A DNA stretch of 64,000 nucleotides, from assembly GCA_965248445.1 (NCBI GenBank), contig CBDFJG010000003.1, positions 288,001-352,000 on the forward strand, in the 5' to 3' direction. The DNA is from Planctomycetota bacterium (GTDB lineage Bacteria > Planctomycetota > JAJSAM01 > JAJVHW01). Positions within the stretch are counted from its first letter, which is position 1. Each line of letters opens with the position of its first letter. The position numbers were made by a program, and so were the translations under genes. The notes below the pieces were generated by a model. That model was not told the origin of the DNA and did no database searches. It saw only the letters and a list, made by a program, of their open reading frames with translations. Shown piece by piece: positions 1-64,000 of this stretch.

Positions 1-69
1 GGGCTCTATCACAACGAGCGCATCGGCAGGCTGATGCGGTTCTTCATGATGAACGAGGCGCGCGAGTGA
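1..69 (+). CDS. 3' end of an upstream gene (partial, unknown product)
   Basis: Frame 1 is open (GLYHNERIGRLMRFFMMNEARE*), and its TGA overlaps the GTG start of the next gene. Confidence 0.55.
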   Translation, partial: GLYHNERIGRLMRFFMMNEARE

Positions 70-1091
70 GCATCGCCGACTTCCGCAGCGACACCGTTAC
101 GCGGCCGTCGGCCGACATGCTCGTGGCCATGACGGAGGCGGAGCTCGGCGACGACGTCCTCGGACACGACCCGACGACACAGCGACTCGAACAGGAGACC
201 GCCGCCGTCCTCGGCAAGGACGGGGCGCTCTACATGCCCTCCGGCACGATGTGCAATCTCGTCGCGATCCTCACTCACACGACTCCGGGCGACCAGGCGA
301 TCATCGAGCAGTGGGCGCACACGGCGTGCTTCGAGGGCGGCGGCGCGGGTGCAATCGCGGGTCTCCTGGTGCGGACGCTGCCGTCCGAGCGGGGACTGCC
401 CGATGCGGGGGACGTCGCCCGGTGGATGCTGCCGAGGTCCGAGCACACCCCCGGAACGTCGCTCGTGTGCCTCGAACAGACGCACAACTTCCACGGCGGG
501 ACCGTGCAGCCACTCGACGGGATGCAGGCCGTCGCGGACGCCGCGCACGCGGGCGGGGCGAAGGTGCACCTCGACGGCGCCCGGCTGTTCAACGCCGTGG
601 CCGCTTCGGGCGTCCCGGCTGCCGACTACGCCGCCGTCGCGGACAGCGTCTCGATCTGCCTCTCAAAGGGCCTCGGCGCCCCCGTCGGATCGCTCCTGGC
701 CGGCGAGGCCGAGTTCATCACCCGCGCCCGCTTCCACCGCAAACGGCTCGGCGGAGGGATGCGCCAGAGCGGCGTGATCGCCGCGGCCGGCCTGGTGGCC
801 CTCCGCGAGGGTCCCGCTGGGCTCGGGGGCGACCACGGGCGGGCTCGGCGGATCGCCGTCGGGATCGCGTCCCTACCGGGTTTTTCGGTCGAGCCCGAAC
901 GGGTCGAGACGAACATCGTTTTCGCTGGTACGGGGGGCACCCCGGCGGCCGAGATCGTGGCGGCGGCGGAGCGCGAAAACGTCCTGCTCTATGCCACCGG
1001 ACAGCACCAGATCCGCTTCGTGACGCACCGCGACGTGGACGACGGGGCGGTCGAACGGCTGCTCGAGGTGCTCGGCCGTTTCACCACATAG
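66..1091 (+). CDS. ltaE: Low-specificity L-threonine aldolase (PLP-dependent, beta-eliminating lyase family)
   Basis: Motifs DFRSDTVT, PSGTMCN, HLDGARLFNA and CLSKGLGAPVGS (PLP lysine). Confidence 0.9.
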   Translation: MSIADFRSDTVTRPSADMLVAMTEAELGDDVLGHDPTTQRLEQETAAVLGKDGALYMPSGTMCNLVAILTHTTPGDQAIIEQWAHTACFEGGGAGAIAGLLVRTLPSERGLPDAGDVARWMLPRSEHTPGTSLVCLEQTHNFHGGTVQPLDGMQAVADAAHAGGAKVHLDGARLFNAVAASGVPAADYAAVADSVSICLSKGLGAPVGSLLAGEAEFITRARFHRKRLGGGMRQSGVIAAAGLVALREGPAGLGGDHGRARRIAVGIASLPGFSVEPERVETNIVFAGTGGTPAAEIVAAAERENVLLYATGQHQIRFVTHRDVDDGAVERLLEVLGRFTT

Positions 1092-1107
1092 CGAGAGGTA
1101 GCGAGAC

Positions 1108-1917
1108 ATGCGGCTCTTCGATCCCCACGTCCACATGTACTGCCGTCTGACCGACGACTACGAGCAGATGGCGCTCTCCGGCATCACCACGCTCGTCGAA
1201 CCGGCCTTCTGGCTCGGCACCTGCCGCACGCACCCGGAGTCGTTCTACGACTACTTCGAGCACATCACGGTGTTCGAGAAGAACCGCGCGGCGAAGTACG
1301 GCATCAACCACTACCAGTGCATCGGCGTCAATCCCAAGGACGCGGACAACCTGGAGGTCACGCTCCCGACGGTCGAGGGCATGCGCCACTTCTTCGAGCG
1401 GCCGTCGGTCGTGGGCGTCGGCGAGATCGGCCTCAACGAGAACACGCAGAACGAGATGGTCGGACTCGAGAAGCAGCTCGACCTCGCACAGGAGCTGGGC
1501 CTGCCGGCACTGGTTCACACGCCGCACGTCGACAAGAAGACCGGCGTCGAGATGATGGCGGAGCTGATCAAGGGCAAGAGCTACCGCAACGAGTTGATCC
1601 TGATCGACCACATCACCGAGGAGACGATCGAGATCGTGCGCGACCTGGGTGTGTGGGTCGGGATGACGGTCTACCCGTTCTCGAAGCTCTCCCCGGACCG
1701 AGCCGTCGCCATGTTCAAGCGCTACGGCCCCGAACTCATGATGGTGAATTCGTCGGTGGACTGGGGTGAGAGCGACCCGTTGTCGGTCCCCAAGTGCGTC
1801 CGGTTGATGCGGCGCGAGGGATGGACGGAAGCGGAGATCGACCGCTTCGTGTGGAAGAACCCGGTGGCCTTCTGGGGTCAGAGCGGGCGCTTGTCCGAGA
1901 CCGCGGTGATGCCGTAG
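1108..1917 (+). CDS. TatD-family metal-dependent hydrolase (EboB-like)
   Basis: N-terminal DPHVHM, GVGEIGL, LVHTPH, IDH and NSSVDWG motifs; GAGG RBS upstream. Confidence 0.85.
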   Translation: MRLFDPHVHMYCRLTDDYEQMALSGITTLVEPAFWLGTCRTHPESFYDYFEHITVFEKNRAAKYGINHYQCIGVNPKDADNLEVTLPTVEGMRHFFERPSVVGVGEIGLNENTQNEMVGLEKQLDLAQELGLPALVHTPHVDKKTGVEMMAELIKGKSYRNELILIDHITEETIEIVRDLGVWVGMTVYPFSKLSPDRAVAMFKRYGPELMMVNSSVDWGESDPLSVPKCVRLMRREGWTEAEIDRFVWKNPVAFWGQSGRLSETAVMP

Positions 1918-1919
1918 CC

Positions 1920-3257
1920 GTGGCGGTCCCATTCAAGGCATACGACATCCGGGGCGTCGTCCCGGACCAGCTCGACGAAGCGATGGCGGAGCGGGTCGGC
2001 CGCGCCGTTGCGACATTTCTCGGCGCCCGCCGCATGGTGGTCGGGCGCGACATGCGCGATTCGGGGATCGGCCTCTCGGCGGCGCTGATCCGTGGCATCA
2101 CCAGCACCGGCTGCGATGTCGTCGACATCGGCGTCGTCAGCTCGCCGATGCAGTACTTCGGCGTCGGCCACCTGGGTGCTGACGGCGGTGTCATGGTCAC
2201 CGCGTCGCACAATCCGGCCGAGTACAACGGCTTCAAGATCAGTGGCAAGGACGTCGTCCCGATCGGCGGAGACTCCGGGCTGATCGAGATCGAGGCGATG
2301 GTGCGCGGGGAACTCCCCCCCGCATCCGGCGAGGGAACGGTCGAGCAGGCCGACATCAAGCCGGCCTACACCGAGAAGCTGATCGGGATGCTGAGCCCGG
2401 GGGAGCGGCGGCTGAAGGTCGCCGTCGACTGCGGCAACGGCATGGGGGGCGAGGAGGTCACGCACGTCCTTTCGCACCTGCCGATCGACATCGTCGGCCT
2501 CTACCTCGAACCCGACGGAGCGTTCCCCAACCACGAAGCCAACCCGCTCCAGCCCGCAAACATGCGCGACCTGCAGGCGGCCGTGCTGCGGGAGGGCTGC
2601 GATCTGGGGATTGCATTCGACGGCGATGCGGACCGGGCGTGCTTCTGCGACGAGAAGGGCCAGATCATCGGCAACGACCTGATCACGGCGCTTCTGGCGT
2701 ACGAACTCGTGCCTGACGAGCCCGGCGCGGCCGTGGTCTACGACCTGCGCTCATCGCGCGTCGTCTCGCAGACGATCACGTCCCTCGGCGGCACGCCGGT
2801 GCGTGAGCGCGTCGGGCACGCGTTCATGAAGGCGACGCTGCGGCGTCACGCCGGGCCGTACGGCGGTGAACTCTCCGGCCACTTCTACTTCCGGGACCTG
2901 TGGTTCACGGATTCCGGGTCGTACGCGGCAGGGCTCGTTCTCTGCAAGCTGTCACGCGCAGACACGCCGCTCTCCGAGATCGTGGCGCCGCTGCGTGTCT
3001 ATCCGACGACGGGCGAGGTCAACTTCCATGTCGAGGACAAGGACGCCCTGATCGAGCGCGTCGCCGAGGAGTTCTCCGACGCCCGACAGGATCGGCTGGA
3101 CGGCATCACCATCGAGTACGACGAGTGGTGGTGCAACGTCCGCAAGAGCAACACAGAACCGCTGCTCCGGCTGGTCCTCGAGGCCGACGACACCGCGACG
3201 TTCGAGAGCGCGAGGTCACGAGTGATGGCGATACTCGGCGACCCGGTCGACGAGTGA
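1920..3257 (+). CDS. Phosphomannomutase/phosphoglucomutase
   Basis: FKAYDIRG, TASHNP (phosphoserine), FDGDADR and GELSGH motifs. Start moved to GTG 1920, just after the TatD stop. Confidence 0.92.
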   Translation: MAVPFKAYDIRGVVPDQLDEAMAERVGRAVATFLGARRMVVGRDMRDSGIGLSAALIRGITSTGCDVVDIGVVSSPMQYFGVGHLGADGGVMVTASHNPAEYNGFKISGKDVVPIGGDSGLIEIEAMVRGELPPASGEGTVEQADIKPAYTEKLIGMLSPGERRLKVAVDCGNGMGGEEVTHVLSHLPIDIVGLYLEPDGAFPNHEANPLQPANMRDLQAAVLREGCDLGIAFDGDADRACFCDEKGQIIGNDLITALLAYELVPDEPGAAVVYDLRSSRVVSQTITSLGGTPVRERVGHAFMKATLRRHAGPYGGELSGHFYFRDLWFTDSGSYAAGLVLCKLSRADTPLSEIVAPLRVYPTTGEVNFHVEDKDALIERVAEEFSDARQDRLDGITIEYDEWWCNVRKSNTEPLLRLVLEADDTATFESARSRVMAILGDPVDE

Positions 3258-3282
3258 CTCGGCGCGGGCGTAGAGTCAGCCC

Positions 3283-3413
3283 GTGAAGAAGATCCTCCTC
3301 GCCGTACTCGTGATCGCGATCGTCGCAGGGATCGGCGCGCTCGTGTTGGTCGGCAATCTGGATCGGATCGTCGAGCACGCGATCGAGGCGGTCGGCAGCC
3401 GGGCAACCCGCGC
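3283..3413 (+). pseudogene. 5' fragment of an AsmA-like membrane-anchored protein, interrupted by the IS66 composite element
   Basis: VKKILLAVLVIAIVAGIGALVLVGNLDRIVEHAIEAVGSRATR; rejoins 8424-9033 in frame after removing the insert and one TSD copy (246 aa). Confidence 0.8.
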
Positions 3414-4945
3414 GTACCCGTTCAGGGTATGACGATCCGCGGCCTCAGCGCGTGATCGGGAGCGCGACGAGAGCCGGCGGCGAGCGGTTGTGCGCGAGTG
3501 CCGCGCTGACGTCTGCGAGGTAATCGAAGACGCTCTCGCCACGCTGGCGGAGCGTGGCGGTGACGGTCAGGATGCGCTCGACGAAGCGGAGTCCGCGCTC
3601 GCTCTGACTTCCGTGCGTTGCGCGTCTCCACAGGACCGGCTTGCGCACCGCGCGCTCAGCGGCGTTGTTCGTCGGGGAGACGCCAGGGACGTCGGCGAAG
3701 GTCCACAGAGCCTCCGCTCGGTCGAGCAGATGCCGAGTCGTTCCGCGTACTCGGCGGTGCTTGCTGTCTGCGCCGCGCACGAGCAGCGTCAGGAGTCGGT
3801 CCCATGTGAGACGCAGCTCACGCCGCATGCGGTCGCGGTCCCCGTGCTCGCCGAAGTGACGCTGAGCTCGCATGACAGCCTGGGCGAGACGCACGGCCTG
3901 CTTGCCGAAGCGCCGGCCGCCGCGCGAGCCCTCGGCCAGCGCTCGAAAGTCCCTCTCGAGATGCGCCCAGCAGATCTGGCGGCGCTCGGTGGGATGCTGG
4001 TCGTAAGCGCCCATACGGTCGGTCACGAGGACGCCCCTGAAGCGCTTGCCCACGAGTCGCCGCATGGCCTTGGCGCTCCTGCGCCGATCGATACGATGGA
4101 CCGTGGCGTGCTCACAGACCGCGCTCCACAGCCAATGCAGCGTGCCACGACGCGACCACGGTGTCTCGTCTACATAGGCGACGCTGCTCGTGCGTACGGC
4201 CCCGAGGGCCTCGATGTGCGCTGAGGAGATGGCTCCCGACACCCGCTCCTCGATCGCACTGACCGTGCCCGGTGACATCGAGACGCCGATGACGTCACGC
4301 AACAGACGACTGGTCTCGCGCCGCGACAGGCGGAAGACGCCGACCAGAGCCGCGGTGAGCGCACAGAGTCGCGGGCCGAAGGGACTCGCCGTCACACCGC
4401 TTGGCAGCGAGGCAGTGGACGTGGCGCCACAGTCCGTGCACCGTGCCCGGTGCAACCGGTGCTCGGTCACCTGGATCAGCCGTGGCGGGACCTCGAAGAC
4501 CTGCTGGCGTGTCGGGGCGCGATCGATCGGGACGAGCACGTCGCTCCCACACGCGCTGCACTCGCGCGGGCGGTGGTCCTCTACGCCATCGACCTCGGAC
4601 TCGTCCACGAGCTTGCGCGTCGCCCCTTTGTGGCCGGGCTGCGCACCCTGGCGCTTGTCCGACGGCGGCTTGCGCCGCCGCCGCTTCTTGGACCACGACG
4701 GATCCGAGGACGGTGGGCGCGAGGAGGTGCGGGAGTCCCGGCGAAGACGGCTCTCGAGATCGTCGATCCGTGCCGCCTGCCGCTCGATCACCTCCGCCTG
4801 CTCGGCAATCGTCTCGTCCCGAGCGTCCAGACGACGGGTCAGGCGCTCGACCAGATCACGCAGCTCATCGGTGCCCACATCCGATTCATCGACCGAACGG
4901 AAAGCGATCTGGATCCGAGCTCAGAACCAAGGGCTGAACGGGTAC
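3414..4945 (-). mobile_element. IS66-family element, single-ORF (ISBst12-like) type, copy 1 (1,532 bp)
   Basis: Perfect 12-bp terminal IR GTACCCGTTCAG/CTGAACGGGTAC; appears identical to 30464-31995. Confidence 0.92.
3445..4878 (-). CDS. IS66-family DDE transposase
   Basis: Coiled-coil N-terminus, SSRPPSSD, GAQPGHKG, CxxC zinc motifs, VDETPW, QICWAHLER and TNNAAER. Confidence 0.93.
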   Translation of the reverse strand: MGTDELRDLVERLTRRLDARDETIAEQAEVIERQAARIDDLESRLRRDSRTSSRPPSSDPSWSKKRRRRKPPSDKRQGAQPGHKGATRKLVDESEVDGVEDHRPRECSACGSDVLVPIDRAPTRQQVFEVPPRLIQVTEHRLHRARCTDCGATSTASLPSGVTASPFGPRLCALTAALVGVFRLSRRETSRLLRDVIGVSMSPGTVSAIEERVSGAISSAHIEALGAVRTSSVAYVDETPWSRRGTLHWLWSAVCEHATVHRIDRRRSAKAMRRLVGKRFRGVLVTDRMGAYDQHPTERRQICWAHLERDFRALAEGSRGGRRFGKQAVRLAQAVMRAQRHFGEHGDRDRMRRELRLTWDRLLTLLVRGADSKHRRVRGTTRHLLDRAEALWTFADVPGVSPTNNAAERAVRKPVLWRRATHGSQSERGLRFVERILTVTATLRQRGESVFDYLADVSAALAHNRSPPALVALPITR

Positions 4946-5726
4946 GGCTGGGCCATGGACCATCCGGAGAAACCGCCTCCCACTTCGCAGAGATCCTCCC
5001 GTCCCTACGGCGGCACTTCCATTGGCCGCCGTGCGCCTCAAGCGATTCGGCCACTGCCTTGGGGAGCACTCGTGCCACATGCCAGTAGGGCGAAGGCGCG
5101 GTCATGAGGAAGTCACGTGCGCTTCGTGGGTGGCGCTTCGCGTCGATGTTGGTCTGGTGAACGCCGTTGTCCCGCCACTCCGTGTTGAGAACGTGGATCA
5201 TCTCGCGGTCGGTATAGAGCGCCCGCAGCCGAGCCGACGTATCAGTCCACCCCTCCTTCGCCTCGAGCTTCATGTCACGGGAGAACTCCACCCATCCGGA
5301 CCCGGCAGAGATCTCGAAACCGTCAGGGTCTCCGCCCGCCTCCAGCGGAATCAGCGCGCGACTTGCGAGCTGCTGATCGACGAGTTCCTCCATGTCGGCC
5401 TGCTCGTCGGCCGAGGGAGGCTTGCCGATCAGTGCGTCCCAACGTGCACGGGCGCACGCCATTAGATGGGCCCGGGCAGCGTCGCGGAAGCCCGCCGGCG
5501 GCTCACGGTTCTCGAGGGAGTTCTCGAATACCGAGGTCCCATGAGGGAACCCACTCACGCCGTCGCGCAGGATCTGGGCGGCGAGAAGCGCCAAGTCGTT
5601 CTCCGACGGTTCCGGTTGCTCCTGCGCGAAGCCGACTCCGGTCATGCCGAGCAAGGAGACTGCCGCCGCCGCTACGACGCAGGCGCATCGGGCAGGAGCA
5701 CCCCGCAACGCCGACGTGAAGTTCAC
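4946..5726 (-). pseudogene. Secreted hypothetical protein, 3'-truncated by IS66
   Basis: Signal-like VVAAAAVSLLGMTGVGFAQ; the ORF runs into the IS66 end without its own stop. Confidence 0.55.
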
Positions 5727-5794
5727 GCGGCTCCAGCGTGGCCTCGTCAGCGGGGGACGAGACCACGCGTTGGGATTGTGGCTCACGACGCTTC

Positions 5795-7042
5795 CTAGGT
5801 GCAGTCGGGAAGCGTGTACGTCTTGACGCTGCTGCTCGGCGCGATCGAGTAGCAGCACTGATGGCCCTTCTTGGCCTTGAAGGCGGTCTGGTGCGCGCGC
5901 AGGACCAAGCCGATGGGGATGCTACACGACTGTGTCCACGTCGATACGGTGGTGGCAACCATGTTCACGGTGCTCGTGCCCACGGTGCATGTGCCATCGT
6001 CCTCACACTTGAACTGGTAGTAGAAGATGCGATCGGTCGTCGTTCCCGCGGTCCAACCGCGCGGACAGGTCACTGCCACTGACGTCTTCACGCACTTCCC
6101 GCACGCCGTGGTGGGAACTGATGCTGGCGGCTGCTGCGCCGGAACCGTCGTGGGGTAGCAGTCGTCGTCCGTCACCGTACCGGCGGGGAGTCCGGGCTCG
6201 GCGTCGAAGAGGATGCCACCGAAGCGAATGAAGCTGTTGATCGTTCCCAATGTCGACGTGGCCATCACGGTGAGGGTGGCCCTCTCGCTCGGGTACGCGA
6301 GCGCTGCGGACGGGTCGAACGCGATCAAAGCCGTGGCGCGGCTGTCCCCCGCGAGGACGGTGACCGTCGATGGCAGTGTGAGGGCGTCCAACAGCCTTGC
6401 GTCGCCCGAGAACGACAGAGTGTACTCGAGATCGGAGGACACCACGTCGTCGAGCAGGACGGTGAGTTCCACGTCGCCGGGCGTCCGAACGCCCTCCACG
6501 ATCGACTCGTCGTCCGGGACGATCGTGTGAGCCAGCATGTCGGTGTTGGCTTGGTAGACTCCGAGGTCGTCCTCCCCGAGGACGCCTGTCGTGGGGTTCA
6601 CCGTCATCACGCCCGGCCGCCCTACGTAGACGTAGAACTTCTGGTCGGCATCGATGAGCGCAGGGTGGAACGACAGGGCGTTCACCATCGGGATCTTGGC
6701 GGTCACACGGGTGCCCGCGCCATACGGCTCGTAGGAAACGAGCGTCTCATCGAGGGTGTGGTAACGCGTCGAGCCCGACTCGGCCCAGGTCACGCCGCCA
6801 CCGTCGAAGTCGAGCGCGTAGGCCACGACGACGTCGGTCGTGGGGGTCGCGTAGTCGGTGACGACTTCCACGTACCCGTGGCTCGCCACCGTGTCGATGA
6901 AGACCGGCGATCCACCGTCCACGAGGGTCGTCGCCGATCCCGTCCCCGGGTTCCACGTGGCCGACTGGATGTCACCAGCAAATGCAGTAGCCGTGGACGA
7001 GGCGAGAACGCCCAAGACCAGCGGCAGCACGAATCTATTCAT
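5795..7042 (-). CDS. Secreted hypothetical protein with a beta-rich/Calx-beta-like middle region and a Cys-rich C-terminal domain
   Basis: GGAGGA RBS; signal peptide MNRFVLPLVLGVLASSTATAFA; all 10 Cys lie in the last ~120 aa. Confidence 0.75.
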   Translation of the reverse strand: MNRFVLPLVLGVLASSTATAFAGDIQSATWNPGTGSATTLVDGGSPVFIDTVASHGYVEVVTDYATPTTDVVVAYALDFDGGGVTWAESGSTRYHTLDETLVSYEPYGAGTRVTAKIPMVNALSFHPALIDADQKFYVYVGRPGVMTVNPTTGVLGEDDLGVYQANTDMLAHTIVPDDESIVEGVRTPGDVELTVLLDDVVSSDLEYTLSFSGDARLLDALTLPSTVTVLAGDSRATALIAFDPSAALAYPSERATLTVMATSTLGTINSFIRFGGILFDAEPGLPAGTVTDDDCYPTTVPAQQPPASVPTTACGKCVKTSVAVTCPRGWTAGTTTDRIFYYQFKCEDDGTCTVGTSTVNMVATTVSTWTQSCSIPIGLVLRAHQTAFKAKKGHQCCYSIAPSSSVKTYTLPDCT

Positions 7043-7247
7043 CACATTTTCCTCCATGGTTTGCGAGCCCCAGTGCGGCTACCCTCTACCTGGGGCCAGA
7101 GTAGATCGACGGCCCAGGACCTGTCAACACGCTGGATCGGCGGGCGAGGCGGAACCCGCGACCTGTCAAGGCGCCGGGTAGGGCTCTTGAGGCGGCCGGA
7201 CATTGCGATGAAGGGCGTGGAACTCCGCCGCGGCAGGGTGGTCGATC

Positions 7248-7509
7248 TGCAGCGGTAGTGCAGCGGTGGTCGGATTCGCCCGATCCGGAGGCGCGCGGCA
7301 GATCGCACGCAGAAACCGCAAACCACTGTTCTCGAAGGACTTACGCTGGTCGGGGCGAGAGGATTTGAACCTCCGGCCTCTTGCTCCCGAAGCAACGAGA
7401 GATCGTTGTCCAGCAAGGACTTACGCGTGTCCCTCGCTGCACAAGCCGCACAAGAGGCAGGAGCGGGCGGACGTTGTGCAGCGGTAGTGCAGCGGTAGTG
7501 CAGCGGTGA
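7248..7509. other. attP-like site: tRNA-Pro 3' core flanked by arm-type repeats and IHF-like motifs
   Basis: TGCAGCGGTRR x2 (7248-7269) and x3 (7477-7509); AAGGACTTACGC at 7335-7346 and 7415-7426; tRNA fragment between them. Confidence 0.7.
7347..7395 (-). pseudogene. 3' part of tRNA-Pro(CGG) (anticodon arm, T arm, acceptor 3' strand, CCA); att core
   Basis: Minus strand reads TTGCTTCGGGAGCAAGAGGCCGGAGGTTCAAATCCTCTCGCCCCGACCA; the D arm and 5' acceptor strand are absent. Confidence 0.85.
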
Positions 7510-7544
7510 TCCCTGGCGGAGATCGTGTCCCGGCCAGCGCCGAC

Positions 7545-7659
7545 AACGTTTTCGACTACCTCGCACAGGTCAGCGCCGCCCCCGCGCACAACCGATCGCC
7601 GCCCTCGCTCGTCGCGTTGCCGACGACGCGGTGATCGGCGAGACGGTCAATGGCTGAAC
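7545..7659 (+). pseudogene. IS66 transposase 3'-end relic
   Basis: Encodes NVFDYLAQVSAAPAHNRSPPSLVALPTTR*, versus SVFDYLADVSAALAHNRSPPALVALPITR* in the intact transposase; followed by partial IR CTGAAC. Confidence 0.8.
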
Positions 7660-7761
7660 ATCCATGAGAAGGCCTCTTGTGTCAAGGCGTCGGATCGACT
7701 TGGCGATCCGTCCACCGCAACCGATGCCGGCTCCCTCTGCACGCATCCATCCGCACTCGTC

Positions 7762-8170
7762 GTAACCGTTCACCCCTTCGTCGCGAGCCAGTATCCAGAT
7801 CGTTCGGCCACCGGTCGATCAAGATGTTGTGGGCGAGCGGCAGGACGAGGATCTGCGGGCGATGGTCGAGGACCTTCTGGCCTGGATCGAGGAGCTGGAG
7901 CGTCGCGAAGCGAAGCATCTGCGCCGCATCGACGAGCTCGAGTCGCGTCTGAAGCGTGACTCCCGCAACAGCTCGAGGCCTCCGTCGTCGGACCCGGCGT
8001 GGTCCAAGCGCCGTCGCGGCCGAAGGCCGCGTAGCGGTCGCAAGCAGGGCGGACAGCCGGGCCATGAGGGCACGGCGCGCGAGCTGGTGGATCCGTCCAA
8101 CGTCGATGAGACCAAGGACCACCGTCCCGACCGCTGCGACGCGTGCGGACACGACGATCTCGAGCAGGGG
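7762..8170 (+). pseudogene. 5' relic of a second, related IS66 element
   Basis: Begins GTAACCGTTCAC; ORF from 7829 has RDSRNSSRPPSSD, GGQPGHEG and HRPDRCDACG, then similarity stops. Confidence 0.8.
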
Positions 8171-8304
8171 GCGAGCGGAGCGAGCCCTCACGAGGCGCAG
8201 GGGGCTCCCCCGGCAATTTGGTCTCCTTCTTCGTCATCGCTGATTCCTCCACCGCCCTGCACAGTAATCATCCGGGGGGTCGGTGTCTCAGCGATGTTGG
8301 CACA
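8171..8304 (-). mobile_element. Possible IS3/IS481-type left-end relic
   Basis: Minus strand starts TGTGCCAACATCGCTGAGACACC, followed by a GGAGG RBS and MTKKETKLPGEPP; tentative. Confidence 0.35.
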
Positions 8305-8309
8305 GAGGG

Positions 8310-8415
8310 CAGGCGCTCGACCAGATCACGCGGCTCATCGGTGCCCACATCCGATGCATCGACCGAACGGGAAGCGATCTGGATCCGAGCTCAGAACCAA
8401 GGGCTGAACGGATAC
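8310..8415 (-). mobile_element. ~106-bp diverged copy of the IS66 left end, forming the right boundary of the composite unit
   Basis: Matches 4840-4945 with a few substitutions, in the same orientation. Confidence 0.88.
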
Positions 8416-8423
8416 ACCCGCGC

Positions 8424-9033
8424 CACGGTCATGGTCGACGCGGTCGACCTGCAGATCACCGAGGGCAAGGGGACGATCAGCGGGGTCTCTGTCGGTAGTC
8501 CGGCGGGCTTCGCGGCTGAGCGCGCGTTCGCGTTCGATCGCGTGACTGTGGAACTCGATCCGGACGCGCTGACGCGCGTGCCGATCGTCGTCCGGCGGGT
8601 CACGGTCGACCGCTGCGACGTCACGTATGAATGGCAGCTCCACGGAAGCAACATGTCACGCCTGCAGGAGAACGTCCGCGAGTACCTGGCGGGCGAACGC
8701 ACCATCCGGGAGGCCGCCGGAGGGGATGAACCCTCCCGCGTCGTCATCGAGGAACTCGTGATCTCGGGCGGCACGATCGACCTGACGGCGTCGGCGCTCG
8801 GTTCAGCGGTCGTTGCGCTGCCGCTCGACCGGATCGTGCTCCACGACGTGGGCAAGAAGGAGGGCGGCGCAACAGCGGGGGAGATCACCGCTGAGCTCGT
8901 GCGCGCGCTCACTCGCCGCGTGATCGAAGCCGTCGCGAACTCCGGTGTCGACGTCCTGGACGATGCCCGGAAGACGGGCGAGAAGATCCTCGAGGGCGCG
9001 AAGGACATCCTCGACGGCGCGCGCGGGGACTAG
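8424..9033 (+). pseudogene. 3' fragment of the AsmA-like protein
   Basis: Beta-rich sequence (GKGTISGVSVGSPAGF...VVIEELVISGGTI...LDRIVLHDVG) continuing the frame of 3283-3413. Confidence 0.8.
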
Positions 9034-10702
9034 CCCGAATCGTTCACCAGCCGGGAATCTGAGCGGGCCGTCGTCTGTCTAAGTGCTCGTACTCGCTAGT
9101 ACTTGCACCGACAGGAGCGCCGGCCCGATGACGACAGACTGTAGCCCGCAGGGGACCCTCTTCGCGGGCATCTGTGGACGCACCGCGGTGACGCGCTTCG
9201 ACGCCGGTACCGTGACGAGCGACGGGGGCGTGCTGCTGCTCGAGCGGACCGATCGTCGCATCGATCTGCTCTCGCGGTTTGCGCGCTGCTTCGGGGACCA
9301 CCGGGACCCGCGTCGGGTCGAGCACACGGTCGGCCAGATGCTGCGTCAGCGGGTCTTCGGGCTGTGCGCGGGCTACGAGGATCTGGTGGACCACGACCAT
9401 GTCGGCAAGGACCCGCTGTTTGCCGCGGCGTGCGGCAAGCGCGAGGGTGCTCTGGCCACGCACCCGACGCTCTCGCGGCTCGAGACCACGCAGCTCGGCG
9501 CCACGGCACAGACGCGCTACGCCAAGATCGAGATGGACCAGGAGCGCGTGGACAGCGTGCTCAGCGACGTCTTCTGCGAGGCCATGGGGCCGGAGGATCC
9601 GGGCCTGCTCGTGCTGGACCTGGACCACTCCGACGTGCGGCTGCACGGCCGGCAGGAGGGCCGCTTCTTCCACGGCTACTACGGGCACTACTGCTACCTG
9701 CCGCTGTACGTCTTCTGCGGCGAGCACCTCTTGCTCGCTCGGCTCCAGACCGCTGACAGAGATCCCGCGCGCGGAGTCGTGGACGAGCTCCGTGCGCTGG
9801 TCTTACGTCTGCGGCGCCGCTGGCCCCGGGCCAAGGTGCTCGTGCGCGCAGACTCGGGCTTTTGCCGCGAGGAGCTGATGGCCTGGTGCGAGGCCGCCGG
9901 CCACTTCTACCTGCTGGGCATGGCGCGCAATGAGCGCCTTGAGCGACACGTCGAAGACGCGCTCGATGAGGCCGCAGCCCGTGCCGTGCAGACCGGCCGA
10001 GCAGCCCGGGTCTTTCGCGACTTTGCCTGGACCACGCTGGGGAGCTGGAGCCAGAGGCGTCGCGTGGTCGCCAAGGCCGAGCACCTGCCGGGCGGCAAGC
10101 GCAATCCCCGCTTCGTGGTGACCAATCTGCCGCCTCGTAGCTGGAGCAGCAAGCGTCTCTACGAGCAGCTCTACTGCGCCCGGGGCGAGGCGGAGAATCG
10201 CATCAAGGAGCAGCAGCTCGAGCTCTTCGGCACCCGTCTGTCGGTGCACACGATGCAGGGCAACGCCGTGCGGATGGCCATGTCGGCCATGGCCTACGTC
10301 CTGACCTGTGCGCTGCGACGCATCGGTCTCGCCGGCACCGAGATGGCGCGTGCGCAAGCCGGCACGATCCGCCTGCGGCTGCTCAAGATCGGCGCGCTCG
10401 TGCGGATCACGACGCGCCGGATCTGGGTCTCGATGTCCTCGTCGTGGCCCTGGCAGCACGTCTTCGAGCGCTGCGCGCAACGACTGCTGGCATCCCCGAA
10501 GCCGACCTGACGTCCCGCCGCGCCGTCCGCCACACCACCGCCCGGCCTACGGTCTGCCCACACCGCAGAATCCGCGCCGTTTCGGCCGCTCACTCGCGTT
10601 GCCCTTGTGGCAACGACGACAGCATCCGCCCTCGCCTGGCCAAGATCTGACCCTGTGGACTCCGAAAGCACCGTCATCGCGACGTCTCGTGAACAGATGC
10701 GG
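9034..10702 (+). mobile_element. IS1380-family element, copy 1 (1,669 bp)
   Basis: Ends CCCGAATCGTTCAC and GTGAACAGATGCGG; CTAG on both flanks; three near-identical copies in the window. Confidence 0.92.
9128..10510 (+). CDS. IS1380-family transposase
   Basis: TSDGGVLLL, GYEDLVDHD, HGRQEGRFFHGYY, VRADSGF and YCARGEAENRIKE motifs; AGGAG RBS before ATG 9128. Confidence 0.93.
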   Translation: MTTDCSPQGTLFAGICGRTAVTRFDAGTVTSDGGVLLLERTDRRIDLLSRFARCFGDHRDPRRVEHTVGQMLRQRVFGLCAGYEDLVDHDHVGKDPLFAAACGKREGALATHPTLSRLETTQLGATAQTRYAKIEMDQERVDSVLSDVFCEAMGPEDPGLLVLDLDHSDVRLHGRQEGRFFHGYYGHYCYLPLYVFCGEHLLLARLQTADRDPARGVVDELRALVLRLRRRWPRAKVLVRADSGFCREELMAWCEAAGHFYLLGMARNERLERHVEDALDEAAARAVQTGRAARVFRDFAWTTLGSWSQRRRVVAKAEHLPGGKRNPRFVVTNLPPRSWSSKRLYEQLYCARGEAENRIKEQQLELFGTRLSVHTMQGNAVRMAMSAMAYVLTCALRRIGLAGTEMARAQAGTIRLRLLKIGALVRITTRRIWVSMSSSWPWQHVFERCAQRLLASPKPT

Positions 10703-10755
10703 CTAGCCGCGCTGGATAGCGCCGCCCGCGACGGCCCTGGTCAGGAGAGCGCAGC

Positions 10756-11205
10756 TCAGAACTGTCGCTCGAACCGCTCGCGCGGGTGCGGCGCGTGGTC
10801 CTGCCAGTAGCTCTCGGCAGGCTCGGCGCCGCGGTCCAGCGGGTCCTTGCCGAACAGGCGCACCAAGAGCGCGGTCGGAGTGACGACCAGCAGGTAGAGC
10901 AGCGTGAACATGGGCACGGCGAAGATCACGCCCAGCAGCATCCCGAACGAAACCCACGCGCGCGCGGGACCCTCCGGCCAGCGCGGATTGAGCAGGCCGA
11001 GCAGCACCAGCGCGAGGTGCGCTCCGAGCGCTGCGTAGATCAGCCACGTCACGTCCTGCCACCAACCCCATCCGGCGGCGGCCCAGAGCGCCACGCCGAA
11101 CACGAGGCCCACGTAGCGGAGCTCCTTCGGCGAGACGCGCACCATGCCGAGGTTCGCGAACGGCGAGACCAGCCCGAGCAGGTTGATGAGGCGTGCGCGT
11201 TGCAT
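10756..11205 (-). CDS. SxtJ-family membrane protein
   Basis: KELRYVGL, several TM segments, VVTP...GKDPL...SYW...FERQF C-terminus; coupled to the carbamoyltransferase. Confidence 0.75.
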   Translation of the reverse strand: MQRARLINLLGLVSPFANLGMVRVSPKELRYVGLVFGVALWAAAGWGWWQDVTWLIYAALGAHLALVLLGLLNPRWPEGPARAWVSFGMLLGVIFAVPMFTLLYLLVVTPTALLVRLFGKDPLDRGAEPAESYWQDHAPHPRERFERQF

Positions 11206-13019
11206 CAATCGAGTGCGAGCGCCCCCTGACGCTCGTCGGCCGTCAGCGCCGGCTGGTCCTCCCGGTCGAGCACGAAGCGGCCGATTACCAGGTGATCCAT
11301 GCCCGTGCGCCGGAAGCACGCCAGTCCGTCGGCCGGTGTGCAGACGATCGGCTCACCGCGCACATTGAAGCTCGTGTTGATCAGCACGGGACAGCCGGTC
11401 AGCCGCTCGAACGCCGTCAGCAGCTCCCAGTAGCGCGCGTTCGTCTCGCGACTGACGGTCTGGACGCGGGCCGAGCCGTCCACGTGCGTCACCGCCGGGA
11501 TCGTCGACCGCGCGACCTGCAGGCGCTCGATGCCGGTCTTCTCCGCTTCGCTCGCCGGCGGCGCAACGCGCTGTCCCTCGGCGACCTGATCCACGAGCAC
11601 CATGTACGGGCTGTCGGTGCGCAGCGCGAACCAGTCGCGCGCCTTCTCCGCCAGCACCGATGGAGCGAACGGCCGGAACGACTCGCGGTACTTGATCTTG
11701 AGGTTCATGTGCCGCTGCATCGCGGGGTTCCGCGGGTCGCCGAGGATGCTGCGCGAACCGAGGGCGCGGGGGCCGTACTCCATCCGGCCCTGGAACCAGC
11801 CGACGACCTTGCCGTCGGCCAGCAACTGCGCAGTGTGCCCGGCGACGTCGTCGGACTCCGTGTACTTGGCGCCGGCGTCGTCGAGCACACGGCGGATCTC
11901 GTCGTCCGTGAACGACGGCCCGAGGTAGCTGCCGAGCATGGCGTCCTGGCGCGCAGGGTCCACCCGTCTCTCGTTGCCGAGGTAACGGTGCCAGACGGCC
12001 AGCGCCGCGCCGAGGGCGCCTCCCGCGTCCCCCGAAGCCGGCTGCACCCAGATGCGCTCGAACGGGCCTTCGCGGAGGATGCGGCCGTTGCCCACGCAGT
12101 TGAGAGCGACACCACCGGCGAGGCAGAGGTTCCTTGCGCCCGTCTCTCGGTGCGCGTAACGCGCGATCCGCAGCATCGCTTCCTCGGTGACGGCCTGGAT
12201 GGACCGCGCGACGTCCATGTGGAACGGCTCGAGCGGCGACTCCGGCTCGCGCCGCGGCCGCCCGAACAGCTCGTCGAACTTGGGCGACGTCATGCGCAGC
12301 GTCGCGAGGTACCCGAAGTAGTCGAGGTTCAGCCGGAACGAGCCGTCTTCCCGCAGATCGATCAGGTTCTCGAGGATCAGGTCCGCGTACTTCGGCTCGC
12401 CGTACGGCGCGAGTCCCATGACCTTGTACTCGCCGGAGTTCACGCGGAATCCGAGCCAATACGTGACCGCCGAGTACAGGAGCCCGAGTGAGTGGGGGAA
12501 GCGGATGTCGCGCAGGATCGAGAGGTCGCTGCCCTCGCCCAGACCAACCGATGTGGTGGTCCACTCCCCGACACCGTCCATCGTGACGACGGCCGCGCGC
12601 TCGAACGGCGAGGGGTAGAACGCCGACGCTGCGTGACTCTCGTGATGTTCGGCGAACAGGATCTTGTCGTCGTAGCCCGGCAGCGCCTTCTTGACGCGGT
12701 CGCCGATCCAGAGCTTCTCCTTCATCCACGTCGGGCCGAAGCGCAGCCAGTTGGGCAGCCCGCGGGGCGCGATCGACACGAACGTCTCGAGAATGCGGAA
12801 GAACTTCAGCACCGGCTTGTCGTAGAACGCGACCGCAGAGAGGTCGGCGGCGGTGATCCCGCCCTCGCGCAGGACGAACTCCACCGCCGCGTGCGGGAAC
12901 CCGGCATCGTGCTTCTTGCGGGTGAACCGCTCCTCCGACGCCGCAGCCACGATCTCCCCGTCTCGCACGAGGCAAGCGGCGGAGTCGTGGTAGTAGCAGG
13001 AGATCCCCAAGACGTGCAC
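11205..13019 (-). CDS. O-carbamoyltransferase (NodU/CmcH/SxtI family)
   Basis: YYHDSAA, EERFTRKKHD, EHHESHAASAF, GEYKVMGLAPYG, KYRESFRPFAP and NTSFNVRGEPIV motifs. Confidence 0.93.
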   Translation of the reverse strand: MHVLGISCYYHDSAACLVRDGEIVAAASEERFTRKKHDAGFPHAAVEFVLREGGITAADLSAVAFYDKPVLKFFRILETFVSIAPRGLPNWLRFGPTWMKEKLWIGDRVKKALPGYDDKILFAEHHESHAASAFYPSPFERAAVVTMDGVGEWTTTSVGLGEGSDLSILRDIRFPHSLGLLYSAVTYWLGFRVNSGEYKVMGLAPYGEPKYADLILENLIDLREDGSFRLNLDYFGYLATLRMTSPKFDELFGRPRREPESPLEPFHMDVARSIQAVTEEAMLRIARYAHRETGARNLCLAGGVALNCVGNGRILREGPFERIWVQPASGDAGGALGAALAVWHRYLGNERRVDPARQDAMLGSYLGPSFTDDEIRRVLDDAGAKYTESDDVAGHTAQLLADGKVVGWFQGRMEYGPRALGSRSILGDPRNPAMQRHMNLKIKYRESFRPFAPSVLAEKARDWFALRTDSPYMVLVDQVAEGQRVAPPASEAEKTGIERLQVARSTIPAVTHVDGSARVQTVSRETNARYWELLTAFERLTGCPVLINTSFNVRGEPIVCTPADGLACFRRTGMDHLVIGRFVLDREDQPALTADERQGALALD

Positions 13020-13074
13020 GCGCGCACACTACACAGAGGCTCGGTCAGGCGAAGCTCGGCCCCGGACCGTACGC

Positions 13075-13983
13075 TCAGGCGGTCGCCGGATCAGCGCCGC
13101 CGCCGCGGGCTGCGGCGGCCAGCAGCGCGCAGCCGATCAGCAACACGGCGCCTCCGCACCACTCGCGCATCGACCTGCGCTCGTGAAGCAACGCCATCGC
13201 GAGCACGGCCGCGACCAGTGGCTGGCCCTGATTGATGATCGCCGCCTTCGCGAGATCCACGTGGCGGAGTGACAACAGGAACAACATGCGCGCCGTAGTG
13301 GGGGCCAACACAGCCACGCCGAGCGTGCCGGCCAGCAGTGTGTTCGACGGCGTCTGCCACTTGCCCGCTACGACGACCGCGATCGCGAAGAAGACGATCA
13401 GGAACGCGTTGCGGAGGATCAGGAACGGTCCGACCATCTCGCGCTGCGCCGCCCGTTTCGAGAAGACCTCGGAGATACCGAAGACGCTCGCCCCGACGAG
13501 CATCAAGACGATTCCCTCGGTGCGTCGAGGGTCCGGCGCGCCGAATTCCTCCGGTAGGCTCATGACAATGATCCCGGCCACGGCGAGCAGGCCGCCGACG
13601 AGTTCCATCCGGTGGAACCGCTCGCGCAGGAAGAGCACGCCGACCGCCACGGCCACCAGCGTCTCCGCGCGATTCAGGAACGATGCGAGCGATGCGTCGA
13701 TCCGGCTGACACCTGCCCAAAAGGACCACACGGCGACGAACGACAAAGAGGAGTGTCCGAGTGCGAGCAGCGCCGTGCGCCGGTCCGGGCGCCGCCATTG
13801 GCGCACGGCGACCGTCATGAGCGCGGAGAGCGGCATCCCGAACGTGAAGAGGAGCAGGTTGAAGAGCAGCGGGTGCGCCTCACCGACAGCGAGCTTCCCG
13901 ACGACGATCGCGCCTCCCGCGCAAGCAGCGCACCCCGCAGCGAGCAGGTACCCGCGGGCGGGGCGACGCTCGGCCGCGATCAC
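13075..13983 (-). CDS. DMT/EamA-family transporter
   Basis: About ten hydrophobic segments in two repeats with LFLRER and LLHER motifs; GTG start overlaps the LOG stop. Confidence 0.82.
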   Translation of the reverse strand: MIAAERRPARGYLLAAGCAACAGGAIVVGKLAVGEAHPLLFNLLLFTFGMPLSALMTVAVRQWRRPDRRTALLALGHSSLSFVAVWSFWAGVSRIDASLASFLNRAETLVAVAVGVLFLRERFHRMELVGGLLAVAGIIVMSLPEEFGAPDPRRTEGIVLMLVGASVFGISEVFSKRAAQREMVGPFLILRNAFLIVFFAIAVVVAGKWQTPSNTLLAGTLGVAVLAPTTARMLFLLSLRHVDLAKAAIINQGQPLVAAVLAMALLHERRSMREWCGGAVLLIGCALLAAAARGGGADPATA

Positions 13984-14891
13984 GGCAGATAGTCTTGCGC
14001 GCCCATCAACTCCTCGGTGTTGCCCTCCTGCAGCCCATTCAGCTCGGCGTGGAAGTGACAGATGTACTCCCACGCGGCCTCGGCGGTGTCGCACGTGTGC
14101 ATCAGGTCGAGGTCGCTCGGCGAGATCGTCCCGGCTGCCGCCAGGTAGTCCCAGTCGACGATCCGCGACCAGAACTCCTCGCCGACGAGCACGATGGGGA
14201 TCGGCACCATCTTCTGCGTCTGCACGAGCGTGAGCGTCTCGAACAACTCGTCGAGCGTGCCGAACCCTCCGGGAAAGAAGACCGCCGCCTTCGCGCGCAG
14301 CAGCAGGTGCATCTTGCGGACCGCGAAGTAGTGGAAGGTGAAGCAGAGCTCGGGCGTGATGTAGGGATTCGGCGCCTGTTCGAACGGCAGCGTGATGTTC
14401 ATGCCGATCGTGGTCTTGCCCGCGTCCCACGCGCCGCGGTTACCGCCCTCCATGATCCCCGGGCCGCCGCCGGTGACGATCACGTAGTGCAGGCGGCCAC
14501 CGCTCTGGCACTCCTCGGACACGAGTTCCCCGAACTTGCGCGCCTCCTCGTAGTACCGCGCCTTCTCGGCGAGGCTGCGGGCCCGCGCGAGGTCCTGCTC
14601 GGCGCCGGCGTCGCCCGGGTTGGCTTCCAGCGCGCGCTCTGCCGACTCGATGAGACCCACAGCCGCCGCCGGATCCGGCACACGGGCTCCGCCGAACAGC
14701 ACGACGGTGCTCTCGATCCCCTGCTCCTGGAGGAGTAGCTCCGCCTTCAACAGCTCGAGCTGGAGTCGCACCGGCCGGAGTTCGGGGCGGTGCAGCAGTC
14801 CGACGTCCTCGTACGCGCGGAGGTACGCCGGGTTCTGCAGGATGCGCCGCAGGTTCTCGGCCGGTGTGCGCTTGTTCGGACCGCTCATCAT
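13980..14891 (-). CDS. LOG-family (TIGR00730-like) Rossmann-fold protein
   Basis: TGGGPGIMEGGNRGA, LPFEQAPNPY and PGGFGTLDELFE motifs. Confidence 0.88.
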   Translation of the reverse strand: MMSGPNKRTPAENLRRILQNPAYLRAYEDVGLLHRPELRPVRLQLELLKAELLLQEQGIESTVVLFGGARVPDPAAAVGLIESAERALEANPGDAGAEQDLARARSLAEKARYYEEARKFGELVSEECQSGGRLHYVIVTGGGPGIMEGGNRGAWDAGKTTIGMNITLPFEQAPNPYITPELCFTFHYFAVRKMHLLLRAKAAVFFPGGFGTLDELFETLTLVQTQKMVPIPIVLVGEEFWSRIVDWDYLAAAGTISPSDLDLMHTCDTAEAAWEYICHFHAELNGLQEGNTEELMGAQDYLP

Positions 14892-14975
14892 CGCCTCCGG
14901 GGAAGCCCGCGACGTTAGCGCTACCCCGCACCTTCCGCACCTTCCGCGGAAGGGGGCCGATAGACTCCCCGTCCC

Positions 14976-16571
14976 ATGTCCTCCGAGCGCTTCTACGTCA
15001 CCACCCCGATCTACTACGTGAACGACCGTCCGCACGTGGGCCACGCGTACACGACCGTGCTGGCGGACGTGCTGGCCGGGTATCACCGCATGCTCGGCAT
15101 CCCGACGTGGTTCCTGACGGGGACCGACGAGCACGGGCAGAAGGTGCAGGAGTCAGCCCAGGCGCGAGGCATCACCCCACAGGCGCTGACCGACGAGATG
15201 TCGGAGCACTACCGGGATCTGTTTGGGCTGCTGGGAGTGCGGAACAACGACTTCATTCGCACGACGGAGGAGCGCCACACGTCGGTCGTGCGGCAGGTGC
15301 TCACGGACCTGAACGACCGCGGCGATATCTACAAGGACGCGTACGAGGGCTGGTACTGCGCCCGCTGCGAGCGGTACTGGACCGAACGGGAGGTCAAGGA
15401 GCGGGGCGGCGGGCGCTGCCCTGATCACCCTGACCGGCATGAGGTCGCGCGGGTCGCCGAGGAGAACTACTTCTTCCGCATGTCCGCCTACGCCGATCGC
15501 CTGCGGGAGGCGATCGAGACGGATGCGTTCGAGATCACTCCGGAGAAGCGCAAGAACGAAGTGCTCGGGTTCCTGCGGCAGGGACTGGGCGACCTCTGCA
15601 TCAGCCGCAGCGCGGAGCGCATGTCCTGGGGCGTGCCGCTGCCGTTCGACGAGGACTACGTCTGCTATGTCTGGGTGGACGCGCTCTTCAACTACAAGAC
15701 CGCGGTCGGGTACCGCGCCGACGACGAGCGCCATGACAAGTGGTGGCCCGCCGACGTGCACCTGATCGGCAAGGACATCCTGACGACGCACTGCGTCTAC
15801 TGGCCGACGCTGCTCATGGCGGTCGGGGAGCCGCTGCCAAGGCGGGTGCTGGCGCACGGTTGGCTGCTCGATCCCAAGGGCGGGAAGCTGAGCAAGAGCA
15901 AGCGGCTCGACGATGACGGCGGCAACGTGTCGTCCGAGCCGACGATCGAGGGACTGCTCGAGGTGCTTGGGACGGACGTGACGCGCTGGTTCCTTGCCAC
16001 GGCCGGGAAACCGGGCGACGACATGCCGTTCAAGTGGGACATCGTGCGCGAGCGCGTGAACACCGATCTCGCGAACGGACTCGGCAACACCGCGAACCGC
16101 CTGCTGAAGATGGCGGCGGGTGCGTGCGATTCGAAGTTCCCGGGCCTCGGGCCCGCGGGACCGGGCGAGCAGATCGTCCGCGCAGCAGCCGAAGCGGCCG
16201 TCGCGGCGGCCGTCCGCATTCCCGAGACCCTCGACGTGACGTCCGTCGTCACCGCCGTACGGCTCGGTGTGGACGCGATTTCCGCCTATCTGCAGGACGA
16301 GAAGCCGTGGAAGCTCGTGAAGGACGAAGCGGGACTTCCGCGGGCGCGGGAAGTCCTCGGGTGTGCGCTGGCGGCGCTGCGACTGCTCGGTCTGGCCGTG
16401 CACCCGATCCTGCCGGCGTCGAGCGACGCGCTGCGCGCGGCCCTCGGCATCGAGGGAGACGTCGACTTCGCGGCGGAGTCGTCGTTCGAGGCCTATCCGG
16501 TGGGGGCGGCGCTCGGCGAGCCGCCGAACCTGTTCCCACGGGTCAAGCCAGAGGACATCCCCGCGGCGTGA
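14976..16571 (+). CDS. metG: Methionine--tRNA ligase
   Basis: FYVTTPIYYVN, HVGH (HIGH), GTDEHGQK, YVWVDAL and KLSKS (KMSKS) motifs. Confidence 0.93.
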   Translation: MSSERFYVTTPIYYVNDRPHVGHAYTTVLADVLAGYHRMLGIPTWFLTGTDEHGQKVQESAQARGITPQALTDEMSEHYRDLFGLLGVRNNDFIRTTEERHTSVVRQVLTDLNDRGDIYKDAYEGWYCARCERYWTEREVKERGGGRCPDHPDRHEVARVAEENYFFRMSAYADRLREAIETDAFEITPEKRKNEVLGFLRQGLGDLCISRSAERMSWGVPLPFDEDYVCYVWVDALFNYKTAVGYRADDERHDKWWPADVHLIGKDILTTHCVYWPTLLMAVGEPLPRRVLAHGWLLDPKGGKLSKSKRLDDDGGNVSSEPTIEGLLEVLGTDVTRWFLATAGKPGDDMPFKWDIVRERVNTDLANGLGNTANRLLKMAAGACDSKFPGLGPAGPGEQIVRAAAEAAVAAAVRIPETLDVTSVVTAVRLGVDAISAYLQDEKPWKLVKDEAGLPRAREVLGCALAALRLLGLAVHPILPASSDALRAALGIEGDVDFAAESSFEAYPVGAALGEPPNLFPRVKPEDIPAA

Positions 16572-16966
16572 GCGATGACCCGGTCTCCGACATCCGGCAG
16601 AAGGACGATCGCTACCCGCGCTCGGCGTACGACCTGGTGCGCGAGGCCATGCGGCACACGCTCGAGACGCTCGGGGAGCGGCGGCACGTCACCGCGAGCG
16701 AGTTGCTCGAGGGGCTCGGCGTGTTCGCGCGCGCACAGTACGGCCCGCTCGCCCGCACGGTGCTGCGCAGTTGCGGGCTGAACTCGACCGGCAACGTCGG
16801 CGACGTCGTCTTCAACCTGATCGAGGCGGAGGAATTCGGCCGCAACGAAGGCGACACGCGCGAGGACTTCGACGACGTGTACGACTTCGACACGGCGTTC
16901 CCCGGCGAGACCGGCCCGGTCACGGTCCACGATCCGCGCAAGGACGACGACATCTGGGAAGAGTGA
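16568..16966 (+). CDS. Minf_1886-like (PVC-restricted) conserved protein
   Basis: DDRYPRSAYDLVREAM, RHVTASELL, YGPLARTVL, GDVVFNLIE and DTREDFDDVYDF; GTG overlaps the metG stop. Confidence 0.75.
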   Translation: MSDDPVSDIRQKDDRYPRSAYDLVREAMRHTLETLGERRHVTASELLEGLGVFARAQYGPLARTVLRSCGLNSTGNVGDVVFNLIEAEEFGRNEGDTREDFDDVYDFDTAFPGETGPVTVHDPRKDDDIWEE

Positions 16967-17001
16967 GTGAGCGCCCCCGTCTCAGGGGGCGCGACACGAA
17001 C

Positions 17002-17223
17002 GCCCGTGTGTCCTCGTTCGCGCGCCAGCGAACGAGGAACGGGAAGCCGTAAACAACGGCTTCCCGAGCGGGACAGACGCGGTGTCCGACCGTCCCTAGT
17101 CGCCCCCGTATCCATGCTCCTTCGCACGACGCTCGCGAAGAACGTCTCGGGGGCCCGTGTGTCCTCGTTCGCGCGCCAGCGAACGAGGAACGGGAAGCCG
17201 TAAACAACGGCTTCCCGAGCGGG
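17002..17223. repeat. Two identical 71-bp double-hairpin (REP/BIME-like) units
   Basis: 17002-17072 equals 17153-17223; each unit has stems TCCTCGTTCGC/GCGAACGAGGA and CGGGAAGCCGT/ACGGCTTCCCG. Confidence 0.88.
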
Positions 17224-17450
17224 GCGGACGCGGCCGCAGCGCTCAGGACGTGATCTTTTAGTGCAGATCAGAACGGGAAGCCGCCCCGGAACAGCAACAG
17301 GGTGAGAGCAGTCACCACGATGATCACGGCCTCGTCGATCAGTACGATTCGAACCACCGGGGACGCCGCTCGTACCGTCGCCCGACGCAGCCGTCCGGTC
17401 GCGGTCGCCGACGTTTCGGGCTTGCGTGGAGGATGAGCTGCGCCCGCTCG

Positions 17451-19586
17451 CTACGGGCCCGTGATCTCGGTGGTCGCCGGCAGCGGCGCACGGCGCTTGG
17501 CCGCCCACGTGCGGATCGCCTCGGGGCGCCCGCGGATCTCGGTGAGCACGTCGAGCCAGGTGGCCGTTGCCTTCGGGATCTCGCTCGTCGGCGCCCACTT
17601 GCCCGCGGTGTACGCCTCGTACTTCCCGTCCGTCTTGCGATACGCCTGCCCGTCGTCGGTGACCGCGATCGCGGGACCCTCCGGCGCCGGCTCGTTCGTG
17701 CGATCACCGAGCGGGACCGTCTCGGCGAGGATGCCGTCCAGCGCAACGATGTTCTCGTTGCGCGTGAACGACATCAGCACCTTCGGCCGCTTGGCCGAGG
17801 TGTCGAACGAGTCGTCCGGCGCGTCGTACCGGAACATGCGCCGCCCGCCCTGGCGATAGCGGTTCGCGTACCCGCTCACGCGGCCGTAGCTCGCCGTGTA
17901 GTTGGACCAGAGCGTGGCCTTGGCACTGCCGTTGTCCTGATACAGGACCGAGCGCGGCCGGAACGTCCCGCTCACGGGGTCGTACCAGCGGTTCTCCCCG
18001 AACGAGCGCGCGCACGGGTACCAGTTCTTGTTGCGCATCAAGCCGCGGCGACGGAAGCCCGTGCCGAAGACCGGCGCGCCCCTGTGGATGAAAACTCCCT
18101 GCGCTGCCGCCGTCGTCTCGGTGCTGACGGTGTTCTCCAGGATGCCCAGCGGCTTGGTCGTGTTGACGTGCAACAGGCCGCACGACGTCGGCAGCGGCAG
18201 CATGCCTTCGGGCAGGGCGTCGACCGGCTTGTACTTCGTCTTGCCGTTCTCGCTCATGAACCACATGCCGTCCGCCCAGGCGTAGTACGCGCCAGCGAAG
18301 CCGATGACGTCGTCTTCGCTGTTGGTGACGAGACGTGCCGTGGTCCCTTCGATGGGCGCGGTCTGCGGATCCTTGCCCTTCATCCGCACGTCGGCGCGTA
18401 CGCGCTTCTTGATCGTCGCCCGCTGGCGCAGATTCGCGCGCGCCACGGCCTCGTTCGCCTGCGGCGTGCCGGGGACGCAAGAGAGCATGTGGCCCTTCAC
18501 GTGGTCCGCGGGAATCTGCGCGAACTCCGGCGGCAGGTTGCCGAAGTTGGCGCCCCACGGGCCATCGATCTTGTCCGCGGTGAACCAGCGGCCGGAGATC
18601 AGCAGGTAGTACTTGAGCGACTTGGGGTGGAACAGCAGGTCGCTCTCCGTGTTCGCCACGACCTGGAGTTTGTCGCCGGGCATCAGCATGAAGAGCGGAT
18701 CACCGAGCAGGCGCACGAGTTCTGCGGGCTTCTGCCGCACGATCACCTGGGGCAGCGGATCGGGGGGTTTGGGTGCGCCGTCGGGGAACCGCCGCTTGAA
18801 CCTGCGCGTGCCGGGGATGAAACGGCGCATGTGTCCGCGCGCGTGATCCACGGGCAACTGCGTCAGTGCGATGGGCAGCTTCTCGGGCGACGCCCATGGG
18901 CCGACGAGTGAATCGGCCTTCAGCCAGTAGCCGTCCAGCAGCAGGAACCACTTGCCGTTCGAATTCTTCAGCAGGTCGGCTGCGCTGTTCGCAACGTACT
19001 CGAGCGGCAGATCGCCGAGCGGCTGCATCACGGGTTCGCCGTCGATCTGCACGAGCACCGACGGCCGCCGCCGCACGATGATCTCGGGGGGCGTGATCTT
19101 CAGCTTGATTCCAGCGTCCGCGTGCGTTTGCCCCGGGCGGGCGGTGATCAGTTCGAGCCGCAGAACGTGACGCTTGGGCCAGGCTTCCGGAAGCGCCGCG
19201 GCGAGTTCTGCGCCCTTCTCGAGGGACGGCACCGCCGCCGTGAGCGTCTCGGCCGTTATCCCGTCAATCTGCACCAGGCCCGCCGGGACGTCGAGCCGCG
19301 CCGTTCCACTGACGGCGACCACTCCCATGTGGGTGCCGCCCAACGAGTCCGTCACTTCGATCGGGATGCGGAGAGAGACGGCACGCGTCTCGTCGTCGTA
19401 GGAGACGACCTCCGGCTCGTGAAGGGCGACCTTGCGTCCGGCGGCCTTGATGCTCCGCGGGTAGACCCAGGGGGTGGGGTTCTCGGACTTCGCCTCCTGT
19501 GCGCCGGCCGGTGGGGCCACGGCGGTGGAGGCGAGGACGAGCGCGAGGGCGGCGAGGACGGCGAGGACGGCGAGGCATGGACGCAT
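17451..19586 (-). CDS. Large secreted hypothetical protein with internal repeats
   Basis: Signal peptide; repeated P-x-L-V...G-x-P...VAN(S/T)-x-x-D-L...W...GPW units. Confidence 0.75.
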   Translation of the reverse strand: MRPCLAVLAVLAALALVLASTAVAPPAGAQEAKSENPTPWVYPRSIKAAGRKVALHEPEVVSYDDETRAVSLRIPIEVTDSLGGTHMGVVAVSGTARLDVPAGLVQIDGITAETLTAAVPSLEKGAELAAALPEAWPKRHVLRLELITARPGQTHADAGIKLKITPPEIIVRRRPSVLVQIDGEPVMQPLGDLPLEYVANSAADLLKNSNGKWFLLLDGYWLKADSLVGPWASPEKLPIALTQLPVDHARGHMRRFIPGTRRFKRRFPDGAPKPPDPLPQVIVRQKPAELVRLLGDPLFMLMPGDKLQVVANTESDLLFHPKSLKYYLLISGRWFTADKIDGPWGANFGNLPPEFAQIPADHVKGHMLSCVPGTPQANEAVARANLRQRATIKKRVRADVRMKGKDPQTAPIEGTTARLVTNSEDDVIGFAGAYYAWADGMWFMSENGKTKYKPVDALPEGMLPLPTSCGLLHVNTTKPLGILENTVSTETTAAAQGVFIHRGAPVFGTGFRRRGLMRNKNWYPCARSFGENRWYDPVSGTFRPRSVLYQDNGSAKATLWSNYTASYGRVSGYANRYRQGGRRMFRYDAPDDSFDTSAKRPKVLMSFTRNENIVALDGILAETVPLGDRTNEPAPEGPAIAVTDDGQAYRKTDGKYEAYTAGKWAPTSEIPKATATWLDVLTEIRGRPEAIRTWAAKRRAPLPATTEITGP

Positions 19587-19658
19587 GGCGAGGGTCTCCT
19601 CCGGATCGCCGAAACGTTACCAGCCGCCAGGCTGCACGAGCCGCGTATCCTGCGCCCC

Positions 19659-20453
19659 ATGGCGCGCCCGCGCATCGTCTCCCTCTTCACGGACTTCGGC
19701 ACCACCGATGTCTACGCCGGGGTGGTCCGCGGGCTGATCAGGACGATGGCGCCGGAGGCCGAGGTTCTGGACGTCACGCACGGCATCACGCCTGGAGACC
19801 GCCACGAAGCGGCTTTCATGCTGCTTTCGGCGGTCCCGTTCCTCCCCCGGGGCTCCATCCACCTCTGTGTGGTCGACCCGGGTGTCGGCACTGAGCGTCG
19901 GATCATTGCCGTTCGTGCCGCCGGGCACACCTTCGTGGGGCCGGACAACGGGTGCCTCGCGCCGGTCGTCGAGGCGCTGGGCGGTGCCGCGGAACGGCGG
20001 TACGTCACCAATGAGAAACTGCAGCGGCGGCGGCGCAGCGAGACGTTCCACGGCCGCGACATCATGGCGCCGGTGGTCGCCCACCTGGTCCGGGGCATCG
20101 ATTTCGCCAACGTCGGCGAGGAGGCGCAGGGACTCGTGTCGCTACCGGGCTTCGAGCCGGAGGAGGATGGCGATGTCGTGCGCGGCCGCGTGCTGCACAC
20201 CGACCGGTTCGGGAACCTCGCCACGAACCTGCTACTGGATGAAGTGCCGGGACTGGGGAGCGAGCGCATCCTCGCGGTCAACGGCACGGACGTCCCCCGA
20301 TTGGGTGCAACGTTCGCTGACGTCGGGATCGGCGAGCTCGTCGTCTACGTGGGCAGCGTGGGCTTCCTGGAGGTCGGTGTGCGCAACGGTAATGCGTCGG
20401 AGCGGCTGCAGGCCGGCAACGGCACACTGGTCACGGCGAGGAAGACCACGTGA
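19659..20453 (+). CDS. SAM hydroxide adenosyltransferase / SAM-dependent halogenase-like (DUF62)
   Basis: FTDFGTTDVY, VVDPGVGTERR, GPDNG, TFHGRDI and DRFGNL motifs. Confidence 0.9.
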   Translation: MARPRIVSLFTDFGTTDVYAGVVRGLIRTMAPEAEVLDVTHGITPGDRHEAAFMLLSAVPFLPRGSIHLCVVDPGVGTERRIIAVRAAGHTFVGPDNGCLAPVVEALGGAAERRYVTNEKLQRRRRSETFHGRDIMAPVVAHLVRGIDFANVGEEAQGLVSLPGFEPEEDGDVVRGRVLHTDRFGNLATNLLLDEVPGLGSERILAVNGTDVPRLGATFADVGIGELVVYVGSVGFLEVGVRNGNASERLQAGNGTLVTARKTT

Positions 20454-21673
20454 GACTCGTCTACCTCGACCCGTTCTCTGGGATCGCCGGCGACATGCTC
20501 GTCGGTGCGTTGCTCGATCTCGGCGCGTCGTTCGACGCCGTGCGCGCGGGCCTGTCGCGGCTGGACGTCGAACCGTATGAACTGCGCGTGGGGGAGGTCA
20601 GCCGCGGCGCCCTGCGTGCGACCAAGTTCGACGTGCTCGTCGGAGGACACTACGCCGACTCCCACGAACACCGAGAACACGCGCACGGCGCCCCGCATGT
20701 CCCTGTGCGCGGGCTGCGCGAGATCCGGGCGATCATCGAGAACGCTGATCTGCCCGAGCGAGTGCGTGAACGCTCCCTCGCGGCGTTCCGGCTGCTGGCG
20801 GAGGCGGAGGGCGGCGTGCACGGCGCCGCTCCCGACGAGGTCCACTTCCATGAGGTGGGTGCCGTGGACGCGCTCTGTGACATCGTCGGCACCGCGCTCG
20901 CCCTCGAAGACCTGGGCGTCGACGGTGTCCGCTGTGGCGTGCTGCGGGTCGGTTCGGGGTTCGTGCAGTGCGCGCACGGCAAGCTGCCCGTGCCGGGCCC
21001 GGCGACGATCGCGTGTCTTGCAGGCTTCGACGTGCGCTTCGACGACGGTCGCGGCGAACTCGTGACGCCGACGGGCGCGTGCCTGGTGGGAGCACTCGCC
21101 ATGCCCGGCCGCCCCGTGCAGATGCGCGTGGACCGTGTGGGGTACGGCGCAGGCACTCGCGATGACACCGACGTGCCGAACGTGCTGCGCGCCGTGCTCG
21201 GTGAGGTCGTCGAGGAAGACGGCGAACAGATCCTCGAGATCCGGACGAACGTCGACCACCTCGCGCCCAACGTTCTGGCCGCCGCCATGGAACGGGTGCT
21301 CGCTGCCGGGGCCATCGACGCCTACACGGCGCCCGTGACGATGAAGAAGGGGCGCGCAGCCCACGTGGTGACGGCGCTGGTCCCGCGCTCCCGGCGGGAC
21401 GATGTCGAGGCGGTGCTGTTCCGCGAGACGGGAACGCTCGGTGTACGGGTGACGCCGGTCGAGCGCACGGTGCTCGAGCGGTCGTTCCTGACGGCCGAGA
21501 CGCCGTGGGGTTCGGTGCCAGTGAAGGTCGGGCGCCACGGTGGCCACGTGACCAGCAGGGAGCCCGAGATGGATGTCTGCCGGCGCCTGGCGGACGAGCA
21601 CAGCGTGCCCGTCGCGGACGTGGTCGCGGCCGCGAGGCGGGCGCAGTTGGGTCCCTCCGGCGAACCGGGGTAG
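20450..21673 (+). CDS. larC: Nickel pincer cofactor biosynthesis protein LarC
   Basis: SGIAGDML, His-rich stretch, VHFHEVGAVDA, ELVTPTGA, MKKGR and ETGTLGVR motifs. Confidence 0.9.
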   Translation: MRLVYLDPFSGIAGDMLVGALLDLGASFDAVRAGLSRLDVEPYELRVGEVSRGALRATKFDVLVGGHYADSHEHREHAHGAPHVPVRGLREIRAIIENADLPERVRERSLAAFRLLAEAEGGVHGAAPDEVHFHEVGAVDALCDIVGTALALEDLGVDGVRCGVLRVGSGFVQCAHGKLPVPGPATIACLAGFDVRFDDGRGELVTPTGACLVGALAMPGRPVQMRVDRVGYGAGTRDDTDVPNVLRAVLGEVVEEDGEQILEIRTNVDHLAPNVLAAAMERVLAAGAIDAYTAPVTMKKGRAAHVVTALVPRSRRDDVEAVLFRETGTLGVRVTPVERTVLERSFLTAETPWGSVPVKVGRHGGHVTSREPEMDVCRRLADEHSVPVADVVAAARRAQLGPSGEPG

Positions 21674-21682
21674 GTTCAAGGC

Positions 21683-23065
21683 GTGAGCACAGCCGGTCCT
21701 GACGAGAAGCCTCCGCACGCGATGTCGGTCCTGCTCGTCGACGACGAGAAGACGATCGCGATCACGCTGCGCGATGCGCTGACCGACGACGGCCACGACG
21801 TGATCCTGGCGCCGGACGGCCTGGCGGCCCGGAGGCACGTCGAGGAGCGCACGTTCGATGTCGTCGTGACCGACCTCAAGATGCCCGGCATGCCGGGCAT
21901 GGAGGTCCTGCGACTGGTGAAGTCCCACCACCCCGACACCGAGGTCATCGTGATGACCGGCTACGGCACGGTCGAGACGGCGGTCGAGGCGATGAAGGCT
22001 GGCGCGTACGAGTACGTGCTCAAGCCGTTCCTGAACGAGAAGATCGTGCTCCTGCTGCGCCGCATCGCGGAGCAGCGGCAGCTCGTGCTCGAGAACCGCG
22101 CGCTGCGCGAGCAGCTCGGCCGCGCACAGAGCATGGAGGGGCTGATCGGCCAGTCCCGGCCGATGCGCCAGGTGTTCCAGACCATCCGGCTCGTTGCCTC
22201 GCAGGACGCCCGCGTGCTCGTGACCGGTGAGTCCGGAACCGGCAAGGAACTGGTTGCGCGCGCACTCCACAATCTGTCGTCCTGCCGTTCGCAGCCGCTG
22301 GTCGCCATCGCGTGCGCCGCGGTTCCCGAGCCGCTACTCGAGGACACGCTATTCGGTCACGAGGCCGGTGCGTACACCGGAGCGCAGGGCGAACGTGTGG
22401 GCCGCTTCGAGTACGCATCCGGCGGAACGGTGTTCCTCGACGACATCGACGACATGCCGCTGTCCACGCAGGTCAAGCTGCTGCGCGTCCTGCAGGAGGG
22501 CGAGATCGAGCGGCTCGGCGGGCAGTCGCCGATCAAGGTGGACGTCCGTGTGATCGCCGCGACGAAGGTCGATCTGCACGACGCGGTCGAGGACGGACGA
22601 TTCCGCCGCGACCTGTACTACCGCTTGAACGTCGTGCCGGTCGAACTGCCGCCGCTGCGGGACCGCGGCGACGATATCAAGCTGCTGTCCCAGCACTTCG
22701 TCGAAATGTTCGCGCACGGCAAGCCGTACCGGATCGACGACGCGACGATGGACGAGATGGTGCGCTACTCCTGGCCCGGCAACGTCCGCGAACTCGAACA
22801 CGCGATCGAACGCGCGATCGCGTTGGCCGGCGGGGAGGAGACCCTGCGGCGCGCGCACATCCTCGGCTCGAAGCCGGTCCCCGAGCGTCGCCCGGCCCCT
22901 GCGCGCGTGACAACGCTGCGCAGCGCCGTCGAGGAGACAGAACAGCTCGCGATCCGCGCCGCCCTCGAACACACCGGCGGCCGCAAGGCCGAGGCCGCCG
23001 CCGTCCTCGGCATCTCCCGCAAGAACTTGTGGGAGAAGATGAAGGGGTACGGGATCGAGGTCTGA
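21683..23065 (+). CDS. Sigma-54-dependent response regulator (receiver-AAA+-Fis HTH)
   Basis: [42 protein letters not shown] and a C-terminal HTH. Confidence 0.92.
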
Positions 23066-23110
23066 AGGCACGGAACGCTGCGAAGCAGCGTCCGCGCCTT
23101 CAGACCTCTT

Positions 23111-23266
23111 CGCGCCGATTGCGTAGCAATCGGCGCGCCCCGTAGTTGTTGTTGGGGCCGCTCTCGCGGCCGGGGGGCTCGCCCGCAAGTTCCGGCTCAC
23201 ATGCCGGCGCGCTCGCTCGGCCCGATTCGGCGCCGTCACGCCGTGTGCGCTGCACACGGCCCGCCG
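23111..23266 (-). repeat. Diverged inverted copy of the ~234-bp structured repeat unit
   Basis: On the minus strand it shares GCGTGACGGCG, GGGCCGA-CGAG, GCGGCCCCA-ACAACAAC and both hairpins with 24450-24934. Confidence 0.7.
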
Positions 23267-23332
23267 TCGTGCCCCGCGCTGGGGCGCGGGGCTGCTTCGC
23301 GCGAGCGCGTGACACGGTGGGACACTCTGGCG

Positions 23333-23974
23333 ATGCGCTACGTGCTACCGGGGATGGGGGCGACGTCGGCGATGTACGCCGGACCCTGGCGGTCGCTCTC
23401 TGACACGGAATTCCTCGACTGGTCCGAGATCGTCGGTGAGGTCAACCTGGCCCGTATCGCGGACGTCCTGATCGATGCGTGCGAGATTCAGCCCACCGAC
23501 GAACTCGTCGGTTCCTCACTCGGTGGGATCGTCGCGCTCGAGATTGCCGAGCGCATCCGTACAGAGCGCGTCGTGCTCGTGGGGAGCGCGCGACGTCGCG
23601 ACGAGATCCGCCGTGTGCTGACCGCTCTGGCAACGCTCGCCGCTGTCACGCCGATCCGCTTCATCCACGCCCTCGCCGGCAAGTCGGGAGGCGATCTCGG
23701 ACAGATGTTCGCCGACGTTGACGCGGCGTTCATCCGCGGGGCCTGCCGCGCCCTGGGCGCTGGGAGGCACCCGCACGCGCCGACACGGAGATCCGCCGGA
23801 TTCACGGCGCGCTCGATCTCGTCAATCCCGTGTCCGCCGGACGCGACGGCGCTGCAGGGCGGCGGTCACCTCATCGCGATGACCCACCCGGCCGAGTGCG
23901 TTGCGTTCCTCACCACGTGTTGGACGAATGAACGGGCGGGGCAGCGCCCCGCCCCTACACCGGGCAGTTCCTGA
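23333..23974 (+). CDS. Alpha/beta hydrolase with an internal compensating frameshift pair
   Basis: LPGMG, GSSLGG nucleophile elbow and GGHLIAMTH; the IHGALDLV motif is in another frame at ~23790-23823. Confidence 0.7.
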   Translation: MRYVLPGMGATSAMYAGPWRSLSDTEFLDWSEIVGEVNLARIADVLIDACEIQPTDELVGSSLGGIVALEIAERIRTERVVLVGSARRRDEIRRVLTALATLAAVTPIRFIHALAGKSGGDLGQMFADVDAAFIRGACRALGAGRHPHAPTRRSAGFTARSISSIPCPPDATALQGGGHLIAMTHPAECVAFLTTCWTNERAGQRPAPTPGSS

Positions 23975-24007
23975 TGGGCCATGTGGCCGCTCGCGTGGCG
24001 ACCCGTC

Positions 24008-24394
24008 TCAGAACGAGTTCGTGTCGGGGGGATACAGCGGGTCCCACCGCTCCCGCACGGCCGGGACCAAGGTCCGAACGCGTGCGTCGCGGTAGACGAT
24101 CTCCCAGCTGCATTCGCATCCAGGTGGCGGCGAGATCTCTCGGAAAAACAGCTGCTCCGGCCGATCCCATCCGAGGAAGCGCAGGCCATCTCGATGCGCC
24201 AACTCATACAGGAAAGTCTGCGGCGCTACGTTGGGCGAGCCAACGGACAGAGTGAGCTCTTGGATCTGGCGCTCCGGCCAAGCGGTGAGTCCGGCCAGGG
24301 ACAGCATGAGCAGTGCGAACGCGGCCGAGCGGAGTATCGCTCCGATGTTCGCTCCGGCCGCCGGTCGACGTGGAGCCTGCAGGAGTTGTTGCAT
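24008..24394 (-). CDS. Hypothetical single-TM protein
   Basis: 128-aa ORF with hydrophobic AAFALLMLSLAGLTAWPE; no recognised family. Confidence 0.45.
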   Translation of the reverse strand: MQQLLQAPRRPAAGANIGAILRSAAFALLMLSLAGLTAWPERQIQELTLSVGSPNVAPQTFLYELAHRDGLRFLGWDRPEQLFFREISPPPGCECSWEIVYRDARVRTLVPAVRERWDPLYPPDTNSF

Positions 24395-24449
24395 CCCGCT
24401 GAGTGTCTCTGCCCCGCGTCATGACCTCATCAGCGCCAGGAGTTGACGC

Positions 24450-24934
24450 CGTGCCACCCGGCTGTCCGACTAACCGCCGCAGCGGTTGGTGCGGGTGTTC
24501 GCCGCGGGCCCACCTTCGTTCAAGCCGGCGGGGTGCGTGCCACGCACGCAGCGTGACGGCGTAGTGGGCCGAACGAGTGCCACGACCGAGGGGGTACGGG
24601 GTCCGGGTGTCGCCCGCCGGGCACTCGGGCGGCCCCAGACAACAACAGGGAGGATGACTGGCGCGTCGACTGCTGCGCAGTCGGCGTGCCACCGGCTGTC
24701 TGATTAGCCGCCGCAGCGGTTGGTCCAGGTGTTCGCAGCTGTGCCACCCTCGTTCAAGCTGGCGGGATGCGTGCAATGCACGCAGCGTGACGGCGTAGTG
24801 GGCCGAACGAGTGCCACGGCCGAGGGGCACGGGGTCCGGTCGTAGTCCGCCGGGCACTCGGGCGGCCCCAGACAACAACAGGGAGGATGACTGGCGCGTC
24901 GACTGCTGCGCAGTCGGCGTGCCACCGGCTGTCT
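24450..24934. repeat. Tandem structured repeat: two units of 235 and 233 bp plus the start of a third
   Basis: CGTGCCACC(C)GGCTGTC recurs at 24450, 24685 and 24918; long identical blocks between units; several hairpins. Confidence 0.9.
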
Positions 24935-24940
24935 CTCTAA

Positions 24941-26609
24941 CCCGAATCGTTCACCAGCCGGGAATCTGAGCGGGCCGTCGTCTGTCTAAGTGCTCGTACT
25001 CGCTAGTACTTGCACCGACAGGAGCGCCGGCCCGATGACGACAGACTGTAGCCCGCAGGGGACCCTCTTCGCGGGCATCTGTGGACGCACCGCGGTGACG
25101 CGCTTCGACGCCGGTACCGTGACGAGCGACGGGGGCGTGCTGCTGCTCGAGCGGGTCGATCGTCGCATCGATCTGCTCTCGCGGTTTGCGCGCTGCTTCG
25201 GGGACCACCGGGACCCGCGTCGGGTCGAGCACACGGTCGGCCAGATGCTGCGTCAGCGGGTCTTCGGGCTGTGCGCGGGCTACGAGGATCTGGTGGACCA
25301 CGACCATGTCGGCAAGGACCCGCTGTTTGCCGCGGCGTGCGGCAAGCGCGAGGGTGCTCTGGCCACGCACCCGACGCTCTCGCGGCTCGAGACCACGCAG
25401 CTCGGCGCCACGGCACAGACGCGCTACGCCAAGATCGAGATGGACCAGGAGCGCGTGGACAGCGTGCTCAGCGACGTCTTCTGCGAGGCCATGGGGCCGG
25501 AGGATCCGGGCCTGCTCGTGCTGGACCTGGACCACTCCGACGTGCGGCTGCACGGCCGGCAGGAGGGCCGCTTCTTCCACGGCTACTACGGGCACTACTG
25601 CTACCTGCCGCTGTACGTCTTCTGCGGCGAGCACCTCTTGCTCGCTCGGCTCCAGACCGCTGACAGAGATCCCGCGCGCGGAGTCGTGGACGAGCTCCGT
25701 GCGCTGGTCTTACGTCTGCGGCGCCGCTGGCCCCGGGCCAAGGTGCTCGTGCGCGCAGACTCGGGCTTTTGCCGCGAGGAGCTGATGGCCTGGTGCGAGG
25801 CCGCCGGCCACTTCTACCTGCTGGGCATGGCGCGCAATGAGCGCCTTGAGCGACACGTCGAAGACGCGCTCGATGAGGCCGCAGCCCGTGCCGTGCAGAC
25901 CGGCCGAGCAGCCCGGGTCTTTCGCGACTTTGCCTGGACCACGCTGGGGAGCTGGAGCCAGAGGCGTCGCGTGGTCGCCAAGGCCGAGCACCTGCCGGGC
26001 GGCAAGCGCAATCCCCGCTTCGTGGTGACCAATCTGCCGCCTCGTAGCTGGAGCAGCAAGCGTCTCTACGAGCAGCTCTACTGCGCCCGGGGCGAGGCGG
26101 AGAATCGCATCAAGGAGCAGCAGCTCGAGCTCTTCGGCACCCGTCTGTCGGTGCACACGATGCAGGGCAACGCCGTGCGGATGGCCATGTCGGCCATGGC
26201 CTACGTCCTGACCTGTGCGCTGCGACGCATCGGTCTCGCCGGCACCGAGATGGCGCGTGCGCAAGCCGGCACGATCCGCCTGCGGCTGCTCAAGATCGGC
26301 GCGCTCGTGCGGATCACGACGCGCCGGATCTGGGTCTCGATGTCCTCGTCGTGGCCCTGGCAGCACGTCTTCGAGCGCTGCGCGCAACGACTGCTGGCAT
26401 CCCCGAAGCCGACCTGACGTCCCGCCGCGCCGTCCGCCACACCACCGCCCGGCCTACGGTCTGCCCACACCGCAGAATCCGCGCCGTTTCGGCCGCTCAC
26501 TCGCGTTGCCCTTGTGGCAACGACGACAGCATCCGCCCTCGCCTGGCCAAGATCTGACCCTGTGGACTCCGAAAGCACCGTCATCGCGACGTCTCGTGAA
26601 CAGATGCGG
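24941..26609 (+). mobile_element. IS1380-family element, copy 2
   Basis: Same ends and length as copy 1; flanks are CTAA and CTAG (no perfect duplication). Confidence 0.92.
25035..26417 (+). CDS. IS1380-family transposase
   Basis: Identical to copy 1 except ERVDRR versus ERTDRR. Confidence 0.93.
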   Translation: MTTDCSPQGTLFAGICGRTAVTRFDAGTVTSDGGVLLLERVDRRIDLLSRFARCFGDHRDPRRVEHTVGQMLRQRVFGLCAGYEDLVDHDHVGKDPLFAAACGKREGALATHPTLSRLETTQLGATAQTRYAKIEMDQERVDSVLSDVFCEAMGPEDPGLLVLDLDHSDVRLHGRQEGRFFHGYYGHYCYLPLYVFCGEHLLLARLQTADRDPARGVVDELRALVLRLRRRWPRAKVLVRADSGFCREELMAWCEAAGHFYLLGMARNERLERHVEDALDEAAARAVQTGRAARVFRDFAWTTLGSWSQRRRVVAKAEHLPGGKRNPRFVVTNLPPRSWSSKRLYEQLYCARGEAENRIKEQQLELFGTRLSVHTMQGNAVRMAMSAMAYVLTCALRRIGLAGTEMARAQAGTIRLRLLKIGALVRITTRRIWVSMSSSWPWQHVFERCAQRLLASPKPT

Positions 26610-26719
26610 CTAGGGCTCGCAGGGCGACTAACCACTCCGTAGGTGTGGGCTCCCCGACTGAAGCGGCGCTGTCTGCGCAGCGGCCCAAGGCAAACCTCAA
26701 GCCCGGAGCGCGACGGACG

Positions 26720-26828
26720 CTCAAACCGGATGCTCCAGTTGGCGCGACCGGATTCGCATCCGATCGGGGCGTGGACTGGGTGAGGCGCTGGGGGTGTGCC
26801 TGCTCAACCTGGTTCATGCAACAACGCC
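26720..26828 (+). pseudogene. IS5 (IS903-group) 3'-end relic with right IR
   Basis: NRMLQLARPDSHPIG resembles NRMSEIARPEISIG of the intact IS5; ends TTCATGCAACAACGCC versus TCCATGCACCAACGCC. Confidence 0.7.
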
Positions 26829-26985
26829 ACTCGCCGCCGGTACGCGGTGAAGTCCAACGCGAAGGCACGCTGGTCCGCCGGTGACCCTGGGAACGAGTCG
26901 TTGGGCGTCCACCTGGCGAAGCTCCGCGGCCTGACGCGCAGCGCCGGGACGCGGAGCACAGTCGCAACCGCGCGTGCGCCTCGGG

Positions 26986-27861
26986 CTATTCCGGCGCCGC
27001 TGCGCCGTTTCCGCCCGTCTTTGTGGTGGGGTCGGGAACACCGCCCGGCTGACTGCTGTCGGCCGTGCCGCCCTGAGTCGAAGCCGAGCCGATCGCGTCG
27101 TTGCCTGGGTTCGCGGTCTCGCCGCTACCACCCGGGCCAGACCCAGGCAAGCCGGTGGCGCCTCCATTGCCAGACGCGCCGGCGGAGCCGGTGAATGCCC
27201 CGCCACTCGCGCCGCTCCCCCAGATGGCGATGGCAGCGCCAGAACCGCCGCCGTAGCCAGCGTCGCCACCATCGCCGCCGTCGCCACCGACACCGCCATC
27301 GGCCAGCGCATCCCCACCGGCACCGCCCTTCTTGCCATTGGCACCCGCTCCGCCAGCGCCGCCGAAGGCCTCGGCACTCGCCGTGCCCGGAGCCTCCGTC
27401 TCGTTACCGGTGATGGCAAAAGCACCACCGCCGCCGCCCGCGGCGCCACCGTTGCCGCCCTTCCCGCCGCCACCGCCCTTTGACCCGCCGTTTGTCCCGT
27501 CGCCTCCGAGGCTGCCGAGTTCGCCGTTCTTGCCGAACAGGGCCATCGCCAGTACCCACGCGTCATCGGTGCCCGTCTGAACAGCTCCGCGGCCACCCTC
27601 GCCTGCGCCCCCGTTGATCCCGCCGGAACCTCCAGCGCCGGTAGCACCCTGATACTCCGGCTCGCCGGAAGTTCCGTCGGCACCGTCCGGGTGGCTCGGA
27701 TCCCAATTCTCTCCTTCCTGGCCGCTCGTGGCCTGGCCTCCGCCGCCCTGGTAGTACGCGTTTCCGCCGGCGCCGCCGTCGCCGGACTGGGCGAACGCAA
27801 ACGACGTGAGGGCTGCGGCGACCACAAGACACATGACGCCTGCCGGTTTCTGATTCGACAT
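26986..27861 (-). CDS. Secreted glycine-rich low-complexity protein (GGxGGxG, PE-PGRS-like repeats)
   Basis: Signal peptide VMCLVVAAALTSFAFAQ followed by GGAGG/GGDGG/GGNGG repeats. Confidence 0.75.
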   Translation of the reverse strand: MSNQKPAGVMCLVVAAALTSFAFAQSGDGGAGGNAYYQGGGGQATSGQEGENWDPSHPDGADGTSGEPEYQGATGAGGSGGINGGAGEGGRGAVQTGTDDAWVLAMALFGKNGELGSLGGDGTNGGSKGGGGGKGGNGGAAGGGGGAFAITGNETEAPGTASAEAFGGAGGAGANGKKGGAGGDALADGGVGGDGGDGGDAGYGGGSGAAIAIWGSGASGGAFTGSAGASGNGGATGLPGSGPGGSGETANPGNDAIGSASTQGGTADSSQPGGVPDPTTKTGGNGAAAPE

Positions 27862-27956
27862 CTCTATCCTTCCTCCCCACCAATGCGGGGAGCTGTGACC
27901 CCTCACTTCTGGGGCCGCCCGTTGCAGCAAGGTCGAGCCGCAGACCTCTGCGAGAC

Positions 27957-29453
27957 CTATTCGTCTCGGTTGCTGGCCAAATCGTTCTCCAAGTCAATCT
28001 GCATCTGCCCCGACCACGTAATCCACCCCTTCCTCAACTCTGATACGCCGCCATGCGACTCAGGAAGCAGGGTCACAATCAGATAGTAGTCGCGCCCCAA
28101 CCGTGCGGCCCTGATATCGCACGTGCCGTCCTCACGCACGGCGTACGGCCCGTATATACTCTGGCCAACTGCTTGGCCGCCGTCGATGACCCTGACGGTG
28201 CCGCCAGCGATAGGAGTACCGCCCCTCACGAGTCGGAGGCTCGTCCACGCGACTGCCTCACGCAGGTGGACAACGACATCCGTTCGCGCAGCTGTGATTT
28301 CGCCAAGCTCCAGTTCTTCATTTAGACAGCCCGAGGCCTCGATCAGCAGCATCGCCCGCCCGGGCTCGTAGAAAGGCACTTCGAACGACCCGTCCTCTGC
28401 CGCGGACTCCGATGTGATGAATGTAAACTGACTGGAGGGACTATCAGTGGTGCGCCCTGTGCCTGTCACCCCTTGGCCACCGGTGAAATTCAGAAGCGCG
28501 ACATCGCGATCCGACAAGGCTCCAGTCTGCCCGATGAACAGAGTCGCGGTCACTCGCGCTCGCTTCGCTTCGGCGGTGTCCGGCCATATCACCCGGCCTG
28601 CAACGGTCCTGACAGGTCGAAGTGCGAGATCCTCCCAGCCGGATTCCAGACTCTGACTTGTCTCGATGCGTCGCACTACGGGCTCCAGTTTGTCGCTAGG
28701 TCCGCGCGCATGCAGGATGAGGCCCTTGATCCGCGGCACGGACACAGTGAACTTACCGTCGCGCTCGACTCGGGCTCGTGTCCGCCACGGGAAGCGACCG
28801 GTCTCGCTGAGCCATTTCTGCGACCACGGCTCCGGCACTTGAGACGGCCGGATACCGACTCCCCCGGGCAGTACCAAGCCCTCTACGCGAACGTGGGGAG
28901 TCAAGTCCGGGATGTCCGGAACTACTACGCGCCCCTCGATCGTGAGATCTCGGTAGACCCAGATAGTCGACCGACCGCTCTCGCTCTCTGTCCAGCCCAG
29001 GACATGAAACGGGGCAACAGCGTGCACGCGCTTCTCGTGGATGATCGGGACCGACAGTCGGACGACGCCAGGCCCCACCCATGTCACCGCCTCTTTCCCG
29101 TGCCGACCGGGCGGCGGTTCGTGCCCCTCAGTGTACAGTGCGAGGGCCGCACAAGGCGAGCCGTCGGCCATGTCCCGTACGTCCACTTCGTGTTGGATTG
29201 GGCTCGCAGTTAGCGATTGTTCGGGCGCCAGAGACACCCGTTCGCGCGGTTCACCTTCCGATCTTGGCGACGATGGCGGCACAGCGACCGTAGTTGTCGC
29301 CTTGTTGGTGGGGCCTTTGATACTCGTCCCTCTGCAGGCGTGGGCGATGAGAGCGACCAGTCCGATGACAAGAACAGTCGCGACTAACGCCATCAGGCGC
29401 CGGATGGCGATGGTGTCATCGTGGCTGCGCGGCGAGTCCGGCCGTTCCGTCAT
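27957..29453 (-). CDS. Membrane-anchored hypothetical protein with carboxypeptidase-regulatory-like beta-sandwich segments
   Basis: N-terminal TM (LMALVATVLVIGLVALIA); IEGRVV, DGKFTV, VAGRVI and DGSFEV repeats; visibly less GC-biased codons. Start uncertain (ORF open to 29669). Confidence 0.65.
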   Translation of the reverse strand: MTERPDSPRSHDDTIAIRRLMALVATVLVIGLVALIAHACRGTSIKGPTNKATTTVAVPPSSPRSEGEPRERVSLAPEQSLTASPIQHEVDVRDMADGSPCAALALYTEGHEPPPGRHGKEAVTWVGPGVVRLSVPIIHEKRVHAVAPFHVLGWTESESGRSTIWVYRDLTIEGRVVVPDIPDLTPHVRVEGLVLPGGVGIRPSQVPEPWSQKWLSETGRFPWRTRARVERDGKFTVSVPRIKGLILHARGPSDKLEPVVRRIETSQSLESGWEDLALRPVRTVAGRVIWPDTAEAKRARVTATLFIGQTGALSDRDVALLNFTGGQGVTGTGRTTDSPSSQFTFITSESAAEDGSFEVPFYEPGRAMLLIEASGCLNEELELGEITAARTDVVVHLREAVAWTSLRLVRGGTPIAGGTVRVIDGGQAVGQSIYGPYAVREDGTCDIRAARLGRDYYLIVTLLPESHGGVSELRKGWITWSGQMQIDLENDLASNRDE

Positions 29454-29762
29454 CGCGGTGCCTGCACATGACGACCGACTGTACTCGGCCATGCCCCACG
29501 GTTGCATGTCATCGGCTGTCGTGAAACCCGGTTCGCATCGCGACAGAGCGTGCGCATTCTCTCTCTCCTGTCGTCGCGGCGCGTCGGGCCAATACTCGAC
29601 CCGAATGCCCTCGCGCGCACTCGACACGTTGGAGAGTACGGGTCCCTGTCGAGATGGGTCAACCACCAAGTCCTGAACCTCACGAGCACTGTGACGTTCG
29701 CGCGATTCGCGATCGCGGATTCTCGTGCGACGTCACTGTCGCGCGCCGCGACTGCGTCGAGG

Positions 29763-29806
29763 GGCGGTGGTGCACGGATCGAAGTGCGCAGACCTTGCCC
29801 CGGCGG
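29763..29806 (-). mobile_element. Degenerate IS5 right end (inverted)
   Basis: GGCGGTGGTGCACGGATCGAAGTGCGCAGACCTTGCCCCGGC aligns to the reverse complement of 33436-33477. Confidence 0.7.
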
Positions 29807-30279
29807 TGAGTGTCCGGACCATGCGCTCGTCACGGGGTCCTGGCGAGTCCACTCGGGGAGGGTATGTCACCGCACCGACCGCTCTGCGGACGAGACTCGA
29901 TCCTGGGACGCTCGGCCGCGTGGAGCGAGGGCGATCGCCAACCATGAGGGTCGCGAACGCTTGACGCTCGCCTCGGTCGTCCGGCCGCCCGCGGGCCGAA
30001 GCGCCTCCAGTTCTCGACGGCCTCAGTGCCCCGGTTCGAGACCACACCGGAGGGCGTCACTGGAACGACAGGCGGTCGGCTCGCAGAGGCCGCAGCGCTT
30101 CCTCGGACCATGGCTGTCGGGGTGCGGCGTGACATGGACTGTCCTGCGCCGCCGGGCGCGTCCGTTTGAGCTACCCGGTCGGCGTATCCCAGCGCGCAGA
30201 CGGGTCTGCAGTGGCGAATGCTGTCCCTACCGCGTTGTAGGGTCTCTCTTGGCGTGGTGTCGCGACTAGGAGATTGAGC

Positions 30280-30456
30280 ATGGACAAGGCGCTTCTGATA
30301 TGGGGCGTGGCCCTGCTGGTGACCGTGCACGTCGCGGAGAAGCAGCGTCACGGCTGCCGCGAATGCGGCGTCGCGCTGAAGTTCCTCCAGGCCATTCGCA
30401 CGAGCGTCTGCCCGCAGTGTGAGCGCGCGCTGAACTTCGTCAACTCGCTCTGGTAG
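30280..30456 (+). CDS. Small protein with a hydrophobic N-terminus and CxxC...CxxC zinc-ribbon
   Basis: AGGAG RBS; 58 aa; CREC and CPQC. Confidence 0.6.
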   Translation: MDKALLIWGVALLVTVHVAEKQRHGCRECGVALKFLQAIRTSVCPQCERALNFVNSLW

Positions 30457-30463
30457 GACCTTG

Positions 30464-31995
30464 GTACCCGTTCAGGGTATGACGATCCGCGGCCTCAGCG
30501 CGTGATCGGGAGCGCGACGAGAGCCGGCGGCGAGCGGTTGTGCGCGAGTGCCGCGCTGACGTCTGCGAGGTAATCGAAGACGCTCTCGCCACGCTGGCGG
30601 AGCGTGGCGGTGACGGTCAGGATGCGCTCGACGAAGCGGAGTCCGCGCTCGCTCTGACTTCCGTGCGTTGCGCGTCTCCACAGGACCGGCTTGCGCACCG
30701 CGCGCTCAGCGGCGTTGTTCGTCGGGGAGACGCCAGGGACGTCGGCGAAGGTCCACAGAGCCTCCGCTCGGTCGAGCAGATGCCGAGTCGTTCCGCGTAC
30801 TCGGCGGTGCTTGCTGTCTGCGCCGCGCACGAGCAGCGTCAGGAGTCGGTCCCATGTGAGACGCAGCTCACGCCGCATGCGGTCGCGGTCCCCGTGCTCG
30901 CCGAAGTGACGCTGAGCTCGCATGACAGCCTGGGCGAGACGCACGGCCTGCTTGCCGAAGCGCCGGCCGCCGCGCGAGCCCTCGGCCAGCGCTCGAAAGT
31001 CCCTCTCGAGATGCGCCCAGCAGATCTGGCGGCGCTCGGTGGGATGCTGGTCGTAAGCGCCCATACGGTCGGTCACGAGGACGCCCCTGAAGCGCTTGCC
31101 CACGAGTCGCCGCATGGCCTTGGCGCTCCTGCGCCGATCGATACGATGGACCGTGGCGTGCTCACAGACCGCGCTCCACAGCCAATGCAGCGTGCCACGA
31201 CGCGACCACGGTGTCTCGTCTACATAGGCGACGCTGCTCGTGCGTACGGCCCCGAGGGCCTCGATGTGCGCTGAGGAGATGGCTCCCGACACCCGCTCCT
31301 CGATCGCACTGACCGTGCCCGGTGACATCGAGACGCCGATGACGTCACGCAACAGACGACTGGTCTCGCGCCGCGACAGGCGGAAGACGCCGACCAGAGC
31401 CGCGGTGAGCGCACAGAGTCGCGGGCCGAAGGGACTCGCCGTCACACCGCTTGGCAGCGAGGCAGTGGACGTGGCGCCACAGTCCGTGCACCGTGCCCGG
31501 TGCAACCGGTGCTCGGTCACCTGGATCAGCCGTGGCGGGACCTCGAAGACCTGCTGGCGTGTCGGGGCGCGATCGATCGGGACGAGCACGTCGCTCCCAC
31601 ACGCGCTGCACTCGCGCGGGCGGTGGTCCTCTACGCCATCGACCTCGGACTCGTCCACGAGCTTGCGCGTCGCCCCTTTGTGGCCGGGCTGCGCACCCTG
31701 GCGCTTGTCCGACGGCGGCTTGCGCCGCCGCCGCTTCTTGGACCACGACGGATCCGAGGACGGTGGGCGCGAGGAGGTGCGGGAGTCCCGGCGAAGACGG
31801 CTCTCGAGATCGTCGATCCGTGCCGCCTGCCGCTCGATCACCTCCGCCTGCTCGGCAATCGTCTCGTCCCGAGCGTCCAGACGACGGGTCAGGCGCTCGA
31901 CCAGATCACGCAGCTCATCGGTGCCCACATCCGATTCATCGACCGAACGGAAAGCGATCTGGATCCGAGCTCAGAACCAAGGGCTGAACGGGTAC
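30464..31995 (-). mobile_element. IS66-family element, copy 2
   Basis: 12-bp IRs; 8-bp TSD GGACCTTG at 30456-30463 and 31996-32003. Confidence 0.94.
30495..31928 (-). CDS. IS66-family transposase
   Basis: Same 477-aa translation as 3445-4878. Confidence 0.93.
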   Translation of the reverse strand: MGTDELRDLVERLTRRLDARDETIAEQAEVIERQAARIDDLESRLRRDSRTSSRPPSSDPSWSKKRRRRKPPSDKRQGAQPGHKGATRKLVDESEVDGVEDHRPRECSACGSDVLVPIDRAPTRQQVFEVPPRLIQVTEHRLHRARCTDCGATSTASLPSGVTASPFGPRLCALTAALVGVFRLSRRETSRLLRDVIGVSMSPGTVSAIEERVSGAISSAHIEALGAVRTSSVAYVDETPWSRRGTLHWLWSAVCEHATVHRIDRRRSAKAMRRLVGKRFRGVLVTDRMGAYDQHPTERRQICWAHLERDFRALAEGSRGGRRFGKQAVRLAQAVMRAQRHFGEHGDRDRMRRELRLTWDRLLTLLVRGADSKHRRVRGTTRHLLDRAEALWTFADVPGVSPTNNAAERAVRKPVLWRRATHGSQSERGLRFVERILTVTATLRQRGESVFDYLADVSAALAHNRSPPALVALPITR

Positions 31996-32126
31996 GGACC
32001 TTGGGCCCCGACGACGGCGTGTGGGACGCACGAGGACCGCGTCTCGCGCGCCTTGGGTGGCCGCAGGTGACGCGCGAGCTCGCCACACCCCACACGTACT
32101 CGTAGAGCGCTGCCAGGAGCCTCACC

Positions 32127-32220
32127 GTGCCCAACCGCCCTGTTCACGACATCATCGGCGTTGGCACCGGCCTCACGGTCGGGGCGCTCGGGGCCGCGCG
32201 CCAGCGCCGCCGCCGCCAGG
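32127..32220 (+). pseudogene. Possible N-terminal fragment of a membrane-bound metal-dependent hydrolase
   Basis: AGGAG RBS + MPNRPVHDIIGVGTGLTVGALGA; the resemblance is limited to the N-terminus. Confidence 0.3.
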
Positions 32221-32390
32221 CACAAGGCAGCAATCTGCTGCCGGCCGAGCAACTCCTGCATGCCGTGCTGCAGATATGTCAGCGCGGCGACCAACCGTCG
32301 CACAAGCTCGATTGTGCGACACATCGACAGGCAGCGGCCTATCCGAGTTCCAGATCAAAGCTGAGCGCTAGGTGGTCGGAGGCCTCGTAA

Positions 32391-33477
32391 GGCGTTGGTG
32401 CATGAATGCTCTTCCTCCCAATGACGCCGGCAGGTGCGAGCCTCCGAACGAGGAGGCCACCCATGTCGCCATGTCGAGCAAGAGGTCCAGGGTACATCCC
32501 ACGTTCAAGACGAAGTACCGCGTGGGCAACTGGCCCGAGTACGACCGGGGGCTCGTTGACCGTGGCGATCTGACCGTCTGGATCTCGCACGAAGCCATCG
32601 ATGGGTGGCGCGCGACGCCGTCCGGAGCACGAGGCGGACAGCGGAGGTTCTCCGACACCGCCATCAAGACCGCTCTGACCCTGCGGCTTGTGCTCCATCT
32701 CCCGCTGCGTCAGACCGAGGGGTTCCTGCGATCGCTGTTCGTGCTCATGGATCTGGACCTCGACGCGCCGGACCACACGACGCTCTCGCGGCGCGCGCGG
32801 ACGCTCGATGTTCAGCTGCGGCGTCCAGCCAGCACCGGCCCGATCCACCTGGTCATCGACAGCAGCGGTCTCTCGATCGTCGGCGAGGGTGAGTGGGCTG
32901 CCGCCAAGCACGGCGCGCGCGGGAAGCGAGGCTGGCGCAAGCTGCATCTTGGTGTCGACGCCGCGGGCGTGATCGTCGCGCAGACGCTCACCGACGGGAA
33001 CGCCGACGACGCGACGACGGGCATCCAACTCATCGACGACGTCACGGACGACATCGCGCTGATCACTGCCGACACGGCCTACGACACGCTGGCGATCTAC
33101 GACGCCGCTGCCGGTCGCGGAGCGCAGGTCGTCGTGCCGCCCACGAGGAACGCGACGGTCTCACGGCGACGAGTGCCGCGCTGCGCGCCACGCGACCGAA
33201 CCGTCAAGCGCGTGAAGGAATTCGGTCGCCGGAGATGGAAGCGCGAGTCCGGTTACCACCGTCAGGCGCGCGTCGAGAACGCGTTCTTCCGCTACAAGCA
33301 GATCATTGGTCCGCGGCTGCGTGCTCGTGATCGAAGAGCGCAGGAGGTGGAGGCGTTGCTGGCGTGCAACCTCCTCAATCGGATGAGCGAGATTGCGCGA
33401 CCGGAGATTTCGATCGGCGTGTAGAAGACGCCGCGGCCGGGGAAAGATCGGCGAACTTCGATCCATGCACCAACGCC
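32391..33477 (+). mobile_element. IS5-family (IS903-group) element, 1,087 bp
   Basis: IR GGCGTTGGTGCATGAAT / ATCCATGCACCAACGCC; no flanking duplication. Confidence 0.88.
32471..33424 (+). CDS. IS5-family transposase
   Basis: YRVGNWPEYDRGL, LPLRQTEG, PDHTTLSRR, IDSSGL, WRKLHLG, ADTAYD and GYHRQARVE motifs. Confidence 0.92.
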   Translation: MSSKRSRVHPTFKTKYRVGNWPEYDRGLVDRGDLTVWISHEAIDGWRATPSGARGGQRRFSDTAIKTALTLRLVLHLPLRQTEGFLRSLFVLMDLDLDAPDHTTLSRRARTLDVQLRRPASTGPIHLVIDSSGLSIVGEGEWAAAKHGARGKRGWRKLHLGVDAAGVIVAQTLTDGNADDATTGIQLIDDVTDDIALITADTAYDTLAIYDAAAGRGAQVVVPPTRNATVSRRRVPRCAPRDRTVKRVKEFGRRRWKRESGYHRQARVENAFFRYKQIIGPRLRARDRRAQEVEALLACNLLNRMSEIARPEISIGV

Positions 33478-33643
33478 GCCCGAGCAGGACGGCGGCGCGT
33501 GATCCGCGCCGCTGGGGCCGACGCGCGAAGCTGCCCGAGGCCCAAGGCTGGGCGCCGAGTCAGATTGAGCCTGCGAGTGACCTGTGTTCGCGGCATGAAG
33601 CTCCGCAGCGAGCGTGATCGCTCTCCTCGCGCGTCGCTGCTAG

Positions 33644-35312
33644 CCGCATCTGTTCACGAGACGTCGCGATGACGGTGCTTTCGGAGTCCACAGGGTCAGA
33701 TCTTGGCCAGGCGAGGGCGGATGCTGTCGTCGTTGCCACAAGGGCAACGCGAGTGAGCGGCCGAAACGGCGCGGATTCTGCGGTGTGGGCAGACCGTAGG
33801 CCGGGCGGTGGTGTGGCGGACGGCGCGGCGGGACGTCAGGTCGGCTTCGGGGATGCCAGCAGTCGTTGCGCGCAGCGCTCGAAGACGTGCTGCCAGGGCC
33901 ACGACGAGGACATCGAGACCCAGATCCGGCGCGTCGTGATCCGCACGAGCGCGCCGATCTTGAGCAGCCGCAGGCGGATCGTGCCGGCTTGCGCACGCGC
34001 CATCTCGGTGCCGGCGAGACCGATGCGTCGCAGCGCACAGGTCAGGACGTAGGCCATGGCCGACATGGCCATCCGCACGGCGTTGCCCTGCATCGTGTGC
34101 ACCGACAGACGGGTGCCGAAGAGCTCGAGCTGCTGCTCCTTGATGCGATTCTCCGCCTCGCCCCGGGCGCAGTAGAGCTGCTCGTAGAGACGCTTGCTGC
34201 TCCAGCTACGAGGCGGCAGATTGGTCACCACGAAGCGGGGATTGCGCTTGCCGCCCGGCAGGTGCTCGGCCTTGGCGACCACGCGACGCCTCTGGCTCCA
34301 GCTCCCCAGCGTGGTCCAGGCAAAGTCGCGAAAGACCCGGGCTGCTCGGCCGGTCTGCACGGCACGGGCTGCGGCCTCATCGAGCGCGTCTTCGACGTGT
34401 CGCTCAAGGCGCTCATTGCGCGCCATGCCCAGCAGGTAGAAGTGGCCGGCGGCCTCGCACCAGGCCATCAGCTCCTCGCGGCAAAAGCCCGAGTCTGCGC
34501 GCACGAGCACCTTGGCCCGGGGCCAGCGGCGCCGCAGACGTAAGACCAGCGCACGGAGCTCGTCCACGACTCCGCGCGCGGGATCTCTGTCAGCGGTCTG
34601 GAGCCGAGCGAGCAAGAGGTGCTCGCCGCAGAAGACGTACAGCGGCAGGTAGCAGTAGTGCCCGTAGTAGCCGTGGAAGAAGCGGCCCTCCTGCCGGCCG
34701 TGCAGCCGCACGTCGGAGTGGTCCAGGTCCAGCACGAGCAGGCCCGGATCCTCCGGCCCCATGGCCTCGCAGAAGACGTCGCTGAGCACGCTGTCCACGC
34801 GCTCCTGGTCCATCTCGATCTTGGCGTAGCGCGTCTGTGCCGTGGCGCCGAGCTGCGTGGTCTCGAGCCGCGAGAGCGTCGGGTGCGTGGCCAGAGCACC
34901 CTCGCGCTTGCCGCACGCCGCGGCAAACAGCGGGTCCTTGCCGACATGGTCGTGGTCCACCAGATCCTCGTAGCCCGCGCACAGCCCGAAGACCCGCTGA
35001 CGCAGCATCTGGCCGACCGTGTGCTCGACCCGACGCGGGTCCCGGTGGTCCCCGAAGCAGCGCGCAAACCGCGAGAGCAGATCGATGCGACGATCGACCC
35101 GCTCGAGCAGCAGCACGCCCCCGTCGCTCGTCACGGTACCGGCGTCGAAGCGCGTCACCGCGGTGCGTCCACAGATGCCCGCGAAGAGGGTCCCCTGCGG
35201 GCTACAGTCTGTCGTCATCGGGCCGGCGCTCCTGTCGGTGCAAGTACTAGCGAGTACGAGCACTTAGACAGACGACGGCCCGCTCAGATTCCCGGCTGGT
35301 GAACGATTCGGG
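33644..35312 (-). mobile_element. IS1380-family element, copy 3 (inverted)
   Basis: Same ends and length; CTAG at 33640-33643 and 35313-35316. Confidence 0.92.
33836..35218 (-). CDS. IS1380-family transposase
   Basis: Same translation as copy 2. Confidence 0.93.
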   Translation of the reverse strand: MTTDCSPQGTLFAGICGRTAVTRFDAGTVTSDGGVLLLERVDRRIDLLSRFARCFGDHRDPRRVEHTVGQMLRQRVFGLCAGYEDLVDHDHVGKDPLFAAACGKREGALATHPTLSRLETTQLGATAQTRYAKIEMDQERVDSVLSDVFCEAMGPEDPGLLVLDLDHSDVRLHGRQEGRFFHGYYGHYCYLPLYVFCGEHLLLARLQTADRDPARGVVDELRALVLRLRRRWPRAKVLVRADSGFCREELMAWCEAAGHFYLLGMARNERLERHVEDALDEAAARAVQTGRAARVFRDFAWTTLGSWSQRRRVVAKAEHLPGGKRNPRFVVTNLPPRSWSSKRLYEQLYCARGEAENRIKEQQLELFGTRLSVHTMQGNAVRMAMSAMAYVLTCALRRIGLAGTEMARAQAGTIRLRLLKIGALVRITTRRIWVSMSSSWPWQHVFERCAQRLLASPKPT

Positions 35313-35375
35313 CTAGGGGCAACGCGGCTCGGAGCGCGGTGGGCCGACCTGACGATTCCGGAGCGGCCGATCTGG

Positions 35376-35594
35376 ATGCGACAGGCCGCGATCGTCACGG
35401 TGGCGTCGGTGGGGCTGGAAGTGTTGCTTCCGGGTCTCTTCGGCACGATCGCGGGCGCCGTCGCGATGTTCGTCCTGATGAAGCGCTTCTTCGACGCGGA
35501 CCTCATGGCGTACTTCATCGTGGTCCTGCTGATGAACGGGCTGGGCTTCGCGCTGGCGTACGTGATCGAAACGGTGTTGTCGGCGATCGCGTGA
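35376..35594 (+). CDS. Small multi-TM protein, probably 5'-disrupted by IS1380
   Basis: Strongly hydrophobic 72 aa; the frame stays open back to the IS boundary and rejoins ATG 33595 across the CTAG. Confidence 0.55.
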   Translation: MRQAAIVTVASVGLEVLLPGLFGTIAGAVAMFVLMKRFFDADLMAYFIVVLLMNGLGFALAYVIETVLSAIA

Positions 35595-35689
35595 CAGTGT
35601 CGCCGTGCTCGCAGCGACGGTGGTCTGGACGCGTAGGGCCGAGTGAGGGGACTTTGCTCTCGCGAACTGGCTTTTGCTTGAGGTGACGA

Positions 35690-35807
35690 ATGAGACCCCA
35701 GGACGTCCGCGGTCAATTCCACCACGAACCCTGGCTGAGCTGGCGCGGGGTCCGGGGTCCTGGTGTTTCTCGTCGTAGCGCTCCTGGCGTGGTGGCTCAG
35801 CTGGTGA
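35690..35807 (+). pseudogene. Tiny TM peptide gene with a 7-bp duplication
   Basis: GAGGTG RBS; removing one GGGGTCC (35747-35760) gives MRPQDVRGQFHHEPWLSWRGVLVFLVVALLAWWLSW*. Confidence 0.4.
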
Positions 35808-35841
35808 AGCTACTCGCGACCCTCGGCGGTGGCTCACGGCG

Positions 35842-36075
35842 GTGACCCCGCCACCCCGCCGCCCGCGCCGCTGGAGCCCTCGCGCGTTCGGTGTCGTCGT
35901 CCGCGTCGTGCTGGTCATCGGGTTGGTGGCGATGGTGGCGTGGCCGGAGTGTCACTATTCCTGGAAGGTCGGGATGATCCCGGACTCCGAAGTGACGCTC
36001 ACCCGGTGCGCCGGGTGGGTGGATGGCGCGATCCTCGCCCGCGACTCCTCCCTCGGCGTGATCGCTCCGCGCTAA
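35842..36075 (+). CDS. Small single-TM protein
   Basis: VVVRVVLVIGLVAMVAWPE hydrophobic segment. Confidence 0.45.
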   Translation: MTPPPRRPRRWSPRAFGVVVRVVLVIGLVAMVAWPECHYSWKVGMIPDSEVTLTRCAGWVDGAILARDSSLGVIAPR

Positions 36076-36126
36076 GAGCTACGCGGTAGCTCCGCCGCGG
36101 GAACGTTGGGCCGCTAGGCTGTCCCC

Positions 36127-36246
36127 ATGCCAGTGCCAGGAATACCAAGCCCACCGAACCTGGGCGCGATGAGCTGGGGCGGCTACGCGCTGTTGATCCT
36201 GCTCTCCGCGGTCGGCGTGGCGGCGGCGATACTCCTGCTGAAGTAG
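36127..36246 (+). CDS. 39-aa TM peptide
   Basis: MPVPGIPSPPNLGAMSWGGYALLILLSAVGVAAAILLLK*; below the ORF-track cutoff. Confidence 0.4.
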   Translation: MPVPGIPSPPNLGAMSWGGYALLILLSAVGVAAAILLLK

Positions 36247-36470
36247 GCGCCTCCCGTTACGGCACCCATCGATGGCGTGATTGTGCCGCACGGGGAGTGA
36301 GGGGCCGCTCCACCGGGTGCTGCGAACGCACTCGGACTCGCCGCGGGGCGTGGCTACCCTGTGCGCCGCCGCCAAGGGCCGAGATCGAGGGCGATAAGTA
36401 GCCAGGGAAGTAGCCGCGCACTCGCGGGTGTCCTCGGCAACTGCCGTAAGTCCTTGGCTGACAACACAGT

Positions 36471-36557
36471 GCCGGAGTGGCGGAATGGCAGACGCGTAGG
36501 ATTCAAAATCCTGTGCCCGTAAAGGGCGTGAGGGTTCGACTCCCTCCTCCGGCACCA
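36471..36557 (+). tRNA. tRNA-Leu(CAA)
   Basis: GCCGGAG/CTCCGGC acceptor stem, TAGGA-TTCAAAA-TCCTG anticodon arm, long variable arm, GGTTCGACTCC and CCA end. Confidence 0.95.
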
Positions 36558-36607
36558 AACTGCAGTGGCCCCTCTCTCGCGGAGCGATAAGAGGGGCCAC
36601 TGCAGTT
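36558..36607 (+). terminator. Long hairpin directly after the tRNA
   Basis: 18-bp perfect IR AACTGCAGTGGCCCCTCT/AGAGGGGCCACTGCAGTT; no poly-T tail. Confidence 0.55.
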
Positions 36608-36624
36608 GGCCAGTGTCCCTCCTC

Positions 36625-36708
36625 CGCGGTCTCCGACCGCTACGGAGGGCGTCGGTCACGCCGGTTGCTACGCATCCGGCGCGCCCTCGCTATTCACGCA
36701 ACGAGTGC
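36625..36708. repeat. Dispersed ~85-bp palindromic repeat (copy A)
   Basis: Shares CGCGGTCTCCGACCGCTACGGAGGGC, TTGCTACGCA and ATTCACGCAACGAGTGC with 46966-47050. Confidence 0.8.
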
Positions 36709-36889
36709 CGGCTCGCTGCACGATCGCCTGTCACGCGGATCGCGGCGCGATCCTCGCGCCATGCGGCGTCGGTCGTGCAACGAGCGCGCTGCGACTGTCG
36801 GGACGAACCCTTCCGCTGAGTGCACCGCCAACACAAGAGCGCGCGCGGGGTGCCGCGCGCGCTCTTGCATGTTCGGTGGTGGTGCGGGC

Positions 36890-37981
36890 AGGGGCTCCCC
36901 CCTTCGCTCAGGTTGAGCGTCCGATCGGGTGACTAACATCGCACTTACAAGGAGGTGCGATGACCGGTGCCATGATCCCCTTTGCGCGCGACGACTCGCT
37001 GCCGGGCACACTCGCCGAGTTTGTCGTGAGGTTCTCCGACGAAGATCGGTGTGCAGCCCTGCTGCGCCGGTGGAAGTACGGCGAGGGCGGCTTCCGCTGT
37101 CCAGCGTGCGGCGGCGAGGAGGCGTGGTTCCTGCCGTCACGCCGGCTCGACGAGTGTTGTGCCTGCCACAAGCAGGTTTCGCTCACCGCCGGCACCGTCA
37201 TGCACGGGTCTCGCAAGCCGCTACGGCTGTGGTTCCTGGCCATGTATCTGTTCGTGTCGAGCAAGCGAGGCATCTCCGCACTCGAGCTGCAGCGCGAGCT
37301 TGGACTGGCCAAGTACCAGACCGCTTGGACATGGCTGCACAAGTTGCGAAACGCCATCGCGATGCGATCCACCGCGCCGCTGCGCGGACACCTCGAGATC
37401 GACGAGACCTGGGAAGGCGGACTGCGACATGGCCGGCCGGGGCGTCCCAAGGTCGGCGACCGCAGCGCGCTGGTCATGGGAGCCGTCGAGATCTCACCGC
37501 GTCACGCCCTCATCGGTCGCATCCGTCTCGAATCCATCGCCGATGGTTCGGCTGACACGGTCAAGGCGTTCCTCGAGCAGCACGTCGCCGCACGCTCAGT
37601 GCTGTTCACCGACGACTGGCGTAGCTATCGAAAGCCGGCTGACGACTTGGAGCACGACCATCGACCGACCAACGTGTCGAAGTCCGACGACGAGGCACAC
37701 GTTGTGCTACCTGCGATCCACCGCGTCTTCTCGCTGCTCCATCGCGTGCTCTTGGGCACGTTCCAGGGCGGCGTGCGACGCAAGTACCTCCCCAGCTACC
37801 TGGCGGAGTTCGAGTTCCGGTTCAACCGACGCACATCGAAGCGACGTGGACTGCTGTTCCAACGACTACTCGCCTGCGCCGTGCGGCGATGCCCTCCCTT
37901 CCACTGGGAGATCGTTGGGCGAACCGATGCGCGCACGCCACTCGCCGCCGCAGCCTGACCTGAGTGAAGAGGGGATCCCCT
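36890..37981 (+). mobile_element. IS1595-family element, 1,092 bp
   Basis: ~24-bp imperfect IR AGGGGCTCCCCCCTTCGCTCAGGT / ACCTGAGTGAAGAGGGGATCCCCT; 8-bp TSD GTGCGGGC. Confidence 0.9.
36960..37958 (+). CDS. IS1595-family transposase
   Basis: CPACG...CCAC zinc ribbon, SLTAGTVMH, GISALELQR, EIDET, TDDW and YLAEFEFRFNRR motifs. Confidence 0.92.
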   Translation: MTGAMIPFARDDSLPGTLAEFVVRFSDEDRCAALLRRWKYGEGGFRCPACGGEEAWFLPSRRLDECCACHKQVSLTAGTVMHGSRKPLRLWFLAMYLFVSSKRGISALELQRELGLAKYQTAWTWLHKLRNAIAMRSTAPLRGHLEIDETWEGGLRHGRPGRPKVGDRSALVMGAVEISPRHALIGRIRLESIADGSADTVKAFLEQHVAARSVLFTDDWRSYRKPADDLEHDHRPTNVSKSDDEAHVVLPAIHRVFSLLHRVLLGTFQGGVRRKYLPSYLAEFEFRFNRRTSKRRGLLFQRLLACAVRRCPPFHWEIVGRTDARTPLAAAA

Positions 37982-38075
37982 GTGCGGGCTAGTCCGTTCC
38001 GACAGATGCGAATTCACGGCGCGTCCGGCTCCGGCCGGGCGCGCCGCTCTCGTCCGGTGCAGGCATAATCTCCGG

Positions 38076-38480
38076 GTGCGCTCTGCGCTGCTCCTGCTGA
38101 TCCTCGCGTTGGCCGCCGGTTGCGGTCCGGACGTCCCCGCCGGCGTGGACCCGGCCGCGCAGGACGCATGGGAGCAGTGGCAGCGCAACCCGAACCCGGG
38201 CGCCGTGATCCGTCTCCTCGACGCGAATCGCATGGCGGCCAAGGACCACGACAACCCGCACGACGCGGTGGGGGTGCGCTACCAGGTGCGCGGCACCGAG
38301 GCGCTAGCGGCGCGGGCGGAGGCCGCCGGGGACCTCACCGATGCGAACGCGATCGACGTGCGCGTCAGCGATCTGGAGGAGGGCGGGCTCCTCGAGAACT
38401 ACGACGATGTTCTGCCCGGCGCATCGGGGCGGCTGCTCGCGGCGCGGGCACGCATGCGCGTGCTGCTCGGCCGCGACTGA
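38076..38480 (+). CDS. Hypothetical lipoprotein
   Basis: MRSALLLLILALAAGC lipobox. Confidence 0.7.
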   Translation: MRSALLLLILALAAGCGPDVPAGVDPAAQDAWEQWQRNPNPGAVIRLLDANRMAAKDHDNPHDAVGVRYQVRGTEALAARAEAAGDLTDANAIDVRVSDLEEGGLLENYDDVLPGASGRLLAARARMRVLLGRD

Positions 38481-39013
38481 CGCGGAGAACGAGACAGACT
38501 GACCTCTGCCAAACGAGACAGACGGCGCGCGGATCTCTCCGCGCGCCGCCCTCTCCCCCTCGTCACCGCCCGTCCACATTCCCCGTGGCACGTTCCCCGA
38601 GCGGCTCTCCATGACCCTCGACTCCTCGAGGTCCCCTTTTCTCTACCGGAGAGGTCCCTTTACCACCGTCCGAGGACGGTTCGACTCGGGACCCCCGCGG
38701 CTGCAGCGCGCCTCCTCGATAGCGAGGCACTCGCTTGGGCTATGTGGCGCTGCTCGTTCCGTTCCTTCTCGTCCGGTCGTTCCCCCGTTCCGCTGGGCAA
38801 CCTCGATCTCCCCCTCGAAGCTCGAAGACCGTGATATCGGCAATTCGTGCCGACTTCAAGTCGAAACAGCGGAAGTTACTTTGCATTTATGAACTGATCA
38901 CAGCTTTCAGGGTCCGAATGTCACAGATCGAACGTTGCTTTGGATCTTCGATGAAAGTTCTTTTGATTGCGCTCCTTGCGAGCGGTGTGTGTGTCTGGGG
39001 TTAGCATCCCCGC

Positions 39014-41107
39014 GTGCCACCTGCCTCTCCCCACCGGGCGCACCGGGCCTCCTGGTTGCAGCGCCTGGCCACCCGCGCTCCCGAGGTCGCATTCCTCGGC
39101 CGTCTGCTGCTCTTCGGAGCGGTGGCGTTCGCGTGCGTCCGCGCACTGTTCGTCGTGTGCTTCTGGGATCGGCTCGCGGGCCTGGCGGCCGAGGACCTCG
39201 TGCGCGCATTCGCGGCCGGGGCATGGCGCGACGTCACGTTCCTCGCGTGGTTGCTGCTGCCGGTGTGGCTGCTGCTCTACGCCCCGCGTGCGAGTGCGGC
39301 GGGGCGCACGCGATTGCGTCGCGCGCTCCAGGTGTGGATCGGGTGCATCACCTTCCTGCTGCTGATTGGCGTGACGTCGGACTTCGCCCACTTCAGCGAG
39401 TTCGGCGTGCGGTTGAACGGCTCGTCCATCGACTACCTGCGGCAGCCCGTTCACCTGCTGACGGTGCTGCACCACGAGTTCTTCCTCGTTCCGGTGGTGC
39501 TGCTGCTCGTGGGGACCGCTTGGTACACGGCGCGGCGCGCCCGCCGGCACCTGCCGGATGTGCGGGATGCAGCTGTCGGGATGCGCCGCACTGCGGCGGC
39601 GGTGTCCGGGAGCGTGCTCGTGTCGCTCGTGCTGGGCGGAGCCGTTCCCGCATGGGCCGGATCGCACCCTGAGGTCGAGCCGTCGGCGACGTTCATCCCG
39701 CACAGCTACATCGCCAATCAACTCGCCCTCAACGGGCCGTCCGCGTTCGCCTCGGCGTTCCTCGAGGAGTTGCAGCCGGACGCGGCGCCGATCGCGCGTC
39801 TCGCATCGTTCCCGGACGTCGCCGCCGGTGCCGCTGTGCGTGCAGCGGTCACGACGGACACCGAGACGCGGTTGCCCGAGACACGTCACCCGCTGGGCCG
39901 CCGGTCGATCGGGCGGGCGCCGCGAACCGGTCGCAACGTGGTCGTCATCGTCATGGAGAGCCTGCACGCGCGGGGTGTCCGATCGCTCGGCGGCGAACAC
40001 GACGATGCGCCGCGATTTGACGAGCTCGCACGCGACGGCGTCCTCTTCACGGACTTCCACGCCGTCGGCACACGGACGAACCGGGGTCTCGCGGGCATCC
40101 TGGCGTCGCTGCCTTCGCTGCCCGGCCAGAGCCCCGTCTGCGCGCTGCGCCCCGGGGATCGGATGGAGACGCTGGCGGGCGTGCTCCGTCGGGCGGAGTA
40201 CCGGTCCGTGGCCGTCTACGGCGGGGACGGGCAGTACGACAACCTCAAGCAGTTCGCCGTCGGCAGCGGCTTTGACCGTCTCGTGGCGCTCGCCGACTTC
40301 AAGTCGCCGCGCCTGGTCACGGACTGGGGCGTGTGCGACGAGGACATGTTCGATCGCGCACTCGCAGAGTTCGGCGCGCTCGCCGACGACGGCGACCCGT
40401 TCTTCGGGTTCGCTCTCACCCTGTCCAATCACCGGCCGTATCTCGTGCCGCCGGGACGGGTCGACGAGGGCGACCCGGAGGATCCGCGGCGTGCCGAGCG
40501 CGTCGCGTTCCGCTACGCCGATCACGCGCTGGGTGCCTTCATGGACGCAGCGCGCGAAGAGCCTTGGTTTGACCACACGGTGTTCGTGATCGTCGCCGAC
40601 CACGGCCGTGACGCGCGGGGTGGTGTCGCGCCGGACGCCGAGAACTTCCGCGTGCCGCTGCTTCTCTACGCGCCGTTGATCCTCCCGCCGCGCCGGGTGG
40701 ACGCTCTCTGCAGCCAGATCGACGTTCTCCCGACGGTGCTCGGCCTCGTCGGCGGGGACCACACTCACTGCTCGTTCGGTCGCGACCTGCTCGCAGGACC
40801 CTCACCCGATCGAGCCATGATGTGCATCGGTGACGTCCTGCTCTGGCGGGAGCGCGATCTCCTCGCCGTGTGGCCTGCGCAGGGGCCGGTGGAGACCTTC
40901 GTCCTCGATCGGAACGGTGTGTTCTCACCGCTCCCTCCGGGCAGCCGCGGCGACGAGGCCGAGCGTCTCGAGCACCGGCTCCGGACCACCACACGCCTGG
41001 TCTGGGACGTGTCGCGTGGATCGCGTCACCACACCGGCGCGGAACTCCCGCCGAGCGGAGGTACGCCGCCCGACTCACCGGGGAACTCGTCGAGGGGCGA
41101 GCGTTAG
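39014..41107 (+). CDS. LTA synthase family / phosphoglycerol-transferase-like membrane sulfatase
   Basis: Five N-terminal TMs; NVVVIVMES, GTRTNRG, TLSNHRPY, YADHALG, VADHG and SQIDVLPT motifs. Confidence 0.85.
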   Translation: MPPASPHRAHRASWLQRLATRAPEVAFLGRLLLFGAVAFACVRALFVVCFWDRLAGLAAEDLVRAFAAGAWRDVTFLAWLLLPVWLLLYAPRASAAGRTRLRRALQVWIGCITFLLLIGVTSDFAHFSEFGVRLNGSSIDYLRQPVHLLTVLHHEFFLVPVVLLLVGTAWYTARRARRHLPDVRDAAVGMRRTAAAVSGSVLVSLVLGGAVPAWAGSHPEVEPSATFIPHSYIANQLALNGPSAFASAFLEELQPDAAPIARLASFPDVAAGAAVRAAVTTDTETRLPETRHPLGRRSIGRAPRTGRNVVVIVMESLHARGVRSLGGEHDDAPRFDELARDGVLFTDFHAVGTRTNRGLAGILASLPSLPGQSPVCALRPGDRMETLAGVLRRAEYRSVAVYGGDGQYDNLKQFAVGSGFDRLVALADFKSPRLVTDWGVCDEDMFDRALAEFGALADDGDPFFGFALTLSNHRPYLVPPGRVDEGDPEDPRRAERVAFRYADHALGAFMDAAREEPWFDHTVFVIVADHGRDARGGVAPDAENFRVPLLLYAPLILPPRRVDALCSQIDVLPTVLGLVGGDHTHCSFGRDLLAGPSPDRAMMCIGDVLLWRERDLLAVWPAQGPVETFVLDRNGVFSPLPPGSRGDEAERLEHRLRTTTRLVWDVSRGSRHHTGAELPPSGGTPPDSPGNSSRGER

Positions 41108-41118
41108 GATCGCTCGGA

Positions 41119-42030
41119 GTGACGGACGAGCTGCAGCCGATTCGCGCGTACCTCGCGCGCTGGACCCCGCGCGTCGAGGACGAACTCGAGCGAGTTCTTC
41201 CCCCCGCGACCGACGAGCCGCGCTCCGTCCACGAGGCCATGCGCTACAGCGTCCAGGCCGGTGGCAAGCGCTTGCGGCCCGCGCTGGTGTTGCTGGGCGC
41301 CCGCGCTGCCGGGGGAAAGGAGGAGGACGTGCTCGGCATCGCGTGTGCCGTCGAGTGCGTTCACACGTACAGCCTGATCCACGACGACCTTCCGGCCATG
41401 GACGACGACGACACGCGCCGCGGCCGTCCGTCCTGCCACCGGCAGTTCGGTGAGGCGGTCGCGATCCTCGCCGGTGACGCGCTGAACACGTTCGCGTTCG
41501 AGCTGCTGGCGCGGACTGCGCCGGATCCGGCGCGCGTTCCGGCTCTCGTGCAGACGCTCTGCCGCGCGGCGGGCACGGCGGGCATGGTCGGCGGTCAGTT
41601 GCGCGATCTCGAGGCGGCCGAGCGGGGTCGCGCGGATCCCGGACGGACGCCGGACGTCGACGAGGTGCGCGCGATCCATGCAGGCAAGACTGCGGCGCTG
41701 CTCACGGCTTCGCTTCAGCTCGGCGCGATCGCCGTCGGCGCGGACGCCGATCTGCTGGATGCGCTCGCGGCGGTCGGCGATCGCATCGGGCTCGCGTTCC
41801 AGATCGTGGACGACGTACTCGACGAAGAGGGCGACGCGCTCACGCTGGGCAAGTCGGCCGGCAAGGACCGCACGCAGGGCAAGGCAACGTATCCCGCGGC
41901 GGTGGGAGTGGCTCAGTCCCGGGCGGTCGCCGCGGATCTGGTGCGCGACGCCGAGACCGCGCTCGACGGACGTCCGGGCAGCGAACTCCTCGCGAGTCTC
42001 GGCGCGTACGTGCTGGAGCGGAGCTCGTGA
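41119..42030 (+). CDS. ispA: Polyprenyl (farnesyl/geranylgeranyl) diphosphate synthase
   Basis: GGKRLRP, SLIHDDLPAMDDDDTRRG, GLAFQIVDDVLD and GKSAGKD motifs. Confidence 0.9.
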   Translation: MTDELQPIRAYLARWTPRVEDELERVLPPATDEPRSVHEAMRYSVQAGGKRLRPALVLLGARAAGGKEEDVLGIACAVECVHTYSLIHDDLPAMDDDDTRRGRPSCHRQFGEAVAILAGDALNTFAFELLARTAPDPARVPALVQTLCRAAGTAGMVGGQLRDLEAAERGRADPGRTPDVDEVRAIHAGKTAALLTASLQLGAIAVGADADLLDALAAVGDRIGLAFQIVDDVLDEEGDALTLGKSAGKDRTQGKATYPAAVGVAQSRAVAADLVRDAETALDGRPGSELLASLGAYVLERSS

Positions 42031-42878
42031 AGAAGCGGCGCCTACAGGTGGTGGGGGACGGACGTCGCGAGGCTGTCGCCACCGCAGCACCCGCGTTGCT
42101 CGAACTTCTCGGCGACCGCGTCAACGTGATCGGCGTCGACCTGGATCAGAGCGCGGACCTCTCGGGCCTGGATGCGGATCTCGTTGTCGTGCTCGGCGGC
42201 GACGGCGCTATCCTCTCCGCATCGCGTCGTCTCCACGGGAGCAAGGCGCCGGTCCTCGGCGTCAATTTCGGGAAGTTGGGGTTCCTCGCCGCGCTGCGGG
42301 AGAACGAGCTCACGGAGAGGGCCCGGCAGGTGATTGCGCACGGCCGCTACGTGGTCTCGAGACGCATGACGCTCGCCGTGCAGGTGTACCGGGCCGATGG
42401 TTCGCGCGAGGCCATCGTGCGCGCCCTGAACGACGCAGTGGTCGAGCGCTGGGATGCGCGTTCCCTGTCGGTCGAGTTCATCGTGGACGGTGAGACCGCC
42501 ACGACCTGCCGCGGCGATGGCGTGATCGTGGCGACGCCGACGGGCAGCACGGCGCACAGCCTCTCGGCAGGCGGGCCGCTCGTCGAACCCTCGCTCCATG
42601 CCCTCGTTGTCTCCCCGATATGCGCCCACAGCGTCTCGAACCGTCCTCTCGTGCTCTCTCCGCGGCAGCAGGTGGTCTTGCGGGTGCTCGGCGGTTCCAA
42701 GCGTCCCGGCTTGGCTGTCGACGGCCAGGAGCTGTTCGACCTCGCGGTCGGCGACGAGGTGCGCGTGCGCCGCTCCCGTCTGCCGTTCCTGCTGGCGCTG
42801 CCGGAGGACCGCACCTTCTTCGACGTGCTCCGCACCCGGCTGCACTGGGCCGGCCAACCGCCGTACGAGACGGATTGA
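42027..42878 (+). CDS. nadK: NAD(+) kinase
   Basis: LGGDG, GVNFGKLGFL, ALND and DGVIVATPTGSTAHSLSAGGP motifs. Confidence 0.92.
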   Translation: MKKRRLQVVGDGRREAVATAAPALLELLGDRVNVIGVDLDQSADLSGLDADLVVVLGGDGAILSASRRLHGSKAPVLGVNFGKLGFLAALRENELTERARQVIAHGRYVVSRRMTLAVQVYRADGSREAIVRALNDAVVERWDARSLSVEFIVDGETATTCRGDGVIVATPTGSTAHSLSAGGPLVEPSLHALVVSPICAHSVSNRPLVLSPRQQVVLRVLGGSKRPGLAVDGQELFDLAVGDEVRVRRSRLPFLLALPEDRTFFDVLRTRLHWAGQPPYETD

Positions 42879-43795
42879 GTCCCTCACGAGCGCTGACGCT
42901 GCTCGCGCCGCTCCTGCTCACGTGTTGCTACGGCGAGCCGCCCGGTCCGTACGCGGCGGACCCGGGCGACCGCGTGACGCTCACCGTGCAGATCGGCGAA
43001 CAACTCGACGGCCGGTACATCACGACCGCCGCCAAAGAACTGCGGTACGCACTCGACGGACGCGTGGGCGACGACGGGGCGGTGCACGCGCGCCTGCTGT
43101 GGCTCGAGCTCGACTACGTGAATGGCGAAGACAAGACCACCGTTGCCATCGGCCCCGGGGGGCGGCCGCCGACGGGCAAAGGCGAGGAACTGGCGCGCGC
43201 CGCGGTTCTCGAATCCCTGCGCGACCGTGAGTTCACTTACCGGCTCGACCCGGTCACGGGACTCGTCGGCCTGCCTGGACTGCAGGCGGCGTTCGAGGAT
43301 GCCGTGAAGCAGGCGCAGAGGGTCGGTGACCCCGCGGTCGCGAGTCTCGTCGCGGGTGTCGGCGCGTCATTGTCGGAGTGGTTCCGCGAGGAACCGCTCG
43401 TCGAACTGCTTCGCGCTGCCGGACTCGCGGCGCCGCCCGCCGATCTGCACACCAAGTGGGGCGGAGAGGAACGGCTGATTCCCATACACCTGCCGGGACG
43501 CGGGGACACGCACGTTCGCGCGATCGGCACCCCGGCAGAGGCGCACGACGGTTCGCCGGTGGTGCAACTCGACGGAGTCGGTTCGCCGGGGCTCGAGTTC
43601 ACCGGCGATCCGGGGCCGGCGCCGCCGGACGGGATTGGCGAGGCCGACCCCGCGTCCGTGAAGGTGGAGGTGGAGACGATCTACGACCGCGAGACGGATC
43701 AACCGCTGCGCGGTCATGTCAACGCCGAGTTCTCGTACATGAAGGCGTTCCGGGTGCGCCGCACGACCGGCTTCAACCTGGTCATCTCCGAGTGA
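42875..43795 (+). CDS. Hypothetical exported protein or lipoprotein
   Basis: TTG start overlapping the nadK stop; LTLLAPLLLTCC signal; host-like codon usage; its stop overlaps the next start. Confidence 0.65.
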   Translation: MSPSRALTLLAPLLLTCCYGEPPGPYAADPGDRVTLTVQIGEQLDGRYITTAAKELRYALDGRVGDDGAVHARLLWLELDYVNGEDKTTVAIGPGGRPPTGKGEELARAAVLESLRDREFTYRLDPVTGLVGLPGLQAAFEDAVKQAQRVGDPAVASLVAGVGASLSEWFREEPLVELLRAAGLAAPPADLHTKWGGEERLIPIHLPGRGDTHVRAIGTPAEAHDGSPVVQLDGVGSPGLEFTGDPGPAPPDGIGEADPASVKVEVETIYDRETDQPLRGHVNAEFSYMKAFRVRRTTGFNLVISE

Positions 43796-44670
43796 GCGAG
43801 CGCGTTACGGCCGTCTTCGACGAGGAGTTCCTGGCAGCTCTCGGACGTCTGCGTCTCGCGCTGTCACGCGCACGTGCCGCCGACGCGCCGGGCGGGCGTC
43901 GCGCCGGAAGGCGGGGCAGCGGCGTCGAGTTCGCCGAGCATCGCGCGTACGCACCCGGCGACGAGTTGCGCCATGTCGACTGGTCGGCCTACGCGCGCAC
44001 GGGGCGCCTCTTCGTCAAGCGGTTCGAGCAGGAGGACGAGCCCCGCGTTCTGATCGTCGTGGACGGGAGCGCCTCCATGGCCACCGGCCGGAAGCTCCGC
44101 GCCGCGCAGCACGTCGCGTACGCAGTCGCGCACCTCGCGCTCGAGGAGGGTGCGCGTGTGCGCGTGGCGGTGGCGCGGGGCGGAGAACTCGACGTGTCGA
44201 AACCCGTCACCTCTCCTGCGCGGGCCTCGGACGCGGCGCGGTTCCTCGCACACATCGACGCGCGAGATGCGACCGACCTCGATGCATCGCTGCGCAAGCT
44301 CCCCCCCGCCCCGCCGGGTTCCCGCGTCGTGTTCGTGCTGTCCGATCTGCTGGCGGCGGACGACGGACGGCAAGCGGCCGCCGCCCGCGGAGTGTCGGGG
44401 GACGAGGTGTGCGTGCTCCACCTCGCGGCGCGGGAGGATCGCGTGTTCGGCGACCGACCGCTCCTGATGGTGGACAGCGAGACGGGCGAGCGGTTGTCCG
44501 TCGACGGGCCGACGGCGACGCGGCTGGCGGCTGCACACGCGGGTCGGACCGAGGAGGCCTGGCGGTCGGTTGCCTCCCGCCACCGCGTGCGCTACGTCCC
44601 GGTCGATGCGTCGTGGTCTCTCGAGGAGATCGTGCTGCGCCGACTGCGCACGGCCGGCGTGGTGGCATGA
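43792..44670 (+). CDS. DUF58 domain protein (MoxR-associated, vWA-like)
   Basis: GSGVEFAEHRAYAPGDELRHVDW, VDGSASM and LSDL motifs. Confidence 0.9.
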   Translation: MSERVTAVFDEEFLAALGRLRLALSRARAADAPGGRRAGRRGSGVEFAEHRAYAPGDELRHVDWSAYARTGRLFVKRFEQEDEPRVLIVVDGSASMATGRKLRAAQHVAYAVAHLALEEGARVRVAVARGGELDVSKPVTSPARASDAARFLAHIDARDATDLDASLRKLPPAPPGSRVVFVLSDLLAADDGRQAAAARGVSGDEVCVLHLAAREDRVFGDRPLLMVDSETGERLSVDGPTATRLAAAHAGRTEEAWRSVASRHRVRYVPVDASWSLEEIVLRRLRTAGVVA

Positions 44671-46247
44671 CGTTCGACCGTCCGCTCGCACTCCTGCTCC
44701 TACTCGCAGTGCCGTTGCTGTGGTGGCTGCACCGCCGCATGCGCGGACCACTGGAGGTCGTCGTGGCGAGTGTGCTGCCGTTCATCGCCGCCGCCGATCC
44801 GGACGCGCACGTGGCCCGGCGCCGGCCGCTCGACATCGAGTTGTTCTGCCTGCTGGGCGCGACGGTGGCCCTGTCGGCGGCGGCTGCCGGGGTCGTCTTC
44901 GGCGGTGCGGAGCCGCGCATAGCGGTGGTCATGGACGAGTCCGCGTCCATGCTCGCGCTACGCGAGAGCGGACGGACTGGCCTGGGCGAAGCGCTGGCAC
45001 GGGTGGAGCGCGCCGCTGGGGACACCGAGCTCCTAAGGCTGTGGCTCGTCACACCGGAGCCGAGACCGGATCCCACCGACCGGCGGTTGCCGCGGCTGGT
45101 CCCGGACGGGCTGCCTCAGTCGGCCGCAGAGCGCCTCGAACTGGCGCAAGGGCTCGGCGCGCGCCGCATCGTCCTGCTCACGGACCGCGAGATGGAGTCG
45201 ACTCCCGACATCCTTGTCGTCGGGCCGGGGACTCCGCCCGCGAAGTCGGCACGCATAGCGTCCGTCGTACTCGCTGACGACGAGACGATCGCGGTGCTGC
45301 TGGACTGGGGGGACCTCGGTGCGGCGGAGGTCGAGCTGAGCTACGCCGAGGAGGACGCGGAACCCGCCACCGTTCGGCGCGCGGCGGCCGGCACGCCTCG
45401 GGTCGACTTTCCCGCACCCACGCGCGGCGATTTCGAGGTGACCGCGCGCTGGTTCGCCGGCTCGGGCACGGAGCTCGTGCCCGGGGACCGGAACGCGCAG
45501 CTGGTCACTGCGCGGCGTACGGGCCGGATCGCCGCGGTGTTCGTCGGAGCAGCTGACGGTGGCGAGTCACCGCGCCTCGCTGCGGCGTTCGACGCACTGG
45601 GTGTCCGGCTCACGAATCGTGGCGAGGCCGATGCGGTCGTGTACGTGGGCGGTCACTATGGAACGAGCGATGGCCCGCCGGCTCCCGACCTCTGGCTTGC
45701 GCAGGAGTGGGGCGCACCGGAGCGCGTCCCGGCGGAGGAGATCTCCTTCCGCGGCGTGCTGTCCAGCGTCTCGCCGCGCGACGGGACGGTTCTGATCAGT
45801 CGCGCCCGCATCGGAGCCGAGACCCCTGAAGAGACCCGTGAAGAGACCGCGGACCAGCGGCGTGTCGTCGCGCGCGACTCCCGCGGCGTGCTCGCCCGAA
45901 CGGGCGAGTTCACGGAGTCCTCGCTCGATCCTGAGCATGCCGAGTCGACGTGGCACACCGATCCGTCGTTCCTGGTCTTCGTCGGGTCCGTCCTGGACCA
46001 CATCGCCGGTGCGCGGGACGGCCTGGTGATCCTGCGGGCCGTTCCGGAGGGGGAGGGCGCGGGACCTGCGAGAGCCTCCGAGCTCGCGGCCGAGGACCTG
46101 GCTGCCCTCGCCTTCGTTCCCGAGGACGGACCGCGGTTCCCGCTGGGACGACTCCTGGCCGGGCTCGGCGCCGCGCTCGCGCTCGCGGCTTCGCTGGTCG
46201 CGTCCCGGCGCGTTTTCGGTGCCCGGCTGTCCCCGCGCGCGGGATGA
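44667..46247 (+). CDS. BatA-domain / vWA-like membrane protein
   Basis: MTFDRPLALLLLLAVPLLWWLH N-terminus, DESASM MIDAS-like motif and a C-terminal TM. Confidence 0.75.
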   Translation: MTFDRPLALLLLLAVPLLWWLHRRMRGPLEVVVASVLPFIAAADPDAHVARRRPLDIELFCLLGATVALSAAAAGVVFGGAEPRIAVVMDESASMLALRESGRTGLGEALARVERAAGDTELLRLWLVTPEPRPDPTDRRLPRLVPDGLPQSAAERLELAQGLGARRIVLLTDREMESTPDILVVGPGTPPAKSARIASVVLADDETIAVLLDWGDLGAAEVELSYAEEDAEPATVRRAAAGTPRVDFPAPTRGDFEVTARWFAGSGTELVPGDRNAQLVTARRTGRIAAVFVGAADGGESPRLAAAFDALGVRLTNRGEADAVVYVGGHYGTSDGPPAPDLWLAQEWGAPERVPAEEISFRGVLSSVSPRDGTVLISRARIGAETPEETREETADQRRVVARDSRGVLARTGEFTESSLDPEHAESTWHTDPSFLVFVGSVLDHIAGARDGLVILRAVPEGEGAGPARASELAAEDLAALAFVPEDGPRFPLGRLLAGLGAALALAASLVASRRVFGARLSPRAG

Positions 46248-46873
46248 TGGACTCCTGGCTACTGATCGCGGCGGAGGAGGGGAGCGGCATGAGCACCTGG
46301 GTTGTCGTCGCGCTGCTCCTCGTCGTCGTCGTGCAGACGATCTTGCTGATCGGGCTCGTGCTCAACGTCAACAAGATCCTCGACCGCGCGTCGGGCATCC
46401 GGCGCCAGCTCAAGGACACGGAGGACAGCGGTCTCGGTGCCCAGTTCACCGAGGCGATCTCGCAGCTCGAGAGCCTCGCCGTGTCGCTGGATCGCGTGGC
46501 GGAACGCTGCGAGACGATCGAGACGACCGTGCGGGAGGCGGGCAGCGGCGAGCGCGGCGCCGGGATGGCGCCGGAGGCCGTCGAGGCGATGAGTGCCAGC
46601 GTGGCATCGTTGAAGGCGCCGCTCGACGAGATCCGCGGTCTGCTCGGTCGCACCAAGACCGAACGCGTCGCCGACGAGATCAAGCGCACGCTGCACAACA
46701 TGGGCTTTGACGTCGTCACCATCAAGACCGACCTCGCCGCGATGGACGAGGAAGACGGCAAGGTGCAGGTCGAGGTCGCCAAGGACGGCGTCACGTCGAA
46801 GGGCTACGTCGTCATCCGCGACGGTGGGGTGGTGGATCAGAAGATCTCGAAGCCGTACGAGATGTTCCCTTAA
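46244..46873 (+). CDS. Hypothetical membrane protein with coiled-coil
   Basis: Single N-terminal TM then heptad-like region; start coupled to the upstream stop. Confidence 0.7.
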   Translation: MMDSWLLIAAEEGSGMSTWVVVALLLVVVVQTILLIGLVLNVNKILDRASGIRRQLKDTEDSGLGAQFTEAISQLESLAVSLDRVAERCETIETTVREAGSGERGAGMAPEAVEAMSASVASLKAPLDEIRGLLGRTKTERVADEIKRTLHNMGFDVVTIKTDLAAMDEEDGKVQVEVAKDGVTSKGYVVIRDGGVVDQKISKPYEMFP

Positions 46874-46905
46874 CTCCGGCGGAGCCGGCGTTAAGGGAAC
46901 ATCTC
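46859..46905. terminator. Long hairpin overlapping the gene end
   Basis: GAGATGTTCCCTTAAC / GTTAAGGGAACATCTC 16-bp IR around CCGGC-GGA-GCCGG. Confidence 0.55.
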
Positions 46906-46965
46906 TTGTCACGCGGCTTGCGTGGCAACCCGCGCGCCAACGGCTTCTCGAGCGTTTCCCCCCTG

Positions 46966-47050
46966 CGCGGTCTCCGACCGCTACGGAGGGCTTCGGTCAC
47001 GGCGCTTGCTACGCAACCACCGCGCCCTCCGCGATTCACGCAACGAGTGC
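46966..47050. repeat. Dispersed ~85-bp palindromic repeat (copy B)
   Basis: Homologous to 36625-36708. Confidence 0.8.
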
Positions 47051-47119
47051 GGGGAGGCCGTGTAGGGGCGGACCTCCCGGTCCGCCCGGATCGGTGCGGA
47101 GCTCGATGTGCGAACGCGA

Positions 47120-48094
47120 TCAGTCCACGTTCGGGGGCGTGTCCTTGCCCTTCTTCTTCTTCCCGCCGGCGCGGTCCATGCGCTTGCGCATGCGTTCCTG
47201 CATCTGCTGGTAGACGTCGCCGAGGGCGGCGAGCTGCGCTTCGTCCAGCGTGCCGCTCAGCTCGTCGTACAGTGCGACCTTCGATTCCTGGAACAGCGCC
47301 CCCGCTTCCTCGCGAGTGAGGCCGTCTTCGCGCGCGCGTCGCAGGACGTCCTTCTGGCGCTTGCGGTGGTTCTGCAACGCGGCCGAGACCGCCTTTGTCT
47401 GCACCTTGTCGAGATCGAGTTCACGCTTGAGTTCTTCGAGAACGCGGCGGTCCTGGCGGCGTGCCATGTCCGAACGCTGCTGGGCGCGCTTCTTTCCGGC
47501 CCGCTCCGCGTCGTCGGCCAACCGTGTGAGGGTCTTGCCCGCCTGGCCGGTCGCCGTGCCGGCGGCGGCGCGCAGTTGCGGCGCCGCGGCGGGACCGAGC
47601 GCGCGGATCGCAGCGACGACACTGCGCGTGACGGCGGGGTCCGCGGCGCCGGTCGTGTCGGCGAGCGACGAGATCAGCCGGTTCAGCCACTCCGCTGCTG
47701 CGGGGGTCAGGCTGGCCGGGTCCGCGGTGCGCGCGGCGAGCTTCTTCTTCCGCTTGACCTCCGCCGGCTTCTCGGCATCCATCTCGTCTCTGTCCATCCC
47801 ATCGCCCATCGCATCCCCACCGGCGCCCTTCTTGGGTACGGGATCCGCCGCCGGCACCGGCCGCGCGACCTGCGTGATGCTCGCGACCTTCGACCGCGGA
47901 TAGGCCCGCAGGACTCCGTTCGAGCGCACGGACACGAGGTCGTCGTCCTGTCCGACGATCTCACCCTCGATCCGACTGCCGTCCTTCAGGACGACCACGT
48001 CGAGGGTCGCCTCGTCGCCGGCGGCGGCGGGCAGGGCTGTCGAGACACAGAGCACGGCGGCGAGCGCGAGGGGGGCGAGCGAGAGACGGCGCAT
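47120..48094 (-). CDS. Secreted hypothetical protein
   Basis: AGGAGG RBS; signal peptide; DVVVLKDGSRIEGEIV N-terminal domain; helical C-terminus. Confidence 0.75.
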   Translation of the reverse strand: MRRLSLAPLALAAVLCVSTALPAAAGDEATLDVVVLKDGSRIEGEIVGQDDDLVSVRSNGVLRAYPRSKVASITQVARPVPAADPVPKKGAGGDAMGDGMDRDEMDAEKPAEVKRKKKLAARTADPASLTPAAAEWLNRLISSLADTTGAADPAVTRSVVAAIRALGPAAAPQLRAAAGTATGQAGKTLTRLADDAERAGKKRAQQRSDMARRQDRRVLEELKRELDLDKVQTKAVSAALQNHRKRQKDVLRRAREDGLTREEAGALFQESKVALYDELSGTLDEAQLAALGDVYQQMQERMRKRMDRAGGKKKKGKDTPPNVD

Positions 48095-48295
48095 GATCGA
48101 ACCTCCTGTCGGCGACGGTGCCGCAGCCCATTCTGGCCCATCCGCTGACACGGATGGCGCGGCATCCCAGAAACCCGCCGCGACCGCCCCGGTTCCGCCG
48201 CGAGGCCGTGCCGAGGCTGGATACGAGGCTGCATCAAGTCCCGGTGGGCGAGGTGCCGATGAGATGGTGCCGGACTCTCGGAGGGGCCGTTACTC

Positions 48296-48688
48296 ATGAG
48301 CTATCGCATCCTGGTTGTCGACGACGAAGCCTATGTGCGTGACATGCTGAACCGCGTGTTGCGTCGCGGGGAGCACCAGGTGCAGCTCGTCGCCACCGCC
48401 GAGGATGCGCTGCGGTCCCTCTCGACCGAGACGTTCGACGTCGTCATCACCGACGTGGTGATGCCCGGGATGGGGGGCTTCGAGCTGCTCCGCCGGGTGA
48501 AGGCCATGCGGCCCGACGTGAAGGTCCTGGTGCTCACCGGGTACGCCCGGAAGCAGAGCATCTCGGACTTCCTGCTCTACGGCGCCGACGGCTACCTCAG
48601 CAAGCCGTTCCAGGTGGACGCGCTCCTGCGCGAGGTCGCCCGCGTCGCCGGAGCCGGCGACGACGCTCCCGCCTCGACCGCCGTCTAG
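48296..48688 (+). CDS. Stand-alone response regulator (receiver only)
   Basis: ILVVDDE, DVVMPGM, LTG and YLSKPF motifs. Confidence 0.9.
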   Translation: MSYRILVVDDEAYVRDMLNRVLRRGEHQVQLVATAEDALRSLSTETFDVVITDVVMPGMGGFELLRRVKAMRPDVKVLVLTGYARKQSISDFLLYGADGYLSKPFQVDALLREVARVAGAGDDAPASTAV

Positions 48689-48876
48689 CCCGCCTCCCGA
48701 CCGGAGTTCGTTCCGATCCCCGTGCAACCCCGGTGAGCGAGGCGGGCGGGGCTCGAGCCCGGACCACGGAGTCCGTGGATCGCCCCGATAGCGACCGTTC
48801 TCTGCCCTGGCAACGGTCGTTCCGCCCTCCCGGGAGCCCGGCGCCACAACCAGGCTCAGCCCTCCCGCTCAAGGCT

Positions 48877-48893
48877 CGGGCACGGCCATTGCT
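48877..48893 (+). promoter_or_regulatory. Candidate sigma-54 (-24/-12) promoter
   Basis: CGGGCACGGCCATTGCT: GG-N10-GC spacing with CACG and TTGCT. Confidence 0.5.
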
Positions 48894-48938
48894 GTTCCGA
48901 GGCTGGGGAGGGCTTCAGGTCCGGCCGATTTCCTCTGC

Positions 48939-48966
48939 TTGACCGCCCACCCACCCCACCTACAAT
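48939..48966 (+). promoter_or_regulatory. Candidate sigma-70 promoter
   Basis: TTGACC-16 nt-TACAAT upstream of ATG 49010. Confidence 0.55.
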
Positions 48967-49009
48967 TCGATCGAGCGGATCTCGAACCCTCATCCGTGGG
49001 AGAACCCCT

Positions 49010-51220
49010 ATGAACCGCATCCTTGTGGCGGGCAGTGTTGCGCTTTGTTTTGCCGGTGTGTTGGCGGGCGGCCTCGCCGACGCGGAAGCCGGCAAGAAGC
49101 CGATCCGCTTCCAGAACGAGAAGAACCTCATCGTCACGCTCGTGACGCCGACGCTGAACCAGGAGGTCCTCGGCGACCTCTCGGATCCGGGCGTCAACGG
49201 CGTGGTGACAGTGCACTTCTCGAGTCCGGTGCGTAAGCGCGACGTGATCGACAACCAGAACACGTTCAACCGGTTGACCTCGAGGGTGGAGTTCTTCGAC
49301 TCCACGTTCGCGCGACTGCCGGGTACGCCTCGCGTGCGCCGCAGCCGGTTGATCTTCAATCCGCGCACCGCGCAGAACGGTGGCGTGCTGCCGCAGGGTC
49401 AGTACACGCTGAACCTGAGGCGCAGTCTGCGCAACCGACGCGGTCGCCTCTTGAACTTCGGGCTTCGCGACTTCACGACGACGTTCGCCGTCGGCACCGA
49501 CGTCTACCGGCCCGTGCTGCGCAAGATCTCCCCGATCAACGGCCAGACCAACATCGGCCTCGGTCAGAGAATCATCGCGCAGTTCAACGAGCCGATCGAC
49601 GTGAGCTCGGTCATCTCGAGCATCCAGGTGCAGGACGCCAGCACGAACCCCCCGACCCCCATTCCCGGCGCCGGCGGCGGTTCCGGTGTGACGCTCGACC
49701 GTAGAGGGTTTGACGTCGTCTTCACACCCGACCCGTGCTTCGGCTATCCGCCGCAGACCACGATCCAGTTCCTGATGCAGGGCGAGGACGCGGCAGGCGT
49801 TGCATCGCCGGTCACCGACGTCTTCGGCAACGCGTTCATCCGCGACGCCGGCCTGCAGTGGACCTTCAACGCAGCCGCCGGTGTTTGGCAGTCGCCCAAC
49901 GGCACGTTCGACGACCTGACGGGCGTCTTCCGCATGCAGTTCCAGACCAAGGGCATCAAGCCCCGTCCGGTCGGGCTCGTGCCCGGCAGCCCGCACTTCA
50001 ACAACATTCTGCCGACGAGCACGCCTTGCAACCGACTGCTCTTCTTCTCCCCGAGCTGCTACGCCACAGGTCGCGTGATCTTCTACACAACGGGCCGCGG
50101 CGTCGGTGAGATCGACCTCACTGGCTTCATCACGCGGTTCAACCAGGGCGTCACCGACTTCTCGCAGGTCGCCGTCGTCGCCAACAGCCCCGAGCGCATC
50201 GGTCGCCCGTCGGGCATGGTCGTCGACCCCCGCTTCGACGTGAACGCCGGAATGCACACGTTCATCTACGTCGTGGACCAGCGCACCGCGAGCGTCGCGG
50301 TGCTCGACTCGCGCAACCTGCAGGTGCTCGGTCGCTTCACCGGCTTCTCGAGCCCCCGCGACGTCACCATCGCAACGGACCTCTCGCTCTCGCGTACGTC
50401 GATGTACGTGTCGGAGTTCGCGGCGAACCAGATGGTGCAGCTCGACCTGCAGACCATCACGGTCAACTTTGGCGGTCAGCCCGGCGCGGCTTCGGTCTGC
50501 GACCTCATCAAGGACCAGTCCAACCGCCGTACGTTCATCCCGACCGGCCGTGGTCCGACCAGGATCGCCGCGGACAGCTTCCTGCTGAATCGCGTCGCGT
50601 CCGCCAACACGCTCGACAGCTCGGTCACCATCGTGAACGTGCGGGACAACTCCGTCCGCGGCACGCACGAGACCGGCAGCAACCCCGTGGATCTCGACTG
50701 GAGCATCCTGGGGTTCGGTGCCGCTGACCTCTGCATGATCGCCAACCAGGGTGGACTGAACGATTCGAACGGCTCGGTCAGCCTGTACCTGCGAGCAGCG
50801 ACGGGCGGCCCGCGTGCTGGCGCCGCGCAGACGCGTGACGGCATCGACGCCACGCTGACCGATCAGATCAAGAACCCGACCGCGATCTGGGGCAACCAGC
50901 AGTGGCTGAGCCCCTTGTCGGGCAACTCGGTCCCGCTCCGCTGGTACGTCTCGAACACCGGCGGCGACGACATCGCAGGACTGACGTTCCAGGTGACGGG
51001 CCTCTTCGGCATCAACATCTCGCCGAACATCACGTCGACTCGCGAAGTCGGCTTCAACCCGAGCGGCGCACTGCTCGACCCGTTCTATCCGAACGCGTTC
51101 CTGTTCGCCGCCGTGGCGGGCACCGGCCAGCTGGCCGGTGGCGACCCGACGCGCAACGTGCCGATGACGCTCGTCCGCGTGCCTGGTATCCGCAAGCTCG
51201 CGACGTGCTTTACTCACTAA
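49010..51220 (+). CDS. Secreted protein with two Ig-like (Big_5/SbsA-like) domains and a YncE/YVTN-like beta-propeller
   Basis: Signal peptide; ISPINGQTNIGLGQRIIAQFNEPID; repeats PTGRGPTRIA, TGSNPVDL and VGFNPSG. Confidence 0.75.
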   Translation: MNRILVAGSVALCFAGVLAGGLADAEAGKKPIRFQNEKNLIVTLVTPTLNQEVLGDLSDPGVNGVVTVHFSSPVRKRDVIDNQNTFNRLTSRVEFFDSTFARLPGTPRVRRSRLIFNPRTAQNGGVLPQGQYTLNLRRSLRNRRGRLLNFGLRDFTTTFAVGTDVYRPVLRKISPINGQTNIGLGQRIIAQFNEPIDVSSVISSIQVQDASTNPPTPIPGAGGGSGVTLDRRGFDVVFTPDPCFGYPPQTTIQFLMQGEDAAGVASPVTDVFGNAFIRDAGLQWTFNAAAGVWQSPNGTFDDLTGVFRMQFQTKGIKPRPVGLVPGSPHFNNILPTSTPCNRLLFFSPSCYATGRVIFYTTGRGVGEIDLTGFITRFNQGVTDFSQVAVVANSPERIGRPSGMVVDPRFDVNAGMHTFIYVVDQRTASVAVLDSRNLQVLGRFTGFSSPRDVTIATDLSLSRTSMYVSEFAANQMVQLDLQTITVNFGGQPGAASVCDLIKDQSNRRTFIPTGRGPTRIAADSFLLNRVASANTLDSSVTIVNVRDNSVRGTHETGSNPVDLDWSILGFGAADLCMIANQGGLNDSNGSVSLYLRAATGGPRAGAAQTRDGIDATLTDQIKNPTAIWGNQQWLSPLSGNSVPLRWYVSNTGGDDIAGLTFQVTGLFGINISPNITSTREVGFNPSGALLDPFYPNAFLFAAVAGTGQLAGGDPTRNVPMTLVRVPGIRKLATCFTH

Positions 51221-51255
51221 GACGGGGTTTCACGCACTAAGACACACGAACAACA

Positions 51256-51284
51256 CCGCCCCCGGCAGTCTCTGCCGGGGGCGG
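51256..51284. terminator. Hairpin between convergent genes
   Basis: CCGCCCCCGGCAG-TCT-CTGCCGGGGGCGG. Confidence 0.7.
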
Positions 51285-51328
51285 CGTTCGTGGGTGGCGG
51301 GCTGGTTTTCTGGTGGGGAGTTCTGGCG

Positions 51329-52339
51329 TCAGTTCTGCAGACCGACGCCGAGCGTCGTCAGCACCGCGTCCGGCGTCGTGCCCGCCGCCTCCGCCTCGAA
51401 GCCCAGCACGAGGCGGTGTCGTAGCGCGGGAAGCATCGCGCGTTGCAGGTCGTCTGCACTCACGTGCGGCCGTCCTGCGAGCAGCGCACGCGCCTTCGCA
51501 CCGAGTACGAGGGCTCGCGCGCCGCGGGGCGATGCTCCCAGGCGCACCGACCTCCGCACGGCGTCCGTCGCGTGCAGGGAGTCGGGGTGCGTGGCTGCGA
51601 CCAGCCGCGCCGCCGACTCGGCGAGCGCCGGTGCCAGCGCGATCTCGCGTGTCAGAGCTCGCGCCGCGCGGACCTCGTCCGCTCCGAGCACGGCCACGGG
51701 CGGCGTCTGCTCCGGCCCGGTCGTGCGACGCACGATCTCGACGAGGTCGTCCACCGAAGGCGAGACCAGCAGCACCTTGACCAGGAACCGGTCGAGCTGC
51801 GCTTCTGGCAGCGGGTATGTCCCCTCCATCTCGATCGGGTTCTGGGTCGCGAACACCATGAACGGATCCGGCAGGTCCCGCGATGTGCGCCCGGAGGTGA
51901 CCCGGCTCTCTTCCATGGCTTCGAGCAGCGCGGACTGCGTCCGCGGCGTGGCGCGGTTGATCTCGTCCACGAGGAGCACGTTGGTGAACACCGGGCCCTC
52001 ACGGAACGCGAGCTGCATCGCGCCGCCCCCCTGCACTCGGACGTCACTGTCCGACAGGACTTCCGCACCGGTCACGTCCGCGGGGAGCAGGTCCGGAGTG
52101 CACTGCACCCGCGAGAAGTCGAGGGCGAGCGCGCTCGCGAGCGACTTCACGAGGAGTGTCTTGCCGAGTCCCGGCGGCCCCTCCAGTAGCACGTGCCCGC
52201 CGCCGAGGAGCGCTGCCAGCAGTTCGTCGACGACGTCGTCCATTCCGACGACGGCCCGCGCGACCTCCTCACGTACGCGAGAGAGGCCGTCGTGCACGCG
52301 CGCGATCCGCGCGCTGACGTCGGCCGAGTCGGGACTCAC
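51329..52339 (-). CDS. MoxR-family AAA+ ATPase
   Basis: [41 protein letters not shown] and [22 protein letters not shown] start overlaps the asnS stop. Confidence 0.93.
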
Positions 52340-53649
52340 GGGTAGATACGGTAGAGCATCCGCGGGAACGGGATGGCCTCGCGAATGTGGGCTATCCCCG
52401 TGATCCAGAGCACCGCCCGTTCGAGCCCCATTCCGAAGCCGGAGTGGGGCACCGAGCCGTAGCGCCGCAGATCCAGATACCACTGGTAGTCCTCGACGGG
52501 CAGTCCGTGCTCCCGGATGCGCCGCTCCAACAGGTCCACGTCGTGGATGCGCTGGCTGCCGCCGATGATCTCACCGAAGCCCGGCGCGAGGAGGTCGGCG
52601 CAGAGCGCAACCTCCGGCCGATCGGGGTCTGGCTCCATGTAGAACGCCTTGATCGCCGCCGGGTACTTCTCGATGAACACCGGGCGGTCGAATTGCTCGG
52701 AGATCAGCACCTCGTGGGGCGCACCGAAGTCCTCGCCCCACGGGACGTGCGCGATGGAACCGTCGTCCGGCGCGTGCTCCTTGATGAGCTCCAGCGCGTC
52801 GTCATACGTTATGCGCGGAAACGGCGGCTTCACGCGTTCCAGTGCCTCGATGTCCCGGCCGAGCGTCTCCAACTCGGCGCGGCACCTCTCCAGGCAGCGC
52901 TCGACCACGAACGAGAGCATCTGCTCCTGCAGCGCGAGGTTGCCGTCGTGGTCGAGGAACGCGGCCTCCGGCTCCACCATCCAGAACTCGGTCAGGTGCC
53001 GGCGGGTCTTCGACTTCTCCGCGCGGAACGTCGGGCCGAAGCAGTACACGCGCCCGAGCGACATCATCCCTGCCTCGACGTACAGCTGACCCGTCTGCGC
53101 CAAGTACGCCGTGCCGAGGTCGAAGTACTCCGTCGCGAACAGTGTGCTGCTGCCCTCTGCCGCGCACGGCGTGAGGATCGGCGTGTCGACCCGAATGAAG
53201 CCCTCCCGGTGCAGGAACTCCATGGTCGCGGCCTGGACGTGGTGCCGGATGCGCAGCACGGCGTGCTGTCGCCGGGAGCGCAGCCAGAGGTGCCGGTGCT
53301 CCATCAAGAACGCGACCCCGTGTTCCTTGGGGGTGATGGGGTAGTCCGGGCTCTCGCCGATCACCTCGACGGCGCTGACGCCGAGTTCGACACCACCCGG
53401 ACTGCGGGCGTCCTCGCGTACCTCTCCGGTGACGATCACGCTGGTCTCGACGTTGAGCGCGGCGGTGCGCTCGAAGAGCTCGTCGCCGACTTTGGAACGC
53501 ACCGCCACGCACTGCACGACGCCGGTCCCGTCGCGCACGACGGCGAAACAGATCTTCCCCTTGCTGCGCAGGTGCGTCACCCATCCGCCGACGCGGACTG
53601 TCGTTCCCGCGGCGCCCGGCAGGTCGGTTATGCGTGTCAGTGCGTCCAT
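52336..53649 (-). CDS. asnS: Asparagine--tRNA ligase
   Basis: OB-fold GWV...[43 protein letters not shown] and GFGMGLER motifs. Confidence 0.95.
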
Positions 53650-53759
53650 CGTCCCGTCTCCGTCGAGGCTCTCTCGTGTCGAATGGAGCATCGTAGTGAA
53701 CCGGGCGCGCGGGCGCGCGGCGGGCCCGCTTGCACGACGGTCGGGCCCGGGGGCGTCGG

Positions 53760-54344
53760 TCAGAGGACCTGCAGGGCGCGCCGAACCAGCTCGCCCGCGT
53801 CCAGAGACGCATCGCCGGCCCCGGCCGCCTTCGCCACGGCCTTGGCCGCGTTCGTGCGGTCGTGGCCGAGTGCTTCGAGAGCGAGCACGGCGTCGCGCTC
53901 GGACGACGACGCTCCCGTGGGGGCGTCGCTGCCGGCCGTGATCGCGCCGACGCGGTCCTTCAGCTCGACGATCAAGCGCTCGGAGAGCCGCTTGCCGACG
54001 CCCTTGACTCTGCGCAGCCGCGCCGCGTCGCCGTCCACGAGTGCGGAGCGGAACTCGCGATAGGGTAGGGCGGAGACGATGCCGAGGGCGAGCTGCGGGC
54101 CCACGCCGGACACTGTCTGCAACATGGCGAAGAAGGCGCGTTCGTCGGCGTCCGCGAAACCGTAAAGACGCATCGAGTCCTCGCGGACCGCCAGCGTCAC
54201 GAGCAGAGTCGCCGGCGCGCCGATCGCAGGCAGCCGCTCGTAGGTTCCGAGCGGGATCGCAAGTTCGTACCCGACACCGCCTACGTCGAGCACCGCCGAA
54301 GCCGGCGTCTTGCGCTCGAGCGTCCCGCGCAGGTGGTGATACAC
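53760..54344 (-). CDS. ruvA: Holliday junction branch migration protein RuvA
   Basis: [30 protein letters not shown] and [18 protein letters not shown] motifs. Confidence 0.93.
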
Positions 54345-54350
54345 GCGCTA

Positions 54351-54718
54351 GGAGCCCGTCCGGGTAACCCGCGCGGCCACGACGCTGCGCCGGTGGCGTG
54401 GATGCAAGGCGGACCGATGACGGCACCCCCGGTGGGTTGTCGAAGAGGTCCAACGCCGCAGACCGCCACCGTCGCAGCGCCCCGAGTGTCGAGTACGAGT
54501 CTCGCGAGGGGTCGGCAGAGGCCGGCCCCCGCTGCGTCGGACCGCGTCAGCAGATCGATGGATCCCTCCGCCACGGCCTTCGGCGTCCGCTGCGCGTTCG
54601 CTCGTCTCTGATCGTCCGCAGGACGCTCCGCGGCACCCTCGCTCACTCATCCTTGGCCCTCCTTGCGGGCATCCGGCCTCTGTCGATCGTGGCTCGCGGC
54701 GTTACCCGGATGGGCTCC
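54351..54718. mobile_element. MITE-like element (368 bp)
   Basis: Terminal IR GGAGCCCGTCCGGGTAAC / GTTACCCGGATGGGCTCC (17/18, extends imperfectly to ~32 bp); TA on both flanks; no credible ORF. Confidence 0.75.
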
Positions 54719-56040
54719 TAAGTTGTGGTGGTCGACGGCGCCAGCGAGAGTCCGAGCTCGGCGAGCTTCTGCTTCACTTCGTTCATGCTCGTCTGGCCGA
54801 AGTTCTTGATCGTCATCAGCTCCGCCTCGGAGCGACTGGCCAGGTCGCCGACGGTCTTGAGGCCGAGCACGTTCATGCAGTGACGGCTGCGGACGGACAG
54901 CTCGAGGTCGCTCAGCGGCCGGTTCATCGCCGTGCGCCGCTCGGCGTCGCCGCCGATGCCCTCGAGGATCGCGTGCGCCGCGTCGTCCTGCGCCATCTCG
55001 TCGCCGCCCATGCCGAGCCGCAGACCCTTCTGCGCGAGGATGTCCTTGATCTCCTGCAGGCTGGTCTCGCCGAAGTTCTTGTACGAGAGCAACTCCTGCT
55101 CGGAGCGCTGGATGAGGTCGCCCAGCGTTCGCACGCCCATCTTCGCCAGGCAGTTGCGGCTGCGCACGGAGAGCTCGAAGTCCGTGACCGGCAGGCGCAT
55201 CACCTGCGAGCGACGGTCGGAGCGGCGCTCCATGTCTTCGTCGTAGTACATGTGGATCGCGGCCTGCGCGTCCTTCAGGAACAGGCGGGCGCGACGGTTC
55301 TGCGGGTCTGAGTCGACCACCGCGCGATAGCACTCGCGTGCCTTCGAGTACTCGCCCCGGTCCTCGTGCAGGTTGCCGAGGTTCAGATACGCGTTCACAG
55401 GGGCGTCCCCGGTCTCGATGGCCCGCCGGTAAAGCGTGACCGCGTCCTCCTCATCCCCGAAGAGCGCCGCGTTGGTGGCCAGGCGGAACAGGGAACGCAC
55501 GTGCCCGCCGTCCGCGGCCAGCGCCTGCTCGTACGACGCCGTCGCGCCCGCGCGGTCACCGTCGATGTCGTCCGCCCGACCCGTCAGGTACGCCCTGTCC
55601 GCCTTGTCGGCGTTCTTGCCGGCTCCCGTCAGGATCGCCCGCACGGCGTCGGCGTCGCCGAGGTTCGCGTGTGCCTCGCCGCGCAGACACGCGACCTCGG
55701 CGCCGTCGTCGGCCTGATCGAGCGCTTTCAAGGCATCGCCTGGACGGCCGTTCGCCACGAGTGCGCGCGCCAGGAACTCCCGCGCCGTCGGACCCTCCGC
55801 GAGACGCAGCCAGTCGATCGCCTGACGCTCTCGTCCCACGGCCCACAGCGCGAGTCCCTTCTTGAGAGCGAGGGCCCCGTCGCGCTTCGCCGCGGCCACG
55901 TCCGACGGCAGCGAGGCGACGAAGTCCGCGGCGCTCTTGCGGGCGGTCGCGTCGCTCTTGATCGCACTCCGGAGGTTGCGCACGTTGTCCGCCGAGGGCT
56001 GCGCCGAGGTGAGCACGGAAGCGACGTCGGTCTGTGGCAT
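54718..56040 (-). CDS. TPR protein with two RNA polymerase alpha C-terminal domains
   Basis: TPR-like helices; two copies of the alpha-CTD signature, ELSVRSRNC...KNFGETSLQEIK and ELSVRSRHC...KNFGQTSMNEVK; GGAG RBS. Confidence 0.85.
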   Translation of the reverse strand: MPQTDVASVLTSAQPSADNVRNLRSAIKSDATARKSAADFVASLPSDVAAAKRDGALALKKGLALWAVGRERQAIDWLRLAEGPTAREFLARALVANGRPGDALKALDQADDGAEVACLRGEAHANLGDADAVRAILTGAGKNADKADRAYLTGRADDIDGDRAGATASYEQALAADGGHVRSLFRLATNAALFGDEEDAVTLYRRAIETGDAPVNAYLNLGNLHEDRGEYSKARECYRAVVDSDPQNRRARLFLKDAQAAIHMYYDEDMERRSDRRSQVMRLPVTDFELSVRSRNCLAKMGVRTLGDLIQRSEQELLSYKNFGETSLQEIKDILAQKGLRLGMGGDEMAQDDAAHAILEGIGGDAERRTAMNRPLSDLELSVRSRHCMNVLGLKTVGDLASRSEAELMTIKNFGQTSMNEVKQKLAELGLSLAPSTTTT

Positions 56041-56774
56041 GGGGTGGATCTCCTGGGCCCAGTGGCCCATTTGCTGCGGTTCCAGCGGCTGCGGTTCGAG
56101 CGGCGTTGGGGAGGGAGCGAGACGCGGCGGCATTCGCGAGCGAGAACCGACGCCGCGCCCTCGCTGCGAGGGGCTTCTGCGGTGCGGTCCGAGTGGCACT
56201 TCAGCGGCTCACGAGCCGACGAAGCCGGTCATTTTCGGAGCCGAGGCCGGGAGATCAAGGATTGCCGCCTCCCGGTCCCGCCGATTCAGGTTCCGAGCCC
56301 CAAGTGCCGGATCACGGTCTCGAGCACTCTGCCGCCTACGCAATCAGGATCCGCTGCAGAACATCGACCGGTTCACACCCGAGTAGCAGACGATTCCCGA
56401 CCTCTCCGTGAGCACAGGCGGCGGTGCGATTCCCCGCTCCGAACCGCCCGCTCTGACCGGCGGCCGCGGCGGCGGCGGCGGTCGATGCGCCCGACCGCAG
56501 GCTGGCGACCGCCGATTCGAGCGGATTCGCTCGAGAGGCGTGCGCTCTGCCGCCCGATTCGGGAGCCTCGAGGCCATCGACGCAGGCTCGAATCGCGGGC
56601 CCGCCAGGCCTGACAGTCCGTGGCACGGAACGTGGACTGGCGTATAACGACACGTGCAGGGTTGGACGCGGGCACCGTCGTTCCGGAGACACCGGGCCGT
56701 CGGGCTTGCGCCTGTAGGTGCGGAATCGACAAGCCGTTCCCGGTTCGCGGGGACAATCGAGGAGAGTTCAGACC

Positions 56775-59645
56775 ATGCGCCATCGACTTCTTGCGCGCCG
56801 CGTACTCGGGCAGCCGGCACGACACGTCCGTGTCGTAGGCGCTGCCCTCGCAGCGGGACTGATCATCACTTCGTTCGTCAGTCTTGACGATGCGGATGCT
56901 GCGCGACGTCGCCGTCGCAGGGGGCGCGCGCTCGCAGTTCAGCTCATCAACCTGGACGGCAGGTCGAACGTACCTGGCAACGCCGTGGTCGAAGTCGTCT
57001 TCAACACGAAGGTGCGTGAAGACACGATCAACCACTCGCAGTTCCAGGTCCGCGAGCAGAACGCGACGCAGACCGGGTTCACGAAGCAGATCTTCGGGAA
57101 CTTCCAGTACCTCGGCAACGTGGTGCGCTTCTATCCGCGCCTGCCCACGCATCTGCGCGACCCATCCAGCCCCACGAACGACTTCTATCCGTTCGGTGCT
57201 CAGCAGGACAACGCGTCGGAGAACGCTGGACTGCAGCCCGCGAAGAACTACCAGATCCGGCTGCTCGGCAAGGGCAGCATCGCACCCCTCCGCTCGTCGC
57301 GGGGCCGCGTGCTGCGCAAGAACATCACCGCGAACTTCACGACCGCCGCGGCGACCGATCCGGAAGAGCACTTCACGACCACCACGTACACCGCCTCGCC
57401 GCCTCCGCGCTTCGCGTTCTCGAACCCGCCGGACAAGACGCCCGGTGCGCAGTCGGACCAGTACGCGGCACGTGGCGGCGCCCCCGGCGTCGCGTCCGAC
57501 ACGGACATTGCGGTTTTCTGCACGAACGTCCCCATCGCGCCGACGACGGCTCGCATCCAGGGCAACATCTCGCTCATGCTGCTCGAGCGCGACGGTGACC
57601 CCAGCATCCGCCGCCCGATCGACGGTGTGGTTTTCCTCGAGCAGAACTTCAACACGACACTGCTCGTCTTCAAGCCGCACTTCCCGTTGCCGGACCGCTC
57701 GACGGTCGGCCTGCGCATCACCAAGAACGTGCTCGACCTGACCGAGCAGTTCGATTTCCAGCCGAATCGAGGGCGCGAGACGCTCCGTGCGATCTACGAC
57801 TGGCTCACGCAGGCGCGCGCCGGCAACCCCGGCCTGCCCGCCGACCAGCTCGACGATCCTCCGGTCAACCTGATCGGCGACTGGCCTCCTGCCAGCGACA
57901 CCATCGGGCGCGGCATCCTGAAGACCAACATGCTGGACCTCGGCGACAACCGGCCCGACGAGATCGACCCGCGCATCCACGTGCTCTTCAGGACGCGCGA
58001 CGAGCTGGTCACCAACGCGGAGCTCGTGATCAACTTCACGAGGGCCGAGAACCTGTACGACGGCACGAGGTCGACCGCGGAGTGGGACGGCTCGGTGCCC
58101 AGCGCGGCCGCCGCGATCCTGACGATCGCAGCGGGCAGCGCGGCAGACGGCGACTTCAAGCCCACCACGGACGTCACGCTGAACATGGACACGTACGCGG
58201 ACAGCACGGCGAACTTCCGCGACGTCGTGATCCCCCAGGGTGTCGTCGTGACCCTCGTCGGTTCGCGTCCCGCGACGATCAAAGCGGTCAACATGACCGT
58301 GAGCGGCACCATCGACGGCAGCGGTCGCAACGGCACCGATGCTGTGAACCAGAGCAATCTCGACACCTCGACGCCCGCGCGCCGCCTCGGCGCGCTCGGC
58401 AACCTCGGCGGTGGCAAGGGCGGCGACACGGCGACGACGTTCCCGGCAGGGGGCACGCCGCCGACGACCCACTCCGCCACCGAGAATGTGCGCGGTACGG
58501 GCTACGCCGGTTCGCCCGGGCATGACTTCGACGGCGTGGTGGCCGCACCCGACGACGGCGGTCGCGGCGGCCTCAGCAGCCGGGCCGGCATCGGGTCCGC
58601 GTACAACTTGACCGGCGGTGGCGGCGGAGGCGGTGCCCGCACGGCCGGAGGCACGGGTGATGCCAACCCCTACAGGACGACCGCGTGGAACGGAACGGGC
58701 GGCGTAGGCGGTGCCGGCTCCACGAACGACGACGTCGACCCGCTGGTCGGCGGCGGAGGCGGTGGACCCAGTGCGAACGGCGCGTACCACTCCGAGAACT
58801 GGAAGAGTGGCGGCGCGAGCGGCGCGAGCGGCGGCGGCGCGATCCGCCTGCAGGCGGCCCGCGTGATCGTCGTCAGCAGCACCGGCATCTTGAGGGCCCG
58901 CGGCGGAGTCGGCGCGAAGGGCAACACCGCGGCAACCTGGACCACCGGCGCATCGGGCGGCGGGGGCGGCGGCACCGTGCATCTTCGCAGTTTCGCCGGC
59001 TTCAACATCGCGGACCCGTCGTCCATCGACGTGCGTGGTGGCGCCGGCGGAGTCAACCCGAACGTGCAGAGCTGGGTCGCGATCAATGCCGGCGGGGGAG
59101 GCGACGGCTACATCCGTCTGGACGACCCGAACGGCGGAGTGGTCCTGCCGAGTGGCACGGCGGGCCTGTTCGACCCGGTTGGCGGCGGTGTGCCGTCGTT
59201 CGTGTGGTCGAAGTTCGCGGACCTGGGCGTGGACGGCACGCGCATCCTGAACTTCACCAATTCCGACATCGTCACGAACCCGACCACCAACGATGCGATC
59301 CTCATCGAGATGCAGATGACCCGGGAGCACCCGTCGATCTTCGGCGAGCCCGATCTCACCGCTCTCAACTCGTTTGGCGACACGACCAATCCGGGCATCA
59401 CGTCGGACTGGCGCGCGGTCAAGATCCACGACAACACCGACTCGGTCATACCGGCCTTCGTCGTCCCCGGTTGGGACAAGGGCACCGACGGTGCCGAGAC
59501 GACGTTCCCGATCGAGGACCTGACCGGGCAGGGCTTCCGCTTCGCGCGGTTCCGCATCTTCTTCCAGCTCGACGATTTCCACTCGCGTCTGGATCCGCTC
59601 CCGTTCGTGGACAAGATCACCATGCACTTCCAGTTCAACTTCTGA
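56775..59645 (+). CDS. Large secreted Ig-like-domain protein with a Gly-rich region
   Basis: GAGGAG RBS; hydrophobic signal; Big_5-like N-terminal domains; GGGGGG/GGAIRL repeats; ends in F. Confidence 0.78.
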   Translation: MRHRLLARRVLGQPARHVRVVGAALAAGLIITSFVSLDDADAARRRRRRGRALAVQLINLDGRSNVPGNAVVEVVFNTKVREDTINHSQFQVREQNATQTGFTKQIFGNFQYLGNVVRFYPRLPTHLRDPSSPTNDFYPFGAQQDNASENAGLQPAKNYQIRLLGKGSIAPLRSSRGRVLRKNITANFTTAAATDPEEHFTTTTYTASPPPRFAFSNPPDKTPGAQSDQYAARGGAPGVASDTDIAVFCTNVPIAPTTARIQGNISLMLLERDGDPSIRRPIDGVVFLEQNFNTTLLVFKPHFPLPDRSTVGLRITKNVLDLTEQFDFQPNRGRETLRAIYDWLTQARAGNPGLPADQLDDPPVNLIGDWPPASDTIGRGILKTNMLDLGDNRPDEIDPRIHVLFRTRDELVTNAELVINFTRAENLYDGTRSTAEWDGSVPSAAAAILTIAAGSAADGDFKPTTDVTLNMDTYADSTANFRDVVIPQGVVVTLVGSRPATIKAVNMTVSGTIDGSGRNGTDAVNQSNLDTSTPARRLGALGNLGGGKGGDTATTFPAGGTPPTTHSATENVRGTGYAGSPGHDFDGVVAAPDDGGRGGLSSRAGIGSAYNLTGGGGGGGARTAGGTGDANPYRTTAWNGTGGVGGAGSTNDDVDPLVGGGGGGPSANGAYHSENWKSGGASGASGGGAIRLQAARVIVVSSTGILRARGGVGAKGNTAATWTTGASGGGGGGTVHLRSFAGFNIADPSSIDVRGGAGGVNPNVQSWVAINAGGGGDGYIRLDDPNGGVVLPSGTAGLFDPVGGGVPSFVWSKFADLGVDGTRILNFTNSDIVTNPTTNDAILIEMQMTREHPSIFGEPDLTALNSFGDTTNPGITSDWRAVKIHDNTDSVIPAFVVPGWDKGTDGAETTFPIEDLTGQGFRFARFRIFFQLDDFHSRLDPLPFVDKITMHFQFNF

Positions 59646-59672
59646 TCTGGGCAGCACATAACTGACACTGAA

Positions 59673-59700
59673 GCGCCCCGGGCCTTGCGGTCCGGGGCGC
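59673..59700 (+). terminator. Stem-loop after the large secreted protein gene
   Basis: GCGCCCCGGGCC-TTGC-GGTCCGGGGCGC. Confidence 0.65.
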
Positions 59701-59814
59701 TCTGCGTTGGCGCACGCGCTTTCCGTCCCGGACCGTGCGGCCTCGCGTATCCTGCGGCCCCCCCCCCCGGGACCTCGTTCGCGATCCGTGCCACCGTTCC
59801 CCCGGAGACGCCGC

Positions 59815-61092
<1,278 letters not shown>

Positions 61093-61154
61093 CCGCGCGC
61101 TGGTCTCGAGCCACCCGGGCGCCGCGGGGGCCGGTGAGCGCCTGTCCGGGTAAC

Positions 61155-61183
61155 TTGACCCCCTCCTGGGGCAGGCCTACGCT
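61155..61183 (+). promoter_or_regulatory. Candidate sigma-70 promoter for ffh-rpsP
   Basis: TTGACC-17 nt-TACGCT. Confidence 0.5.
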
Positions 61184-61274
61184 GCGCGGTTCATGTTCGG
61201 CTCCGTGCGGATTCTCCGCCCGGTAGCGCTCCCCGTGGGCCTCGTTGCGAGGCCCACTCAGCGACCACGCTCCG

Positions 61275-62702
61275 ATGTTCGAATCGCTCACTGAACGACT
61301 GCAGACCGCATTCTCGAAGCTCACCCGCAAGGGGGAGCTGGCCGAGTCCGACGTCGACGAGGCACTGCGCGCGGTACGCACTGCGTTGCTGACGGCCGAC
61401 GTCCACCTCCAGGTCGTGAAGAAGCTCGTTGCCGACATTCGAGCGCGCGCGGTGGGCGAGAAGGTCCTCGAGTCGGTCCAGCCCGATCAGCAGGTCATCA
61501 AGATCGTCCACGACGAACTCGTGAGACTGATGGGCGGCGACGATGCGGCAGCGTCCATGCCGGGTGCGGAGATCTCGCTGAACTGGTCGCCGCGCGGACC
61601 GACCGTGATCTTGATGGCGGGGCTGCAGGGCGCCGGCAAGACGACCACGTGCGCGAAGCTCGCGCGCTTCCTGCGATCGAAGGGCCGCAACCCGTTGCTC
61701 GTCGCAGCCGACATGCAACGTCCGGCCGCGGTCGAGCAGTTGCGCGTACTCGGCAACGAGCAGGACATCCCGGTGCACTGGGAACCCAAGGGGCGTCCTC
61801 CCAAGATCTGTCAACGCGCCGTCAAGGCCGCGCAGAAGAACGGCCAGGACGTTGTGATCCTCGACACCGCCGGACGGTTGCACATCGACCGCGAGCTGAT
61901 GGACGAGGTCAAGGACATCGCCGATCGCGTCTCGCCGCACGAGATCTTCCTCGTGCTCGACAGCATGACGGGTCAGGACGCGGTGAACTCTGCGAAGGCG
62001 TTCGACGAGTCGCTGCCGCTCACCGGCGTGGTGCTCACCAAGATGGACGGCGACACGCGCGGTGGCGCGGCTCTGTCTGTCCGCGCCGTGACGGGCAAGC
62101 CGATCCGGTTCATCGGAACCGGCGAGAAGCCGGAGAACCTCGAGGCGTTCCACGCCGACCGCCTCGCGTCGCGCATCCTCGGGATGGGCGACGTGGTCTC
62201 CCTGGTGGAGCGCGCCCAGGACGCGATGGAGCACCAGGAGGTCGAGAAGACCGCCGAGCGCCTCTTCGCGGGCACCTTCACGATGGAGGACATGCTCCAG
62301 CAGTTCGAACAGGTCGAACGCATGGGCCCCATGAAGGAATGGCTGGGAATGCTGCCCGGGATGGGCAGCATGATGGCCGAGCAGGATGTCGACGAGAAGC
62401 CGCTCGGGCGTGCCAAGGCGATGATCCTCAGCATGACGCCGGCCGAGCGCCGGCAACCCGACACGATCGACCACCCGCGGCGACGCCGCATCGCGCGCGG
62501 GAGCGGGACTTCGATGGACGAGGTGAACCGTCTGTTGAAGAGCTACAAGCAGATGCGGCAGATGATGAAACAGATGACGTCGGGCGGCGGGCTCATGAAC
62601 AAGGTCATGGGTAGCCGGTTCCGCAAGGGCAAAGAGAAACAGCTGCAGGAGTTGCGCCGGAAGGGCATCAAGCTCAGCGACCTCGGGATGGGACCGGGGT
62701 AG
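61275..62702 (+). CDS. ffh: Signal recognition particle protein
   Basis: MFESLTERL, GLQGAGKTT, DTAGRL, TKMDGD, RILGMGD and a Met-rich M domain. Confidence 0.95.
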   Translation: MFESLTERLQTAFSKLTRKGELAESDVDEALRAVRTALLTADVHLQVVKKLVADIRARAVGEKVLESVQPDQQVIKIVHDELVRLMGGDDAAASMPGAEISLNWSPRGPTVILMAGLQGAGKTTTCAKLARFLRSKGRNPLLVAADMQRPAAVEQLRVLGNEQDIPVHWEPKGRPPKICQRAVKAAQKNGQDVVILDTAGRLHIDRELMDEVKDIADRVSPHEIFLVLDSMTGQDAVNSAKAFDESLPLTGVVLTKMDGDTRGGAALSVRAVTGKPIRFIGTGEKPENLEAFHADRLASRILGMGDVVSLVERAQDAMEHQEVEKTAERLFAGTFTMEDMLQQFEQVERMGPMKEWLGMLPGMGSMMAEQDVDEKPLGRAKAMILSMTPAERRQPDTIDHPRRRRIARGSGTSMDEVNRLLKSYKQMRQMMKQMTSGGGLMNKVMGSRFRKGKEKQLQELRRKGIKLSDLGMGPG

Positions 62703-62736
62703 CGGCGCACACATCAGCGAAGTCAGGAGACATGTC

Positions 62737-63048
62737 GTGGCAGTCAGGTTGAGATTGACCCGCAGGGGTCGCAAGAACAGGCCGTTCTATCGCGTTGGCG
62801 CCTTCGATTCGCGCACGCGGCGCGACGGACGCGCGATCGAGTACCTCGGTCATTACGACCCGCTCGTCGAAGAGTTCGAGAAGAGCGTGAGTCTGGACAT
62901 GGATCGCGTGGCGCACTGGATCGAGCACGGCGCGAAGTGCTCTGAGACCGTTGCGTCCTTCATCAAGCGCAAGGGCTACCCGCTCGCGCGCAACGCGAAG
63001 ACGTCCGGGATGAAGTCGAAGGGCAAGGCCCCCAAGAAGGCGAACTAG
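62737..63048 (+). CDS. rpsP: 30S ribosomal protein S16
   Basis: AVRLRLTRRGRKNRPFYRV...RDGRAIEYLGHYDP. Confidence 0.95.
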   Translation: MAVRLRLTRRGRKNRPFYRVGAFDSRTRRDGRAIEYLGHYDPLVEEFEKSVSLDMDRVAHWIEHGAKCSETVASFIKRKGYPLARNAKTSGMKSKGKAPKKAN

Positions 63049-63053
63049 ACCAG

Positions 63054-63938
63054 ATGACGGCATCTCCGAAGAAGCGCATGGGTGACCTGCTCGACCGGCT
63101 CGAGGCGGCGTACGGCAGCCTCGTGCCGTCCGAGGACCCAGTCGAGGCGGGCCTGATGACGCTCCTCGCGGCGCACGCCCCGAACCTGTCGACGGTGCAG
63201 ACGCGGCAGGCCCTGCGTGAGTGGTTCGTCGACTGGAACGAGATGCGCGTCGCCGATCCGTGGGACATCATGAACGCGATCGGCGCGAACGGCGACGGCG
63301 CAGCCAGGGCATTCGCCAGGGCCGCGGTGAAGTGCCTGCGATCCCTGCACGGTGTGCTGAACCGGTGCAAGTTCGATCTGGTCGAAGCGGATCCGGAGTC
63401 CGACGTCGCGGCCCTCGTGGCGCGGATGCGCGGCGCGCCCCCGGCGACGAAGGTCGTGATGCTCGCCGTGCTCGCGCGCGACGGGACATGGAGGCCGGAC
63501 AAGGAGACCTCCAAGCTGGTCCAGAAGATCGGTCTGTCGCCGAAGACGTCGTCGCTGGCCAAGGTCGGGCGCGCGCTGGCCGAGCAGGCCGCTGAGGGCG
63601 ACCGCATGCGCGCGCACTACCTGCTCGCACGGTACGCGCACCGAAGCTCCGACGACGACGACCCGCTCGCACCGCGGCGCAAGAAGGCGGCCGCGAAGAA
63701 GGCGGCCCCGCCCAAGAAGAGCGCAGCGAAGAAGACGGCCTCGAAGAAGACCGCACCTGCGAAGAAGGCGCCCGCGAAGAAGCCGGCTGCCAAGACGAAG
63801 ACCGCGCCCAAGAAGAGCGCAGCGAAGAAGGCCCCCGCTTCGAAGAAGGCGTCTGCCGGCAAGAAGACGACGGCCCGCAAGAAGACCGCGCCGCGGAAGT
63901 CGACGTCGCGCAGTGCCTCCGCGCGCAAGAGGAGCTGA
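63054..63938 (+). CDS. Degenerate EndoIII/HhH-like protein with a Lys/Ala-rich histone H1-like tail
   Basis: FVDWNEMRV motif; C-terminal ~85 aa of KKAAAKK/KKTAPAKK repeats. Confidence 0.65.
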   Translation: MTASPKKRMGDLLDRLEAAYGSLVPSEDPVEAGLMTLLAAHAPNLSTVQTRQALREWFVDWNEMRVADPWDIMNAIGANGDGAARAFARAAVKCLRSLHGVLNRCKFDLVEADPESDVAALVARMRGAPPATKVVMLAVLARDGTWRPDKETSKLVQKIGLSPKTSSLAKVGRALAEQAAEGDRMRAHYLLARYAHRSSDDDDPLAPRRKKAAAKKAAPPKKSAAKKTASKKTAPAKKAPAKKPAAKTKTAPKKSAAKKAPASKKASAGKKTTARKKTAPRKSTSRSASARKRS

Positions 63939-63946
63939 CCGCGAAC

Positions 63947-64000
63947 GTGGAGCGCGCGCTGGTGCTGGCATCCGCTTCACCTCGTCGTCACGACCTCCTC
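63947..64000 (+). CDS. maf: Maf-family nucleoside triphosphate pyrophosphatase (5' partial)
   Basis: VERALVLASASPRRHDLL, the typical Maf N-terminus. Confidence 0.75.
   Translation, partial: MERALVLASASPRRHDLL

Follow-up and report, generated by a model that had tools for sequence, protein, structure and literature searches.

Tandem integrated elements which share one tRNA gene have been described before, and the closest described case is the chimeric attI site of Streptococcus agalactiae, where a decayed ICE and IME_Sag2603_tRNAlys are found in tandem and excision is reported to take place via the chimeric site (PMC5704250). Like the site reported here, attI joins two elements at the 3' end of a single tRNA, each element contributing one arm. 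There are three differences: our elements are prophage-like, their integrases are 87% identical (vs < 30% in S. agalactiae), and our seam has been parted from one integrase and duplicated by IS66. Tandems at tRNA genes have also been catalogued, including 125 in Islander (PMC4383910), the tandem ssrA islands of Dehalococcoides (PMC3146451) and the arrays in PMC5812530. Our array resembles those in Islander in having a tRNA 3' fragment and a tyrosine integrase for each member and in its anticodon-loop site class, and is unlike them in having been shattered by IS recombination, with its seams on different contigs and strands; the Dehalococcoides islands, unlike this array, use a serine recombinase. 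Members of the ISBst12 group of the IS66 family are described as having a single ORF and generating an 8-bp duplication (PMC12898284; PMC8024623), and our IS66 element shares with them a single-ORF transposase, an 8-bp duplication and imperfect terminal repeats. Unlike usual composites, the unit described here has a full IS at one boundary and a 109-bp IS end remnant at the other, and what it carries is an att seam and not a selected gene. Neither an IS66 composite with an att seam or attP as cargo nor an "attP-like" tandem junction was the subject of any paper found in our literature search, which covered few subscription journals.

We conclude with high confidence that a tandem array at tRNA-Pro(CGG) gave rise to this site as a chimeric attR/attL ("attI") junction, which IS66 copied together with two passenger genes. 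The feature and its transposition are both real and the site is of a known kind, making this an ordinary though well documented case.

The att site in the window

We analysed a window of 64,000 nucleotides (C3:288001-352000) from the genome of a Planctomycetota bacterium (G000; coordinates outside the window are given as contig:position). Lambda-type attP sites have a P-O-P' structure with arm-type, IHF and Xis sites, and the IHF core consensus is CAANNNNTTR. The site in the window is like these in its layout of ~260 bp, with a core between phased direct repeats and putative host-factor sites, and unlike them in that its arms trace to two elements and it is chromosomal. All of the features named in the original prediction (the core, the AAGGACTTACGC pair, the two plus three repeats and the two copies of GCACAAG) were present where they had been placed (Table 1), and the identification as an att site of a tyrosine-integrase element at tRNA-Pro(CGG) was upheld.

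Table 1 Features of the att site, the IS66-bounded unit and its surroundings (positions in the window)
Feature	Position	Strand	Description
AsmA/DUF748-like host gene	3283..9033	+	Split into 3283-3413 and 8416-9033
Target duplication ACCCGCGC, left copy	3406..3413	+	8 bp; right copy at 8416-8423
Composite unit	3414-8415		5002 bp; IS66-bounded, 8-bp duplication on both sides
IS66-family element	3414..4945	-	Complete, 1532 bp, single ORF; left boundary of unit
IS66 transposase	3445-4878		PF03050 and NF033517 above cut-off
GGCTGGGC	4946..4953	+	One half of an earlier IS66 target duplication, the other half adjoining the IS copy at C4:1078730
Broken cargo gene, 5' part	4946..5858	-	~304 codons; interrupted by IS66
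420-aa cargo protein	5795..7057	-	Signal-peptide-like start; near-orphan
Left (P') arm	7248..7269	+	Two tandem 11-bp arm-type repeats (predicted)
AAGGACTTACGC, left copy	7335..7346	+	Putative host-factor site; no fit to CAANNNNTTR
att core	7347..7395	-	3' 49 nt of tRNA-Pro(CGG), starting in the anticodon stem
AAGGACTTACGC, right copy	7415..7426	+	Putative IHF-like site
GCACAAG x2 (at 7439 and 7448)	7439..7454	+	In P arm; putative Xis sites
Right (P) arm	7477..7509	+	Three tandem 11-bp arm-type repeats (predicted)
Debris of several IS families	7530..8310	.	Prophage P end; matches multicopy IS ends and fragments
IS66 end remnant	8307..8415	.	109 bp, 95% identical to IS end; right boundary of unit

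The core proved identical (49/49) to C4:25273-25321, which lies within the sole tRNA-Pro(CGG) gene of the genome (G000:C4:25273-25349, minus strand), as expected for a core derived from a host tRNA. The likely crossover region is the anticodon loop (7385-7391), because the junction cores of relatives lose identity there: in many of them this happens at the end of the anticodon loop, at core position 44-46. The repeat TGCAGCGGTRR starts at 7248 and 7259 on the left and at 7477, 7488 and 7499 on the right, in a single orientation throughout. These repeats, present on both sides of the core, are shared with an integrase-linked element, and an arm-type role is predicted for them. Compared with the flank of the native tRNA, the left arm has the same repeats at equal spacing and a diverged spacer. 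A 20-mer of the tandem arm occurred 3 times in the window and 0 times in each of 100 shuffles; genome-wide there were 13 occurrences at ≤ 3 mismatches, every one at core or arm sites, and there were none in the viral contigs searched. Only the right AAGGACTTACGC copy fits the IHF consensus, through CAAGGACTTA at 7414-7423, and an 11-mer of this right site also adjoins tRNA-Leu genes at C3:324455 and C4:1666358. Pairs similar to the two GCACAAG copies recur within the P arms of relatives.

No PF00589 match was found inside the window and 22 were found elsewhere in the genome. The absence of an integrase is thus true of the window only, several cognate integrases being encoded elsewhere in the genome. 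The first 101 nt of the P arm past the core are identical (101/101) to a second complete site at C4:1978704 and match a third at C4:90204 at 97/101 positions; since the arm is shared in full with another complete site, the seam is probably competent as a sequence. It may work like an attP and could probably be bound by the resident integrases.

Two proposed elements flanking the core

The P side was followed from the second copy of the unit, on C2. Here IS debris is followed by an RHS-repeat gene and then by phage structural genes (tail fibre, tape measure, major tail, connectors, capsid, protease, portal and both terminase subunits), and the right arm runs into a complete siphovirus-like prophage. 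The last 12.5 kb of C2 equal the first 12.5 kb of C4 at 99.97%, the start of C4 differing by 3 single-base gaps that other copies lack and 1 mismatch. Onward on C4 we found Sak4-like, SSB, ERCC4, RecD-like, primase, excisionase and integrase genes, then a short MerR-like frame, an arm of two TGCAGCGGTAG repeats and the intact tRNA-Pro(CGG). When joined via this overlap the prophage, which we call A1, measures 56,081 bp from core to core. Its integrase (C4:21799-23061), of which there is a 99.6% copy at C4:90884, ends 2.1 kb from the arm repeats beside the tRNA, with an IS66 in between. The search for arm repeats close to an integrase which the original prediction had proposed was therefore successful.

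It should be noted that the C2-C4 overlap sits in a repeat found at several contig ends, which makes the join plausible and not unique, and that the pairing holds only with the C3 copy of this repeat correctly resolved; GC skew was uninformative on contig order. Most of the doubt on the join is removed by a relative, G006:C64, which has on one contig the tRNA, the same arm, an integrase ~80% identical and the same 58-kb prophage in the same order, with most structural proteins 85-97% identical to those of A1. At its far end, 58 kb off, lies an arm-core-arm seam whose P arm is of the TGCAGCGG type and whose P' arm differs, and 4.3 kb behind this seam there is a second integrase. Arms of the TGCAGCGG type are found at both ends of A1 (56 kb) and at both ends of the G006:C64 prophage (58 kb). 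RHS-repeat proteins of ~1700 aa recur near the ends of this prophage family (G000:C2:857081-862165, C3:458772, C4:111363 and C4:1966304), and RHS-repeat genes likewise in the relatives L044, L029, L038 and L045.

The left arm and the cargo appear to belong to a second element, X, to which they are linked via an IS66 target duplication. We paired the 8-bp flanks across all ends of this IS66 in the genome. Of the 40 right ends, 14 carried the flank of their own left end, 1 was that of the composite unit, 17 carried the flank of another copy and 8 had no partner; a random 8-mer matches the left-flank set with a probability of 0.002. The 17 ends with swapped flanks suggest that the chromosome has recently been reshuffled. 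The GGCTGGGC pair and a reciprocal pair, TTTCCGAG, which connects C2:851326 with C4:1077203, together bear the signature of IS-by-IS exchange. Reading phase agrees on both sides of the GGCTGGGC break, the remaining ~199 codons of the broken cargo gene continuing as an open frame from C4:1078731 onward. Past this 199-codon frame, C4 carries a DUF1573 gene, a gene interrupted in frame by IS1380, and then an integrase and an excisionase (C4:1082892-1084452). As the duplications pair and the reading frames agree, there is a strong argument that IS66 insertion and IS-IS exchange cut the cargo of X off from its integrase.

The integrase of X (C4:1082892-1084115) is 87% identical to that of A1 over 377 aa, and its placement among integrases of the TGCAGCGG type has modest support (81/95). 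With the IS1380 removed, its end would lie ~4.9 kb from the core (2401 + 4153 - 1677). The target duplication of the IS1380 (CTAG) is uninformative, and this link rests on frame continuity, which would arise by chance 1 time in 3.

In a reconstruction that passes over an IS swap and a contig overlap, the core is flanked by two elements, each with an integrase (A1 at C4:21799; X with integrase and excisionase at C4:1082892-1084452). We propose that a lambda-like prophage, A1, would have integrated at the tRNA with its sister element X behind it, giving a seam of the form P(A1)-core-P'(X); this step is proposed because of the gene content, the contig overlap and the one relative. Insertion of IS66 would then have broken a cargo gene of X at a distance of 2.4 kb from the core. 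Two IS66 copies would next have recombined and swapped their flanks, parting the integrase side of X (C4:1078731-1084452) from the seam (C2). The locus thereby offers a well documented case of IS66 dismantling a prophage array, traceable by its 8-bp duplications.

The window P arm probably traces to the tRNA-proximal prophage A1. However, it is the same as the P arm of C4:1978704, so that the arm cannot be assigned to A1 from its sequence by itself and it could equally be the P arm of X. The latter would agree with an alternative in which the site is the true attP of X as a single element, the excised circle having been brought into the chromosome by IS activity. This alternative, which we think unlikely, also fits with the same repeat type in both arms, with a P arm of X that could match that of C4:1978704 and with the existence of two further complete sites (C4:90204 and C4:1978704) with IS66 debris on the P side. 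Against this, the P side of the source leads into a full prophage which, by the overlap, ends at another integrase and another P' arm, and G006:C64 has the same tandem layout with a second integrase on one contig. Even on this reading the element would not be integrase-less. The original prediction took the presence of both arms as the mark of an excised form; this premise was not supported, as tandem seams also have both arms, and the arms here trace to two elements, the P side to A1 with its own different P' arm and the P' side to the integrase at C4:1082892. The site is therefore read as a tandem seam and very probably is not an excised, integrase-less attP.

The IS66-bounded unit and its cargo

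The site had been predicted to be carried as cargo of an IS66-bounded unit, and the 8-bp target duplication bears this out. We take the movement of the 5002-bp unit by composite transposition as established at the sequence level, because the duplication flanks the whole unit. Both pieces of the AsmA-like gene share one phase at the duplication (the DUF748 match of this gene is weak and under its cut-off). The IS66 element has 32 near-full-length copies in the genome, and the terminal inverted repeat of the 109-bp remnant carries one change. A 100% identical copy of the unit is present at C2:851326-856327, with flanks which differ from those of the window copy. The C2 copy has no paired target duplication and the window copy has ACCCGCGC on both sides, which points to the C2 copy as the source and the window copy as the daughter; as there are only two copies and these are 100% identical, a single recent transposition event is indicated. 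In this final step of the proposed history, which the target duplication shows, the IS66 acted with a 109-bp IS end lying 3.4 kb from it and transposed 5002 bp into the AsmA-like gene on C3. If the contigs are ordered along the most economical path, the unit in the window has the opposite orientation to the native array.

The 420-aa cargo protein had no match in Pfam, PHROG or NCBIfam, and the window part of the broken cargo gene had none in Pfam or NCBIfam. We found one distant non-self homologue of the 420-aa protein (61%), and its best ESM Atlas score was 0.81, with recognition under threshold. No relative was confirmed for the 420-aa protein in metagenome contigs, nor for the 5' part of the broken gene in genome contigs. 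In its own genome the cargo is present on C3 and C2 only, as two identical copies of which neither is beside the intact tRNA. The cargo of X (window 5795-7057 and G000:C4:1078731-1082800) forms a co-oriented gene run, comprising a Cys/Thr-rich, apparently secreted near-orphan, a gene of ~500 codons, a DUF1573 gene and a membrane protein whose end is Ig-like.

Six sequencing runs from two studies contained the sequence, with no RNA run among those listed. Four of these were examined as contigs. Among the pieces and joints listed for them, none connected either arm with the 5' half of the tRNA, but the contigs break at the core and so cannot show the absence of arm-tRNA joints. Runs X1 and X3 may derive from the source sample and so are not independent, and run X6, in which the P arm had no coverage, was not taken as evidence. 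In the runs of the second study a 97%-identical cargo allele reaches the core via a spacer unlike that of the window. The IS boundary coincides exactly with the start of the match in one contig of low depth (3.5), where 47 other letters precede it; this weakly hints at an allele without the IS.

The window copy is a passive passenger. It is improbable that the transposed seam is an active att site, which on prophage induction the resident Int/Xis would recombine with the tRNA-Pro attL or with other scattered seams, giving megabase inversions, or that a 5-kb circle of the unit would dock at tRNA-Pro. If this were true, IS66 would seed sites of integrase-driven rearrangement, and the hybrid sites at C4:288090 and C4:1286164 might record such events.

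The original prediction also inferred that this could be a dual-mode non-autonomous element. On this reading the unit moves by IS66 transposition and also docks as a circle at tRNA-Pro via resident integrases. DDE movement is borne out by the target duplication, all attP-like parts and intact-looking integrases are present, and ISBst12-group IS66 elements are called "copy-and-paste" in one paper (PMC12898284). The docking half of this reading was not supported: the unit contains only one core, its cargo lacks the bracketing attL and attR of a CIME, and no copy lies by the tRNA. The two identical copies reflect one recent event only and neither is at a tRNA, the unit holds a broken gene and IS debris, and scans of genomes and metagenomes without relatives of the cargo proteins give no conserved unit of cargo, att site and IS. 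The 97% cargo allele of the second study has a different spacer, and the depth-3.5 contig starts at the IS boundary. We therefore consider a dual-mode element very unlikely.

That the second copy is an assembly artefact is scarcely credible, for although the copies are 100% identical in an IS-rich genome of 4 contigs, the copy in the window lies between 8-bp duplications of its own and interrupts a gene in frame, and the flanks on C2 differ, the left one pairing reciprocally with another IS copy.

Relatives and other att sites in the genome

We searched 40 relatives and took 20 loci from the best or clustered hits, so that the following counts are not those of a random sample. These loci carry 30 core copies, 4 in intact tRNAs and 26 as fragments. 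By an automated test, 4 of the 26 fragments had tandem repeats in both arms, 11 in the left arm only, 6 in the right arm only and 5 in neither; many of the arms missed by this test could be read by eye as degenerate 11-12-bp repeats. Within the stretch examined, a co-oriented integrase was found on the P' side of 12/30 core sites, at a distance of 0.33-7.9 kb and beyond 2.4 kb in 8 of the 12 (L043, at 12,460 nt, was left out as this distance crosses another core). With the integrase so often several kb behind the cargo, a cut like that in the window would in many cases produce an "integrase-less attP". Where an arm-core-arm site has no integrase close by, it should therefore not be taken as evidence for an excised attP or a helper-dependent element, as tandem seams look alike and the integrase of this lineage is often 2-8 kb behind cargo.

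Islands with matching arms at their ends were found in relatives at G006:C64 (58 kb), G006:C45 (16.3 kb) and G001:C24 (95 kb); in these, the arm without a match faces outward to the neighbour. We rejected an integron-like cassette array, as the islands between cores are 16-95 kb and have their own integrases, and set aside a non-coding RNA reading, which is not needed to explain the repeats. The arm 20-mer was found at ≤ 1 mismatch in 3 of the 8 family genomes, including our own, and the repeats seen beside the tRNA are present in the relatives G005 and G006. The arm repeats differ among related integrases, including TGCAGCGG, TCCAGCGG, GAGCACCT, GCCCCTCC, CAACTCT and GTGGAT, with a period of 11-12 bp (L028-L045). 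These variants are a natural series for arm-binding specificity, and matched integrase/att pairs with arm-repeat variants are hereby supplied for an uncultured lineage. Five co-oriented tRNA-Pro cores lie within 10 kb at G016:C76:6221-16096 (L026) and three within 7 kb at G008:C12:48197-55394 (L027), with no match to this integrase within the stretch examined; these are possibly arrays of small integrase-less remnants.

In our own genome, the sites at C4:90204 (minus strand, L002) and C4:1978704 (plus strand, L005) are complete arm-core-arm sites with a P' arm which matches the native attL (124/125 and 122/125, respectively). An integrase is present at one of the two, and the other is truncated 166 bp to the left of its core. 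On the P side, both share their IS66 debris with an inverted arm remnant that lies upstream of the tRNA, at C4:26388. Two further tRNA-Pro(CGG) seams, at C4:288090 (plus strand, L003) and C4:1286164 (minus strand, L004), each have their own integrase and lie in opposite orientation 1 Mb apart. Their arms are reciprocal, one having two GAGTGACCCG on the left and two CAACTCT on the right and the other the reverse; this pair may be either a C-D-C array scattered by IS elements or the result of an inversion between two att sites. An integrase frame at C4:287048 passes through the core without a stop. At G000:C3:489376-489492 there is a P arm with 16 nt of the core and at G006:C29:87258-87397 (L033) one with 27 nt; both have the appearance of an attR at a secondary site or of a truncated seam.

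The IS load of the genome is heavy, with 32 IS66-A, 69 IS1380, 49 IS66-B ends and 10 IS1595. CTAG-like sequence is found at both ends of the IS1380 copies, and these are arranged in head-to-tail runs. Elsewhere in the window, at 36322-36557, a tRNA-Leu(CAA) has AAGGACTTACG just upstream, near 36455. This stretch resembles the flanks of tRNA-Leu(TAA) and tRNA-Met on C4, which suggests another att junction.
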